Shown here one piece after another: positions 1-64,000 of a stretch of DNA of 64,000 nucleotides (its first letter is position 1; each line of letters opens with the position of its first letter). Source of the DNA: Curvularia clavata (taxonomy: Eukaryota); the NCBI GenBank assembly GCA_023920165.1, contig CP089279.1, positions 2,790,001 through 2,854,000 of the forward strand, written 5' to 3'. The notes beneath the pieces were generated by a model that had not been told where the DNA came from, did no database searches, and saw only the letters and a program-made list of their open reading frames with translations. The position numbers were made by a program, and so were the translations under genes.

Positions 1-1737
1 GGTACCGACACTGTCCCGTATGATGCTTTGTCGTATACTTGGGGCGGCACGGACAAGACTTCTACTGTAATAGTCAATGGGAAGACATTTGATGTTACTG
101 AAAACCTACACTCAGCCCTTCAACATCTTCGCTCGGAAGATATAGACAGAGTACTCTGGGTTGATGCTATTTGTATCGATCAAGACAACGAAAGGGAGCG
201 AGGACATCAAGTTCAACAGATGTGCAAGATCTATTCGCAAGCGGAGGAGGTGATTGTCTGGTTGGGCCAAGCAACGGAGGAAACCGATATCCTTATGGAC
301 TCTCTTCGGCGACTGGAAGAACATGGTTTAATGTATGGGCATAGATACTGGGACCTGGCACAGTGGACCACATCCTGGCTATCAGATCTTCGAGGTCTAG
401 GTTTTGAGCCATACAAAGGCCTAGATCTGATCTTAAGGAGACCGTGGTTTAGAAGAGTCTGGATCTTGCAGGAAATAGCCAATGCGAAGAAAGCAAGTGT
501 TTGGTGTGGCACCAAGTCTGTCAGAGCACATAACTTTGCCCTTGCTCCGTCGCTCATAGGCATCAAACCAGAACGTCATTGTCAAGCTGTCTTGGACATC
601 ATGCCTGGCCGCTTACGAGAAGAGTCCTGGTGGAGCGAGAACAGAGACCTGTACAACCTCTTGCTGAAGTTCAGCGAGAGCGAAGCGAGTGATCCACGCG
701 ACAAAGTCTACGCCTTACTGGGAATATCTTCTGACACTTGGAGCGCTAATAGTCTGCGTCCAGACTATACGAAAGGTCTTCAGGAAGTCATCCGTGATAC
801 TTCTTTGTTCTTATTTGGACCATCAGATGTTTCCTACGAGACAATGCCAGAGCTCTTAGAGGACCTTACCTCTCGAAATGCTACATCTTTCTTAGAGGTT
901 GTAAGAACATCTGATATAAGAGGAGTAGAACATTTCCTGGTGCGGCGAGGACTTGAGGTACCACTGTCAGAGGATATGATCAAATGCGCTGTAGAAAACG
1001 AAAAAAGTGGGATCGATATCTTGCGTCTTTTTCTCCAAAAACGCAGAGGTGAAGTCGAGGTAACAGAAGCAGTGGTCAAAGCCGCCGGAAAAAATGTGAA
1101 AAGCGGGAAGGACATCATAATCCTTCTTCTTCAACAATGCGACAACGAAGTTCAGATGATAAAAAGGTTTATCAACGCGCTCCAGGCGACTTCAGTCGGA
1201 GGCTCCGAGGCGGTAGTGAAACTGCTGCTCGACAAGGACAACGCCAAGGGTAGAATTTTCGCCAGCGCACTTTACGCGGCTGAAGCTGGAGGCCACAAGA
1301 CGGCGGTGAAGCTGCTACTCATCTATAGCGCCGACGCTAACACGAAGAGTGGACTATACAGCGACGCACTCTATAAGGCTTCAGCTAGAGGCCACGAGGC
1401 AGTGGTGAAGCTGCTACTCGACAATGGCGCTGAGGTCAACGCGAAAGATAGATGGTACAGCGACGCACTCTATAAGGCTTCAGCTAGAGGCCACGAGGCA
1501 GTGGTGAAGCTACTGCTCGACAAGGGTGCCGACGCTAACACGAAGGGTGGACTATACGGCAACGCACTCTATGCGGCTTCAGCTAGAGGCCACGGGGCAG
1601 TGGTGAAGCTGCTACTCGACAATGGCGCTGAGGTCGACGCGAAAGATGGATGGTACGGCAACGCACTCCAGGCAGCTTTAGCTGGAGGCCACAAGGCGGT
1701 GGTGACGCTGCTGCGCGACAAAGGTGTCGTCATGTAA
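1..1737 (+). CDS. HET-domain protein with helical repeats and C-terminal ankyrin repeats (5' end outside window)
   Basis: Frame open from base 1. HET motifs YDALSYTWG, LWVDAICIDQ, QVQQMCKIYSQAEEVIVWLG, WFRRVWILQE, ASDPRDKVYALLG. Two 'VTEAVVKAAGKN..GKDII.LLL' repeats, then about 6 ankyrin repeats. Confidence 0.93.
   Translation, partial: GTDTVPYDALSYTWGGTDKTSTVIVNGKTFDVTENLHSALQHLRSEDIDRVLWVDAICIDQDNERERGHQVQQMCKIYSQAEEVIVWLGQATEETDILMDSLRRLEEHGLMYGHRYWDLAQWTTSWLSDLRGLGFEPYKGLDLILRRPWFRRVWILQEIANAKKASVWCGTKSVRAHNFALAPSLIGIKPERHCQAVLDIMPGRLREESWWSENRDLYNLLLKFSESEASDPRDKVYALLGISSDTWSANSLRPDYTKGLQEVIRDTSLFLFGPSDVSYETMPELLEDLTSRNATSFLEVVRTSDIRGVEHFLVRRGLEVPLSEDMIKCAVENEKSGIDILRLFLQKRRGEVEVTEAVVKAAGKNVKSGKDIIILLLQQCDNEVQMIKRFINALQATSVGGSEAVVKLLLDKDNAKGRIFASALYAAEAGGHKTAVKLLLIYSADANTKSGLYSDALYKASARGHEAVVKLLLDNGAEVNAKDRWYSDALYKASARGHEAVVKLLLDKGADANTKGGLYGNALYAASARGHGAVVKLLLDNGAEVDAKDGWYGNALQAALAGGHKAVVTLLRDKGVVM
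1333..1728 (+). repeat. Tandem 99-bp ankyrin-coding repeats arranged as a duplicated 198-bp unit
   Basis: GACGCTAACACGAAG at 1333 and 1531; GCTTCAGCTAGAGGCCACG occurs three times at 99-bp spacing. Confidence 0.95.
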
Positions 1738-1779
1738 TGATAGAGCACGGAAGGTTTCCTAAAGACAAGAACTATTGTG

Positions 1780-2345
1780 ATATATTATGCATACTCCTCC
1801 TTTTAAGATCAGGCGGCTTGTGAAGCTAATTAAGGTTGCGGTTTTGATGCTAGGTGTGTTCATTAACATAAGCTATACGCTGAGGCCTTCCTACCTAGCC
1901 CTATTACTAACTGAATCCGAGCCGGTTTTCAAATCTCCTAGCACGCTTGGTAAACGCGCCATATAGCCACACAGGCATAGGTCTAGCATTAGCAGCGATA
2001 AATTACAGTACGACTAAGATGCTTTAAGCTGAGTGTGCGGGGCCGTCCGTATCTGGTACGTCTAGCAGGCGGACTTGAAATGAGCACAGAAGCACAACGA
2101 TCGCCCAAGCTTAAGCGTAGTGCTCAGAATAGGATACTAATATACTAAGCTATAAGTTAACAGACTTTAAACAATATATATAAGCTTTTGACGCACCTAC
2201 CGCTAGCTTAAGCGATGCAGTTGTGTAACACCTGTACTAAATCGTTGTATTATACGGGAAGTAGAATATATTTCTAAGAGGCATTAGGAGTAAATAGACT
2301 AAATAGCCTAAGACTATTGTCCCGAGAATATTTATTTTTCTAGCA
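1780..2345. mobile_element. AT/TpA-rich RIP-degraded repeat relic, family not identifiable
   Basis: Dense TA/TAG/TAA words and no ORF; composition differs from flanking genes. Confidence 0.45.
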
Positions 2346-2980
2346 TGTTGTTGCGCTTGTTGTGTTGGAGACTGTCTCTGGCGTCCCGCTACGTAGGGTG
2401 TACCGTTACGCGCGGATGGACGTTATATTTCTCCACGGAAACCCAGTTTTTTCCCTCACCGCCTCATTGGCTCGAGCTCCACCTTCCCTACTTCGTATCC
2501 GCGCCACCCCTAGGCTTATCAAAATGACATTGTCGGCCAAGGCTTAACGCCACAGTCTATGGATACATGCTTGTGTGATCTTCAAGCCAGATTGCTGAGT
2601 TTGATGGCGACGGGTGGCTGATCTGGGGAAGTTTGACGCTAGCACTTCGTATATCAGCGAGCGAGCCGATCTGGGGCAGATACAATGGTCGTTCAGTGCA
2701 AAACTGGATGTAGTATCTACTGGCATGGGATGGCAGCACACAAAAACGGCGATTTTTGTTTAGATTTAGATAGCCAGTGGAAGATCGAGGGCCCACACTT
2801 GACCAGGACTGTGTGAGAGATCGGGGAGAGAAAGAAAGGTTGTAGGTTGTATATATAAAGTGGTAGCGCTCATTACGGTTGTGTACTCTACACAAGCAAC
2901 TTCCGCAGATAGACTCAACACCACTGTACCATACTTAAACCTAACACCCAATTACAACGACTACTACTCTTCCTCCAACC

Positions 2981-3632
2981 ATGCTCTTCCTTTCCCTCCT
3001 CACGCTATCCGCCACCGCCCTCGCCGCCCCAGCACCCCAACCCCACGAACCCTCCTCCTTCACCTCCAGAACAAATCCTTAACCCCCCAGCTACGCCGCC
3101 CCCTGGACCTGGCACCTTTCCAGCCGGGAAGCCAGATGCGCACGCAGCGGCTGCATCTACAACATCAACGTCTCTACTTTTCCCGCGAACCAAGGCCCAA
3201 ACGCACTACTACGGTGAATACTACCGCAACGGCTATGAGAACAGGCCCGTAGTACGGACTCGACAATTGCCACTACGCAGGTTTGCTCGAGCATCGGTGG
3301 ACCGAGGTCTCGAGGCTGCGGGCTAGGTTTAGGAAGAGAGAGAGAGAGAGAAGGATATAAGATTTCCCAATGTGATTGAAGATAGTGTGCTGGTGCCGGT
3401 GTATCAGGAGTCCGTGTAGGTAAGTTTTTTCTTTTTTCTTGGGGAGGGGGAGTGTGGGGGTTCCTTTGATGGATGAGTGAAGGGGCGATGGGCTAATAGA
3501 TGATTAGGCACCCGTACAATTTTCACGGCTTATGGAGATGTCAGGTATAATAGGAATATGGCGCCTGTGATTGAGTTTGATGGCTATCGGACCGTGGGGC
3601 GGCAGTTGGAGTACCCTGGGGCGGGCAACTGA
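2981..3632 (+). pseudogene. Disrupted small secreted Cys-containing protein
   Basis: TATATAAA near 2852. Signal peptide MLFLSLLTLSATALA-AP, in-frame TAA after codon 33, reading continues WTWHLSSREARCARSGCIYNINVS, later frameshifts. Intron GTAAGT about 3420 to GCTAAT..TAG about 3507. Confidence 0.55.
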
Positions 3633-4287
3633 GGTCTTGCTGGTAACTACTCTTGCTCTTCCTGCCTCTTACTTCGAGTGGACTTTGCCTAGCTTGGGAT
3701 TCATGGATATACGATAGACTTGATTTATTTGTTTAGCGTACAATGACCAAGGTTGCTTATGCTTGTATTCAGTTGCATGCTGTTGTGTGCTTCATGTGCT
3801 GGTTGTTAGTGACGTTTGTCGCTGCAGTGTTGATGATTTATCCGAAGTCGAGACTTGATATGTAAAGAGAATAGGGAGGGCGACGAAAGAGGGCGACTTG
3901 CTCGTCTTTTGATCAGGATCGAAGTTGCGCTTGAGGCCCAGATCGTCAAGCTAGATTGAGATAGCCTCGCAGAGGTGGAAGTGGATCGCAAGAAAACGAT
4001 ATGCTCGTGATAGAGACTTGGTTCGTCAGATCGTGAAACGAGAGCCAGTAAGAAGAACATCTTTGTTCAGTCAATCTGCGGTTGGGTAGTTGCTTGGCTA
4101 GGCTGATGACTGGTAATATCATTTCCAGAACATTAACCCTGAGCTCACTGCCAACGATAGGGATTCAGACTGGAGAAGAAAAAGAACGTTTGTCACATTA
4201 CTACCACGCTACATGACTATTAAAAGGACCGTATTCTAAGGGAGGGAAGGTTCTGGGCAAACATTGTAATGAAATTCTCATGGCAGA

Positions 4288-6433
4288 TTACTGTGGACCG
4301 TTGGCTGTGTCGTCTGCGTCGCCGGCACCAGCTGCATCGTAGCCATTGTCGCCATTGTCGCCGACGGCATCGCCTCCATCTGCACCGTCGTCTCCATCAT
4401 CTCCATCGTCTCCATATGTTGCACAGAAATCATCATCTTCACCATCTTCATCGGCATCGTCTCCATCAAAATCAGAATACCACTCGACATCCATTTCGCG
4501 GACAGAGTTTGTGCCGCAGTGGACTTCACCATTACCACTGTGGTGCGTGTTCCAGTCATCAATGAAGATTACATCCATACCAAGGCGGCCATACTGCTCC
4601 TTGGCCTTTGCGGCGAGAATGTCAGTGCCGTTGACAAGAGGACCCCACGGGTTGGGCGCAATGTAGGTATCGAAGCCAGACATCACCAAACCATTGACCA
4701 AATTTGGCCACATGGCACCGAATTTAAACGTATCGGAGGAGTTGATGGGTGCATCAACAAGTGCATTAGTGAAGTTGTTAGTCGAGTCATCAGAAAAATT
4801 GCCCGGGAAGGAGCCCAAATCAAAGCGCTTGAACATCGCAGGCAGACGAATGATTTCATCGTCAGTCACGCCAGTGGCTTCCTTCAGGATCCGCAGATTT
4901 TTCTCGATGCGGTCGGCGCAGTACTTCTGGATAGACATCAGGTCCGCATTGGCAAGGATCTCGTTGATCGTGGTAGATTCGACAGGAACTGTTTGGCAGT
5001 CATCGTTGTCGCAAGGGGCTGGCGATGTATCGTTCTTACGAGAATAGACTGGCTGCGAGCCTTGTCCGCTGGCCTTGATGTCCTGCAGCATCTTAACGCC
5101 AGCCGTTGGGTCGTTAACCATAACAACCCAGCCACGTTCCGAGTCGGCGGGGATGAACTGCAGCACTTCGTCAACATGACCAGCCAGCAACCAGTCAGTA
5201 TCGAGAAGAAGCGGGTCCTGTGTTTCCTGAGCCTGAAAGAAGGGTACCAGGAAGTTTCGTTGCTGGCCGTGGTTGCCAATGACCAAACGTCCAGCGGGCC
5301 ACGAAGTACCGTTAAACTCATAAGGAGGAATGGTTTCAATATTACCACCAGAGTTGATCTGGTCGAGTGTGCCGCCGAGCTGCTGGACAGCACCAATGCC
5401 AGTGTCGCGGTAGTACTCGAACAGCTGCCTTCCGGCAACACGTTCATCCTGCGGAGACCTGATCATGATGCGTAGAGAAATAGGTCCACAGGGTCCAGGC
5501 ATGGAAGCAAATCCAGGCTCCATAAAGTCTTGAACCCAGATATCGTCGCTTACGTTGAAGAGGTAGAGATCCTCTTCCAGGCCAGACTCATTGACGGCTT
5601 TCTTGAGTTGCTCATTGAAGCGGACAAGCAGCGGGGAGTCAGTCTCGTTACCTTTGGCACCAAGGACCTGCTCCACAGTGTCGAGATGCGTATGTGTGAG
5701 AACAGGTGCGACGCGGAGCATAACACTGTCTGAAGACGTGCTGTTGGAACTCTTGACATCAAAAGTCACGAGAGCTCGGCCATCCCAGCCTTTGGGACGA
5801 CGAGTATCACGCCCGTCAATGCCGAGGACGAGACCCTCGCGCAGGGCGGCTGCGCTAAAGGTGTAATTGCCGTCCACATACGTCCAAGTGCTGTTCTCGT
5901 TCGCCTGGTAGAAGATTCGCACATTTTTGCGCTGCACTGGGTCCTTCAGGTAGACACGGCCAGAAGCGTCGTTGGGAAGGCCGGTCATGGGCACCGTAAG
6001 CAGCGGAGCAAGGAACTCCTCGTTGCGCAGAACGTTATCGGAGGCATCGTGACAGGCATCAAGCTTCTCATTGCTGACAGCAGGGCCCTTGAGGAGCGCA
6101 TTGGAACAACGTTTGTCTGTATCGCCAATGTTGGGAAGGAAAATGGCACCATAAGTGGCATTCCACGTAGTCTTTCCGTCCAGGTCCGCGGAGCCTTCTA
6201 TGTCAACAAACCCGTCGCGGTCTGTGTCGGCTCGGATATCCGCTTTTAGACTGGTGGGTGAAGGAATTGTGGCGGTGCCCGAGTCACGTGGAACCACCCT
6301 AGCAAGGGCTGAGGGCGCAAGGTCTAGCCTCGAATTAGCATGAATAGCCCTTATGAAACTGCATCTGTAGGGAAAATTCCCGGCTTGGATACATACAGAG
6401 ACCCGAAAGGGCAAGGAGCGCTGGGGTACGCAT
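4288..6433 (-). CDS. Secreted protein-arginine deiminase (PADI family) with acidic Asp/Gly tail
   Basis: Exon 1 6433-6397, intron 6396-6324 (GTATGT..GCTAAT..TAG), giving signal peptide MRTPALLALSGLYLAPSALA-RVVPRD. PAD catalytic motifs DIWVQD, SGGNIETIPP, WLLAGHVDE, GEVHCGTN. Confidence 0.92.
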
Positions 6434-7077
6434 TTTGCGTTCGGTTTGGTGTAAAACCAATTTTTCCTCTCAGGGGCTTCTGTCTGCAAGTGTGTTTGAA
6501 GACTATCTGGAAATGGATTGATGACTAGATAGTAGCTGTGGCTTGAGTCTGTTGAAGTATGACATCCTTATAAATGCAGTCTTCGGTCACAAGAACCAAA
6601 GCGCAATCTCGTTCATCATCTCAAGGTGATTGCGTGTGTTCTGCGCGTATACACTGAACGCGTAGCCAACGGCGTATAGCTACGGTCGCTCGTCCTGCGT
6701 AAAAACAATGTCATCAAATTGGATGGGAACATTTTACGTTCACTCGATTTGGACATCGAGGGTTTGACAAGGGCGGAAGCTGACGCTGCTCGCGAGGATC
6801 ATGGCAACGGCCCGCCGGAGGTTAAAGAAACGACGAGCTGTGATTGGTCCGTACTCCGAGCGTATGGTGAAAGCACCCTGTCTATACGCTCTGGCCAATG
6901 ATAGCTCTGGAAATTGCGCCGGATTAGGCCGACCAACCGGCCCTTAACGTGAGACTGCGCCCCCATTCTACGCCTCCTGGGAAAGCTGCATCTCTCTCGA
7001 GGTTTTCTTATGACTGTGGCTCCTACCAAGTCCTGCGCTGTCTTAGTCAAGATCTTCAACTAGGCCGAGCTCTTACG

Positions 7078-9145
7078 ATGCAGATTCAGAAGCCCAACCA
7101 TCCATTATACGCTGTAGCCAATGACGCCCTCATGGGGTTGCCAGTGCGATCCAAAGCGCCTCGAGTGCGTGCCTTTTCACCAAAAGTTCGCACCGGATGT
7201 ATAACGTGGTATGTTGCTCCCGATCCGTGATAAAGCGTAGTTGTTGCTTGTTCATTCCTCTCTTTTTCTCTGTTCTGGTTGTGCCGTCTGTTGTGTTGTC
7301 GGGTCGAGTTGTCTACCGACTAGCGATACACAAGAGACATCATAACATACCCGAGAGTCAATCTGCGCTCTTTTCTTTTTCGTCCGAGGCATTATGAAAT
7401 TCTTATTAACACTTTGTGACAGCAAGTAAGTGTGCTCTGCTGTTATATGGGGAAGTGTCTACCTTCCTTCACTACACACCGAATACCGTCTTCGTCCTAC
7501 ATATTCTATGTCGTACGCCCCACATCATGTGTGGGGAAGGTGGAGTATCACAAGATGTTTGTATTGGTAGAGACATAGGCTGACATAAGATTTTACGCTT
7601 GACAGAATACGTCGGAAGAAGTGTGACGAAGAGAAGCCAACATGCCGCCGATGCAGGGACAGTCAGGTAAAGTGCGATGGGTATGCACCTGTACCTGTCT
7701 CGCAGAAGAAGACACCCTCGCAGAAGCATGCGGCTGCGAAGAAGAAAGTCATAAAGAGCACTCAAGAAATGGTGCAGCGTGTCGCCAGCCAGTCACAACC
7801 GCGCTTCATCATCCAAGGCAATCGGCTCAACTTCGACGTTGATGGTGGCGTCTACGACCGGATGTTCTTCCATCACTTCCGTGCCATCACTATGGTTGAC
7901 TTTGTTCGTATCTCCAATCCCCAGGACTTTTGGTCCCAGAGGGTGCTTCCAATGTGTCACGAAGAGCCTGCCGTACGGAATGCAGTCGTTGCACTTGGCG
8001 CAGCCCACTATGTCTATCTCCAAAAGCTCCAGGACTCTTGTTTAGGAGGCACCGACACATCCATATCCCACTACGAGTGTGTTGCAACACAATATTATAA
8101 CAAAGCCATCGGAGAGTTGGTCAAACTCAACGGCGGCGGCGACTCAACAATATGGGATGCTCAACTCAAGACTCTGATTTGTTGCCTCCTCTTTGTCTGT
8201 CTGGAGAACGTCCTTGGCCGCTTCGATGAAGGAATTCGTCACATGCAAGCTGGCGCCCGCGTCTTCAAAACTTCCGACTTGACGACTGCCCCACAGAATC
8301 TACAGCGAGTCATGCGAGAGATTGCAACCGTCTTACTCCATTTTTGCGTCGATGTATCCTATCTTGATGACGACTTTGATGCTCCGAATTTGATACCACA
8401 CGCCCTCCCTCTAGCAGAGATTGATGACGAGCTACGACCATTCTCGAGCCTCGAAGAAGCCAAAGAAGCCATATGGGTTCTGGATGTCAAGATGGCTTAC
8501 CTGGACTGTGACGAAAACGATCCAAACGCGTCGCTCATTAAAGATTGCGGCATGCCCGACATGAGCTCTCTCATTGAGCCATTTGAACGCTGGAAGACAA
8601 GATTCAATCTGCTCATTTCCTCCCAGATCGACTCTCCAGATGTACCGCTTGACGTCCAGCTGGAGACGTTGAACCTGATAGTTCGCCGCTGCTCGTGGGA
8701 CATATTACTAATACCGGACGGCCCAGATCAGGACGAGGAACTAGCGAGACTCAATCGCGAACTGGTTGATACGGCGGAGCTTTTGTACAGCATCGAGAAA
8801 TCCTCCTTGGGCCGACCCATGTTCACACTGGAGGGCGACAGTATTCCCGCCCTCTTCTTTGTTGGCTTGATGTGTGAGGATCCTGTCTTGATCGAGCGCG
8901 TCACCAAACTCTTGCGTGACTCTGGGAGACGCGAAGGTCCTTGGGACGGCCGGGAAGCGGCGGCGAGACTGATAGCCGAATTGGAGAACCCCAGTCCTTG
9001 CCCGTCAAAGATGCCGCCCGTTACCACTCCAGAGCTCATTTTAGATGGAACCCCAGAATTTGCCCTGGACTCTACGCCAGAATTAAGCCCGGAACCCATA
9101 CCGGATTTCTTTTCATATCCAGTTTTGAAGACAGAGATAGTTTGA
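7078..9145 (+). CDS. Zn(II)2Cys6 transcription factor with fungal-specific TF domain
   Basis: Exons 7078-7208, 7423-7425, 7606-9145 give KVRTGCITCKIRRKKCDEEKPTCRRCRDSQVKCDGY, in frame with the 7769 ORF (FWSQRVLPMCHEEPAVRNAVVALGAAH; RREGPWD). Start could be 7132. Confidence 0.88.
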
Positions 9146-9551
9146 TAATGCCATTCTTGTTGTCTTTTCAATCATCATCTCATGCTGGGCGACGACCCTT
9201 ACTTCTTTTGACTGATTGTGCTGGTTTTCCGCGTCAAACACTGTAGGTAATTCGGAAAAACGTCCGGGATTTATGTTAACCCCGCATTTGTCGATCATTT
9301 ATTCCGCGATCGACATGCACCGAATGTAACTATCAGGAGCTAGGCAAACCTTGGATTGTAAGCATTCAGTTGGCAAATGAATGCTTGGTCAACATTCCTA
9401 GCTTCCGATTTATCTCGTGGGAGCCATTACTACATTAGTCTTGACTAGATGTAGTGGCAAGACATTCATCACTGTCATGGAAAAAGATAAATACAAGTTT
9501 GAGAGAATTTCCCTGCTGTGGTGACAAATCATCATAATCTTAACTTTCAAC

Positions 9552-10910
9552 ATGGCGACACTACAACTTGCGTCTTGGGCTACCAACTTGACATACTCCA
9601 ACCTCAGCAATGGTGTGCTCGCGGCTGCCAACAAATCTTTCTTCAACTGGGCTGGTTGTGCAATCGGCGGTTTCCCCTTCCAGGCCGCACCGCAGATTGC
9701 ACTGAATACTACACTTTCTCAATTTTCTGGACCGCCAATCTCCTCAATTCTAGGCGCAAACAACTCTATATCGCGAGGTTTTGGGGACGCTCAAACCGCC
9801 GCTCTTATCAACGGTATTGCTAGTCACGTCGATGACTATGACGATACACACCTGGAGACTATTATCCATCCTGCTGGACCTGTTGCTAGCGCTCTTCTAG
9901 CCATAGCAGAAGCATATGGCCCTGTCAATGGCCATGACTTCATAACTGCGTTTGTGGCAGGTATAGAGGCAGAATGCAAGTTGGGATTGTCAGTCACGCC
10001 AGAACACTACGATGTTGGCTGGCACATTACTTCAACCACTGGGTCCGTTGGCGCAGCAGTTGGTGTAGGCAAGCTTCTCGGACTAAACACGACGCACATG
10101 CAGAACGCGATCGGTATTGCTGCTACCCAGGTTGTGGGCATGCAGGTATACTTTGGCTCGGACACCAAATCCTTTCATGTTGGCCGTGCTGCGCAGGGAG
10201 GTATGTTGGCGGCATTGCTAGCAAGAAACGGATACACCTCATCTCCTGAAGCCTTGGAAGCCAAATATGGCTGGCTCCATGTAGTGAGCACACGAGAGAA
10301 CGCAACAGCATACTTTGACCAACTCGGAAAGATTTGGGAAATCGAGAAAAACACTTTTAAGCCCTATCCTTGTGGAATCGTCATGCATCCAACCATTGAC
10401 GCTGCCATACATCTTCGAAACGAGACACTATCACGCGGCCTTTCAATCGAAGACATCAAGGCTGTACAATTGCGTGTCAACCCCGAAGTTCTCATCCTGA
10501 CCGGCAAAAAAGCCCCCCAAACTGGGCTTGAGGGCAAATTCAGCATCTACCACGCTGCTGCAGTAGGTCTACTCTACGGAGAGGCAACACCTAGTCAGTT
10601 CACCGACAGTGTCATCAAAAATTCGACTGTTGTGGATATGCGTAAGAAGGTTAACGCTACGGAAGACGAGGGGGTCTCCCGCGCAGAAGCATATGTTACG
10701 CTGACGTTCAACAATGGCACGAAGCTAGAGCGGCATGTAGAGCATGCTAAGGGCAGTATCCAGAACCCTCTTACCGACGAAGAGTTGAGGGAAAAGTTTA
10801 TGGGTCAGGTGAGCTTGGCTATTGGATCTGATCGCGCAGCGAATGCGTATGCGGCATTCTCGAATGTACAGCAGATGCGTGATGTGGCGGTGATACGGCG
10901 CATGTATTAG
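9552..10910 (+). CDS. MmgE/PrpD-family protein (2-methylcitrate dehydratase / cis-aconitate decarboxylase-like)
   Basis: INGIASHVDDYDDTH, IIHP, GWHITSTTG, TKSFHVGRAAQGG, FKPYPCG, GKFSIYH motifs; single exon. Confidence 0.92.
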   Translation: MATLQLASWATNLTYSNLSNGVLAAANKSFFNWAGCAIGGFPFQAAPQIALNTTLSQFSGPPISSILGANNSISRGFGDAQTAALINGIASHVDDYDDTHLETIIHPAGPVASALLAIAEAYGPVNGHDFITAFVAGIEAECKLGLSVTPEHYDVGWHITSTTGSVGAAVGVGKLLGLNTTHMQNAIGIAATQVVGMQVYFGSDTKSFHVGRAAQGGMLAALLARNGYTSSPEALEAKYGWLHVVSTRENATAYFDQLGKIWEIEKNTFKPYPCGIVMHPTIDAAIHLRNETLSRGLSIEDIKAVQLRVNPEVLILTGKKAPQTGLEGKFSIYHAAAVGLLYGEATPSQFTDSVIKNSTVVDMRKKVNATEDEGVSRAEAYVTLTFNNGTKLERHVEHAKGSIQNPLTDEELREKFMGQVSLAIGSDRAANAYAAFSNVQQMRDVAVIRRMY

Positions 10911-11685
10911 ATACTGATAATGGAGAAGTGGGTTTTGCACAGTTTGCTCAATGTTCAGAAAATTCCACTGAGCTGAGACTTCTAATTTCCCAACATTTCC
11001 CTGGGCAAGAGTCGTAATTTCTCCTGAACCCAACCCCGAGAGGTGAATCGGATATTGGTAACTACGGTCATTTTAACCAGGCCTTTCTGACCACTCCCAA
11101 ATCAATTCCATGATCGAACTGTCAAGGAAAGTACACACTGGGAAAAGGTTCGCTATAATTGTTGGTGGTTTTAGGAGTTTTCGAGTGAAAGACACATTTG
11201 AAGGACTCTTTTAAGCGGTATAATATTCCCAAACATTCTCAAATGTATAAAACAAAAGGTAGATGGTATGCAATGCGAAAACGGGTGCTTTAGCTATGTG
11301 CAGTTAGACAAGGAGCTGCACCAAAACCTGCCGCTAGATGCATCTATAACCGACGATGCAATCTCACGGAGTCATTCCTCTTTTACAAAGAGTAGCCAAT
11401 ATACCTCTCTAGTATTTTACGCGCTACAACCCATAAATAAGAGTTGGTTATGTGTAGCCAGAAAGGTGCGGGCCCTGACTAGAGCTAAAGCGGACATTGG
11501 CCCATTCGCCACGGTGATCGACGGCGGTGAGTGCCGGCAGAAAGAATTCTAGGACTGGACATGCGCGAACAACCTTCTTCACGCGCAACGAAGCTATCGA
11601 ACATTTTCGGCTTGTCGCCTCGCAAACCGGTCGCGGGCGCTTCTCTCACAAAAAACTGGTCACCACCGATTTTATCGCTGCGACA

Positions 11686-13350
11686 ATGGCCTCCCAACGT
11701 GGGTCGAAAGCCATGACTGCACAACCACGGCGCAAGTCGCAAAGCAACGCACACATGGACGAAGACGCCCGCGCAGTAGCAGAGTTTACGGAAAAAGCCA
11801 CACAACAATATGGTCGCGGCGACCGGATACGACCAAAGTCTGTGAAAGACAAGAAGCTGCGGGCAAATGTCAAATCTCTTGAGGCGAAGAACAAACAAGC
11901 GGCGATAGAAGCGAAGACTGTGGAGGTTCTGCTTGAGAACAACGCTGGCCTGCTAGAGCCTGAGAATGAATTGGAAAGGACATACCGCGTTCGACAGGAT
12001 GAGATCAAGCGAGAGGTCGGTCTGGAGACAGCAAAGAAAGGATTCGAGTTGCGATTGAACGACCTCGGGCCGTACGACGTGTGCGAATATAGTCGAAACG
12101 GTCGCGATTTGCTGATTGCGAGCCGGAAGGGCCATGTTGCGACATTTGACTGGAGAGACGGAAAGCTAGGCTGTGAACTACAACTTAACGAGACGGTACG
12201 GGATGCGCGTTGGCTGCACACGAGCAATCAGAAGAACTTCGCTGTCGCGCAAAAGAAATGCGTCTACATCTACTCGGGCGACGGCGTGGAAATGCATCAG
12301 CTCAAGAATCACTCAGAAGCGACACACCTCGAATACCTTCCATACCACTTTCTCCTCGCTTCAGTATCCACAGCAGGCATAATACGATACACGGACGTTT
12401 CGACCGGTCAATCGCTCCCCCAGCTTTATACCAAACTCGGCCCCGCCACATCACTCGCGCAAAACCCCCAAAACGCAATCCTCCACGTCGGCCACCAGAA
12501 AGGCCTTGTCACACTATGGTCGCCCAACAGCGCTACGCCGCTCGTTAAGCTCCTTCCACACCGAGGACCTGTGCGAAGCATCGCCATAGATAGATCAGGC
12601 ACTTACATGGTCAGCACATCTCAAGACCGGCGCATGTCCGTGTGGGACATTCGCATGTTTAAGGAAATGCACCAGCATCACCTGCGCGTCCCGGGCACTA
12701 CCCTCTCCATTTCCGACCGCAGCCTCACAGCCGTAGGTTTCGGTACCCAAGTTTCCATCTACAAAGACGACATCTTCCGGCGGAGTCCCGAAGACCAATC
12801 AGCACCCATCATGCCGTACATGGGCTGGGGTGGCGAAGGTCTAAACGTCGGACGTGTGCGCTTCTGTCCCTTTGAAGATGTCCTGGGCATATCGCACGAC
12901 CGGGGCTTCTCCTCCATCATTGTCCCTGGCTCCGGCGAACCCAACCCCGACTCCCTCGAGGCTGGCACTAACCCCTACGAAACATCCAAACAGCGTCGCG
13001 AGACCGAAGTCCACGCCCTGCTTGAGAAGCTCCAACCAGAGATGATTGCTCTCGACCCCAACTTTGTCGGCAACCTCGACCTAACGTCGCACGAGGAGCG
13101 GCAGAAGGAATACCGTGCCCAGCGAGGCGAGCGCGAGCCAGATAAGGTCGATCTGCTGAAGAAGCGCGGCAAGGGAAGGAATTCTGCCCTCAGACGGTAC
13201 CTGCGCAAGAATGGAAACAGGAATGTTATTGATGAGGAGAAGGAGCGTGCTCGCGAGGCGCTGAAGAACATGCAGAAGAGGCAGATTGAGCGCAAGGAGC
13301 GTATGAAGAAGGAGTATGGGCCTGCGCTCGAGCGGTTTGCGAGAAAGTAA
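11686..13350 (+). CDS. UTP7: U3 snoRNP / SSU processome WD40 protein Utp7 (WDR46, BING4CT domain)
   Basis: YSRNGRDLLIASRKGHVATFDW, LEYLPYHFLLAS, FCPFEDVLGISH, NPYETSKQRRETEVHALLEKLQPEMIALDP. Confidence 0.95.
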   Translation: MASQRGSKAMTAQPRRKSQSNAHMDEDARAVAEFTEKATQQYGRGDRIRPKSVKDKKLRANVKSLEAKNKQAAIEAKTVEVLLENNAGLLEPENELERTYRVRQDEIKREVGLETAKKGFELRLNDLGPYDVCEYSRNGRDLLIASRKGHVATFDWRDGKLGCELQLNETVRDARWLHTSNQKNFAVAQKKCVYIYSGDGVEMHQLKNHSEATHLEYLPYHFLLASVSTAGIIRYTDVSTGQSLPQLYTKLGPATSLAQNPQNAILHVGHQKGLVTLWSPNSATPLVKLLPHRGPVRSIAIDRSGTYMVSTSQDRRMSVWDIRMFKEMHQHHLRVPGTTLSISDRSLTAVGFGTQVSIYKDDIFRRSPEDQSAPIMPYMGWGGEGLNVGRVRFCPFEDVLGISHDRGFSSIIVPGSGEPNPDSLEAGTNPYETSKQRRETEVHALLEKLQPEMIALDPNFVGNLDLTSHEERQKEYRAQRGEREPDKVDLLKKRGKGRNSALRRYLRKNGNRNVIDEEKERAREALKNMQKRQIERKERMKKEYGPALERFARK

Positions 13351-13707
13351 GAGGATGTTGTTGTTCGCTGTTGCTGCAATGCGTTTGATGAAGGGAACTT
13401 GCAGAAAGAGAAAAAAAAGTAACCCTTTGATGGCATTTTCATGGCGTTTGACATATCTTTCTCGTGGTCAAGATACCTTTTTTTTTAGTTGTTGAAAAAA
13501 AAATCAGTGTGTCAACGATGCAGAATTGCACAATATGGATGCATGTCTTTTATTTTATGTGGAAAAAAAAAGAATAACGCCATAGCCATTTTTACGTCCT
13601 ATCTAAAATGCCCATTGATATCATAAACTTCATATCTTCCCGTCATCGCCAGCCTAAGAATGCGAGGAAGCGTAGCGAGAGGGTTCCAATTTTACTCTTT
13701 TTTTCTT

Positions 13708-16241
13708 TTACTGCGCCTGCTCCAACTCACCCTTCCAGACCCTGGCGCTCCTGGGCCAAACCCTCTTGTACAGACTGACCGCCACTGCGTCCATAGGACT
13801 AATCTTTCCATCAAACGTAGCCTTGAAGTATCCATGCGTACCCAGACTCTCCTTGATGAAACCGCTTCGTCCGCGCTTGGTCCAGAGCGGCAGGCTCTTG
13901 AACCACTTGACGTCTGTATCGTTGAAGAACATGTAGCGCACGGTGACGACGCGCTTGTTGATCTTGTAAGGATGGCCAGTCAGGATGATTCGCTTGGCGA
14001 CGATGCGGTTTGTGGAGGGGGGAAGAGAGGTTCCGGTTGCTATCAGCTGGAGAGAAGAGGGCTGGTCTGGGGTAGGTGTTGTGCGAGTGAAGTAGAGGAG
14101 AGGGACGTTGCCCCATGTCAGAGGGCCAATGAAAGTGGCAATGGCGGATTGGCCCGGGTGCAGGTAACGGGCGAATTTGTGCACATTGTTGGGCGTGTTG
14201 CCTGCGTTGGAGAAAAGCTACAGGGCGTTAGTCATATATGGATGTCGAGTTTGGGGACATTGGGACGGCTTACAGGGTTGATTACGATCCTCCTTGGACC
14301 ACATTGTACAATCATCTCAGTCTTTGACTTGATTGGGGACTCGTGCTCAGAGCTGAGCAGAATGCTGTAGTTGCATGCTGTTCGCTTGTGCTCGTGTCTG
14401 AGCAGTGAGAACAGGGCCATGGGCCGTGATCCGCTCTCTTGGAACTGCAGCGGAACTCCTCGAATGTGGACACTTACGCGGGTACCAGCCTTGACGCCAC
14501 CAGCCCATGCTTCGCGCATGAACTTGGTAGCGGTGCGCTTGTAGTCGGAAATCTCGAGCAGCCGTTGCCACTCCTCTGGCTCATATGGTCGGTCTTCTTC
14601 CGTGTCCCACACACTGGTTTTGAGACTCTTCAATCCACGGTAGCGGATAAGACGCTCGCGTGCATTGACATTGGGGTGCAATTCGATTTCATCGGGGAAT
14701 TCAAGGTCCTCTTCAGCCTCAGTTTTCCTGGACTTGCGGTACTCCTCGATTTGCGCCGCCTCGTCTTCCGGCGAGGGATCCAGGAACATCTCAGATTGTG
14801 GGTATTCTGATGGTGCGCCCTCTGTCATTGCCTTTCCGTCAATATCCATACCCTCTTCACCATCTGCTGGGTGAGCAGGCTGGCTCTGAGTGTCCTGCGC
14901 ATCATCCATGTCAAAGTCCTCGAGGTCAGAGCCCGAATCAGACATGTCGTCCAGATACCAGGCGGCCTGGTAGTTACTGGTACCTCTCGGCAACCGCCTC
15001 TTCTGTTTGGGGGCAGCTTCTTCCTCTTCATCCGAGAAATAATGGTGATCGTCGAGTAGAACACCTTTTCGCTCAGAAGGAGCGACAGATGTGGCGTAGT
15101 TAGTGACATCGTCCATTAGGGTTTCTTCAGGCGCAAGCTCTGCCAGATCGTCTTGGTCTTCGGTTGGTCGCTCCAGAGTATCATCGGCGGAATCGATGGC
15201 CATTTCCTCATCCTTTCCCTTCTTTCGCGACTCTAGCGGAGCAGCGACAATCTTTTCGACTTGAAAGTCGCCCCAGTCCCCAACTTGAACCAGGCGGTCT
15301 GCCTTCAATCCTAGCCCTCGAACAACTCCCGTAACGACGACTTCGCCAGTACCATCCTCAGTGACAGCTGACTTTCCTCCAGGCCAGGCAATGTCCTCGA
15401 TGAACATGTAGCTCCTCTGGTCCCTCCAACGTACACCTTTTGTAGTGGTTGTGCATAGCGATCGGACGAGGTTGGCGCCTTCTTGCCGGTTGTCGAGGGA
15501 GTATACGCGCTCGGTGGATGGCAGCCAGTGGGTAATGTAAGACTTGAGCGAAGAGACGACAGAAGGCCGTTGTTTCGCAGGCTCAACTTTGTCTAGTCCT
15601 TGGACGACAGTGAAGGTGTTTGAGATGCCCTGGCTCTCGACTGACTTGAGGATCAGCTCGCCCTCTGCATCCACCTCTTCATGCGCCGACAGGACGAAGA
15701 CAACAAAGTCGGCGATACGGCAGGCATCGAGAGCGGCCAACAGATCTCTCTTAACAACGAGGTATTGAACTTTCTGCTTGAAGCGATCAACGTTGGTTCT
15801 TGTCCAGCCAGTCTCGGGCACGTCTTCGTCGATGTCGAGACTCGAGTTGAGGCTGCGCACTGCTGCGGCAGCAGAAGCGTCGGGGCACAGAGGCACGATG
15901 GCGGCGATCCTAGGGGCACCGTCTTTGCCGGCGAAGACATTGGTGGATTTTGCGTGCTCGTGGTCTTTGTTGATGCGCATCTGCTTGGCGCGGTTGCGAC
16001 GGTCGAATTTGCTCATGACCTGCTGATGAGGCGTCTTGCGGCTACCGAATTCGAACGAGAGCGAGTTGACCTTGCCTGTGCATTACTGTTAGCAGGGCGA
16101 AGCCATGGCATGGGGTGCATTATGGCAAGACTCACCCTTGCTCTGCTCCTTGAGTGCGCCCTTGGTGGCATGGCGAGACTTGAAGCCCTTCTTTTCCTTC
16201 TTGGTGGTGCTGCGATGGTGATGCTGCTCCATGGGCGCCAT
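13708..16241 (-). CDS. TSR1: Pre-40S ribosome biogenesis factor Tsr1
   Basis: N-terminus HHHRSTTKKEKKGFKSRHATKG. EFPDEIELHP..ARERL.RYRGLKSL; KRIILTGHPYKI..VRYMFFN; ESLGTHGYFKATFD. Introns at 16135-16076 and about 14270-14218. Confidence 0.95.
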
Positions 16242-16898
16242 GTTTGCGCTGCCGCCTGCTTTGAAGCGAAAGGGTATCGAAGCCAGCTTGAATATCGACA
16301 GTCTGGCACGCAGCGCTGGGCTTTGGTGGGGTCGAGCGGCGGACGGCGATAATTTTGTTATCGTGCTGCTTATCGAGAATAATTTTGGCGGCTGCTCCTC
16401 GGCTGTGGCGTCATGCCCGTGGCCCCTGCGCCTTTGCGCCGCCTCATGCACTCCACGCCATGAGCATCCCCGGTTCGCCAAATAGTACACTGGGCCAATG
16501 ACCTGCTTTGTGTATGCTCAGAATGCTAAGCTACTACCAGCACCTGCGGTTACTTGACCAAAGCATCGCCCTATGCCACAACATATACAACCGCGTTATA
16601 TGTTGAGTCCAATGGCTCGTCTTTCAAACCGTCACCTCTTACATCTGCCTTTCACATGTGTGCCATGTCTTTTACTGTAATGTCTGGTCCAAGGCAGCAG
16701 CGCCAGTGCACAAGCAAACGCTCCTGCCGTCACCTTTACTTCAGCATACGCAGCAAACGGAACCCACACAGATCTCTCTCACCTGTCACCGCTAGCTGGA
16801 ACCCGCCTATAACTACCTCACTTTCCTGACTGCTTACTTTCCACCCAACCCACTAAACGCAATATTCAACTGCTACTTCCATCACTACCTTGCTCATA

Positions 16899-18034
16899 AT
16901 GTCAACCCGGCATAAGTTTCACAAGTGGAGCCAAGAGGATCTTGACAGGTACGTGTATCTGACAATGACATGCGGCGCCATTCACTTGTGCTCACTTCAT
17001 CAGCCTCAAGGGAATCGCGCTCCCGGAGAAGCTCAAGTGCCGCCGCTGCTCAAAGAACCTGCCTCAGGCTAGGTTCTCGACCAATCAGCTCAATGACGTC
17101 CGCCGCCAGATTAAGGTCTCACTCAAGGTGATCAAACCCATCACTTGCCAGGGTTGTACTGGCCAGCAACTTGTCGAGGTCGAATGCACCATGTGCGGAA
17201 AAACCAAAGGCCTAGAAGAATTTTCAAAGGCACAGCGTCGTAGCCCGGACACCGCAAAGTGCTACAGCTGTGTCGAGAAAGTGCTTGAACAAGACGCCAT
17301 CGAGGAAGACAAGTATGAGGACCCTGACAAAGCTTTTGTGTCGCTCGATCACTCCAATGGCAAGTACCCCGAGTACTTCTCGCCAGCAACGGCCGATAAG
17401 GCTTCGTCTCATGGCGACCACGACTGGCAGTCCGTCAACGAGAACCGTAGCTCCAAGCACAAAGCCATCGAAGCGACCAATGGTGGTGGCATCCCGCTAT
17501 CAGTCGATTTCCAGCGAGCCATGTCTCTGCTTGGGACTGCTGACGAGAGCATGATCAACACCGAGTACGCTTACCCTGCCGGCCGAGACAGGGGTGACGA
17601 CAGTTGGAGCGAGGTTCACACCAAGTCCTGGCGCACCCAGTCCACTCGAGCCACAAGCACGGCCTCAACTATCGCTCCCACAATCCAACCTCGTTCAGGC
17701 TCCTCTGTTGCCGGCTCTGTCCGCACCTTTGCTTCGAGCGTGGCTGAGCAATCTACGATTTCTGAGGACCGTCCTAACAATCGGGGTAACATGTCCGCTG
17801 CTGTTCGTCCTAGCACCTGGGCCAAGATTCCCGCTGCTCCTCGCGGCCCTCCTATCGTAAGTACAACTCGCATTGGATCTAAGCATACTCGAGATTTGAT
17901 TAACCTTGCAAAAGAGGCCTATGGGAGATGCTGCCCGCGAGACTGGTCCCTTTGTAGACGCTTGGGCTTCTGATTCTGATGACGCCGATGAAGAGGACAG
18001 TGAGAGCGACTGCGACGACGATACTGTCATCTAA
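16899..18034 (+). CDS. Stc1-domain zinc-finger protein
   Basis: Spliced model (introns about 16949-17003 and about 17858-17915): LKCRRC..FSTNQL..ITCQGC..VECTMCGKTKGLEEFSKAQRR..AKCYSC, with an acidic C-terminus. Confidence 0.8.
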
Positions 18035-18698
18035 AAGGCTAGTACCAGATCCTGATTTTGGGCGATCAATCTCTGCGAGTGCGGAATGCGTACCGCAACC
18101 AATGGCGTCAACTAAATCTGCTCTTCTTGATTTCAACTTTGATTTCTTCACACGATTGTTTTTCAAACTCCAGTACCGGCTTGCTCATGTCTCCATAAGT
18201 AATTTTGTAATATATTTGTTTTGAAATACCTTCTTGAACCGTGACGATGCAAAACACTCCGGCATTAATTCTCGGGTTCTGCAAATGCCAACTTTGTGAG
18301 TTGAGGAAGTCAATGCCCCCCAATTCCATCGAACGGATTTGCAACAAGGGCAAGTGTTTTTGGATTAGTGAGTAATTCTAGAAACGGCGACACGACAAGA
18401 GCTGTGCAGACAAGAGCAATCATTTGATGAACGGGTGTAATCCGCCACTCGCGTAGCCACAGAGGCAACTGCGTAGTGAAAAGAATCGGTTGTCAGGGGT
18501 AGACTATGCTCGATCGAGCGCGTAATTGCCACCACGTGACTGCGCGCTCGCCCAGTCAGCCGGAACGCGCCTTCCTCACTGATTGTCTCACACCCCACCT
18601 GACAATTCCCGGCGCACCTTAACAACAACTATCTTCCCCTTATCACGCAACCCTTACTGAAGGAAACCGCTGCTCGATTGCGACTCAACGTTGAAAAA

Positions 18699-20821
18699 AT
18701 GTGAGTAATAATATCCTTCGGACAAAGTGGGTGCGTATACTGACGGGTGGCGACAGGAGCGGACGGCGACCAAGAGGAGCAGGTATCCGTGGCCCGCACT
18801 CGGCATTGACGGACTTTCTGGCGGTATGTTGCCTTTTGCATGCAGACACGTCTTCTATTGCCCAAAGTTTGGTGTCGTCTTGTGGTGTTGGATAAGGATG
18901 CAAGCCTGCCTGAGGCTCAGCAACGAATATGCATTTTGGTACTTAGGTTTCAAGGTCTATGCTAATTGCACAACAATAGGCCAACAACATCTCTGCACAA
19001 GAAATTCGCGATTCGTACCAGCAACGTCTTCGACAGGCCGAGGAGAATGCACCACAAGAAGGCGATAATGGCGAAGGATCCGCAAACGTCGGCGAAGAAG
19101 GCGCAGAAGTCGAAGAAGACCTACAAGCAGAGTCGTCTGCCATGGCAGCTGAACGCACTCGTAAACGGAAGCGCGATCAAGACGAAGCTATAGCAAAGAT
19201 CAAAAAGGGCAAGGCTGCGAAGAAAGCGGCAAAGAAAAAGAAGGGCTCAGATGACGGCTCAGACTTCGAGGACATCATGGACGTGTACAAGAAGGCCAAG
19301 AAGCTGCCTGGACAGCTAGAGAACTGCGAAATCTGCGATAAACGCTTTACTGTCACACCGTACAGCAAAGCCGGCCCAGAAGGCGGCCTTTTGTGTACGC
19401 CATGCGGCAAGGAAATGGCCAAGGACATCAAGGCAGAAAAGAAGGCTACTAAGCCTGTTGTTCGCAAAGGCCGAAGAAAGATTGAGAGCAACCGCTTGGA
19501 TGGTTTGACTGCGCGCGGGCCCAAGACATTGCAACAACTTTGCATCGAAAAGTTGGCAAAGCACTCCGAGGATATCGAAGAGTTGGGTGAAATGCCAGAA
19601 AGCATCATGAACCGAATCAGTGAGATCTTTTCGAAGAAACGGGCAATGAATCCTACTACGATGAAGCTTTTCCTGCAACCCGACCTAGAGAATATTGCGA
19701 TCCACGAAGCGGCATACCTCGAGACGGAAGACTACGATCAGATTTTTGCAGTGTGTCCGACCGTCAAGCGCCTGTCACTCCGTAATTGCTGCCAGTTGAA
19801 GGACAATAATATTGACTACATGATTGAAAAGGCCAAGGCTTTAGAAGAGATCCAGCTGCTGGGAGCCAACCTCGTTACAAACGACAAGTGGATCGAACTA
19901 TTCATCGCGCGTGGCCAGGATTTGAAGGCGTTCAAAGTAGAGTGGCTGGATGCTTCCTTTGATGACCAGGTTGTTGAAGCCCTCACTACTTTCTGTCCAA
20001 ATCTTGAGCGTCTCAAGATTGAGCGATGCAAGAAGATTGGCCCAGACAGTATGGACGCTATCGCTCGATTACAGCATCTCAAACACCTCACTCTTCGATT
20101 CTACGAGTCCATCACCCGTGAAAAGCTTGTTCACCTAATCAGCTCTGTTGGTGCGAACCTGCAGACCTTGTGCCTAGAGCACTTTGTCGATAACACGACC
20201 GATCCCACTGACGATGTGCTTGACACCATTCACGACAAGTGTCGGTACCTCAGCAAGCTTCGCTTTACAGAGAATTACGAGTGCACCGACGCTGGCTATG
20301 TCAGGCTCTTCTCCGATTGGGAAAACCCTCCCCTGCGCTATGTCGATCTCAACTCGAATCGCGACATGGATAACACAAATCCCGATGGACCTGAAGAAAT
20401 GCCAACTGGCCTTGCATCTGATGGCTTCCGCGCGCTCATGTCGCACTCCGGATCGCGTTTGGAATTCCTCGACATCTCGTCGTGCCGCCACATCTCGCAC
20501 GCTACATTTGCAGAGATCTTTGATGGCACGAACCAGTACACTAACCTACATGAGATCAACCTCTCTTTCTGCCCTGTGGTGGACACGGAAATTGTAGCGG
20601 GTATTTTCCGCTCGTGCCCTGCGATCAAGAAGGTCGTCACGTTTGGCTGCTTCCAAGTCAACGATGTCGTGGTTCCAAAGGGCATCGTGCTTATCGGCGC
20701 GCCCAAGGCGCAAGACCAGATTGAGCAGTTTGGTGAGATGGTGCTGGACTATCAGAAGGAGATGGAGGAGAGTATGGATCAGATGCGGGCAATGGGTCGC
20801 GTTGTGCCTGTTATGGGTTAG
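18699..20821 (+). CDS. RAD7: Nucleotide excision repair LRR protein Rad7/Rhp7
   Basis: Exons 18699-18700, 18757-18823, 18980-20821: MSGRRPRGAGIRGPHSALTDFLAANNISA, CEICDKRFTVTPYS..LLCTPC, followed by leucine-rich repeats. Confidence 0.92.
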
Positions 20822-21228
20822 GTGGTGCTGCTTTTCATATGTGGCCAGGCGTTTCATCGGTTCAATTTCTTTAGCAGCTCCGGATATCATGACGGGTATG
20901 GCGTCAATGGGGTTCACGAGTATGTCTCTTTATGCAAGGGAGGGTATATGATATAGACGCAACTGCAAGGTTTTGATTTCAAGTTTAACTCACACGATAT
21001 GCCATGCTAAATGCCCCGGAAGTTTTGCCTGAGGCTTGGTTATCATTATCGCACCGTCCTTGCGACAACCCCACTGAATACCAATGTCTTTGCAGTTCGC
21101 CATGCTATCTTAGCGTAGGTGGTGTACAGGTCATGTGTAGTCTCCTATCCCGTGTCCAGAGGGAATGCAATTTCTCTGGTTGACATCTATGCGTTGTTTA
21201 GTTAAAGGATGAGAGGCACGCTCCCATA

Positions 21229-21317
21229 CTTGTCAACAATCAATCGAGATTCAATTCCATCAATCCAGTTCAGTCTAGTCCGGGCCTCCTAGTTGATCTA
21301 GATTGATTGTTGACAAG
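21229..21317. mobile_element. 89-bp MITE-like element with 17-bp perfect terminal inverted repeats
   Basis: CTTGTCAACAATCAATC (21229-21245) and its reverse complement GATTGATTGTTGACAAG (21301-21317); TA on the left flank, CA on the right. Confidence 0.7.
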
Positions 21318-21930
21318 CACGCACGCCTTCCTTGATACAAAATCTTACTCTTAGGCTATTTGTACGCCTTAAACCAGCTGTTTAAGTAGAAACTAGCAGT
21401 CAATTTAATCTCTAAATGAATTTCTACACCATCTCAACAAATTATAAACTATGTTTCTGATTGAAACACAAAAGCTGATCTAACCCCTGTCTAACCTCTA
21501 CCTGTTTGCTACTCTATAATGAGCTACTCGCAAAATGAGGTATAAAAGTAGACTAGCGTCCCAAGGCGGAGCAGCAGCGTCGCCCCATTACATGCCTAAG
21601 TCTAGTAAGTAGTTGCTGAGGTATTTTGGTAGTCTGTAAACCAATCATTCTTTTCTCGCTAGCGAAACAGATTAATAATTATGCCGAGGTACGTAATTCT
21701 ATACTTGGTTAAACTAGACCTATTGTTACTTACCGAATCTGAAAAAGACGCACGCTGAGTCACTGTAACTCAACCGTTGACAACAGATAGATAACGATGT
21801 GGGTTTACAACATGACTCATGATTTACTGGTTATCAAAACACTCTAGTTTGCTCGAATTCATGGTATAAATACATTCGAGCAGTGCATAGCTTTACCTCA
21901 AACACGCTCAACCTCATCTTAGGCTCAATC

Positions 21931-22689
21931 ATGTCCACCACTCAAGCAGTCACTTACAAGACAGCTTTTATACCCAAGAATTCAGGAATTGAGCAAATTA
22001 CACGCCTGGCTAATAAATTCCGCGACTTCAAACTCCACGCCCTCAAGACCGCCCCAGAAGCCTTCTCAGCAGAGTTACACGTTGAGTCACAACTGCCACC
22101 GTCAACATGGGTTAGCCGAATCACGGAACCGGCCACAACGATTTTTGTCTGCGTCGCAATCCCTCTCAGCAGCACACGACGAAATTCAAGTTCAAAATGT
22201 GATGAAGCTGACGATGATGAGTTGATGAGGCTGCTGCTAGACGGCGAATGGACTGGCATGTTCACCATGATTGGTCCCATATCGCGAGACGCCTACATCT
22301 TTCCCGATTCTGGACAGCCGGAACCCGGACCCGAGGAATCAGAGACGCGCTGGCAACTCACGAGTTTGTTTACACTGCCTGCGTATCGTGGTTGTGGCAT
22401 TGGCAAGCAGCTCACCGAGGCGGCGGTGGAATTTGCAAGCCAAGTGTCTGCTGCGAAAGAAAAGATGTCTGGTGGAAGTTATCAGGTTCGAACGCGTGTT
22501 AGGCTTGTTGTGCACCCTAAAAATACAGGAGTGGTTAAGATGTATGAGAAATTCGGGTTTGTGGATAGTGCGAGGATGACGGTGGCGGAGGCTTGTGTAG
22601 CGAATGGAGCGGGGGATATGGTGCCGAAGGATGCGGATGTGGACAAGTGGCACAGCAGGTTTGGTGTTGCTATGGAAATTTTAGTGTAG
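21931..22689 (+). CDS. GNAT-family N-acetyltransferase
   Basis: KLHALKTAPEAFS N-terminal motif; acetyl-CoA motif A SLFTLPAYRGCGIGKQL; N..VVKMYEKFGF. Confidence 0.88.
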   Translation: MSTTQAVTYKTAFIPKNSGIEQITRLANKFRDFKLHALKTAPEAFSAELHVESQLPPSTWVSRITEPATTIFVCVAIPLSSTRRNSSSKCDEADDDELMRLLLDGEWTGMFTMIGPISRDAYIFPDSGQPEPGPEESETRWQLTSLFTLPAYRGCGIGKQLTEAAVEFASQVSAAKEKMSGGSYQVRTRVRLVVHPKNTGVVKMYEKFGFVDSARMTVAEACVANGAGDMVPKDADVDKWHSRFGVAMEILV

Positions 22690-22910
22690 TTTGATGGAGG
22701 AAGGAGCTTGAATCGTCTCAGTAAATATGTTGTACACGCACATGTACAGTAAGGGTATACTTTGCACTACTTCGTACCGAGTAATTATCTGTCGTCGAAT
22801 AATTGGAATCTCATATATAGGTACATAAATAGCCATGCATAAACGAGGCAAGCGTGTAAGAGTTACTAGGTGCTTATGTAGTCTTGGTTGCTCAACCCTA
22901 GGACATTCGT

Positions 22911-23510
22911 CTAGCATTCAAGTCCTACGCATCCATTTGGGGGTGCACACCCCCTATCAGTGCAGTAATGATTGATCTCGATCTTTCCTGATCCCTTTGC
23001 AGAGCTTCCTCCAGCGCCATCACTCCTGCGCTCGGCTTTAATTTCCCCCTCGCCGAAAACTTGGATAGTCCTGTTTCCAAGTACAATGTTCTGTCGCAAA
23101 CTCAACGTTGTGTCTATAGTTGTGTTAGCACCTTTCCCCCGGCATTTCTTTGCATTATTTCGTGATGTGGTAGGTTCAAGGGACCAAGGGACATTAGAAT
23201 ATGGCAAAATAATAAGCGACGTACAATCCCAGGTATACTCCAAACCTGAAGAACATTGCGTCACCTCAGATGGTGGACGGGTGCCTTGTGGGACGAAGCT
23301 GTAGTGGCATTTTGCCTCCGCGGTTTCTTCGGATTTTGAGTTGTGGAAGGTGACACTTAGGTCTTTGATAGAGTAGCCAGGTCGTCCGGACTGATATGCC
23401 ACAGTCAGATCCCAGTACGAGCCAGTGAGGTCGGGCCACCCTTCTGCGCGCGTAACCAGGGCAGGTGAAGCGGCAGCAAGGCCGAGAAAGAAAAGAGGTG
23501 TAACGCGCAT
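22911..23510 (-). CDS. Small secreted Cys-rich protein (effector candidate)
   Basis: Signal peptide MRVTPLFFLGLAAA-SP; in-frame intron about 23224-23115 (GTACGT..GCTAAC..TAG); six Cys in the spliced product, which ends in C. Confidence 0.75.
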   Translation of the reverse strand: MRVTPLFFLGLAAASPALVTRAEGWPDLTGSYWDLTVAYQSGRPGYSIKDLSVTFHNSKSEETAEAKCHYSFVPQGTRPPSEVTQCSSGLEYTWDCTSLIILPYSNVPWSLEPTTSRNNAKKCRGKGANTTIDTTLSLRQNIVLGNRTIQVFGEGEIKAERRSDGAGGSSAKGSGKIEINHYCTDRGCAPPNGCVGLEC

Positions 23511-24373
23511 AATGGATATGAAATGGGCGAGGCTTATGGGTTTCGTTCACTTAGAGATCCAGCAGTCTTATACTTGGTTGCGGAAGATATGTGTTACCTA
23601 AATTCTAGAAGTCTTCAGGAACACTTTCTCCATAGTAATGGTACGCCTGATTGAATTTTTCATATTGGAGCCTGGAACTGGCACAATTATTGGGCGCATT
23701 GGCGGTACGGGATTGGCTGCCAGATATTGAACCTTCCTAATCTATTTATCCTGGGGCTAAGAATAACAAAATGATGGTCCGTGAGGTTGTGCCGCATTGA
23801 CTGTGCGCAGCTTGTTTTGTGTACTAGATTGCGGCGCGAGACAGCACGGAAATGGAAGACTCTATTGGAAATGCCTGGTCTGACAAAAGTCGATGGTATT
23901 ATTGTCAAGCCATGAGAGCCGACATATTCTGTAAAGGAAGGCGGAACAGGGAACATCTCTTCAAATCATATTCAACGCACAGGACATGTTGATGCCTGTG
24001 AGAGGCCAAGGCGGAGCACGGCTAGACGGCGGGATAGTGGGTCATGACATACGAAGTATGCTTTGCGATGAGGATTGTGTACATACACTCACTACTCTTT
24101 TCACCCGTTGAGAGAGAGGCAGGGCCAAGATCTCGGAACAGCTACTTGCGCAGCGTACCAAAGGCGTCGAGTCCTCATTCCGCTTTTTTTTTGGAGTAGA
24201 CACTCTTCTGAAGCGGGGTGCGGCTCTACTTCCGCCCCTATCTGGTCACGTGTGTATCTGGGCTTATCTAACGTGATCTAGGCTTCCAAGAGCTCATTTC
24301 TATGCGTTTTCTAACGGATGTATGCATACTCTGTAATAAGGATATAGACCTATCAGATTGTACCTGAACTATT

Positions 24374-26804
24374 ATGATGAAGCAATCTCGGAGCCGAGGT
24401 GCGTGATCGGGACGCTACTATGGCGAAACCGCAGCTGACCGCAGTCTTGCAGATGGATGTGGAGTGTGCAGGCAGAAGGTGACCAATCTAATATCGATGT
24501 TTGGTGTCCTTCGTGACGCACAAAAGCTGATATAAGCTCTGTCCCAGCGTATAAAATGCGACGAGTCCCGGCCTTGGTGTCGCAATTGCCAAGACCGCAA
24601 TATCGTGTGCCCTGGCTTCGCTCGTCAGCTACGTTGGAAGACACCATCCCTAACATCTAGTACTTTACAGAAGCGCCCTCGCAAAGCACCAGCCAACCAG
24701 CAGTGGTCATGGAGGTTGCTAGACCAGTTCATGCCAGCAACCGCAGAATCCTCGACTGAATTTCTACCCACTTCACAGTCAACGATCGGTTACAATGATG
24801 AACTACAACTTACTTTGCAGAGTTCCCAACCCAGTCCTGATCAATTATCATTACACTCTCCGTCGGATTCAGAAGATATAACCATCATCCACCAGAGCTC
24901 CACTAGTGAAGAAGGAATCGAGCCACGCCATGAAGTAATCGCAGATTCAACAGCAGTCCCGCTAGAACCGGATGCCTTGGAAAGCGTCTCCACAGAGAGG
25001 TCCACAACATGCGAGAATGTCTTTGCCCATGTTGCGACGTCTCCTTCCACCAGTGGATCAGTAAACGAATCATATTTTCATATGTTTGGTTCAAGTGCAC
25101 GCGTGCTTTCCGAGGACATGTCGCCTTCCATACAGGTTTCCCCAGAAGATACCAGCGGCATTGGGGTAGAGCGAAATCCTGACTTGGTGGTTGGTGATAA
25201 CTCTGCTCTCAGGGTAGCGACTGGAGATGGTTGGCTGTGTTGCGCCGAGCGACCATCTGAAGTGGATGCGGATGTCGAGATGATCAATGCAGCAGAAGCA
25301 GTAATGCAGCAATATGCCGAATCCGATACTCTGGAACCAGCGACTCTATCGCGCCAGCCCAACATATGGATTGAAATCGAAACCGAAAATTCTCTAACGG
25401 CCTACTATTTTGACCATATCTGTCGGATCATGTCTTGCTTCGACTCTCGCCAGAATCCTTTTCGCAAGGATATACCACGGATGATGTTGACTTGCGGATA
25501 TATAAACAATTGCATGAATAGTCTATCTGCAGCACATCTGGCGAATTCGGTTTGCGGCATGGATAATATCGCAATTAGACATCAGACAAAGGCAGTCCGA
25601 GGCCTTATGTCAGTGATCCGATCAATGCAGCATCCAAGCCTCCAAAAAGGTACTGTCAACGGCCTCTCACACTTGTCAGCCACGTACACACGGCATCAGG
25701 CGCTGATAGCTGCTCTCCTACTTGAAATCAGCGTGGTAAGACCAAAATCGAATGCTTGATAATGACATGAAACTGAACGACTTTAAGGCATGGCTAGATG
25801 CTTCTGCAACAGGCATAGCTCATCATCATGGGGCAAGGCTGCTTTTCCAGGCGTGGTTAATTGACGAGGGAATTGATGCTGTACCGCAACAACCCTTTCA
25901 ATTAGACCGTGAGCAAAACTTCATTGTAGGCGCAATGGCCTATTTGGAATGCCTAGTATCCATGATTGTTGATCAACCCCTTCAATCACTGGAATATTTA
26001 TCTCGTTTTGCTATATGGGCCCGTGGACAACGAGTGTATCCCAATTCCTGGACGGGTATTAGTACTCCACTCTTCATTTACTTAGCGCAATGCGCGATAC
26101 TCGTCTGACAAAAACGAGCTTCAATATCTCATCCTGGGCAATGCTCCGATATGGATTTAGAAATCACCAGAAGGGCTAGAGCGCTGTACGAAGTTGTGCT
26201 AGCCTACCGACCTCCCTCAGCAACATCAGTGGACGATACACAGGATTCAAGCACGCCAATTGCCCATCTTTTGGTGATGAACACGATATTTCGCTTGGTC
26301 GTCCTGCTCGAGCTTACACGCGTCTTTCCGGAGTTGATCACACACGGTCAATCCATGCGCGAAGTATCGCAGTCACAGTTGGATCTTGCCATCGCCGTTT
26401 TGACTATGGTTGCTGATTTGCCTGAATCATCTGGTGCCAACTTAATGCTGACTATCCCCCTCCTTTCTGCAGGAAGCGCATTGCAGGATATCGAAAGCGT
26501 GCCGAAGGATATCCACCACAGCTATGACCTCAACGCAACCTCGTTTGATGTACTATGTGGTTAGATTACTATATTTAGGCATCATCCTATTGTGATGCAA
26601 ATATGGCGGGAGCAAGTGGTGTCGCGCTCTGAGATATTGTATCGTCGTGTTGGCCTTGCTCTAATGAAATGGATGAAGGCAATCCTTAAAGCAGTTTGGC
26701 ATTGAGCAGACGAAGCGAGTAAGTCTAGTTTACTTGCTTCGGGCACTATGGTCTATTGGATGGACGTCATGATAGAAGAGGGGCTTGAGACGCTGTTTGG
26801 GTAA
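24374..26804 (+). pseudogene. Zn(II)2Cys6 transcription factor with premature stops
   Basis: Spliced N-terminus MMKQSRSRDGCGVCRQKRIKCDESRPWCRNCQDRNIVCPG; YYFDHICRIMSCFDSRQNPFR. In-frame TGA 26106, TAG 26562 and TGA about 26703 precede the natural end WMDVMIEEGLETLFG*. Confidence 0.82.
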
Positions 26805-27865
26805 GAGAAGCTCTTGGCTAGCAGTCTAATAACAGGAGTGAGCTGGCTAGGATCTGGATGGCCTTCTGGCAGCAATCTGGCTTCCTACCTGGGAACTCAC
26901 TAATTAATATAAACATGTCGCATCCTTGAAGAACGAGTTACGAGACAAAAACACCAACCCACTCAGACCCATAAGCTTGTTAGCGAAACGTTCGCTTAAT
27001 CTCGCATGGCTGAGCGCCCAGTCAGGATATGATCTTGCTGAAGGATTTCCGTAAGGATGTGGCTGAGATCCGACAGCAAGACGTTTGCGATAGCCGTGAA
27101 TCTTCCGACTGGACATGCGGGAACGTCAACCAGGATCTCATTTCCAAGTGCTAGGATGGACAGCGAATAGAGTTCCTGGTATCTTGATCCTTTAGCTGTG
27201 GCTTGAACCTTACTGCTTCAAGTAGAATTAGCCTGGTCATTCCTTTTCGAGTGATTGCAGCTCGGCTATTCCTTTTCCAGTGAGCTTAGCCGGACCACCC
27301 GAGTCTCTCGTGGGTGGATCGCATCTGTGTGGGCTAGACGGTTCACACTAGGTACAATAAGCCAGATTCTTGTTCATGGCCATAATGAGCTCTATCGAGA
27401 AGAGCTCCATATGGGCTTCCTCGGAATGACTGCATCGAAGTTGACGATCTTAGGTTTCGAATGCAAACCAGCGTCTGGTCTCAGAGACCTTGTTATTAAA
27501 AACGCACTTCTCATATGCTTCCGAGGCTCAACAACTACGTAAGGAACGCACATGCGCGTGAGACTATCGGTGCTATACTGGAAACTATGGCACAAGGTTT
27601 TGGCTATGCATTGTCACCAACCTACTATGCATACAAGTGGATATGGAAGTAGAGAGCCTCAGAAAACGTTCCGATAAGATCTACTCAAGCTGAGTGGCCT
27701 AATTGAGCATGATCTAGTAAATCCCACTATCCTTCAAGGCAAATAAACCAAAGCACCGGTATTAGAGAACACTGCTTAACATGTATCAACAATTACCAAA
27801 CAGTATCAGTTCTTCCGTAGTCGGATTGTCAGGTGATACAAACACAGCCAGTGTTATTCCAAAGT

Positions 27866-28331
27866 TCACAGTTTTCCTTTAGGTCTCGCAGCACATTTGA
27901 AGCAAACCCCATAATCATCAGAGGAAAATAGAATATTGCTGCCCCGGTGAATGAAGAAGCTCTCTCCAGGGCCCAGTCTTCTTTCGGTTCCCGTTTCATC
28001 ACGCAAGGTGACTGTGCCTGAACGAAGTCAGTTTACATTACGATGGAGTGTCGGTTGAAGAACTTCGAATACCTTCGTACACAATACCACTTTCGTCGTA
28101 GCCATAAACCCCAGGTCCAACCGGCGGGCCCCCTTCTCTATCCGGAACCAAATACCGGCCAAAGGATTCTCAATGCCCTCTCCCTCTGTGTTGAATATAT
28201 CATCTATGACGGAACAGTTAAACAAATGAAAGAAACGCAATTGCGCAAGAGTACTAATCAAAGAAAACATATTTGTTGATTTGATTGGTAAGCTTGTATC
28301 GCTCGGCGGCAGATTTGTATTCGACAGGCAT
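27866..28331 (-). pseudogene. EutQ-like cupin, disrupted
   Basis: Reconstruction MPVEYKSAAERYKLTNQINKYVFFDDIFNTEG..NPLAGIWFRIEKG/PPVGPGVYGYDESGIVYEGTVTLRDETGTERRLGPGESFFIHRGSNILFSSDDYGVCFKCAARPKGKL*. First donor reads ATTAGT instead of GT; frameshift in a G run about 28130; intron 2 at 28072-28018. Confidence 0.72.
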
Positions 28332-28726
28332 ATTCACAGACAGTTTCACCCTGTGCACGGCTGATCATCCAATGTGAATATGGAAACTCATCGTGTTGTG
28401 AACAGAATGGTTACTTATTAATATTAAGGCCCCTGATCGAGTTGCTGTAGTAGAGATCTAGACTCAAAGCAGCATACGCTGGCTAATGTTCCCTGACGAG
28501 GCAACTCCAGGCATCGCTTATAGGTCTACGCCCCGCCAAAGTTTATGTTCATGCTACGCGATGAATATTTTCAAGGTAGATGCGAAGTCGAGCATACACT
28601 GTTAGGGTCATGGCGCTTCAGAGACGGCTATCACGGCAGCCTTGACTTGACCAGGCATTTTCATTGCTACCGAGGTTTAAGCGCAGATCACGTATTTGAT
28701 TTTAGCTAACCGCAACTGTAATGCTG

Positions 28727-30423
28727 CTACAACTTGGCATCTAAAACACCATCTTCTTGGTCAAGAGCGAGCTTAGTCACCATTGCTGCCCGAGCACCTT
28801 GTTCAATGGCACCATCGATGAAACCCCTCCAGCCTTGTGCCCAGTCTGCGCTTCCCATAAACACACGGCCGTGTGGCTCCTGAAGTACCTTCAAGTTTTT
28901 TGTTGCCCATCCTGGGGCGGCTGCAAACCATGCACCCTTTGTAAATGGATCATTAGACCAACTGTGCAATACGTATCCGCGCACATTCTTATCTAGCTAA
29001 AGCTTCTTAAATTCAGCAATGACCTCGTCACTTTTTATTGGATCTTGAAGCTTTCCACTTTGCCCAAATATCATCGCGTAGGTCCCAGCTTGAGCTGCAG
29101 ATTGTGTACCTACACTCGTTAGTCGCAAGGTTCAACGCTCCGTGCAGAAACTTGGACATACCGTCATGGTCTTTCAGACTAAAAAGGAAACCGCAGTTTT
29201 TGGAATCGGAAGTGTTTGCGAACCAATTTTCTTAAACCTCGTTCATTGAGAATAGATATTTCTCTCTTTGATTGATATGACCTTCCTGAGCTGCTTTCTG
29301 CTTAACAAGGGATAGCGGTGGATCAAATGTGATGTCGGTGAGGCAATTGAGGGGGATGGTGCATATAGCTCGCCGTGCGCGATAGGTAGACCCATCCGTA
29401 CAAGTGATGAGAACCCGCGAATCTTGGTTCTGTTTCACAGAGCTAACGACCTTGTTAAATGCTCTGTCTCCTTGATACTCCGCTAGTATGTGACGACACA
29501 TGTTTGTTATACCTCCGCCGCCTAATTTGAAGCCACCTACTGCGTCGTACATCGTCGCGAAGCTATAGCCACCAACAGCATACCATCTCAATGCATCTGT
29601 CCATGCCAAGTCACGGGCAGTCGAACTTCCAAAGGAGTTTGGATATAGGACGAAAAGATCTTTGTCTTCTCGCAGCAAATCCAGCTAATCAAGTCAGTCC
29701 TGACAACTCAGATAGTCATATCTATGCCAGGGTTGGACTCGTAGCGGCTCGTGCGGGTAGGACATCAGTTGGCGGGGGGTCATGCCATCAATGCTGAAGA
29801 ACTCCTCGGCGATATGCGCAAGCTTCGCGTTGTACTCAGCGACATTGCCTATTCTTCTCACACTGCCTCCTTCTGATTTGTTAAGTACGTAATCCATATC
29901 CGTTGTCCCCGCTACCGATTTGAGGTGTCTCTCTAAACCATGTCGATGCATCTCAGCGTAAACGTGAGGTTAATGCCTAACACCATGAGTTAGTTCAGGA
30001 CTATAACATGCTTTGTGGCATCAGTAATCACCAATGTACAAATATACCACCCATTTCAAGATCCTCTCCCCATGCTTTCGCTATCCATGTTCGACCTCCG
30101 ATTCGATCGCGAGCTTCTAGTAGCAGCACACGCAGGTCGCGATTCAAGGCCAGGTCACGAGCGGCAATCAAACCACAGAATCCACTTCCAATAACGATCA
30201 CATCGTAACTGTTTCTAGGAGGGGTCAGTATCAGATGCTACCCGAACTAGAAATCGATAGAATTTGAGTGGGGAAATAATCACGCAGAACAGTTCTAGAG
30301 AGATGCCTTCTTGAAGAAATCGTTTTACCTTATTTTTGGTGTGTTCAACACGACCGCATCTGTTCTCAGGCCCTTCGATAGCCCTGAACCGTCGTATCTG
30401 TAACCCTCTCTTGTGTGCGACAT
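28727..30423 (-). pseudogene. Flavin-containing amine oxidase (MAO-N-like) with multiple nonsense mutations
   Basis: YDVIVIGSGFCGLIAARDL..LLLEARDRIGGRTW; W.*PHVYAE; WSNDPFTKGAW; SADWAQGWRGFIDGAIEQG; C-terminal AKL. In-frame stops at 29970, 29694, 29685, 29232, 28997. Confidence 0.9.
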
Positions 30424-30898
30424 TATCTTAATTGAAAAGAACTATAACGAATTGTTGGTGCTGTGATGATTGGAATATCAAGCTTCGTTGGATTGGGATC
30501 ATTGTTATTGGTTCCACAAAGGCAATTTTGGCCTTATCAGGAATAGACTATCTTGTCGACAAGAGTTCTGAACCATTGGAGCAGCACCACTGGACCCCTG
30601 GAAACTCCGTTTGTGGTAATCTCTGCCGGGGCCCGTGCACTGTACCCTGTCAACCCCGAGGCTTCTCCAAGTGCAACACTGGCGAGAGCGGTGCGGGGCT
30701 ATCTACTAGTCACTATCGAGACGCGGAAAGATTCCGAAATGCATGCGTATTTTGATACTACGATAAGCCACAGCTAGCTCTTGAAAGGTGGAGTTGATAA
30801 GATATGCGCATGTACAACATAGCCCATGTGCCCAGTTCTCTGTAGTATCATCTCTCGGTCCAAAGGTTGACCAAACGCCAATTATCTTCAAATCGAAC

Positions 30899-32865
30899 AT
30901 GTCAGAGAATACCAGATCAATCAACTTAGCTCATAATGAGAGCGAGTACAAAGGCTTTCAACCATCCGTCGCTGCGGAAAAACCGCTGGCAAAGCTAACA
31001 CCCTATTCCAGTAAGCCAAACACATGATCCTTCATATGCGCTATGAGAAATGTTGGCTGACTGCAACAACCCGAAGGTCAAACACATTCAGCGAGACCGG
31101 GCGACGAGGAATCATGTCACGAAGGCTACGTCTCGGAAAGCATGCGCCATATCAGCATGCTCGATATTGCATCAGTAGGATGGAGCATTTGCAACAGTTG
31201 GGTTGGGGTTATTGCAACACTGGCATTCAACATTAGTAATGGGGGTTCACCCGGCCTTCTCTATGGACTCTGGATTGTTTTTGTTATGTACGGCTGTATC
31301 GTGTACACTTTGGCAGAGCTAAGCCGGGTTTATCCTTCAGCAGGTGGCCAGTAAGTCACGCATGTCTGGGAGGCAAATATGACTTATTGTTGACTAGATA
31401 AACAGGTATCATTGGACTGCAATATTGGCGCCGAAATGGTGCGCTCGTGTAGCAGTAAGACTCTTCGCATAACCCTTCAAGCTCTTGCTTTTTTGAACTT
31501 GTTAGTAACGGTTTCCAGAGTTACGCATGCGGCATGATCAATATATTTGCTTGGGCAGCGCTCTCAGCTGGTGTGGCAATCATTGTACCACAAGTACTCT
31601 TGGCCATTGTCATTAACTACAATCCTTCCTACGAGCTTCAGCGGTGGCATGTGTTTCTCATATACCAAGCCGTGAGTCTATTGTGCTTACTGCACAACAT
31701 CTTCACTATCCGGAGAACGATGTGGTTGTTCCAGTGTATCTGCAAGTATTCCCAGGACAAGAGAAAATGTGAGCATCAAGCTAACACTGTGTGCATAGTC
31801 GCATTATCTATTGTCGTCTTCCTGGTATCCACAATAACCTCTCTGGTACGAGCACCTCATTTCCAGTCGAGCAAAGCTGTTTGGGTTACATTTGTCGATT
31901 TGAGTGGATGGAACAACACAGGCGTCGTATTCTTGATTGGGCTTCTTACTCCAGGTTACATGTACGCTGGAATAGATGGAGCTGTTCATCTTGCAGAGGA
32001 AGCCACCAACGCTCGAGAGGCCGTTCCCAGGGCTCTTTTGTCAACCTGGATTGTAGGATTCGTTACATCATTTGTCGTAGCGGTTGCATGCATGTACTCT
32101 GCTCAAGACTTTACTGCAGTTGCTACATCAAGGACAGGGTAAGTATCTCATCCATTGGATCAACAGGAATGTGCTGATGTTGGTGAAGCTTTCCGATCTT
32201 TGAGCTTTGGCGCCAAGCCACCCGTTCTGAGGCTGCAGCAACTGCATTCTTGGTCTATGTACTTGTAGCTGGGTTCATGGCTCTCGCAGGGTGTCAGCAA
32301 ACTGCCTCGCGCCTGACGTGGTCGTTCGCGCGCGACTCCGGTTTGATCGCCTCCTCCAAAATCTGCCGCATAGACGGCCGTTGGAAGGCTCCCATTTGGG
32401 CTCTGTGTGCTAACGGATTCGTGATTTTTCTTATTGGATGCATCTACCTTGGGTCCTCAACTGCCTTTAACGCATTCATCGGCACGGGCCTCATCCTTCA
32501 GCTCATCACCTTTGCATTCCCCGCAGTGATACTCCTAGCCAGGGGCCGACCAGCTCGATTCTTACCAAGCACCCGAACTTATGGGCTGCCAAGCGCATTT
32601 GGATGGATTGCCAACTTCTTCACTATTGCATTTGCTCTTCTCTGCTTCATATTCTATAACATGCCTGCTGTAAGGCCAGTAAACGCGCAGAATATGAGTA
32701 CGTTTTCGCATCCTCTCATCTCAAGAATTAGAAGTCTCTAACTACAGTGCAGATTATTCACTAGCTGTTATTGGAGCGATGGGTATTTTTGTATTAGTGA
32801 ATTGGTTTGTGCACGCTAGGAAACATTATCATGGGCCGCAGGTAGAATCTCTTCTGTCATTGTAG
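30899..32865 (+). CDS. APC-family amino acid / choline / GABA permease
   Basis: ICNSW, NGGSPGLLYG, LAELSRVYPSAGGQYHW, GIDGAVHLAEE..NAREAVP, ASRLTWSFARD, IYLGSSTAFNA; about 6 introns; no stop found in my exon model. Confidence 0.88.
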
Positions 32866-33148
32866 TTACATGAGCGACTACCTGCAGATCAATTAACTAA
32901 CTTAACCAAGCCTAAGTCTAAGTATAAGCTTATGCATGTTTCATGCTAGTTCTATAGCCGTTTTTTCATGTTATTGTTTTAACGTATGCTTGCTTGGGGC
33001 CTGGTTTTGCGCTAGTGCGTTTAGTAACATTTCGACTCATCGTGGCTCATCTTGACTCCTGTTGCCCTAATACTCCTTATATAATCATCAAAGAGGTGTG
33101 AAAACATCAATTCCTTCGCATCCTGTTCCTTGCGATTGCTATACTAGA

Positions 33149-34420
33149 ATGGCCGGAAAGACCGATTATCACGCCCTCGTTATTGGCGCATCCGGTCTCA
33201 TTGGCTGGTCTGTGGTCAACCAGCTCCTGCAACCGTATCCAACGCCCTCGCCATTTTCCAAGGTCACTGCCCTCGTGAACAGGCCGTTGGCTTTGGAAGA
33301 CACCTTTTGGCCCAAACAAACATCAAGTCATCCCCAGTTATCTCTAGCCGCTGGCGTCGACTTGCTTTGCAGCGATGAAGAATTTGAAGAGAGGTTGCGA
33401 GAGAAAGTGTCAGATGTGGATACAATCACCCACGTTTATTATTTTGGTAAGCAAAATACAGATATATGTGATTTTTTGAACCCACAACTCACTCCGACAG
33501 TATTCAAAGAAGTTAAAGACCAAAAAGCCGAAGTTGAAGTAAATGTGGGGATGATGCGACGTGTCGTACGCGCAGTGAAGAAAGCCTCGCCTTCATTCCA
33601 ATTCTTCGTGTATCCAGGCGGGACAAGGGTAGGCTTAGACAATCTGTGTTTATTTCATCAGCATGACTGAGAAAAACAGGGCTACGGCATCTACCGACCG
33701 GACGGCATATTTAGCGCACCTTTAGTGGAAGAACTGGCCGACCAACTTCCTTCGGATTACGCAAAAACGGTATCCTACCCACACTACCGTGCTATGCTTA
33801 CTGAAGAATGTGCGCAAGAATCCTGGTCGTAGTGCGAACTATGTCCAGACGCTATCATTGGCTTTACACCAAATGGGTCGGGATATTCCCTTGCAGGTCA
33901 CTGGGCTGTATATCTCTACGCTTACAAGCTCGTTCACGGAGAAGGTGCAGAGGTACCATTTCCGGGTGTGCAAGCTGGGTATGATGCCTTGTATTCTGAG
34001 ACGAGTGCGACAACCCTAGCTCGAGCGGGGATCTTTGCCTCTCTACACCCAGAGCAGTTCAAAGGAAGGATATTTAATGTGGCAGACAGTGCAACACCCA
34101 GCTCAATGCGCGAGCGCTGGCCACAAATTGCGAGCTGGTTTGGCCTTGTGGGAGTCGCACCCTCAAGCTCCGCAAGTGTCAATGATCCGAAGCCAAGCGA
34201 CTTCATCCAAGCCCACCATGGGAGGCTACAGGAGGCCGGAGCGAAAGGCGTGGCTATCTGGAATGCCTCACAACTGGACAGTTATGGCTATTGGCTGACC
34301 TTTGACCGGCAACTGAGTCTAAAACGCCTCAGAGATGCTGGGTTTGACGAAGAGCGAAGACCGGAGGATGGGTGGTGGGAAGCATTTGATCTCTTCAAGA
34401 AGGCGGGAATGATCGGGTGA
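33149..34420 (+). pseudogene. SirQ-like / PRISE-family atypical short-chain reductase with one premature stop
   Basis: HALVIGASGLIGWSVVNQL, ITHVYYF, PGGTRGYG, WS*CELCPDAIIGFTPNG. TAG at 33830-33832 sits where TGG (Trp) is expected. Two introns. Confidence 0.8.
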
Positions 34421-34944
34421 CGTATTGCGGATTGCGATCGATGGTCAACGAAAAGTTATAACAATGACTAAAAAATAGACAGAATTTGCTTAGCGGTAGG
34501 TGCTGCGTGATTGAACTTCACCATTCTCTTTGCAACCGAATATGGTGTCTAGTGGGAATGGCTCAAGGTTTGGACTTTATTGCACACTTTTCGCCCATTG
34601 TTCTTCTACTCTCTCTTTCACATGTCCACAGTAAATAAAATTCTTGGATTGAGCCTTGTGTTGTTTGCTTCTCCAATGGATCATATGGATGACACTAAGA
34701 GGATGGTCACGACCTGCTCGCGTGCTTTGACGATGACGATGAAGTGTCCATTTCAGCATGCACGACATGGAGTTGGGGAATTTGCTGGTACACCTTCGTA
34801 TGGCAAGGATGATTATAATTGATATTTACGTGGCCCATCGATTGTAGGATGATTACCTAATCTTAGCCCAATTGCACTCTATATACACAGAAGTAGATTT
34901 TGACCGGCTGGTTACCGGTTTTTGAAGATGCATATATCTCACAT

Positions 34945-36755
34945 CTAAGCACGGCACATACGTCCGTCTTTGGCAACATTCCAAGCCTCGCTACCAACAC
35001 CCTTGAGGATGTAGAAGACGTCTTTGGGGTCATACTTCTTCTTGATAGCCAAGAGCTTCTCATAGTTCTCGCCAAAGAAGGTACGTTGCCAGTTCGGCTG
35101 CTGGAAATCGGCCTCGTTCATATACGAACCACTGCCTGGTGTAATGGCTTCAAGCTTGGGCATAAAGACGTTAGTCATCTTTTGCTGATCAGCCTCCATG
35201 GTAGCCCAAGGGGCGGTGGAGTTCCAGTTTGTGATAAGCTGTTGCTGAATCATGGTGTTCCTCCATGCTGGCAGGACACCGTTCTCAGCGGCTCCAGCGG
35301 GCTTTTGGTAGTTAGCTGTGCTACCTGCAAGCAGGACACCGCCGGCAATAAGTTCCTGGTAGACCTTGACAAGCTCGGCAGTGTTGTTTTCCACGACAGT
35401 GCGGGGAATAAGACGGCCACCAAACTGATATCTGTTGACCTCATATGCTCCACGTGGAAGAGGACCCATGTAACGATCGAAGTGATCGCGGTAAGAGAGC
35501 TCGCTGTACACGATTGGGGGTGTGATTCCAAGGTCTGTAAGAGCTTTGGCGAAAGGTGCAAGGACAACGTCTTTGACGTAAGCCGCTGATGAGTCCCAAA
35601 CAGTGACGGGCTTAAGCACGATGTACTGTGTGGAGATCAAGAAAACAACCATGGCACCAGCATCAATCATCCCTGGCAGGGACTCGATAAGCTTGGAGGT
35701 TGCCGCAGCAAACTTCTCAGGAGTGGTAGATGATGCCAGGAGCTGCATAGCAGCACCACCGACCTGCTTGGCAGGGTATGCTCGTACAGTAATTGAAAGA
35801 ACAACGGCGTAGGTGCCACCTCCGCCTCCGCTAAGCGCCCAGTAGAGGTCACTGTTCTGGGTTGCAGAGGCAGTGAGCTTCTGGCCTTCAGCAGTGACAA
35901 CCTGCAACACGTACATGGTTAGTGATATTTCTGACTATTCGCAACACAGGGCTTCGTACCTCGAAAGAGAGAGTCTGGTCAGCACCAAGACCGAAGGCAG
36001 TGCTAAGGACACTGTGGCCACCGCCTTGAGTGAAGCCACCGGCAAGACCAACTGTAGCACACTCGCCAGAAACAACTGTCATGCCTTGTTTGTTTGCCGT
36101 CTCGAGCAATTCGTTACCCATGACTCCCGCACCAACAGTTACCGATGGGCCGGTGTAGTATTGATCCGACCAGTTACCAAAGGTAACGCTCTTGAGGCCT
36201 TGCGTCCAGATAGCAAGAGCGCCGGCTCCAGTAGACCGTCCGAGAAAGTCATGGCCAGTGTTGCGAACCACGACACGGATGTTGTTAGATTTGGCGAACT
36301 GAAGAGCAGAGATGACATCCTCTGCCCCTGAGGCTTTGACCGAGTACGAGACGTAGTTCCCGAGAGTACAAGGAATGGTCCTATCGGAGAACGGGTCGCA
36401 GCTCTGATTGGCGAAGTAGGATTGCATGATGGAGTGGGAGGACGGGGTGCTGCCAAGAGTTTCAGAACTCTATTCATGAAGTGTGTAAATAGAACTCCTT
36501 TACTTACTGTGTGAGAGGATTCAGCCATTGTGCCTTGAGTGCGTCGCAAGCACCTGCGTCGTATGTAGGATCGTGACAAGGTGACCCGATAGGCACAGTA
36601 GCCACGAGATTACCATTCACTGTCGAGTTCAACGTGGACCATGCCTGCGCGTTTGGCCACTCAGGATCGCTTGGCAGACGGTAGCATGCCTTAGCATTTC
36701 CAAGACCAGTAAGAAGTAGTGCCCCAAGAAGGGGTGCGTTGTCCACGAGCCTCAT
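34945..36755 (-). CDS. Secreted FAD-linked oxidase (VAO / berberine-bridge-enzyme-like)
   Basis: Signal peptide; VRNTGHDFLGRSTG, GECATVGLAGGFTQGGGHS, DLYWALSGGGGGTY, GSYMNEAD, KKKYDPKDVFY; two introns. Confidence 0.92.
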
Positions 36756-37946
36756 GGTGATGCGAAAGTTCTCGATGGTGATAGTGAGTACTACGACGCA
36801 TCTTCTGGCCTTGATATATACTCATTGCTCGTCCGATAGTTCTTGTCGCATTGCCATGAACTATTCCTCTCATTTCGGAGACCAACTCAAACCAGGCGGT
36901 TTAGCGAATGTATGCTTCCTTATGGAGAATGCAGCGCCGACTGTGTCCACTTGGGATGCTGTGCCACATATCGATTGTATGGGTATTTGCAGAATGCTAG
37001 CCTTGCAATGGGCTAGAAGCCGGCGAAAAACCTCTGGCGGCAAGCGATGGGCGGGGGGTGTGGCGAGTCTACTGCAGGGCAATGTGGGCCGACGGAGCAC
37101 TGGAGGATCGGACGGGGTAGGCCTAAGACTAGGGGCGGATCCTTGCCTCGGGCATCGCAGCCACAATCGGAAGTCGTCAATTGTATAGAGTTTGCACGTG
37201 GCCGGCCCCTTGAAGGGTCAGGAACTTGACAGCCGGCTCTGTCTTGGCCAGTATTCTTCATCTTGGTATTCGGCAACGACGCTCGTTTGGGTAGTGATGA
37301 AGCGAGCAAGCATTGCCCAGCCTGCGCACTGAATCACAATGGTTGTGCCGATTAAACTTTCCGAACAGGCTCGTCCGCTTAGGATAGTGCGGCAATATGC
37401 TGGTTATATCTTGTTTCGTCTTATTAGCATGTGGCAATATGACATGCTTCTTCGTTGAACATGGAATGTGGTCCTTGGTTAGATTTTACTGTAGTTTCTA
37501 GCTAGCGTCCGTGGCGTTTCTTTGTCACACCATTGCCATCCCCACATGTCGTACCGCTCAACACGATAAGACCCCCTTTCTTAACGGCACATAGCCAACT
37601 CTAGCAGACGCCATTTCCGTGCCATTATTCGCCGGTAGTTTTTCACAAGGTTTGCACTATCGAAATACCATAGTCGGTCGCGCTTCTACACCCGGCAGTT
37701 CATGCCGGTCAGGAACACGACTCATGTCATTTAGTCCCGAACCTTGCTTGACATGTCGCATGAGTAAATCCTGAGCACATGGCGTCCCAGGAATACCTTG
37801 CGTTCGCAGGCGATGGATAAATGTCAGTACCCGTCCCACTGTCGATCACTTAAGACTCGTTCGCGCGTCCTTGCGCACCAGCTCCAAACCCGCACTTCAA
37901 TCTCCATGGACTTGCCGTCTGAAAAGTGAGGCACACACGTATAACC

Positions 37947-39457
37947 ATGAAGTTTTTCATTCGCAATTGCTTCTTGCTATGGTTCTCTGCAATATCCGTG
38001 GCCGCTGCAACACAGCAGAAATCACCTGCTCAGCTTCCCGTATGCGCTGTAAGTCATGCCTGTTTCGCAAATCCCCACTTCTCAAAAGCAAACATCTTGC
38101 TGACCATTACAGCAACTCTGTCTTCTAAGCGCATTTGGGACCAACACTTGCACTCCGACAGATCAAGCGTGCATCTGCTCCAATGCCGTCTTTCAGCATA
38201 ATGTAACACTGTGTGTGAGCGCCAGCTGCACGATTCCTGAAGCTTTGAGTAATGGCACCAATTCCCACGCAAAAGAATCGATCACTGACATCCACGAAGC
38301 AACTAGAAATATCAGCCTTACCACTTGTGGAGCACCAGTACGCCACCGCGGAGAACACTATGTGACCTTATCGAACGTCATGGTGTGCATAGCCGCCGCT
38401 TTTGTTGCCATTCGTTTCGCCTTCAAAGCCACCGTATCGAGACTCGACTTTGGCTACGACGACTGGTGTGTTCTTGCAACACTTGTAGCTGCCACACCCA
38501 GCGCCGTCATCACCGTGTTCGGCACTGTGAAGAACGGGCTTGGTCGAGATCTATGGACCCTAACCCCAACGGAAATTACCAATATGTTGCACTACTTTTA
38601 CATCATGGCGTGGCTATACTTTACCCAGCTCACACTACTGAAACTCACATTGTTGTTCTTTTACATCCGCGTGTTTCCCAGCAAGGAAGTCCAGCGACTA
38701 CTATGGGGTACTGTCATCTTCACTGTACTTTGGGGTGTCGCTTTCATCATCGTCGCGGTATTCCAATGTCGGCCTATCCACTACTTCTGGACTAAATGGG
38801 ATGGAATGCATGAGGGCACATGTCTAAAGATCAACGCCATCACTGCATCCAACGCAGCCATCTCGATCGCTTTGGATTTCTGGATCCTCGGAGTACCTCT
38901 CTGGCAGCTTTGGGGTTTGAAGCTACACTGGAAGAAGAAGGTCGGTGTAGCACTAATGTTTTGTGTCGGCACCTTCGTTACAGTTGTAAGCATTCTGCGC
39001 TTGCAGGCTTTAGTGCACTTTGCTGCTTCTTCAAACGTAAGCTGGGAGTTCTACGATGTCTCTGTATGGAGCACGATCGAAATCTGCGTTGGAATAATGT
39101 GGTAAGTTACCTTGTTTCAGCATTAACTATTGTATCCGTTAACCCTTTTCCAGCGCCTGCCTTCCGACACTCCGTCTTCTCCTAGTCAGACTCTTCCCTA
39201 TTCTTGGTGGCTCTTCGGCACGCAGCCGTCAACAATACTACAATTACGGAAGTGGCAACGAGCTCAAAAACATCAGTCAGACACCGAAATCCTACAACAT
39301 CAATACTGCCGTATCGAGCCCTCGGAACGAGTCCTTCGAGGACAAAGTTGAAGACGGCATCAGGGTTCAGATGTCGTATAAAGTAAAGCATAGTCATCAT
39401 CAAGGCGACACAGATGAAGCAAGTCTAGTAAGCCACGAAGGGCAGCAGAGGCGGTAG
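37947..39457 (+). CDS. CFEM-domain Pth11-like seven-transmembrane receptor
   Basis: Signal peptide, CFEM (LPVCAQLCL..TCTPTDQACICSN..CVSASC), GYDDW, GLGRDLW, KLTLLFFYIRVFP, FQCRPIHYFW, WSTIEICVGIMCACLP; three introns. Confidence 0.92.
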
Positions 39458-40132
39458 GACCGAAATACTTTGTACACATATAATGTCATTTGAATGAAAG
39501 TCAATTCTTCCACTACCTGCCGCTTTCCATGTGAGCGAATGCATTGTTTTGATGCAAGCAACTACAGCTGCCGAAACCTTCTTGAAACAAGCCTTGCATG
39601 CTCTCTAGCAGCACTTCGTTGTCTGTAACTTTCCATCTGGCCGGTAACTGCCTTGATCAACATGCGCTGAAGCACCTACCCCTCGTTTCCTCGGCTTACC
39701 CACCAACGGGTAGTGTAGATCACCGGAATATCACCGAGGCCCAAATGGAAATAACTCACTACCATGAGAGATCCATGTGTCAGTGGTCTCTGCGAATGTT
39801 TGTGCGAAGAGGTTCGATCGAAAAAGAATTTGCATCCTGGGGTTAGTGTGCCGAATACGCACGGAGATGAACCACCCTAGAGTCTTTAAGGTTGGCCACC
39901 ATTCCCGATACTGTCGCATCTGCCACGTGATTAGTGCCGTATGGGCATAATACGAGGTGTGCCGAGGCTGTGAAAAGTTGTCGCAGTGGAGCGAAGCTGA
40001 TCAATCACATGTCTGTGTTTGCGATATTTGCCGATTGCAAGCTCACGAGCCACGCAGTACGCATGTTGAACCAATCTTTGGTTATTTAGGTACCACGCTG
40101 GATGCCGAAGAGCTCCGGCCGGCGAAACGCCA

Positions 40133-40177
40133 CACCAGCCAGCACCGCCATCACCGCCATCACCGTCATCACCATCC
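40133..40177 (+). repeat. Imperfect 9-bp tandem repeat (CACCGCCAT)
   Basis: caccgccatcaccgccatcaccgtcatcaccatc. Confidence 0.7.
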
Positions 40178-41312
40178 CTACGAGTACATCCACCAACTGT
40201 TTTGTGCTGAATTGTTTTGAGGATTTGTAGCCTTGGAATTGATTTTTGGAGATGGGCTGCAGAACTTCTAAAGCTACTTGAAAGCTCTCAGGACGGCCGG
40301 CCGAATACGGGAGCTTTCTCTGTTCTATTCTGCAAGCTTTGCCTCCAACGAAGCCTGACGCGTGTGAAAACCTGATGAACTAAGTCACCTCTGCCTACTC
40401 CTAGTTGATGTCATAATTCCTCTGCCCTCCGAAGATACACGCCTCTTTCACCATGCGCGGCGATCATCAGGCAACTCTACCGTGGTAATCAGCACGATCT
40501 TCAGGACAACCTGGCACGCGATCATCGCTTCCGCTGTCCCAATTGCTCTCCGGCAAAGGCCTATGCCCTGTCACGTATCAGGGGCTACGTCAACAAGGAG
40601 TGGATATACTAGCGAGTAAGTACACGCTAAAGCAAGCGGGGATTATACTTCAACCTATCCCTTCTTACCTCCATAGACTCACCTGTATGTAAATATTAGC
40701 CCCATCGAGCAAGATATCCATGAGTGTTGCACTAGCGCCCAAAGTTCAATCTCCCAGTGTAGCAAGTGTGACGCTCTAACATCGGCATACACAAAATCTC
40801 CAGGAACAATCACTGACTCGTCTTTGACGATCTCGTTTCAGGCAAATCATAGCAGAGCAGCTCATAGATGATGATAATGCTAATTGGATTGTTGGAGAAA
40901 CTAGCCTAGTTGTCTAGCAACGAGGTGTAAAGGAGATGGGTCGCGGTCTGTTGCAAGAAGATCATGTCACGAAAACATTTTGTGATCACCAATATGTCTA
41001 CCATGTCTTGCTTCATAATAGATGCGTAAGCATCTACTAGTATTTGCGTAGCAAAACAAGTTAATAGATAGGTAACAATCGTAAATGTAGAGAGTGTCGG
41101 GCTAAACAATCAAGCTATATATCCGGCTACAAAACCGGGCTCAGAATCGCAGCGTAGTAGGCATGTGTTGAACTCTAGCTCTAGAAAGGAAAAGTGGGTG
41201 TGTTGAGGGATGGACATCCACTTGGCGTTGAAGACTTTTCAATGCGCTGGTTTAGTCCTGTCATATGGACATTGCCTCGTATCAATAATCATCCAAAACC
41301 ATTCCAAGGAAA

Positions 41313-44141
41313 TCATTCTGGCATGAAGTCTTCGTCGCAATATTCAAATTTTGGTAGATCTGAATCGTACCACCACTTGAATTTGCACTTCTTGCAAGCG
41401 TCCTGGATGCCGCATTGGATGTTTCTGTAACCACGCCGAAAAACATGCCCACGACTACCTGTACCACACCTGTGTCTAAGCAACACCTTGCGGAACCATA
41501 CCAAATGTCCATGGAACTTGTTCATACCAGGCATCGTCAAAGTAGGTTTGATCGTAACATACAAATCCCATTGAGGATCTGACACGATCCAGAGTAGGAT
41601 CTTGCTCTCAGTCAAGTCCCATGCCTCATGGAAAGATTTTTCACGATCTGACCGTTTGCTGTTATATAAGACTGCTAGCATCGAAACAAGATGTCGGATT
41701 ACCCATGCATCGTTGACTTCTTCAGAAGCTGCGTTCGTGATATAGGCGCATATTCCACTGGGCATCGCTTCTGTGTTTATGAAAACGCAGGCTTGGGAAG
41801 GGTCCAAGGCACAATGAGGCTCTACGGTAAGAGCATGGACAGTGTTGGTGGATCGAAAACAGGTCTTGTAAACTTCGTAAAGCTTCGCTCGCGGATTCTC
41901 ACAGGTGCCTTCGATGAAACCATTCAGTCTTCTGGCATAGTTCGTGGTCTCGCGGCTGTCGTGGAAGCTAAGAACGACACGACCTGACAGCCTGTCAAAG
42001 TCAGATACAGTGGCACAAAGCACGCTCGTTTGGCTATTGGCGTAACGCTGGAAATAATTCTCGTGGCTTGAAGCCCAGGCTTCGCGCAGCTTGAGCCCCA
42101 GCTCTTCGGCCGAAATGATCAGCTCATTTTGCTGCAATATAGGCTCTAAGTGCCAAATCTTCTTGGCAACTGATTCAGCAAGAGCAAGATACGTCAACTC
42201 CCGTATGGGCATGCCATCGCCATCTTTGCGGTATTGTACATAGAGCGAAATCAGGATTCTCTGTGGCGAAGAATCTTGCGTGTCCTTGGTCTCTTGGCTC
42301 CCTGTCCAAGCCTGTTCGATGGTTTTGATATCTTGGGCATGTAAAAGGAACCAACAACGCCTCATTTGAACTGTATGAATCCTTCGATAGCCCGTGTTTG
42401 TGAGATGATTGCTAGCAGCAGTGTCGTTTCCGGTAATGTACAGCCCTCGTACTCGTGCCTCATACTTTGCGCCTTCCCAGACCCTGATGTCAACATGTTT
42501 CCCTGTAGTCTCAAAAAGGGGTTGGAGAGAAGACTCAATGGTGGAGTCCATTGCATCAAAAGGTAGTTTCTTAGGCACCCCAGTTGTTTCATCTCCGCTA
42601 ATAGTAGCGGCAGGTCTATTCCCATACCAAGAATTTGCATACCCTGGTATTGAGAGAATGTCGGGTTCTTCGACGATTGTGTAAGATGATTGCGAACCTT
42701 TGTCAACGACAGACATCAGCTGTCTTATGATGCTAGGCCGGAAGATATCACGCGCCCAATCAACGATGTAGTCTACAATGAGAACCAGTTGAAGTGCTTC
42801 GTCATAGCCAGTAATACTCCCTTCCCATAGAAGAACAACGTTCTGCTGATATGTCAACAAAGGCACAAGGAAACCTATCTATCAACTCACATAATGTGGC
42901 AGATCACTTGGATTAGCTTTTGTGACGTAACATCCGTATACCCTCCACATCTCACCAATATACGCAAGAAACCAAGATAATGGCCCGCCTGGTATCTGCA
43001 TCTTGTTAAATTCATCTTCTTGGAGCTTGAGCTGTAGGTACAGATGATTTCGTATCGGTACTGCCGTTTGTCTCTCGATTTCCAAGAAATTGCTTTTGCT
43101 TTTGAGGCTTTTGGCTTCCATTACCAAGAAAGGGTATATTGAGGCTCGCCCACCACTATCTGGATTGCAGCTGATAGTTAACCTTTCGAGTAATTCATCG
43201 ATCTCAGGGTCTTCTCTCAAATAAGAATTGTGTGGTCGCTGCAAAATCTTCTCCATGGCATCTGTAGTTCTTAGCCCGTAGATTCGATCCGGTCGCATCT
43301 CTATCCGGTGGTCATTCTCGGGGTCACCCTGTATGACGCTTCGCTCGCCAATACGAGTGCTGAAGATTTCACTCATTCCTGTGCCCAAACTAGGTTCGTG
43401 ATTAGTTGTGATTCGTTGGCTCGAGCACTTCATCAGCTTACATGCCAGACGGCTTTGACCATGGCTCACATTCGCATACTAAGCGATTTTTTTGACGCTC
43501 TGCGAGGGTCGTTGTTCGACTGTTGCTTTCCATCGGGTTGACCTGGACAAAGGACTGCCACAGACGTCTACGGCATTGCTGGCTACCTTCCATCAGCATA
43601 CGAGATCTGAAGCAAATCGAGCACGGAATCTATCGTACCATGCAACTTCGATTTCAAATCGTTGAAAGATGCAACTTTCAAGCGCCATCCGCCAGCCATC
43701 CTCGTTCTGAGCGTCAATTCTTGATTGGATGGCCTTCTGGCTTACCCACGTTGCCCGCCTCTTATTTTCAAGCTCCCATGGCTTATTGGTGATATCAGGT
43801 CGAGGTTGCACTGCATATGACTCGTAACTGATCTGGCCCAATTGCTGGATGTGCTCGAACTTCGTCTTATGCTGTTCAGGAACATTTCCCGAACGACTTG
43901 GGCTGTACTTCCGTGGGTGGAACGTGATGCGGAACTCTTGAATCATCTTCGCATCAGCTTCAGCTTTTTGGGCTTCTGTTTGTTTTTCTGGAACAACATC
44001 GATTGACGTCTTTCTCTTCCTTTTCTTTGGTACTGAATTCGATGTTAAGCTTGACGCCCCATCTCTTTTTCGTTTCGTTCTGTTACTAGCAATAATTGCT
44101 TGGTGTTGTGCATCGCTCCCCGCTCTTAGTTTTGGAGCCAT
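41313..44141 (-). CDS. Large uncharacterised protein with a PD-(D/E)XK-like nuclease core
   Basis: ORFs 43593, 42882 and 41313 plus one short exon join via GT-AG introns. Motifs RPDRIYGL...YPFLVMEAK...EIERQTA..IR..L.LQ, preceded by EVACQQC..CEC and a KKRKRK basic patch. Start may be 44369. Confidence 0.65.
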
Positions 44142-44719
44142 GAGTGATGGACTGGAAAAAGAAGTGGAATTTGGTGGCTTCGGTCTGAGTCCTTCGGGAT
44201 GTAATTCGAATAGGTTTTTGACAGCATTGCTTCTCGACAACTGGTCGTGACAATATGTGGCACGGCTGGCGCTATTATGCAAGGAGCCAAAACAGCCGGT
44301 CAGGGGGATACACTCGTCTCCACTTATTGGGGCCAAAAACCCCAACAGAGATCCTTCATGCAGGGGCATATTCTGATGCAAGGGTTTGAGACTCTCTGGT
44401 AACTACACCCTGCTTCAGGATCTCTTGTTTCTTACCTCAATTGTAGTTCTCCTGCTCTAGCGCGGACGGAACAGATGTTGGTCGTCCGAGGGTGTTCGTG
44501 CACTAATGCGCCAATCACTCTACTTCCAACACACATCCTCCGTATCAGCTGCAGACATCGGGGACACGCCACTTTGACCAGCTGAAAATCTTTCCTCTTG
44601 AGGCCGCACGTGAACAGGAAGCGTTTAACATGTTTGTCAAGGCTGACTTCAACGTGGGCAAAGATGAGTTTCTCTACACGTATCCACGTACCCGCTAGGT
44701 GTGTGCACAAAGAGCGACA

Positions 44720-45260
44720 TTGTAATTATTAACGCTGGCTATTAGACACGTATTAACTAATACCTATAGAAAAGAAGTTTGTATATATGGGGGTGTAAGA
44801 TATCCGCTTGACGTTGAAGCCTTACCAGTTCGCTGGTCTAGTCGCTGGTAGACTGTTAGTAGAATTTTGATACAGCACAAGATAGAAAAGAGAGAACTTT
44901 GTGTTAACAGCCGTATATTCACCAGGCGAATCGCTATCAAGCTTCTCAAGCAATTACTATAACTCTATAGTCCTACATAGTCTCTTACTCACTAAAGTTA
45001 ATATAGTTAGATAGAGTTAGACTACATTAGTCCAAGTTAGGCTTGATTCCAATAGTTTTTTCTCTTAGGCCATAGCTACTCTAGCTATACTAAATGAATT
45101 ATATATAACGTACCCCATAGGCTAGCCGCACACACAGGTTGGCCGCTATTAAGGGTAAAGTTCTTAAATGGAAGTAATATAAGACTTCTAGTATCGAGAC
45201 TCTAGAGGCTAGTTTTCGCGGATAAAGTAATAACTATCAAAGTTGATATATGGTTCGACT
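44720..45260. mobile_element. AT/TpA-rich RIP-degraded repeat relic
   Basis: Very high density of TA/TAG/CTA (e.g. 44950-45110) and no credible ORF. Confidence 0.55.
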
Positions 45261-45755
45261 AAAGGTTCCTGATCTTTTCTGTCGCATCACGTTCCCCAAC
45301 GTTAACACAATCTGTACACGCCATAATTCCTCCCTTTCTACCTCCAGCTTATAAACCTCCCAAGATCTCAAGATATTTCTCAATATCATCAACGTACATA
45401 TGATACGACTGCTTGTATATACTTCCACAAATGCGTAGATAAACAAAGTCAACAGTGAATGACAGTAAAAGTGAAGGCGGGGGGTACTCAAAACTCAACC
45501 CGGCTCAAAAGGCGCACGGGCACGGTACTAGCTACAGTCACGTTGTAAAAAAATAGAACTTTTAGCCTTTTGGTATCCTGCTGCGCTTGTCATACAATGA
45601 CCGTCGTCGCCTATCATGCTCGCTTCCTGAGTCGTGCTCGCTATCGTCGCGTCTTCTCTTATATGTACTGAGCTTGAAGAGATAGATCCTCGTGAGCATA
45701 ACTATATGTGGTAACCACTAGGTTTCACAGGTCGTATATCCTCCGCATGATATCA

Positions 45756-47453
45756 CTAAGAAAGTAGGACAAGCTTCCACCAAGCGCACCGCTCGTTCGC
45801 TGCGGGGTCCCTAATCTGAGTTGTACCTTTGTCATCCAGACTGAGGATTTTTGCATTGGCTCCGTATATGCCGATATCAGGAGGATTCATGATGGATGTA
45901 GTAGGTTGTCCACTGATAGCAAAACTTGTGATAAGGTCTTGAATGGCACGGGCTACAGCGGTGTTGGTCACAGCTGCCGAAATCTCCGAGCCTTCATGGT
46001 AAAATGTGTATGGAATATCCTGTGCATGTGCACCCGGTGATACTGCAAACAAATACGCATAAGTTTGGTTACTATAAGCACCCCTGACGGCAGCGGCATT
46101 GCAGTTGACGATGGTGTCACTAATTGTCAAAGCTGCCCGTTCGGAATTGGTAATGTAAAGCGAGGTATTAGAAACGGGAGGGTATAGGACTGTCCTTATG
46201 TGTTCAAGGGTTTCATCATCAGCACTTGGATAGTAGGCCCTGATGAAGTCGTTGTAAGCAGCATCGGAGGTGAGATTTGGATGGGCAAAGATCTTCCCTT
46301 CGTTTGAGGTATGGCTTGCCAAAAGATGTACCCTATGGTCGAACTGTCCGTGGATCAGGAGCTGTTTGGGGTCTTGCGTGACAAAGTCGCCGTCGACAGC
46401 TGGACCGAAGGTAAATTGCCCATGTAATGAGCTAGAGACTAGGGCCGCATTAGCCAGCATGAGCTCTTCTGGCGAGAGACTTCGAAGTTCCATCAGAGAG
46501 CTGACATTAGCCGCATGCAGGAACGCCTGGAAAATAGCCTCCTGATAACTGGGAGAAGGCAGCGGAATCCAAATTGGGGATTGGGGGATTGCTCGTTGGA
46601 AAGGTGCTGATGATCTGCCGCCATAGGCCTGAGGTAGCATTACGTACGTCACAAGATTACAGAATCGGAGTCTAACATACTGTAAGCTGATGCACTACTG
46701 ATCCTCCACCAGCAGAGCATCCCATTACGGTAACCCGACTTCTATCACCTCCGAAGAAGTGAATGTATTTTTGAACCCATTCTAAAGCCATGCGTTGATC
46801 GCGAAGCCCTACGTTAGCTGTTCCATCCTTCTGAAAAGTGGGACCCGCGAGCCCACCGAATGCGCCCAGGCGATAATTCATTGCAACAAATATCATGCCA
46901 TCCGGAGAGTTTTCCCGTGCTCGCAACATCAAGCCGTAAGGGTCTGTCTGGTAATCTTTGGCCCCATAGGCATTTCCGCCTCCATGTATCCAGACCAGCA
47001 CCGGGGCACCAGAAGTGCGATTAGTCTTGCTGAAGACATCCGTCGGAACAAAGACATCCAAAAGTAAGCAGTCTTCGCCTTGGGTGAGGGATTTGAAGCC
47101 TTCCGTGGATTGGGAAAATTGCCAGGCTGGGACAGCTTGTGGACATGCGCGTCCATGACTGCCATCTTGTATGAAAGACCTGTTTACTTCGGGTGGCTGC
47201 GGCGCTCTGAAACGCATATCGCGAATCGGAGGCTTTGCATACCGTATGTTTGAGAAGTTGTAGAATCCAGCAGCCTATCAGCAACGGATCAGTAATTCTT
47301 CGGGGAATAATGAAGTGAAGAACTGACACTGAATGTGGAGGCACGATGTATCTCGTAGCCTAAATCCACAGTTGGAAACGATTCTGAATCCCGATTTCCA
47401 TGACTGAACCCGTGATATAGGGTTTGAGCTGCTAGGAGTTTGATTAGATGCAT
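45756..47453 (-). CDS. Carboxylesterase type B (COesterase family)
   Basis: PTVDLGYEIHRAS / YNFSNIRYAKPP..RFRAP, EDCLLLDVFVP, VLVWIHGGG, NYRLGAFG, nucleophile elbow GCSAGGGS, SNEG, HAQD; two introns. Confidence 0.88.
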
Positions 47454-50147
47454 GTAGGAAATGTATTACGTATAGTGGGTGGGGGAGAATGAAGGACAGA
47501 GTTGACTGAAGATCTATGAAACAGGAAGCTATATAGGCATGGTCACTCAGCTCAGAGGTTCCAAAGATCTTGACTTGGTCGCCGGTATGTTGAGTCTTAG
47601 CGCACTGCAAGGGTAAGTGGGTCTGCGGCTGTTCTGCATTAGTATGTGATTCGTAATTAGGTATTTATGTTTCTAGGTCATGGAATGTGCTGACCTGCTT
47701 GAGCCTAGACACCCTTCACATGCTAACAGCAAAATCTGGGTTCTCCGATTCCGGTTTGCATAGCACCTACAAGCTGGATGGGGCATTTTACCAGCTTCCT
47801 GGATCCAACCGGGTACTTCATCTCATGAGCTCATACAACCTATCCTCAAAGCTCGGCCCATCAGGTTTTCAGACACTTACGCCCTCTGTGCACGGCTAGC
47901 AAGGCCTCCTAATCTCCAGGTGGGGAGGATGGCATGAGGACACAACTAGTTGCGATTACATTAAGCTGTGTCTTTGTCAGTCAGAGAGCGCGAGTTTAGT
48001 ACTGAACCAAGTGTCTCCTCTGAACTTTACTCGGTCAGACCATTATTTACTCAACAACTTTCCGAATTTAGAGCGCTGACAATGAATATATTTAGTTATC
48101 TTCAGCTTTCAAATTGGAGAGGAAAGAAGCGGTACTCTCCGTCCACAGTCAGGGGCGCTTCGACGCGCGTTTCACGCTTTGGGTCACAACTTTGTATCGT
48201 CCGGTACAGCCAGCTAGTTATATCATTGCCGTTGAGGAATTACCTTGAAAGAAACTATCCAAACATGTTTCACACTTTGACAGTCTTCCGTTCTTTTGAT
48301 GCCAAATAATAGACGAGAGAAGGGGTGCCCTGCAATTTGTGAAGTTCTTTCAGTGTAGCCTCAGACCTGTATATATTCTGCATACTATGCATTGCTTATT
48401 GGCGGAGTGAAGGAATGTGGAGAGGCCATGTGTGGAGGGTACCATAATTAGTCGGGTGGCAGTGCTGTAAAATATCAGATCATTTGCGTTACCGTTCGTA
48501 TAGAGTCCAGGCTTTTCGGATTACTCCAGAATCCTACTAATCAACAGCTGAACTGCTTTCTCCAAGTAGGTTCGTAATAGAAGTTTGATGTTGCTCTACC
48601 CCGCCCGCAACAATAGGGGCTGTGCGACATCTGCCGTGCCTTCCGGCCCCACGATCTCGACGGACAGGCTGTAGCTCATAGGCTGGCTCTATTCGCTAGA
48701 TCATCACAGGCGTTGCAACAGAACCTTGTTTCAACCGTCCAGCTGAGTCAACAGAGCTGAAAATGGAGGCATGTGAGAGTGGTGGGGTTAAAGATACGTA
48801 AGGCTGCGAAATCGTTAGCTGATTGGCGCCTTATCGTACAGAGGCATGTATGGTTAGCTGTACGTCGCCTTGGATTTTCTTGTTTGTTCTCTTATAATTT
48901 TGTTTGCTTTCTCGAAAGCTTCCGTTCTCTAGTCGTACTTATACACGCCAGCTTGAAAGCCCTATTCGCTAGTATCGCGACCATCAGGACAGTACAAGCC
49001 GCAGCTCTCAGCCAAACCTCCACCCCAAGCTCAACTGCTCAGCCAGCTGCTACCGTGGACGCGAAGCAGCAGCTTTTCTGGGGCGTTTTGTCAGCCCTCA
49101 CGGCTGAAAGGCGCTTTCAAAGGCTTCTCGTCCAGAGAGAGCGTCTGGTTACTGAGAAACCTTGAGGGAGCTTACTGTCTTCGATTTCGATAATTCTCAG
49201 CCCGCTAGCTGCGCAAAAGGCGGGGCTTATAAACTTGCCGTACGCAAGTATTGCCTCTGATTTCCCGAACCACACGACAGTCTTACGTTTGGGCTTAGAA
49301 CATCGAAACGTTCCCTATAGTCGCGGGTCTCAGTATCAGTATGGTTGTTTGCTTTCTCGAACCTTGCGGCATCAAATCAATACATCTCAACAGCCTGTGC
49401 ACCGCAACCGCCATTCGACCTATGCGCGATGTATACGTCCGCATCCTGTGCACGAAACTCGCGAAGCCTTTGAACGTACGTAACGTTACCCCTCCTACAC
49501 GCATCAGCCCCATCAGCAACGCGCCACTTCTACAGCCATAATTACAGCTACGGTGGTGAGCGGAACCGGTTTCCGGTTCCTGCACTTCGGTCATCCTAAG
49601 CGTACGGCTGCTAGAAGGCGCTTTGTTGAATAGTTAGATAATAGCGCTACGCAGGTGCGGTACATGAGGCTTGGCAAGTGGTGACATCACAAGCTGCGCC
49701 CAATATGCAATTAGCAGCGTACATTTAAACAGTGAACAGATTAGGCCAGGGTTCTTCTACGAACGTAGGTGGTAGGTTCGCAGCAGCTTGACTACTGCCT
49801 CATGCCCGTTCCGTGCTGCCCACGAGAGCGGCGTCTCTCCGCTTGTCTCCTCGCGTCAACATCTGCGCCTGCGTCCAGCAACAGCTTCACTATCGCCTCG
49901 CGTCCTGACGCAACTGCCCAGTATTGCGGCATCGATTAGGTAGTATCAATAGACGGATGTAATGCCAGATGTGCAGTATTTGCCGTTCTCGTTACCGGCA
50001 CGGGCTGGGCGTCGCGACCCGGAAAAGTGTTATCAACACGAACTCTGTGCCTCCAATGCTAATTTACGGCGTTCGAAGTATGTCGACTTGGCTTTTTTTT
50101 GAGTAGCATGTGTGAGCATGTTTGAGCTCAGTACAGTCCGTGTAGCT

Positions 50148-51006
50148 TCAGACGTGCTCCCCAGCGACCTTTCTGATCCACGCTACCGTCTCATCGACAT
50201 GGCTCAAAAGTGGACTGTGTGAGCTCTTGAATCTATAGTTCCGAAGCTCTCCGCTCTTATCCCTTATCATGCTAGTCATGGCTTCTTGTAGAGTATTCAG
50301 AATCACTAGATCTTCCTCGCAGATGAGGTAGTACGTTGGGATCTGGTTCCACGCCTCTCCTGTAGCCTTGGCCGTGAAGGGATGAAGCGAGTGTGTGCGA
50401 GACACCTCTTTGAACCAGTGCGTACGTCGATCAGGTGGCAGGTCGTTATAGAAGACGTCTTCGGCATTGTCGTGGAGAAGCGCAAACTCATCATCCAGGA
50501 GTCCTATTAGCAAGCATATACATGATTTGTGCGTACCACAGTATCCATCGAAGATTGCTTACTTTGGGTGACCACGACGTCAAGGGCTGCCCGTGATTGA
50601 CTTCGGTCAAGCTCTCTCCCTGAGGCACCATATAAGCGCACAAATACCCACACCGAACCACACCACCGTTTCCACCTCTTGCTTTCCTTTCTTTGCTGCC
50701 ATAACCAACCAATGCGCAGCCTGCTACCATACCAGCCCAGGAACGAGGGCACACTATCACGTCGTTTCCAGATCTAATGGCCTTTTCAATAACGGACTGC
50801 ACGGCGGCAATATCGGCAGAGAGACCCTTGGGCGGATTGTGGCCGGTAACCAAAGGAAGCTGCGTAGTGTGCATAGTGTAACCAGCCGCTTCAAGCTTCG
50901 GGATGATAAGAGAGTAACAGAAGGGATAGTGCCACACTCCGAGCAGGAGTACAATTTGGTGTTTAGTCGTTTGAGGATCGTGTTGGACAAGCAAAGTCAA
51001 ATGCAT
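50148..51006 (-). pseudogene. Alpha/beta hydrolase (methylesterase-like), probably degenerate
   Basis: LGVWH, RSWAG (usual HSYGG), VFYNDLP, IPTYYLICEEDLVI, SSHSPLLS. The obvious intron (GTAAGC..GCTAATAG) joins the two halves out of frame. Confidence 0.55.
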
Positions 51007-51818
51007 TCAGCAAGATGAGGGTAATGTGCGGAATGTAGGCAGGCACAACACGTTTCATTTCGATGCGAAAGAACAGAGCCTATTTGGGAAGGTTTAAGAG
51101 TCCCAGACTTGGAAGCTGTGACGCTTCAATCTTAGCCGTATGGCTGGTCTGATACGGATGCCTTGCCCTAGTATTGTAGGATGATCGATTCATCCTTTAG
51201 CTACCCGAAGCAACATGCGCTTTGATGCCGCGCGTTGTTCATCAGGGTTCTAGCCCAGTATACGCGAAGCAATAACGCTCCACACCTGCGTCAGACTTGG
51301 AGTCTGGCGGATAGTCGGCGGGGGTTATTGCAGAGGGCGGAGGCTCTGAGTCACCACCAAAAGCGCAGACGTCGGACAACTATTCGTTTGCAAAGTTCAT
51401 TGCCTCACGGGCGGAGTAGTATAGTGATGATGGTGAACGCGTGGGGAGAACGTGCCATCCGCAATACAATGGCGACGAAAGAGCCGTTGTCAGGAGCTAG
51501 TTGCAGGCCAGCTACTATTGAATGGCCGCTCATGACCTGAACGCGCCAAGGTTGTCCCGGTCTTGGCAGCGTGCTGTGGGCATTCACTTCCCGGATTGTG
51601 TGCATTCTAAACCAACACGATGTTAATATGATGCTCTTTACAACAATTGACTCATCAAGTTTGAGATTTACTAAGGCTCCACATGCATCACTTTGATATT
51701 AGTATTAGATGTGTCCTCTTGCTGCCAAGGACCCACCTATGTTTTCTAGGCAGCAATCAGCATATCATGGCCGGACTAACCATGCTGAAAGTTAGCATCT
51801 ACCTCCCCAAAGGATACC

Positions 51819-53111
51819 ATGAGATTTTTCATATGGCTTTTCGGGCTTGTCCCGCTTATTAATGCGACTTTGTACATACCAACCACTTGGCAAGATGTTC
51901 TATACCCTAGAGACTTCATCTGGCCAGCAAAGGTCCCTCAGGTCATTCTCGACACGGACCATCCCTGGCTTTCAACTAACAAGAAATGGCTTTACCGATA
52001 CCCGAACGTCCGCTCTGCCATCTGCAACAAAGACTCTGATCTCTGGACCAATCCTACCACACCAGATCGCGCTCTCCCTTCGGACCTCTTAGAAAGAATT
52101 AGCATTGACAACAACAAGTACGGTGTACAACGCTACGGCTGGAAAAATGCAGTCGACCGGTTGAAAGAGTTAAAAGATTGTCCAGCAGCGCTGGAAAGTG
52201 CGATAGATTTCTATATAGATATCTTCGTGTACGATACGAAACATCACAAACACAAAGAAGATACCCTACCTCCGAAGGAGCTACCGCACCTATTTGCAGA
52301 TGTGCTCTACAAAATGCCACGCCTCGAGACGCTACGCTGGGGTATCAGACCTGAATCAACAGACTCGTTCAATGCCGCATTCTTAAAGGCCAATGTAACG
52401 CTACCGAAGCTCAAGAACCTTGTAGCTGGAGGATACAGTGAGTGGTTGATACCACGGTGTCCCAATCTGGAAAGACTGACCATGGGTGACTATTTTGATG
52501 ATCCCGATCCTCAGTGGAAGGAAGGCGATGACCCAGCGCTCCGACGCGGCCGCAGCCGCTTAGCTTTCCTAAACTCCACCAGAGGTCTACCTCTCCAGAG
52601 TATACAGATGTCGAGTGGATCTTGGGATACCACCTGGATGCAGTGCTTCGAAGTGCTGCTACAAGTCCAGCCCAGCATCTCAACTATCGAAATGGACAAT
52701 GACTTATATCGTGGGGCTGAGTGGAGTGATGACCCTGGTAAACTGAAAGAGCACCTCGAATACCTTTCTCGATTCTCAAATTTAACTTCTCTGAGACTGC
52801 CACGGGTGCCGGGGCTGGGGCTGGGATTTGATGGCGGAGCATGGTGTGGGAATGCATATGAAGGCGTTGATGGCCGCGCTTATGGGCGATCGGTCATGCA
52901 AGAAAGAGCTGAAGTTGAAGAGAGAGCAGGAGAAATAGTGCTTGAGGTGCTTCCGCGTTTGGAGCAGCTTAGGATTGGGTCGTCGCAGCCGAATATCACG
53001 GTCAATAAGGAGGGGAAGAAAGAGCTCGTGTGGCCGTGGACAGGGCGCATGAGGGAGTATACGTATGAGGGGTTTCCCGAAATAGAATTTGATAGTATGA
53101 ATGATCGATAG
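51819..53111 (+). CDS. Uncharacterised protein with signal peptide and LRR/RNI-like repeats
   Basis: 430-aa single exon; MRFFIWLFGLVPLINA; MPRLETLRW, LPKLKNL, CPNLERL, FSNLTSLRL, LPRLEQLRI. Confidence 0.75.
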   Translation: MRFFIWLFGLVPLINATLYIPTTWQDVLYPRDFIWPAKVPQVILDTDHPWLSTNKKWLYRYPNVRSAICNKDSDLWTNPTTPDRALPSDLLERISIDNNKYGVQRYGWKNAVDRLKELKDCPAALESAIDFYIDIFVYDTKHHKHKEDTLPPKELPHLFADVLYKMPRLETLRWGIRPESTDSFNAAFLKANVTLPKLKNLVAGGYSEWLIPRCPNLERLTMGDYFDDPDPQWKEGDDPALRRGRSRLAFLNSTRGLPLQSIQMSSGSWDTTWMQCFEVLLQVQPSISTIEMDNDLYRGAEWSDDPGKLKEHLEYLSRFSNLTSLRLPRVPGLGLGFDGGAWCGNAYEGVDGRAYGRSVMQERAEVEERAGEIVLEVLPRLEQLRIGSSQPNITVNKEGKKELVWPWTGRMREYTYEGFPEIEFDSMNDR

Positions 53112-53298
53112 ACTTCGGGATGGAAACAGAGAAGAGTACAAGAGTACGAAGGACGAGCGTTACATACTCAATGAGGCATAAGATAACTTCAATTACTTTA
53201 GGGTCAGATGCATTTCGTTAAGTATGATGAGTGTTTCGTAAGAGATGGATGTACTGTATATCATCTCAATCAATCAAGTTCTTTTGTTGCTATCATCT

Positions 53299-53850
53299 CT
53301 AGTACATCCTCGCCTCTGGAGCCCTATACGGCTTCGCAGATGTCTCAATGTCCGTCACTCTTGTATCGCTTGTTTGACAAGCCTTAGCCTGTTGCTCTGC
53401 CCCTAGCCTTATACTCTAGCGCCGCACTCTTTTGCTTCTAGCTAAGTTCTTGCCTACTCAAGTTGGCTTTCCCGGTCATTGAAATACTCATAGCGGCTTT
53501 TTTGACCTCGCGTGCAGCTTTCTTCGCGGCCTTCTCGGCGTCCTGTGTGGCGCGTTTCTCTGGCTTTTAAGAGGACCTTACAGCGCTCAACCTGTCCCAT
53601 GCCTAGTTATATATAATTCTCTCCCCGACTTCTTTTTAGCTTTTTTGCTAGTCTTGGCTGGGAACTGATCGTATTTTCAAGCAGGCCGCGTTTAGTACGA
53701 GATAATTGGGCGGTATTGGCGAGCTTCTGCACGTGCTTTCTGAGGCGCTGTCTGCTAGCCCCGTTACTTGCAAGAGCATCCTATTTGATCAGATCGTGTA
53801 GCAATGCTATAGTGTTAGCTATTATCAGCAATTGAGGCAGAGACTAACGA
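53299..53850 (-). mobile_element. Degenerate Fot1/pogo-type DDE transposase C-terminal fragment
   Basis: Minus-strand remnants RQRLRKHVQKLANTAQLS..RGLLEN, AEKAAKKAAREVKKA and terminal PYRAPEARMY*, resembling fungal Fot1-like transposase C-termini (from recall); interrupted by stops and frameshifts. Confidence 0.65.
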
Positions 53851-55327
53851 CGTGGATGAAAATATGTATCTAACAACCAAATCCTGCCAATTTGCTGTAG
53901 TTCCTTATTACCCTAATACAGAAAAGCCTAGAGAAGATTATTATAGAGGCTGCACCCAAATGAGTTGGTTGGAGAGGCTTTTTAGGAGGTGTAATTGGAG
54001 ATGCGGCTCGCGTCATAGGGTGACTCGTGATACAGGGATAGACGTTAGTGACAACGACAAAGTAGACAGGAGATCACTCTACTGTGATAGCATATTCAAG
54101 ATTCGTACCTCTTTCGAGAGACAAGCATATCAGAGGCTTCGGAAGTTCAGTTGCTTAAAGCCTATCTTTAGCCCTTATAGCAAATACCAGGTTGCCTTAT
54201 TCCTGCCCGGTCAAAATCTTACCTAGCACGTCGATCTATCTTTTGTTATTAAAGAATCTCCTGAACCCTAAATCCTTACTCTCTGTGACCCTTGCAATAA
54301 AATGAAATCTCGAATCTTGCCCTAATTACTCTCCTGTGAGCAGATAAAAGCACCCCAGCCATACTTTCTTGCTACTAACATATATCGATAGCAGCCCTCT
54401 GGCTCTCGCTATCCCAACAGAAGGAGTGGTTGAAGCCTGTGACAGCGGTGTGTCTAAAGGCACTTTCTGCCAATGCTTCAATAAGTGCGCATCTCTAAGA
54501 TAGTTACTATAGATGTTGCTGTTCTCCTGCTTTGCGAACAGAAGTCTTTTCTGTGCGACTATAGATAAGGACAAGACGTCTAACATACCCAAAACCACGA
54601 ATATTTGCAAGGCGTTCCAGGGAAACTTCAAGCTAGTTGACAGGGTCTCCCCCAATGTGAGTAGTCATTTCTCAGCAGCCAGCTTTGGGTGTCTTATTCT
54701 CGAGATTGATAAACCTCCACTAATCTCAACCGCAGTGCTACGGCGTAGGAAGCGAATCCCTTGACGTATTCAGTAACTACTGCATTTTGAAGGGAACATC
54801 TGGGGCTACCTGTTGTGACAAGGGAGCGAAGCTAGCGGACTCTCCAAGTATGGCAAACACCAAATAAGCACTCCTTGCGTCTTTCCCGGCCATCGTGTAG
54901 CGGCCGACTCCGATGATGTCACCATTTTATTCATCCTAAAAGTACGTGGGATGGAAATCTGCTTAAATCTGCTAGTGTATCAGTTTTCTTCCATTTAAGT
55001 AATTCCACTCAAAGCCATCAGGTAGCTTATGTAAAGTCCGAGTAAAGATAGGTCATACAATCTTTTAGAATATATATCCCCCAGCAAAAACTATCTATGC
55101 GATGCTGTACGCGGGGATTCAGTGGCCATTTCGAAGCTGCACTGTGCAATACTGTATCGAGTTCAAACTGAATAGGTATGGATATTTCACACACTAGAGG
55201 TTGCGGTTGCCATAAACTGTCGGCTATATTCTGAACCAGCAGATCAGGAGTTAAACCCGTTGTCTTGATTTCCTACCAACAACAGAGACCATGAAAGTTC
55301 AGCTGGCTCTCCGTAGTAATTTTCAGA

Positions 55328-56596
55328 CTAGGAAACGTCCGGACATTCAACCAGAAACTCGTCCATTAAGGATGTCAGCACATCATTGTGATGGCGATGG
55401 TGCTGCTTGAGGTAGGTAAGGATGGCAGGACATTCCACGCTTGCTCTTGATCGAATCCACCAGATATTGTGGGATGCCTTCCTGTACCAAAGAAATAGAA
55501 GTAGTAAGGCCGTCGGATCTTTGTTTGCTAGGAGATCCTTGAACGACCCATGTATGCTCTGAGTAAAACGCTCCGTGTGACCGATTTCGACGTCACAATC
55601 AGGTAGAACCAGTATCTCAGACACCGCATGCGCGGGAATGAAGTATGGACTAGTATCTGAAGTTGATTCAACCGTGAGGAAACAAATGGCTGCTAGAGAC
55701 ATCGGCATTCTCGCTAGTCCTTTTGAGGGCATAGATGAATTCATCAGGGCATACGTGTCGATCATGACACTGAAAATGCTCTCTGGTCTCAGAGGGTTGG
55801 CTATATCCCATAGCGTCATCTTTCCTTGGCTCATATTAAGCCATTGCAAGTCGGGTCTCGCAGAAGGATAGAGCGGCCATGACTCCTCGGGCGTGTTTGC
55901 ATCGGGAAATGCAAAGGTCAGAACGGCCAGTGCAGCTGCAGTACCCCAGAGCGCATCCTTGTTCATCATTGCGACGGGTTCTTTGAGGCCTTTGCTGAAT
56001 ATTAACAGGCTTTGTGACCAGTGATAGTACACATCTGATCTATGTTGTGGGTAGCGATGACCGGCCAAACATTGGTCGTATGCAAGTGCTACTGCGAGAG
56101 AAGCATGCATAAGGAATGGATTGGAAAACGTAAGTTTGAGGAGTCCACGATTCATCTGCGCTGTGTTGGGATCGGGCGCCATGAGACTCAATCCAAGATA
56201 CTGATGTAAGAGGTGTTGTTCTCTGCTTGTAAGCTGATACGACGATGAAGCATCAGACGTCCAAACAGGATTCATCATATTGCAATCGATCCTTGCCCTC
56301 TTTCCCCTCGTCTGCTCAGACATTTCTTTCAAACATTCTGTTTTGGGAACAAAATTTTGCAGCTCCTTCGATCCAGGTACGAAGTTGCATACAAAACCAT
56401 AGGAGATGCACTTTTTGCATTGTGGTTTACTTTCGTCGCACTGTATGAAGGCGTGACGTACTGGTAAGCCGACGATGCTTCTCAAGTGCTGAAATCACCT
56501 CACCTTGATCTTCCGGAGTTTGCAGTTTCGACAGCCAAATCTCGATCTGCGTAGTATCGGACGAGGTTGCCTTCCCTGTGTAGGATATGAGGTCAT
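55328..56596 (-). CDS. Zn(II)2Cys6 transcription factor (Upc2-like architecture)
   Basis: Exon 1 MTSYP..RSRFGCRNCKLRKIK, then intron, then CDESKPQCKKCISYGFVCNF; PFLMHASLAVA, KDALWGTA, DPTALLLL..W. Confidence 0.88.
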
Positions 56597-56855
56597 TGTC
56601 AATGTTCTTTGGTGTGCCGATCAGGAACGAGAGGTATTGCCATTACGCCCTTGCGGCGTCCAAGAATCCTGGCGCGCTAACCTTGAGTCGGCTACCGGCT
56701 TTCATGATTGGCTGATATTTTGGCTCATAACCCGACATAATCCTGTCTTACTCACTGGAGCGTGTATAAAGATGATATAAGGTGTGTCAATTGCTTGACT
56801 TTCGAGACCAAAGAAACTTCACTTCTATTCCTAACACCATTCCTCACAGCAAAGA

Positions 56856-57998
56856 ATGCCTACGCACTCCGCGGCCATGTTGCTCACAAAGGGCGAACCC
56901 TTCAGAGTCCGAACTAGGCCAACGCCCAAGCCAGGCCCAGGCGAGCTTTTGATCGCTGTCAAAGCAGTTGCGCTCAACCCTGCTGACTACTTGATACAAG
57001 ACTTTGGCCTCTTCATACAAAACTACCCCACCGTCCTTGGTTTTGATGTTGCAGGGCTTGTTGTAGACGTTGGCGAAAAAGTTCCTTCAGATACCTTTCA
57101 GCCAGGTGTTACACGGGTAGCAGGCTATGCTGCTTTTGCGTGGAAATCCCAAGGGGCAGACTATGGCGCTTTCCAAGAACGTTGCATCATACCATGGCAA
57201 CATGTCGTGCCTCTTCATGGGCATGAGATGTCTTGGATTCGCGCTGCAACCTTGCCTGTCGCTGTTCAGGTACCGCTCATGGCATGGGAGGCGCTGGGAA
57301 TTCCTCTGGTTGGGGCATCAACTATAGCGGCTGCTGAACAATCTTTCGAAAACAGCATCGGCAGTGTTGATGAGAATAGCCCTCAACAACAAACACCAAG
57401 GGAGGCTCTGTTGATATGGGGAGCCTCATCGAGCGTGGGTACTATGGGCGTACAAACTGCTTGTTTACTTCGAGACGACATAACCTCGCCTATCAACAAG
57501 GTATACGCTACAGCGAATTCATCAAATCACAAATACATAAGATCATTGGGCGCTGATCGTGTATTCGATTATCATGATCCAGATGTGGTGGATGCGATTG
57601 TTTCGGAGGCGAGAGCAGACGGTCTAGTCATTCGACATTGCTTTCTTGCTATGGGAGCTATCCAGCCATGCCAAAGCGTTATCAAGAGCTTCATTCAAGA
57701 GTCGGATAACGACGAAAAGAAATGGACGATTGCATCGGCGCCTCCAATACCTACAGATAGTGCTGCGATTGAAGGCATCACGACTGTCTTCCTTGAACCC
57801 TATGCTAGCGAGACTGAACGACTCACTCAATTTCAGTTCTGCATGGACTGTTTAGAAAAGAGTCTCATCAAAGGCTCCATTAGACCAAGCCCAGAACCAA
57901 AAGTTGTGGGAAAAGGGTTATTGGCTATCAATGAGGGCCTAAGCATGCTTAGGTATGGTGTAAGCTGTACTAAGTTGGTCGTTGATCTTGATGATTAG
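56856..57998 (+). CDS. Medium-chain dehydrogenase/reductase, enoyl-reductase-like
   Basis: VKAVALNPAD, YPTVLGFDVAG, GAFQE, LIWGASSSVG, LGADRVFDY, VSCTKLVV. Confidence 0.92.
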   Translation: MPTHSAAMLLTKGEPFRVRTRPTPKPGPGELLIAVKAVALNPADYLIQDFGLFIQNYPTVLGFDVAGLVVDVGEKVPSDTFQPGVTRVAGYAAFAWKSQGADYGAFQERCIIPWQHVVPLHGHEMSWIRAATLPVAVQVPLMAWEALGIPLVGASTIAAAEQSFENSIGSVDENSPQQQTPREALLIWGASSSVGTMGVQTACLLRDDITSPINKVYATANSSNHKYIRSLGADRVFDYHDPDVVDAIVSEARADGLVIRHCFLAMGAIQPCQSVIKSFIQESDNDEKKWTIASAPPIPTDSAAIEGITTVFLEPYASETERLTQFQFCMDCLEKSLIKGSIRPSPEPKVVGKGLLAINEGLSMLRYGVSCTKLVVDLDD

Positions 57999-58504
57999 AT
58001 ATTCATATTAGGGAAATCTCATTCAGCTGCAATCCATAAGCTTCTCACAATCAGTGGTAACGGGTTACAAAGATAGGGTGTTGGTTCCAAGAAAAGCTAT
58101 CCACTCGATGACTGACAACATATCGCAAAAGTCTTACCAGATCCTGCTGTATAGCTCAAATCATCTCAACTCTTCCCTTCATGCGTTACACACATTATTT
58201 CTAGTGTTGAAGTAATTCATACCACTGTTTCACAAAGTCGTAGCGCGCCAACCAAGGTATAGCAAATGAAATACCAACTGGAATGGTAGAACATATGATG
58301 AGAGAACCGCAACAGCCGACGGAAACAATGCACGCGACGGATGATTGGATGGAAGAGAACTAGAGAGACATAGATCTGATGATTGCAATGGAACGGCGGG
58401 GAAGATTCGCACAGCGTCAGCAACGATAGCAAAACACTTGAATGATATAGTGTTGCATTTGGAATACCTTGATGGTCAAGTAAATGAAACCCTCCAAAGA
58501 ACCA

Positions 58505-61139
58505 TCAAAATCCTTGAATCATCGACTTAGCGGTCCGACCTTGCGCATCTTTCGCATGCTCATCTGCCCCAGCAACGATCAGCCATTTGTAAAACACTCG
58601 ATTTCCATTCATGGCAGCGACATGCAACGCCGTTAGTCCCTCCGGGCTCGCACTGGTGACAGCAGCACCTCTGCTTACGAGAATCTTGCCAATCTCGTGA
58701 TCGCCTTGCTTTGCTGCCAGCATGATTGGTGTCCATGCATTCTTGAAGGTAACATCAATCTTGGCGCCCGCATCGAGGAGCGCAGTGATGCATTCACTGC
58801 TGCCGAGCTCAATGGCGTGGTAAAGCGGCGAATCTGCTCCTTCGGCTGGCGGATCGGGAAGTGCGCCTCGGGAAAGAAGTTTTCGGATGCTTGATGCATC
58901 GCCTTGTCGCGCAGCAACGTCCACCGGGTACAGCAGTTTCTGACTCGGAGTATTAACATCAGCGCCTGCTTCTAGAAGGGCATCCAGAATAGCGCCATTG
59001 CTCCCTGTCTCTTGAAGCGCAAAGTGCAGCGGGTACCAGTTTCCTGCATCGACTTTGCTTGGGTTTGCTCCTAGCGCCAACAAGAGATAGACCATTTCCA
59101 AACCTCCTTTCAAAATGGCAGAGCTCAATGGCGAAAGGCCTAACCCACTCGTGCTTCGTGATGCATTCACATCTGCTCCCGCGCTAAACAAAGCCAACAC
59201 GGCCTCTAGGTGTTGGTTGTCAACGGCAAGAATCAATGGGCTATTGTCGTCATTATCGAAATACTCCATTGATGCGCCGTGCTCCAATAAGAGGGATATG
59301 ACCTCATGTTGGCCTGCTGCTGCTGCGACATGGAGAGGTGTCCAGCCTCTACCGTCTACCGTGTTGACGTCAATAATCTGTATCAGCATGCTGACCTGCT
59401 CTGAGTTCCCTTCATGAGCAGCTTCATGTAAAGGATATTCTTCGAGGCCGGCGCCCGTTGTGGGTTTCGTACTGTTCGTGATATCCACGCTTAATTCTGT
59501 GAAGCCTCTACCACTGAACATCTCTTCCGATGTAGGGTTTTCATGTAAGAGCAACCAATCATCTTTTTCCGCCTTGTATGTTTCTTCTGTTTCGCCAACT
59601 GCGAGTGTCAAAAGCACCCAGGCTTGTCGATCTTGGACCTTTGTGAATCGCTCGACCAGCAACCCCACACGCGACATTGCTTGCTTTGGCACAAGGGGCT
59701 CATCCGCTAAGAGATAAGCATTGCCCTCGCTGACTGCCTTTTTGAACATCTCTATACTTCTGGGGCTTTCCTTCTGGGTTTGTTCGCTGATGAAGCCAAC
59801 GGTCAGCGCCTGTGCTGCGAAATCGCTCTCCAGAGCTAATACCAACGCTCCAGGTTTGCTTGGTACGATGGAGAGGATCTTTGTCGTCATCCATGAGCGT
59901 CTCATCCCTCGTGCCTCCCAAATGCCTGCTTCGATGATTTTACCATCAACGAGCCCATTGAATGTGGCAGGAGCCCAACCTGGCAGGGATGCTCTTGGAG
60001 GCCCGTGATACAACGCAAGGCGAGTTGCATGTCTCATCTGGTGTCGATATATTATATGCATAGCCTCTGAGAGTGTATATTTTGTCTTCCATTCGATGCC
60101 GAGTGTCGGAAACAAGGCTCGCGCGTAGTCGAGTTTGTCCCATGCATGGCGATATCCGCACCCAAAAGCAACATCGGGTAGACTGACACCAAGTCGATCG
60201 TCGCGTTGTAATCGTCGAAAGGTTCGGTATAAGTACGGGTACTTTCCTTTGGCAGTACTATCATAGTTCTCTCCTACTTCTTCCATCGCCAAGCCTTTCA
60301 GGCTGTCAGTAATGTTGGCAAATGTCACAAAGCCGCATCCGGTCGCAATGATGGCATTGTTAGCTAGTTTAATCTCTTGGTAGGTCCACATTCTCGTCAT
60401 CCAGACTTGGGTCGTCAGTTTAGGCATGCAAGTTGGAGTTCAAACACTCACTACCAAGAGATATGACAGCTGCCACCTTGACTGGGTCTGTAGAGTTTAA
60501 GCGTAGACACAATGCATCCAGGACCACCACGAATTTTGCTTGTCGGTAAATGTCCGCCATGGCGTTGATGAGTGCTCCCTTTAGCTCTTCCTCGATCAGA
60601 TTCAATGCTCTTTTCCCGCCTGGTATGGCGAGGCTGTCAGTCCATATCCACTGCACACCGAGCGGCTCGACCTTATCGAACACCTGCTGCAGCAAGCTGG
60701 CGTCCAACCCGCGATTGTCATCGTCGGCGCCCAATCCCTGAGACCAAACATGAGATAAGGCTGCGAACCCTTCTTTCGGATTGATAGAAAATTCCCCTTG
60801 TCTATTCACGCAGAGTGCGCCTAGTTGGCTGGCTGATTGTTCAATGCTCTCCAAAGAAGGTTTGACGAAAACTGGTGCGGGGTTGGCCCGAGGCACAAAC
60901 GAAATGAGCTTGTCAAGAGGCACATTTTCAGGAAGCTGATGCAAATTATTAAATATTTCGTCGAGTTCTTTTTCCGTCCAGTAACAGAGTTCGTTGAAGG
61001 AATTGGACCATGCGATGCTCTCCGAGACGCCTTTGTTGAGTAAGTATTGTTTCACGGCGCGGTTGTTGGGTGGGCGTGTTTCGCGCTGTTGGTATGCTCC
61101 AAGCGCGCTGAGGATGGCTGAGATATCGAAGGAAGCCAT
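58505..61139 (-). CDS. HET-domain protein with about 9 C-terminal ankyrin repeats
   Basis: FAALSHVWSQG, WIWTDSLAIP, INAMADIYRQA..VVVLD, WMTRMWTYQE. One intron about 60452-60401. Ankyrin repeats GWTPLHVAA, WTPIMLAA, GLTALHVAA. Confidence 0.88.
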
Positions 61140-61467
61140 CTTTGTGTTGGAATTCGCTTTGGCATGAGGACCGGGTCAGAAGGTCTGAATTTAAGACGAC
61201 GTGAGATGTTCACCAATTGTGCGCATAAGGCTGAAACGAGTGGCGCAGGTCATACGATGTTTAGGTTCGGCTCACAATCCGGGTACTAGGAAGGCTGGGC
61301 AATGTTGAAGTTCTGGTAGAACCCAGATATTATATAATACAGCTATTGTATCTGTTCTATTAGTCGACTGTTTATAGAACAAAGTAAAACTCTACAAAAT
61401 TTCTAGTACAGCTTGAGATGTTCCGACTACCGACAAACCCTGTGTAGTACCCATCACCTCACCTGAT

Positions 61468-62625
61468 TCAATGACGTGACCCTCCTTGGGCAACAGTCAC
61501 AGCCTCTGGGAATTCTTTGGCCGCGTTTGCAAAGCCTTTCTCCCCGCGAGACTTCAGGACCAAATCCAAAAAGGCAACAACATGAGCAGTCGTAAGCTGC
61601 ATCATTCTTTTTCCTTCAATCGTGCCTAGGAGATCACCAACACCCGGCAATTGCGCACTTCCAACACCCAGTGCGCTGAGAACCGCCGGGAGATCAGAGA
61701 ACGAGTAATGCGCAGACTTGCGCACCTCGATCTCTCTCTTCCAGACTCGCAGCTTTGGCCACACCGTCTTCCATGAAGGGTCTGTTGCTTGGGTCTTGTT
61801 GTCATGTCCGATCAGCATGAAGGGTTTATCAAGGCCCTTATCGAGCACTTGACCAAACATGGTCCCATCCAGATTGACGCCGCCAAGCACAGAGGGTGTT
61901 TGAAGCGTTGCGGCTCCTGCAGCTGCACCCCCGAGAGAGTGACCGAGAACAGCAACTTTGAGATTTCGCTGACGGATCTCATGCACCGGGAACAGTTTCT
62001 TGGAAATTTGGCTATTGCGAAGGCTGTCGAGGGCGAACGAGATATCGGCGGCTCGTGTGGCGACCGTTTGATTGATCTTATCATCGGGAATGTCGACACC
62101 GGTGACAATGGTTCCGTTGGGATACTCAACGATATCGGCGTCATATGGGTGGTCGATGGAAATGACTAGATATCCGGAAGATGCGATGCTTTGCAGCATG
62201 ACACTGTAGAGATATTTGCTAGTGCCTAGTGCAGGCGAGAAGAGAACCAGTGGTGGAGCTGGCGTGGAACAAGAATCTCGGCTCGTTGGCTTATTGCATA
62301 CTTCCACCTGCAAAGATGGGAATGTTCCGTTGGGAAGGCCATAGACGGAGAACTTCTTATCCATGAAAGCGGCTGTTTGAGGAGGCATGTATGGTACGAC
62401 TCCTTTGTTTTTGCAGTCCAGGACAGGGTAGAAGCTGGATACCATGATGGATCGGCTTCTTCCATCATTAATGTAGGGATCACGGCGATGTGTGTCCGTC
62501 AAGAGAAGGGAGGTGCTTCCGATCGTGGTGTTGGCTTGCCCGACATGTTCGATAGTGATACTTGCTGCGGAGAGCGAAGGAAATGATAAAGTGAGAGCTA
62601 GAAGTGCGGCGGCGGAAGCGTACAT
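61468..62625 (-). CDS. Secreted PAF-acetylhydrolase-family alpha/beta hydrolase
   Basis: Signal peptide; PLVLFSPALG, IDHPYDA, GHSLGG, GVNLDG, HYSFSD. Confidence 0.9.
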   Translation of the reverse strand: MYASAAALLALTLSFPSLSAASITIEHVGQANTTIGSTSLLLTDTHRRDPYINDGRSRSIMVSSFYPVLDCKNKGVVPYMPPQTAAFMDKKFSVYGLPNGTFPSLQVEVCNKPTSRDSCSTPAPPLVLFSPALGTSKYLYSVMLQSIASSGYLVISIDHPYDADIVEYPNGTIVTGVDIPDDKINQTVATRAADISFALDSLRNSQISKKLFPVHEIRQRNLKVAVLGHSLGGAAAGAATLQTPSVLGGVNLDGTMFGQVLDKGLDKPFMLIGHDNKTQATDPSWKTVWPKLRVWKREIEVRKSAHYSFSDLPAVLSALGVGSAQLPGVGDLLGTIEGKRMMQLTTAHVVAFLDLVLKSRGEKGFANAAKEFPEAVTVAQGGSRH

Positions 62626-63104
62626 AATGAGTGGCTTAAGGAGAGTTTTGGATCAAGTTGAAAGATGAAGCCGATGGATGAAACAGTTCCGCTGTAGAGA
62701 ATGGCGGCTTTATAGGAACCTTTCTCTATCCTCATCAAATATCACCGACGTTTAGCGGCTCTCTTTTGTTTCTATTTGGGGAAAAGTCTACAGCAGATCT
62801 TGCTATGGGAAATGCTCATTCTTTGGCTCCAATCATTCCCCACACTATGCTACAGTCAAATCTTTCCAAGTCAGGAGCTGACTCGCGAAAGATCGGCCTG
62901 AATGCGGTTAGTGCGCGTTCTAATATTACCGAATTTAGTAAGGTGCCTCATCAGCCACGACTCGGTGAGCAGAGTCATAAAGGACCGAAGTCTCCAGTGC
63001 GCTCTTTCATTCCCAAATTTGAACAGATTTCGTATTCCCGGTGAACAGCCACCTGACTCGCTTTCCCTACTACGTTGTTGCCACATTCTAAGCATTGGGG
63101 ACGA

Positions 63105-64000
63105 ATGGGGTCTAGCGTAGGCCCTTTCGACGGTCGCCGCGCAAGAAGAACGAGATGTGAAGCATGCGCAAGGCGGAAAATAAAGGTAAGTCAAGCGTCA
63201 TCTCTAAAACTTCATGCTGACATAGAATGAGTGTTGTGGTGGTGCTCCGTGTGACCATTGCAAGCGAACGCAGCAATCATGCGTCTTCTCAACCCGTCGT
63301 CCAGCGGGGCTGATCTTCGTTAAGCAGAGCCCCAAGGCTGAGCCAATCATGGAACTCGACCGCGACTTGGACTATTTCTTCGGCTCTTTTCTACCCATGA
63401 ATGCTTTTACCAAGAGCAATGCATCATGGCAGAATGAACTGCAACTTTTGCTGCACCAATCGCCCACGTTGAGTAATGCAGTCTCGGCCATTGCAGCACT
63501 TCATCGTTTTCAGCAGGAAAAGATGATGCTCAACACGAAGAAGGCCAGAAAAGACAAACTACAAGCTCTGCAATCCTACAGTGAGGCTGTGAAGCGGGTC
63601 CGGGTGGCCATCGCGTCGAACGCCTTAGCAAACCCTGCTGTGTTGTGGTCAACATTTCTGTTAGCATTGTTCGAGGTATATCGAGACTGGTATCGAATAG
63701 TCGCCATTGTACTAAATCTTTGCAGTTGATGCGTGACAGCACTGGCATGGATTGGCTCTCACATTTCCTTAACGGTACATGTGCAATCCTTCGTTTGCAG
63801 CACCCGTCAGATTTACTGCTGGCGAACTCGGGTGCTAACCACAGGCGCAACTTCTTTTTCACAGCTCGCATCTTTGAGATTGCACGGGCATTGATATATT
63901 CACAGCCCACGTTTCTATGCGGGTCTGATTGGAGCAATGCGCTGTCGCAATGGTGGAACTCCGAAGAGGGTCGGAAGTTGTGGCATCCGAAGGAGGCCTT
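63105..64000 (+). CDS. Zn(II)2Cys6 transcription factor (3' end outside window)
   Basis: MGSSVGPFDGRRARRTRCEACARRKIK, intron, CCGGAPCDHCKRTQQSC, in frame with the 63349 ORF; LLALFE, intron, LMRDSTGMDWLSHF..GT. Confidence 0.85.

Follow-up and report, generated by a model that had tools for sequence, protein, structure and literature searches.

In which compartment, and on what kind of substrate, would a fungal peptidyl-arginine deiminase of the PADI family act? Research on this family has dealt almost exclusively with its animal members, as calcium-switched regulators inside the cell. For the fungal and bacterial copies, a 2022 review (PMC9174705) calls the functions 'completely unknown'. One such copy lies on a stretch of 64,000 nucleotides from Curvularia clavata (GCA_023920165.1, contig CP089279.1, positions 2,790,001 to 2,854,000; hereafter the window, to which all coordinates refer). 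It is an ordinary, already annotated gene of the known PADI family, and we consider it probable that it encodes a secreted two-domain (PAD_M and PAD_C) enzyme from a single-intron transcript.

Structure of the gene and splicing of the first exon

The ATG of the deiminase gene lies at 6433-6431 on the minus strand. It is out of frame with a long open frame (4288-6567) whose first in-frame Met is residue 124, and splicing is therefore needed. The gene model is composed of the following features.

6397..6433, minus strand: exon 1, 37 nt, running from the start codon through residue 12 to the first base of codon 13; covers the n-region and the larger part of the h-region of the predicted signal peptide
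6324..6396, minus strand: intron, 73 nt, phase 1, with a GTATGT start, a CTAAT branch-like motif and a TAG end
4288..6323, minus strand: exon 2, 2,036 nt including the TAA stop at 4290-4288; residues 13-690
6301..6323, minus strand: start of exon 2, rest of the predicted signal peptide, residues 13-20

As read from the sequence, the CTAAT motif is located about a dozen bases upstream of the final AG of the intron. The spliced coding sequence of 2,073 nt encodes 690 residues followed by the stop. In contigs of the public runs X1, X9, and X10, which carry three different study codes and three different organism codes and are labelled 'RNA?', a label that is a guess, position 6323 was joined exactly to 6397. 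The segment absent from these contigs is exactly 73 nt long and, on the plus strand, begins with CT and ends with AC, and the overlap on the shorter side of the joint was 204, 128, and 70 letters, respectively. A fourth run, X2, had no contig bridging 6265-6401 and was uninformative on splicing. No other joints were seen between 4200 and 6600 in the contigs of the four runs, and contigs were collinear with the window over 4424-6323 in X1 and 4200-6119 in X2; exon 2 therefore contains no further intron. These results indicate that exon 1 is spliced to exon 2. The initial annotation had proposed this splice and a clean signal peptide supplied by the small exon; the splice is supported by the joint found in three runs, and the encoded leader looks like a classical signal peptide. 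It had also called the exon cryptic, a description that does not apply, since the same exon is already part of the public 690-residue C. clavata protein P0002, which is identical to the product, leader included. Overlapping and antisense frames at 4273-5475 (plus), 5734-6249 (plus), and 4938-5462 (minus) gave no Pfam match and are interpreted as shadows of the coding sequence.

Domain organization and fold

The protein matched the Pfam family PF03068 with an E-value of about 5e-111 (about 371.8-371.9 bits against a cut-off of 25), and the match covered profile positions 2-394 of 395. The full 690-residue protein gave the same result, with the PF03068 match above the cut-off. At E-values up to 0.01, PF03068 was the sole Pfam family, and PF04371, which comprises the Porphyromonas-type PAD and agmatine deiminase, was not matched. 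In a sequence search of the PDB, the top match was PAD3 (E 1e-38), and when the family profile was used, PAD4 was found with an E-value of 5e-87. The AlphaFold model (pLDDT 86.5, pTM 0.84) was confident from residue 33. Its top Foldseek match was PADI4 (E 2.9e-44), and all 50 matches listed were PADs. When aligned with PAD4 (3b1u) by VIA-align, the model gave a Z of 48.6 and an rmsd of 2.2 over 504 residues at 26% identity, with model residues 32-630 superposed on residues 108-661 of the PAD4 chain. Three regions were delimited on this basis.

5740..6246, minus strand: PAD_M-like middle domain, about residues 39-207, placed by the model, the profile alignment to PAD4, and conservation
4477..5739, minus strand: catalytic PAD_C domain (PF03068), residues 208-628, placed by Pfam and by PDB sequence and fold matches to PAD1-4
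4291..4476, minus strand: acidic tail, about residues 629-690, disordered, with pLDDT under 50

The PAD_M-like domain opens at an invariant D-I-R-A-D..D-G motif. PAD_N is absent: upstream of model residue 32 there is nothing but the leader and a disordered linker. The last 63 residues contain 23 Asp and 14 Gly, and the mature protein carries a net charge of about -57. The length of the tail differs between strains, as the X2 sequence lacks 9 nt at 4342 and carries 27 extra nt at 4411. Among the 158 relatives carrying the C-terminal motif, acidic tails were found in only five, and an Asp/Gly-rich tail of this kind was seen only in close Pleosporales relatives.

Active site and calcium-binding sites

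The catalytic residues of PAD4 are D350, H471, D473, and C645 (Harris et al. 2020 preprint, 10.1101/2020.07.16.207027). Their counterparts in the Curvularia protein were located by alignment to PAD3 and PAD4.

5527..5529, minus strand: codon of Asp278, the predicted guanidinium-holding residue equivalent to D350 of PAD3/4 in the alignment to PAD3
5170..5178, minus strand: codons of His395-Val396-Asp397, with His395 and Asp397 aligned to PAD3 H470 and D472
4516..4518, minus strand: codon of Cys615, the predicted nucleophile in the motif E-V-H-C-G-T-N, aligned to the catalytic Cys of PAD3 and PAD4

Cys615 was conserved in all 58 relatives, and D278, H395, and D397 were each conserved in at least 90%. 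The Asp/His/Asp/Cys set that had been reported as intact from the sequence is thus complete and invariant or nearly so, and the identification as a PADI-type deiminase is supported by the PF03068 and PAD4 fold matches given above. In fold, domain composition, and catalytic tetrad, the protein conforms to the PADI family.

The calcium sites are conserved in part. Q277 and E281, ligands of what we take to be calcium site 1, are kept and are invariant among the 58 relatives. At what is presumably calcium site 2, the ligands are replaced in the alignment to PAD3 and PAD4, with F279 in place of E351 and R301 in place of D369. In addition, the position of the switch residue D388 of PAD4 is occupied by Gly. 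Because of these replacements, the calcium control of human PADs is not transferable to the Curvularia protein.

Predicted export leader, sequons, and cysteines

The N-terminal leader of 20 residues (MRTPALLALSGLYLAPSALA) is connected to the enzyme by a short linker. It has Arg2, a hydrophobic core spanning residues 5-23, and A-L-A ahead of the predicted cleavage site, which falls after Ala20 and before R-V-V-P-R-D with small residues at -3 and -1. The only criteria behind this assessment were hydropathy, the -3/-1 rule, and conservation. Two Pleosporales relatives, P0003 and P0007, have the same A-L-A/R junction. In windows of 19 residues, the six highest hydropathy values all fall within residues 1-24, and a scan of the whole protein revealed no second hydrophobic segment beyond the leader. 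On inspection, the C-terminus was acidic and polar, neither hydrophobic nor GPI-like, and had no KDEL/HDEL-like retention motif.

N-x-S/T sequons, which had been described as numerous at the outset, are indeed so: the protein has 13, compared with 4.9 +/- 2.1 in the shuffled mature sequence, and none of 2,000 shuffles reached 13. The sequon at N238 was kept in 24 of 29 fungal relatives and that at N443 in 26 of 29. The median count was 6 in the 29 fungal rows versus 2 in the 29 rows from the representatives search. Within the PAD_M-like domain, Cys85 (56/58 relatives) and Cys103 (57/58) flank an insert that has no counterpart in animal PADs, and they may form a disulfide bond. The predicted secretion is thus well supported by the sequence. 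Literature searches of article texts returned no secretome data for the Curvularia protein or a related PF03068 protein and no paper on a secreted fungal PF03068 enzyme, and export is not mentioned in the papers searched. Since a consistent export leader, sequon enrichment, and a conserved Cys pair occur together, the search for a role is narrowed to the exterior of the cell.

Leaders across the two-domain family and its bacterial members

The presence of leaders was surveyed in the 94 full-length family proteins among 268 fetched. In 66 of the 94, the conserved domain start was immediately preceded by a leader that is 15 or more residues long and has a hydrophobic core. The remaining 28 had no clear leader: 11 had fewer than 15 residues before the domain, 8 scored 1.5-2.0, and 9 scored below 1.5. 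We read most of these 28 as truncated gene models, and in several public models of relatives without a leader, a very short first exon has probably been missed. If so, localisation predictions for such leaderless models would be wrong.

Of the 80 best bacterial loci, the domain-start motif was identified in 70, which were scored; the other 10 were missed by the motif search. A start codon was present upstream of the hydrophobic segment in 70/70 scored loci, and the segment scored at least 2.0 in 62, compared with 129 of 714 other open reading frames of the same loci, a control set that includes spurious frames of GC-rich DNA. Ten loci, from Nocardia, also had a lipobox-like motif. A loose Tat motif was matched by 10 of the 70 bacterial leaders, and no Tat pathway is claimed. 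The position of the leader is conserved across fungi and bacteria, but its sequence is not. The leaders that immediately precede this shared domain start may be ER signal peptides in fungal members and Sec-type or lipoprotein leaders in actinobacterial ones. Judged from these predicted leaders, an export leader is not special to the Curvularia gene but is found across the two-domain family in both fungi and bacteria.

Actinomycetota accounted for 77 of the 80 best bacterial loci. In a tree built by a quick method and with no outgroup, a single branch (SH-aLRT 100) separated 28 fungal rows from 24 bacterial rows, with the Curvularia protein inside the fungal clade. The fungal copies, which the initial annotation had linked to bacterial ones, are connected with mainly actinobacterial copies by this tree, by the bacterial loci, and by the available text of Cummings 2021 (PMC8826395). 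The family is patchy in fungi, occurring in 177 of the 1,098 species in the table of that paper. We tentatively propose, as a reading that is quite possible, that export characterises the two-domain PADI family as a whole, with citrullination outside the cytoplasm in both kingdoms, and that fungi took over an already extracellular bacterial enzyme and equipped it with a eukaryotic leader, which here has a mini-exon to itself. If export is family-wide, the function in fungi could be sought among extracellular arginine-rich peptides, whether from a host, from a competitor, or self-made.

Proposed mechanism and possible roles

In the proposed mechanism, the leader would take the protein into the ER and be cut off after Ala20. 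The protein, with its 13 sequons, among which N238 and N443 are kept in most fungal relatives, would be N-glycosylated, the Cys85-Cys103 disulfide would form, and the protein would leave the cell. Outside, where calcium is plentiful, Cys615 would serve as the nucleophile and His395 as the base, while Asp278 and Asp397 would hold the guanidinium group. Exposed arginine side chains of peptides and proteins would be converted to citrulline and ammonia with the loss of one positive charge. Cationic substrates rich in arginine would be preferred on account of the strongly acidic surface and the tail rich in Asp and Gly.

An exported enzyme of this kind could, as the initial annotation had suggested, serve in defence or attack by citrullinating, and thereby disarming, cationic antimicrobial peptides or arginine-rich proteins of the host plant or of competing microbes. 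The export signals fit this role, and the very acidic protein and its tail would attract cationic substrates. Furthermore, C. clavata is called plant-pathogenic (PMC5900794), and the unrelated PPAD offers a parallel as a secreted enzyme that neutralises innate defences (available text of PMC7864903). However, the family also occurs in many host-free soil actinobacteria, the neighbouring genes include no infection-related cluster, and no paper describing a fungal effector that citrullinates turned up in literature searches. We regard this role as possible but doubtful.

The enzyme could instead act in the secretory pathway on the fungus's own products, in the maturation of secreted peptides or the modification of wall and secreted proteins. 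In the available text of Harris et al. 2020 (10.1101/2020.07.16.207027), a self-made peptide is the one substrate of a two-domain PF03068 enzyme that has been defined genetically, the enzyme's gene being away from the peptide cluster, and the export leaders of bacterial relatives fit action on exported peptides. Around the Curvularia gene, however, no peptide precursor or biosynthetic cluster was found, its neighbours being a HET-ankyrin gene, a Zn2Cys6 factor, an MmgE/PrpD protein, and housekeeping genes, and no citrulline-bearing fungal peptide emerged from literature searches. Action on self-made products is considered unlikely.

A scavenging role, in which the enzyme obtains nitrogen outside the cell by freeing ammonia from arginine in proteins, from small arginine peptides, or from free guanidino compounds, would agree with the chemistry of deimination, with export as in many nutrient-releasing fungal hydrolases, and with the patchy, dispensable distribution of the family. 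It is nevertheless improbable, because proteases and uptake yield far more than a single ammonia per arginine, PADI-family enzymes are known to act on peptidyl rather than free arginine, and no arginine or urea pathway genes are nearby.

Animal PADIs, the human ones included, are intracellular, and a catalytic thiol must remain reduced outside the cell, which counts against export. The leader might thus be non-functional for export, with the enzyme in the cytosol or nucleus or held in the ER or vacuole, and literature searches found no experimental localisation of any fungal member. This is very unlikely in view of a tripartite leader kept in position, though not in sequence, across fungi and bacteria, sequons that are enriched and partly conserved, a near-invariant Cys pair, and a protein with neither a retention motif nor a second hydrophobic segment. 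Secretion remains the preferred reading.

Comparison with known systems

Porphyromonas gingivalis PPAD (PF04371) is the working analogue of the proposed role, as a case of secreted microbial citrullination of peptide arginine (available text of PMC7864903). It differs in belonging to another family, and it is described as calcium independent and as alignable only in short active-site motifs (10.1101/2020.07.16.207027). Papers on a centipede-venom PAD and on Aspergillus fumigatus AihA were set aside as concerning the Porphyromonas/agmatine-deiminase family. A 2008 chromatin review found no PADI4 homologue in fungi, a statement that is outdated. A Bipolaris/Exserohilum genome paper and a Pythium paper merely list a deiminase annotation.

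Human PADI1-4 (3b1u, 7dan, 4n2c) share with the Curvularia protein the fold of the middle and catalytic domains and the Asp/His/Asp/Cys set. By contrast, the Curvularia protein has no PAD_N, carries an N-terminal export leader, and does not conserve calcium sites 2 and 4. A head-to-tail dimer has been described for PADI2-4 (review PMC9174705, available text), and because PAD_N is absent, a similar dimer is unlikely here.

The PF03068 enzyme of Streptomyces albulus is needed for the citrulline in the lasso peptide citrulassin A, as described in the available text of Harris et al. 2020 (10.1101/2020.07.16.207027). It belongs to the same two-domain clade, acts on peptide arginine, and is encoded outside the biosynthetic cluster; it differs in being bacterial and in having the organism's own lasso peptide as substrate. 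The strings 'secret', 'extracellular', 'periplasm', and 'Tat' are all absent from that text. The Streptomyces loci were 36-50% identical to the Curvularia protein, and the Streptomyces relatives inspected carry export leaders.

The Curvularia protein represents the two-domain PADI type of fungi and actinobacteria published in Cummings 2021 (PMC8826395), where 'signal peptide' and 'secreted' occur 0 times each and active enzymes from Aspergillus nidulans and Emericella dentata are cited. As described there, the type keeps calcium site 1, has sites 2 and 4 replaced, and has Gly in place of the switch Asp. The Curvularia protein likewise consists of PAD_M and PAD_C with no PAD_N, keeps the catalytic residues and calcium site 1, and is changed at site 2 and at the D388/D389 position, here with F279, R301, and Gly. 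The extra conserved segment inside the calcium 3-5 region is also present. At the triple-His motif of the domain junction, the Curvularia protein has T-H-T-H-L, with two of the three His, versus the consensus T-H-H-H-L of the 58 relatives, and its Asp/Gly-rich tail of 63 residues sets it apart from the two-domain type.

Structure and splicing of the deiminase gene

The deiminase gene comprises two exons and one intron, arranged as follows.

6433-6397, minus strand: exon 1, 37 nt, with the ATG at 6433
6396-6324, minus strand: intron, 73 nt, with 5' GTATGT, 3' TAG, and a CTAAT branch-like motif ~12 bases before its end
6323-4288, minus strand: exon 2, with the stop codon TAA at 4290-4288

The spliced reading frame of 2,073 nt encodes 690 residues. 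In the long open frame at 4288-6567, the ATG at 6433 is out of frame and the first in-frame Met is residue 124, so the gene requires the splice and a plain ORF list offers no sensible start. We compared the contigs of four public sequencing runs (X1, X2, X9, and X10; their label "RNA?" is a guess) with positions 4200-6600. In one contig each of X1, X9, and X10, each run with its own study code and organism code, position 6323 was joined directly to 6397; the contigs of X2 do not span that place. Each joint leaves out precisely 73 nt, whose ends read CT..AC on the plus strand and GT..AG on the gene strand; the shorter side of the joint measured 204, 128, and 70 letters, respectively. No other joint was found within 4200-6600 in the contigs of the four runs. 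Contigs were collinear across exon 2 (X1 over 4424-6323 and X2 over 4200-6119), and the gene therefore has a single intron. Subject to the guessed run labels, spliced RNA is the best explanation for a form that lacks the intron at precise GT..AG borders and recurs in three independent data sets, and the 37-nt exon and 73-nt intron proposed in the initial annotation were borne out. That annotation had also called the exon cryptic, which does not hold: the top database match, the 690-residue P0002 (an uncharacterised Curvularia clavata protein in NCBI), shows 100% identity to the spliced translation and already contains the same leader. The exon is hidden only from a plain ORF track.

Three ATGs were observed 5' of the start codon on the minus strand within 6503-6619, each opening a short frame. 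The frames from 6619 and 6616 run for 10 and 9 codons and both stop at 6587, and the ATG at 6565 opens a 20-codon frame ending at 6503. TATAAG is located at 6572-6567 (minus strand), also upstream of the start codon. On the 5' side, contigs of X1 and X2 reach past 6600, and X9 stops at 6524. Whether the upstream frames belong to the mRNA leader depends on the true transcription start site.

Family, fold, and catalytic residues

The sole Pfam family in the protein was PF03068 (protein-arginine deiminase; E 5e-111, residues 208-628). A sequence search of solved structures gave human PAD3 as the best match (E 1e-38), and a profile of 58 relatives matched PAD4 (E 5e-87, chain residues 117-663). 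The AlphaFold model, built with a 58-sequence alignment, had a mean pLDDT of 86.5 and a pTM of 0.84, with low confidence at residues 1-32, 516-534, and 633-690. Foldseek returned PADI4 (E 2.9e-44), and VIA-align against human PAD4 (3b1u) gave Z 48.6 and rmsd 2.2 over 504 residues at 26% identity. Model residues 32-630 covered PAD4 108-661; the middle and catalytic domains are therefore present and PAD_N is absent. D278, H395, D397, and C615 align to PAD3 D350, H470, D472, and the catalytic Cys and are invariant or nearly so among the 58 relatives, in agreement with the intact Asp/His/Asp/Cys set described initially.

With a net charge of about -57, the mature protein is strongly acidic. Its disordered C-terminal tail (4291-4476, minus strand) contains 23 Asp and 14 Gly in 63 residues and varies in length between strains: X2 lacks 9 nt at 4342 and gains 27 nt behind 4411, neither change shifting the frame, and its stop codon, although altered at one base, is still a stop. 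Only 5 of 158 relatives carrying the C-terminal motif have an acidic tail; that it aids capture of cationic substrates or calcium is speculation.

Predicted export leader and candidate glycosylation sites

As judged from sequence features, the first exon supplies a predicted signal peptide, as had been claimed. The leader begins with a basic residue (Arg2), continues into a hydrophobic core, and has A-L-A ahead of the cut predicted behind residue 20. Close relatives share the A-L-A/R junction, and the six most hydrophobic 19-residue windows all fall inside residues 1-24. The polar, acidic C-terminus lacks both a KDEL/HDEL motif and a hydrophobic stretch. The many sequons noted initially were likewise substantiated, with 13 N-x-S/T sites compared with 4.9 ± 2.1 in shuffles (0 of 2,000 reached 13). 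N238 and N443 are conserved in 24/29 and 26/29 fungal relatives, and the median sequon number was 6 in fungal members and 2 in 29 rows of the representatives search that look bacterial by their leaders. Cys85 and Cys103, kept in 56/58 and 57/58 relatives, flank a segment absent from animal PADs and look like a disulfide.

We next considered the leader across the family, scoring a leader when the conserved D-I-R-A-D start was directly preceded by 15 or more residues whose hydrophobic core scored 2.0 or higher. By our criteria, 94 of 268 fetched family proteins were full length, and 66 of these had a leader; of the rest, 8 scored 1.5-2.0, 9 scored lower, and 11 had hardly any leader. Several leaderless relatives begin right at the domain. 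Public models including P0004, P0005, P0011, P0012, and P0016 start at or just before it, or have part of the leader spliced out (P0006). Such models look like cases of a short first exon missed by annotation, in which case the affected relatives would seem non-secreted. Among 80 bacterial loci, a motif search located the domain start in 70; a start codon lay 5' of a hydrophobic segment in 70/70, and the segment scored at least 2.0 in 62. A control set of 714 further ORFs (at least 250 residues, same loci), a rough one that includes spurious frames, had 129 at this score or above. Ten of the 70 bacterial leaders, all from Nocardia (L014, L015, L018, L019, L022, L028, L033, L041, L042, and L051), end in a lipobox-like motif (L-A-G-C or L-T-A-C), which suggests that these relatives are lipoprotein-anchored rather than freely secreted. 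The leader counts in fungal and bacterial relatives indicate that the predicted leader is a trait of the family, its position conserved but not its sequence, as is typical of export signals. Export appears to be general for the two-domain clade in fungi and bacteria.

We did not find general export of this clade stated in print. Cummings 2021 (PMC8826395) uses neither "signal peptide" nor "secreted", and "secret", "extracellular", "periplasm", and "Tat" are absent from the Harris 2020 preprint (10.1101/2020.07.16.207027); export is likewise unmentioned in the 2026 citrulassin N paper. The articles searched gave no account of a secreted fungal PF03068 enzyme. According to a 2022 review (PMC9174705), what PADIs do in bacteria and fungi is completely unknown; general export would be a useful addition that makes this function testable.

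Proposed action and candidate substrates

The leader would direct the protein into the ER, with cleavage after Ala20, glycosylation, and formation of the Cys85-Cys103 disulfide preceding release from the cell. Outside, the Cys615 thiol would attack arginine side chains in exposed peptides or proteins and hydrolyze them, yielding citrulline plus ammonia, and extracellular calcium levels would suit an enzyme family with a high calcium need. The genes around the deiminase are as follows.

1-1737, plus strand: HET (heterokaryon incompatibility) domain, DUF7104, and ankyrin repeats; open frame running off the window start
7589-9145, plus strand: Zn2Cys6 fungal transcription factor, divergent from the deiminase with ~1.15 kb between both starts
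9525-10910, plus strand: MmgE/PrpD-family protein, after the Zn2Cys6 gene

Ribosome-biogenesis and other housekeeping genes follow, and this neighborhood does not help with substrates. By analogy with Streptomyces, the substrates may be the fungus's own secreted peptides: the Harris 2020 preprint shows that citrulassin requires a Streptomyces PF03068 enzyme for its citrulline and places such genes outside peptide clusters. Possibly, cationic host or competitor peptides are disarmed by citrullination, as first suggested, and nitrogen scavenging is a further possibility. The initial observation was confirmed, and its interpretation was partly supported.

Comparison with known PADIs

Of 8,000 candidates scored in a word-indexed search, 465 were relatives; among the 120 matches listed, those with names were fungal, almost all ascomycetes. 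An exhaustive search gave 1,888 cluster representatives (E up to 0.001). In prokaryotes, at one genome per species, 427 of 445 matched stretches encoded a relative. The best 80 loci were 35-50% identical to the Curvularia protein, and 77 came from Actinomycetota (58 Streptomyces and 10 Nocardia among them). In a quick maximum-likelihood tree without an outgroup (28 fungal and 24 bacterial rows, the latter picked from the 80 loci for genus spread), a single branch (SH-aLRT 100) set all fungal rows apart from the bacterial ones, with the Curvularia deiminase amid Pleosporales. The tree and the loci agree with the link to bacterial copies stated initially and with Cummings 2021, in which the two-domain type is defined and transfer from actinobacteria to fungi is proposed.

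Calcium site 1 ligands Q277 and E281 are invariant among the 58 relatives. Site 2 ligands are exchanged (E351 to F279, and D369 to R301, the latter nearly invariant), and the PAD4 D388 position is Gly. Because site 2 and the switch residue are lost, the regulation of human PADs is not transferable to this enzyme. The pattern matches that given in Cummings 2021 for the fungal/actinobacterial two-domain type, with a small departure at the domain junction, H-T-H here and H-H-H in the family. Already annotated in public data, the gene is an ordinary representative of the known fungal clade of two-domain PADIs.
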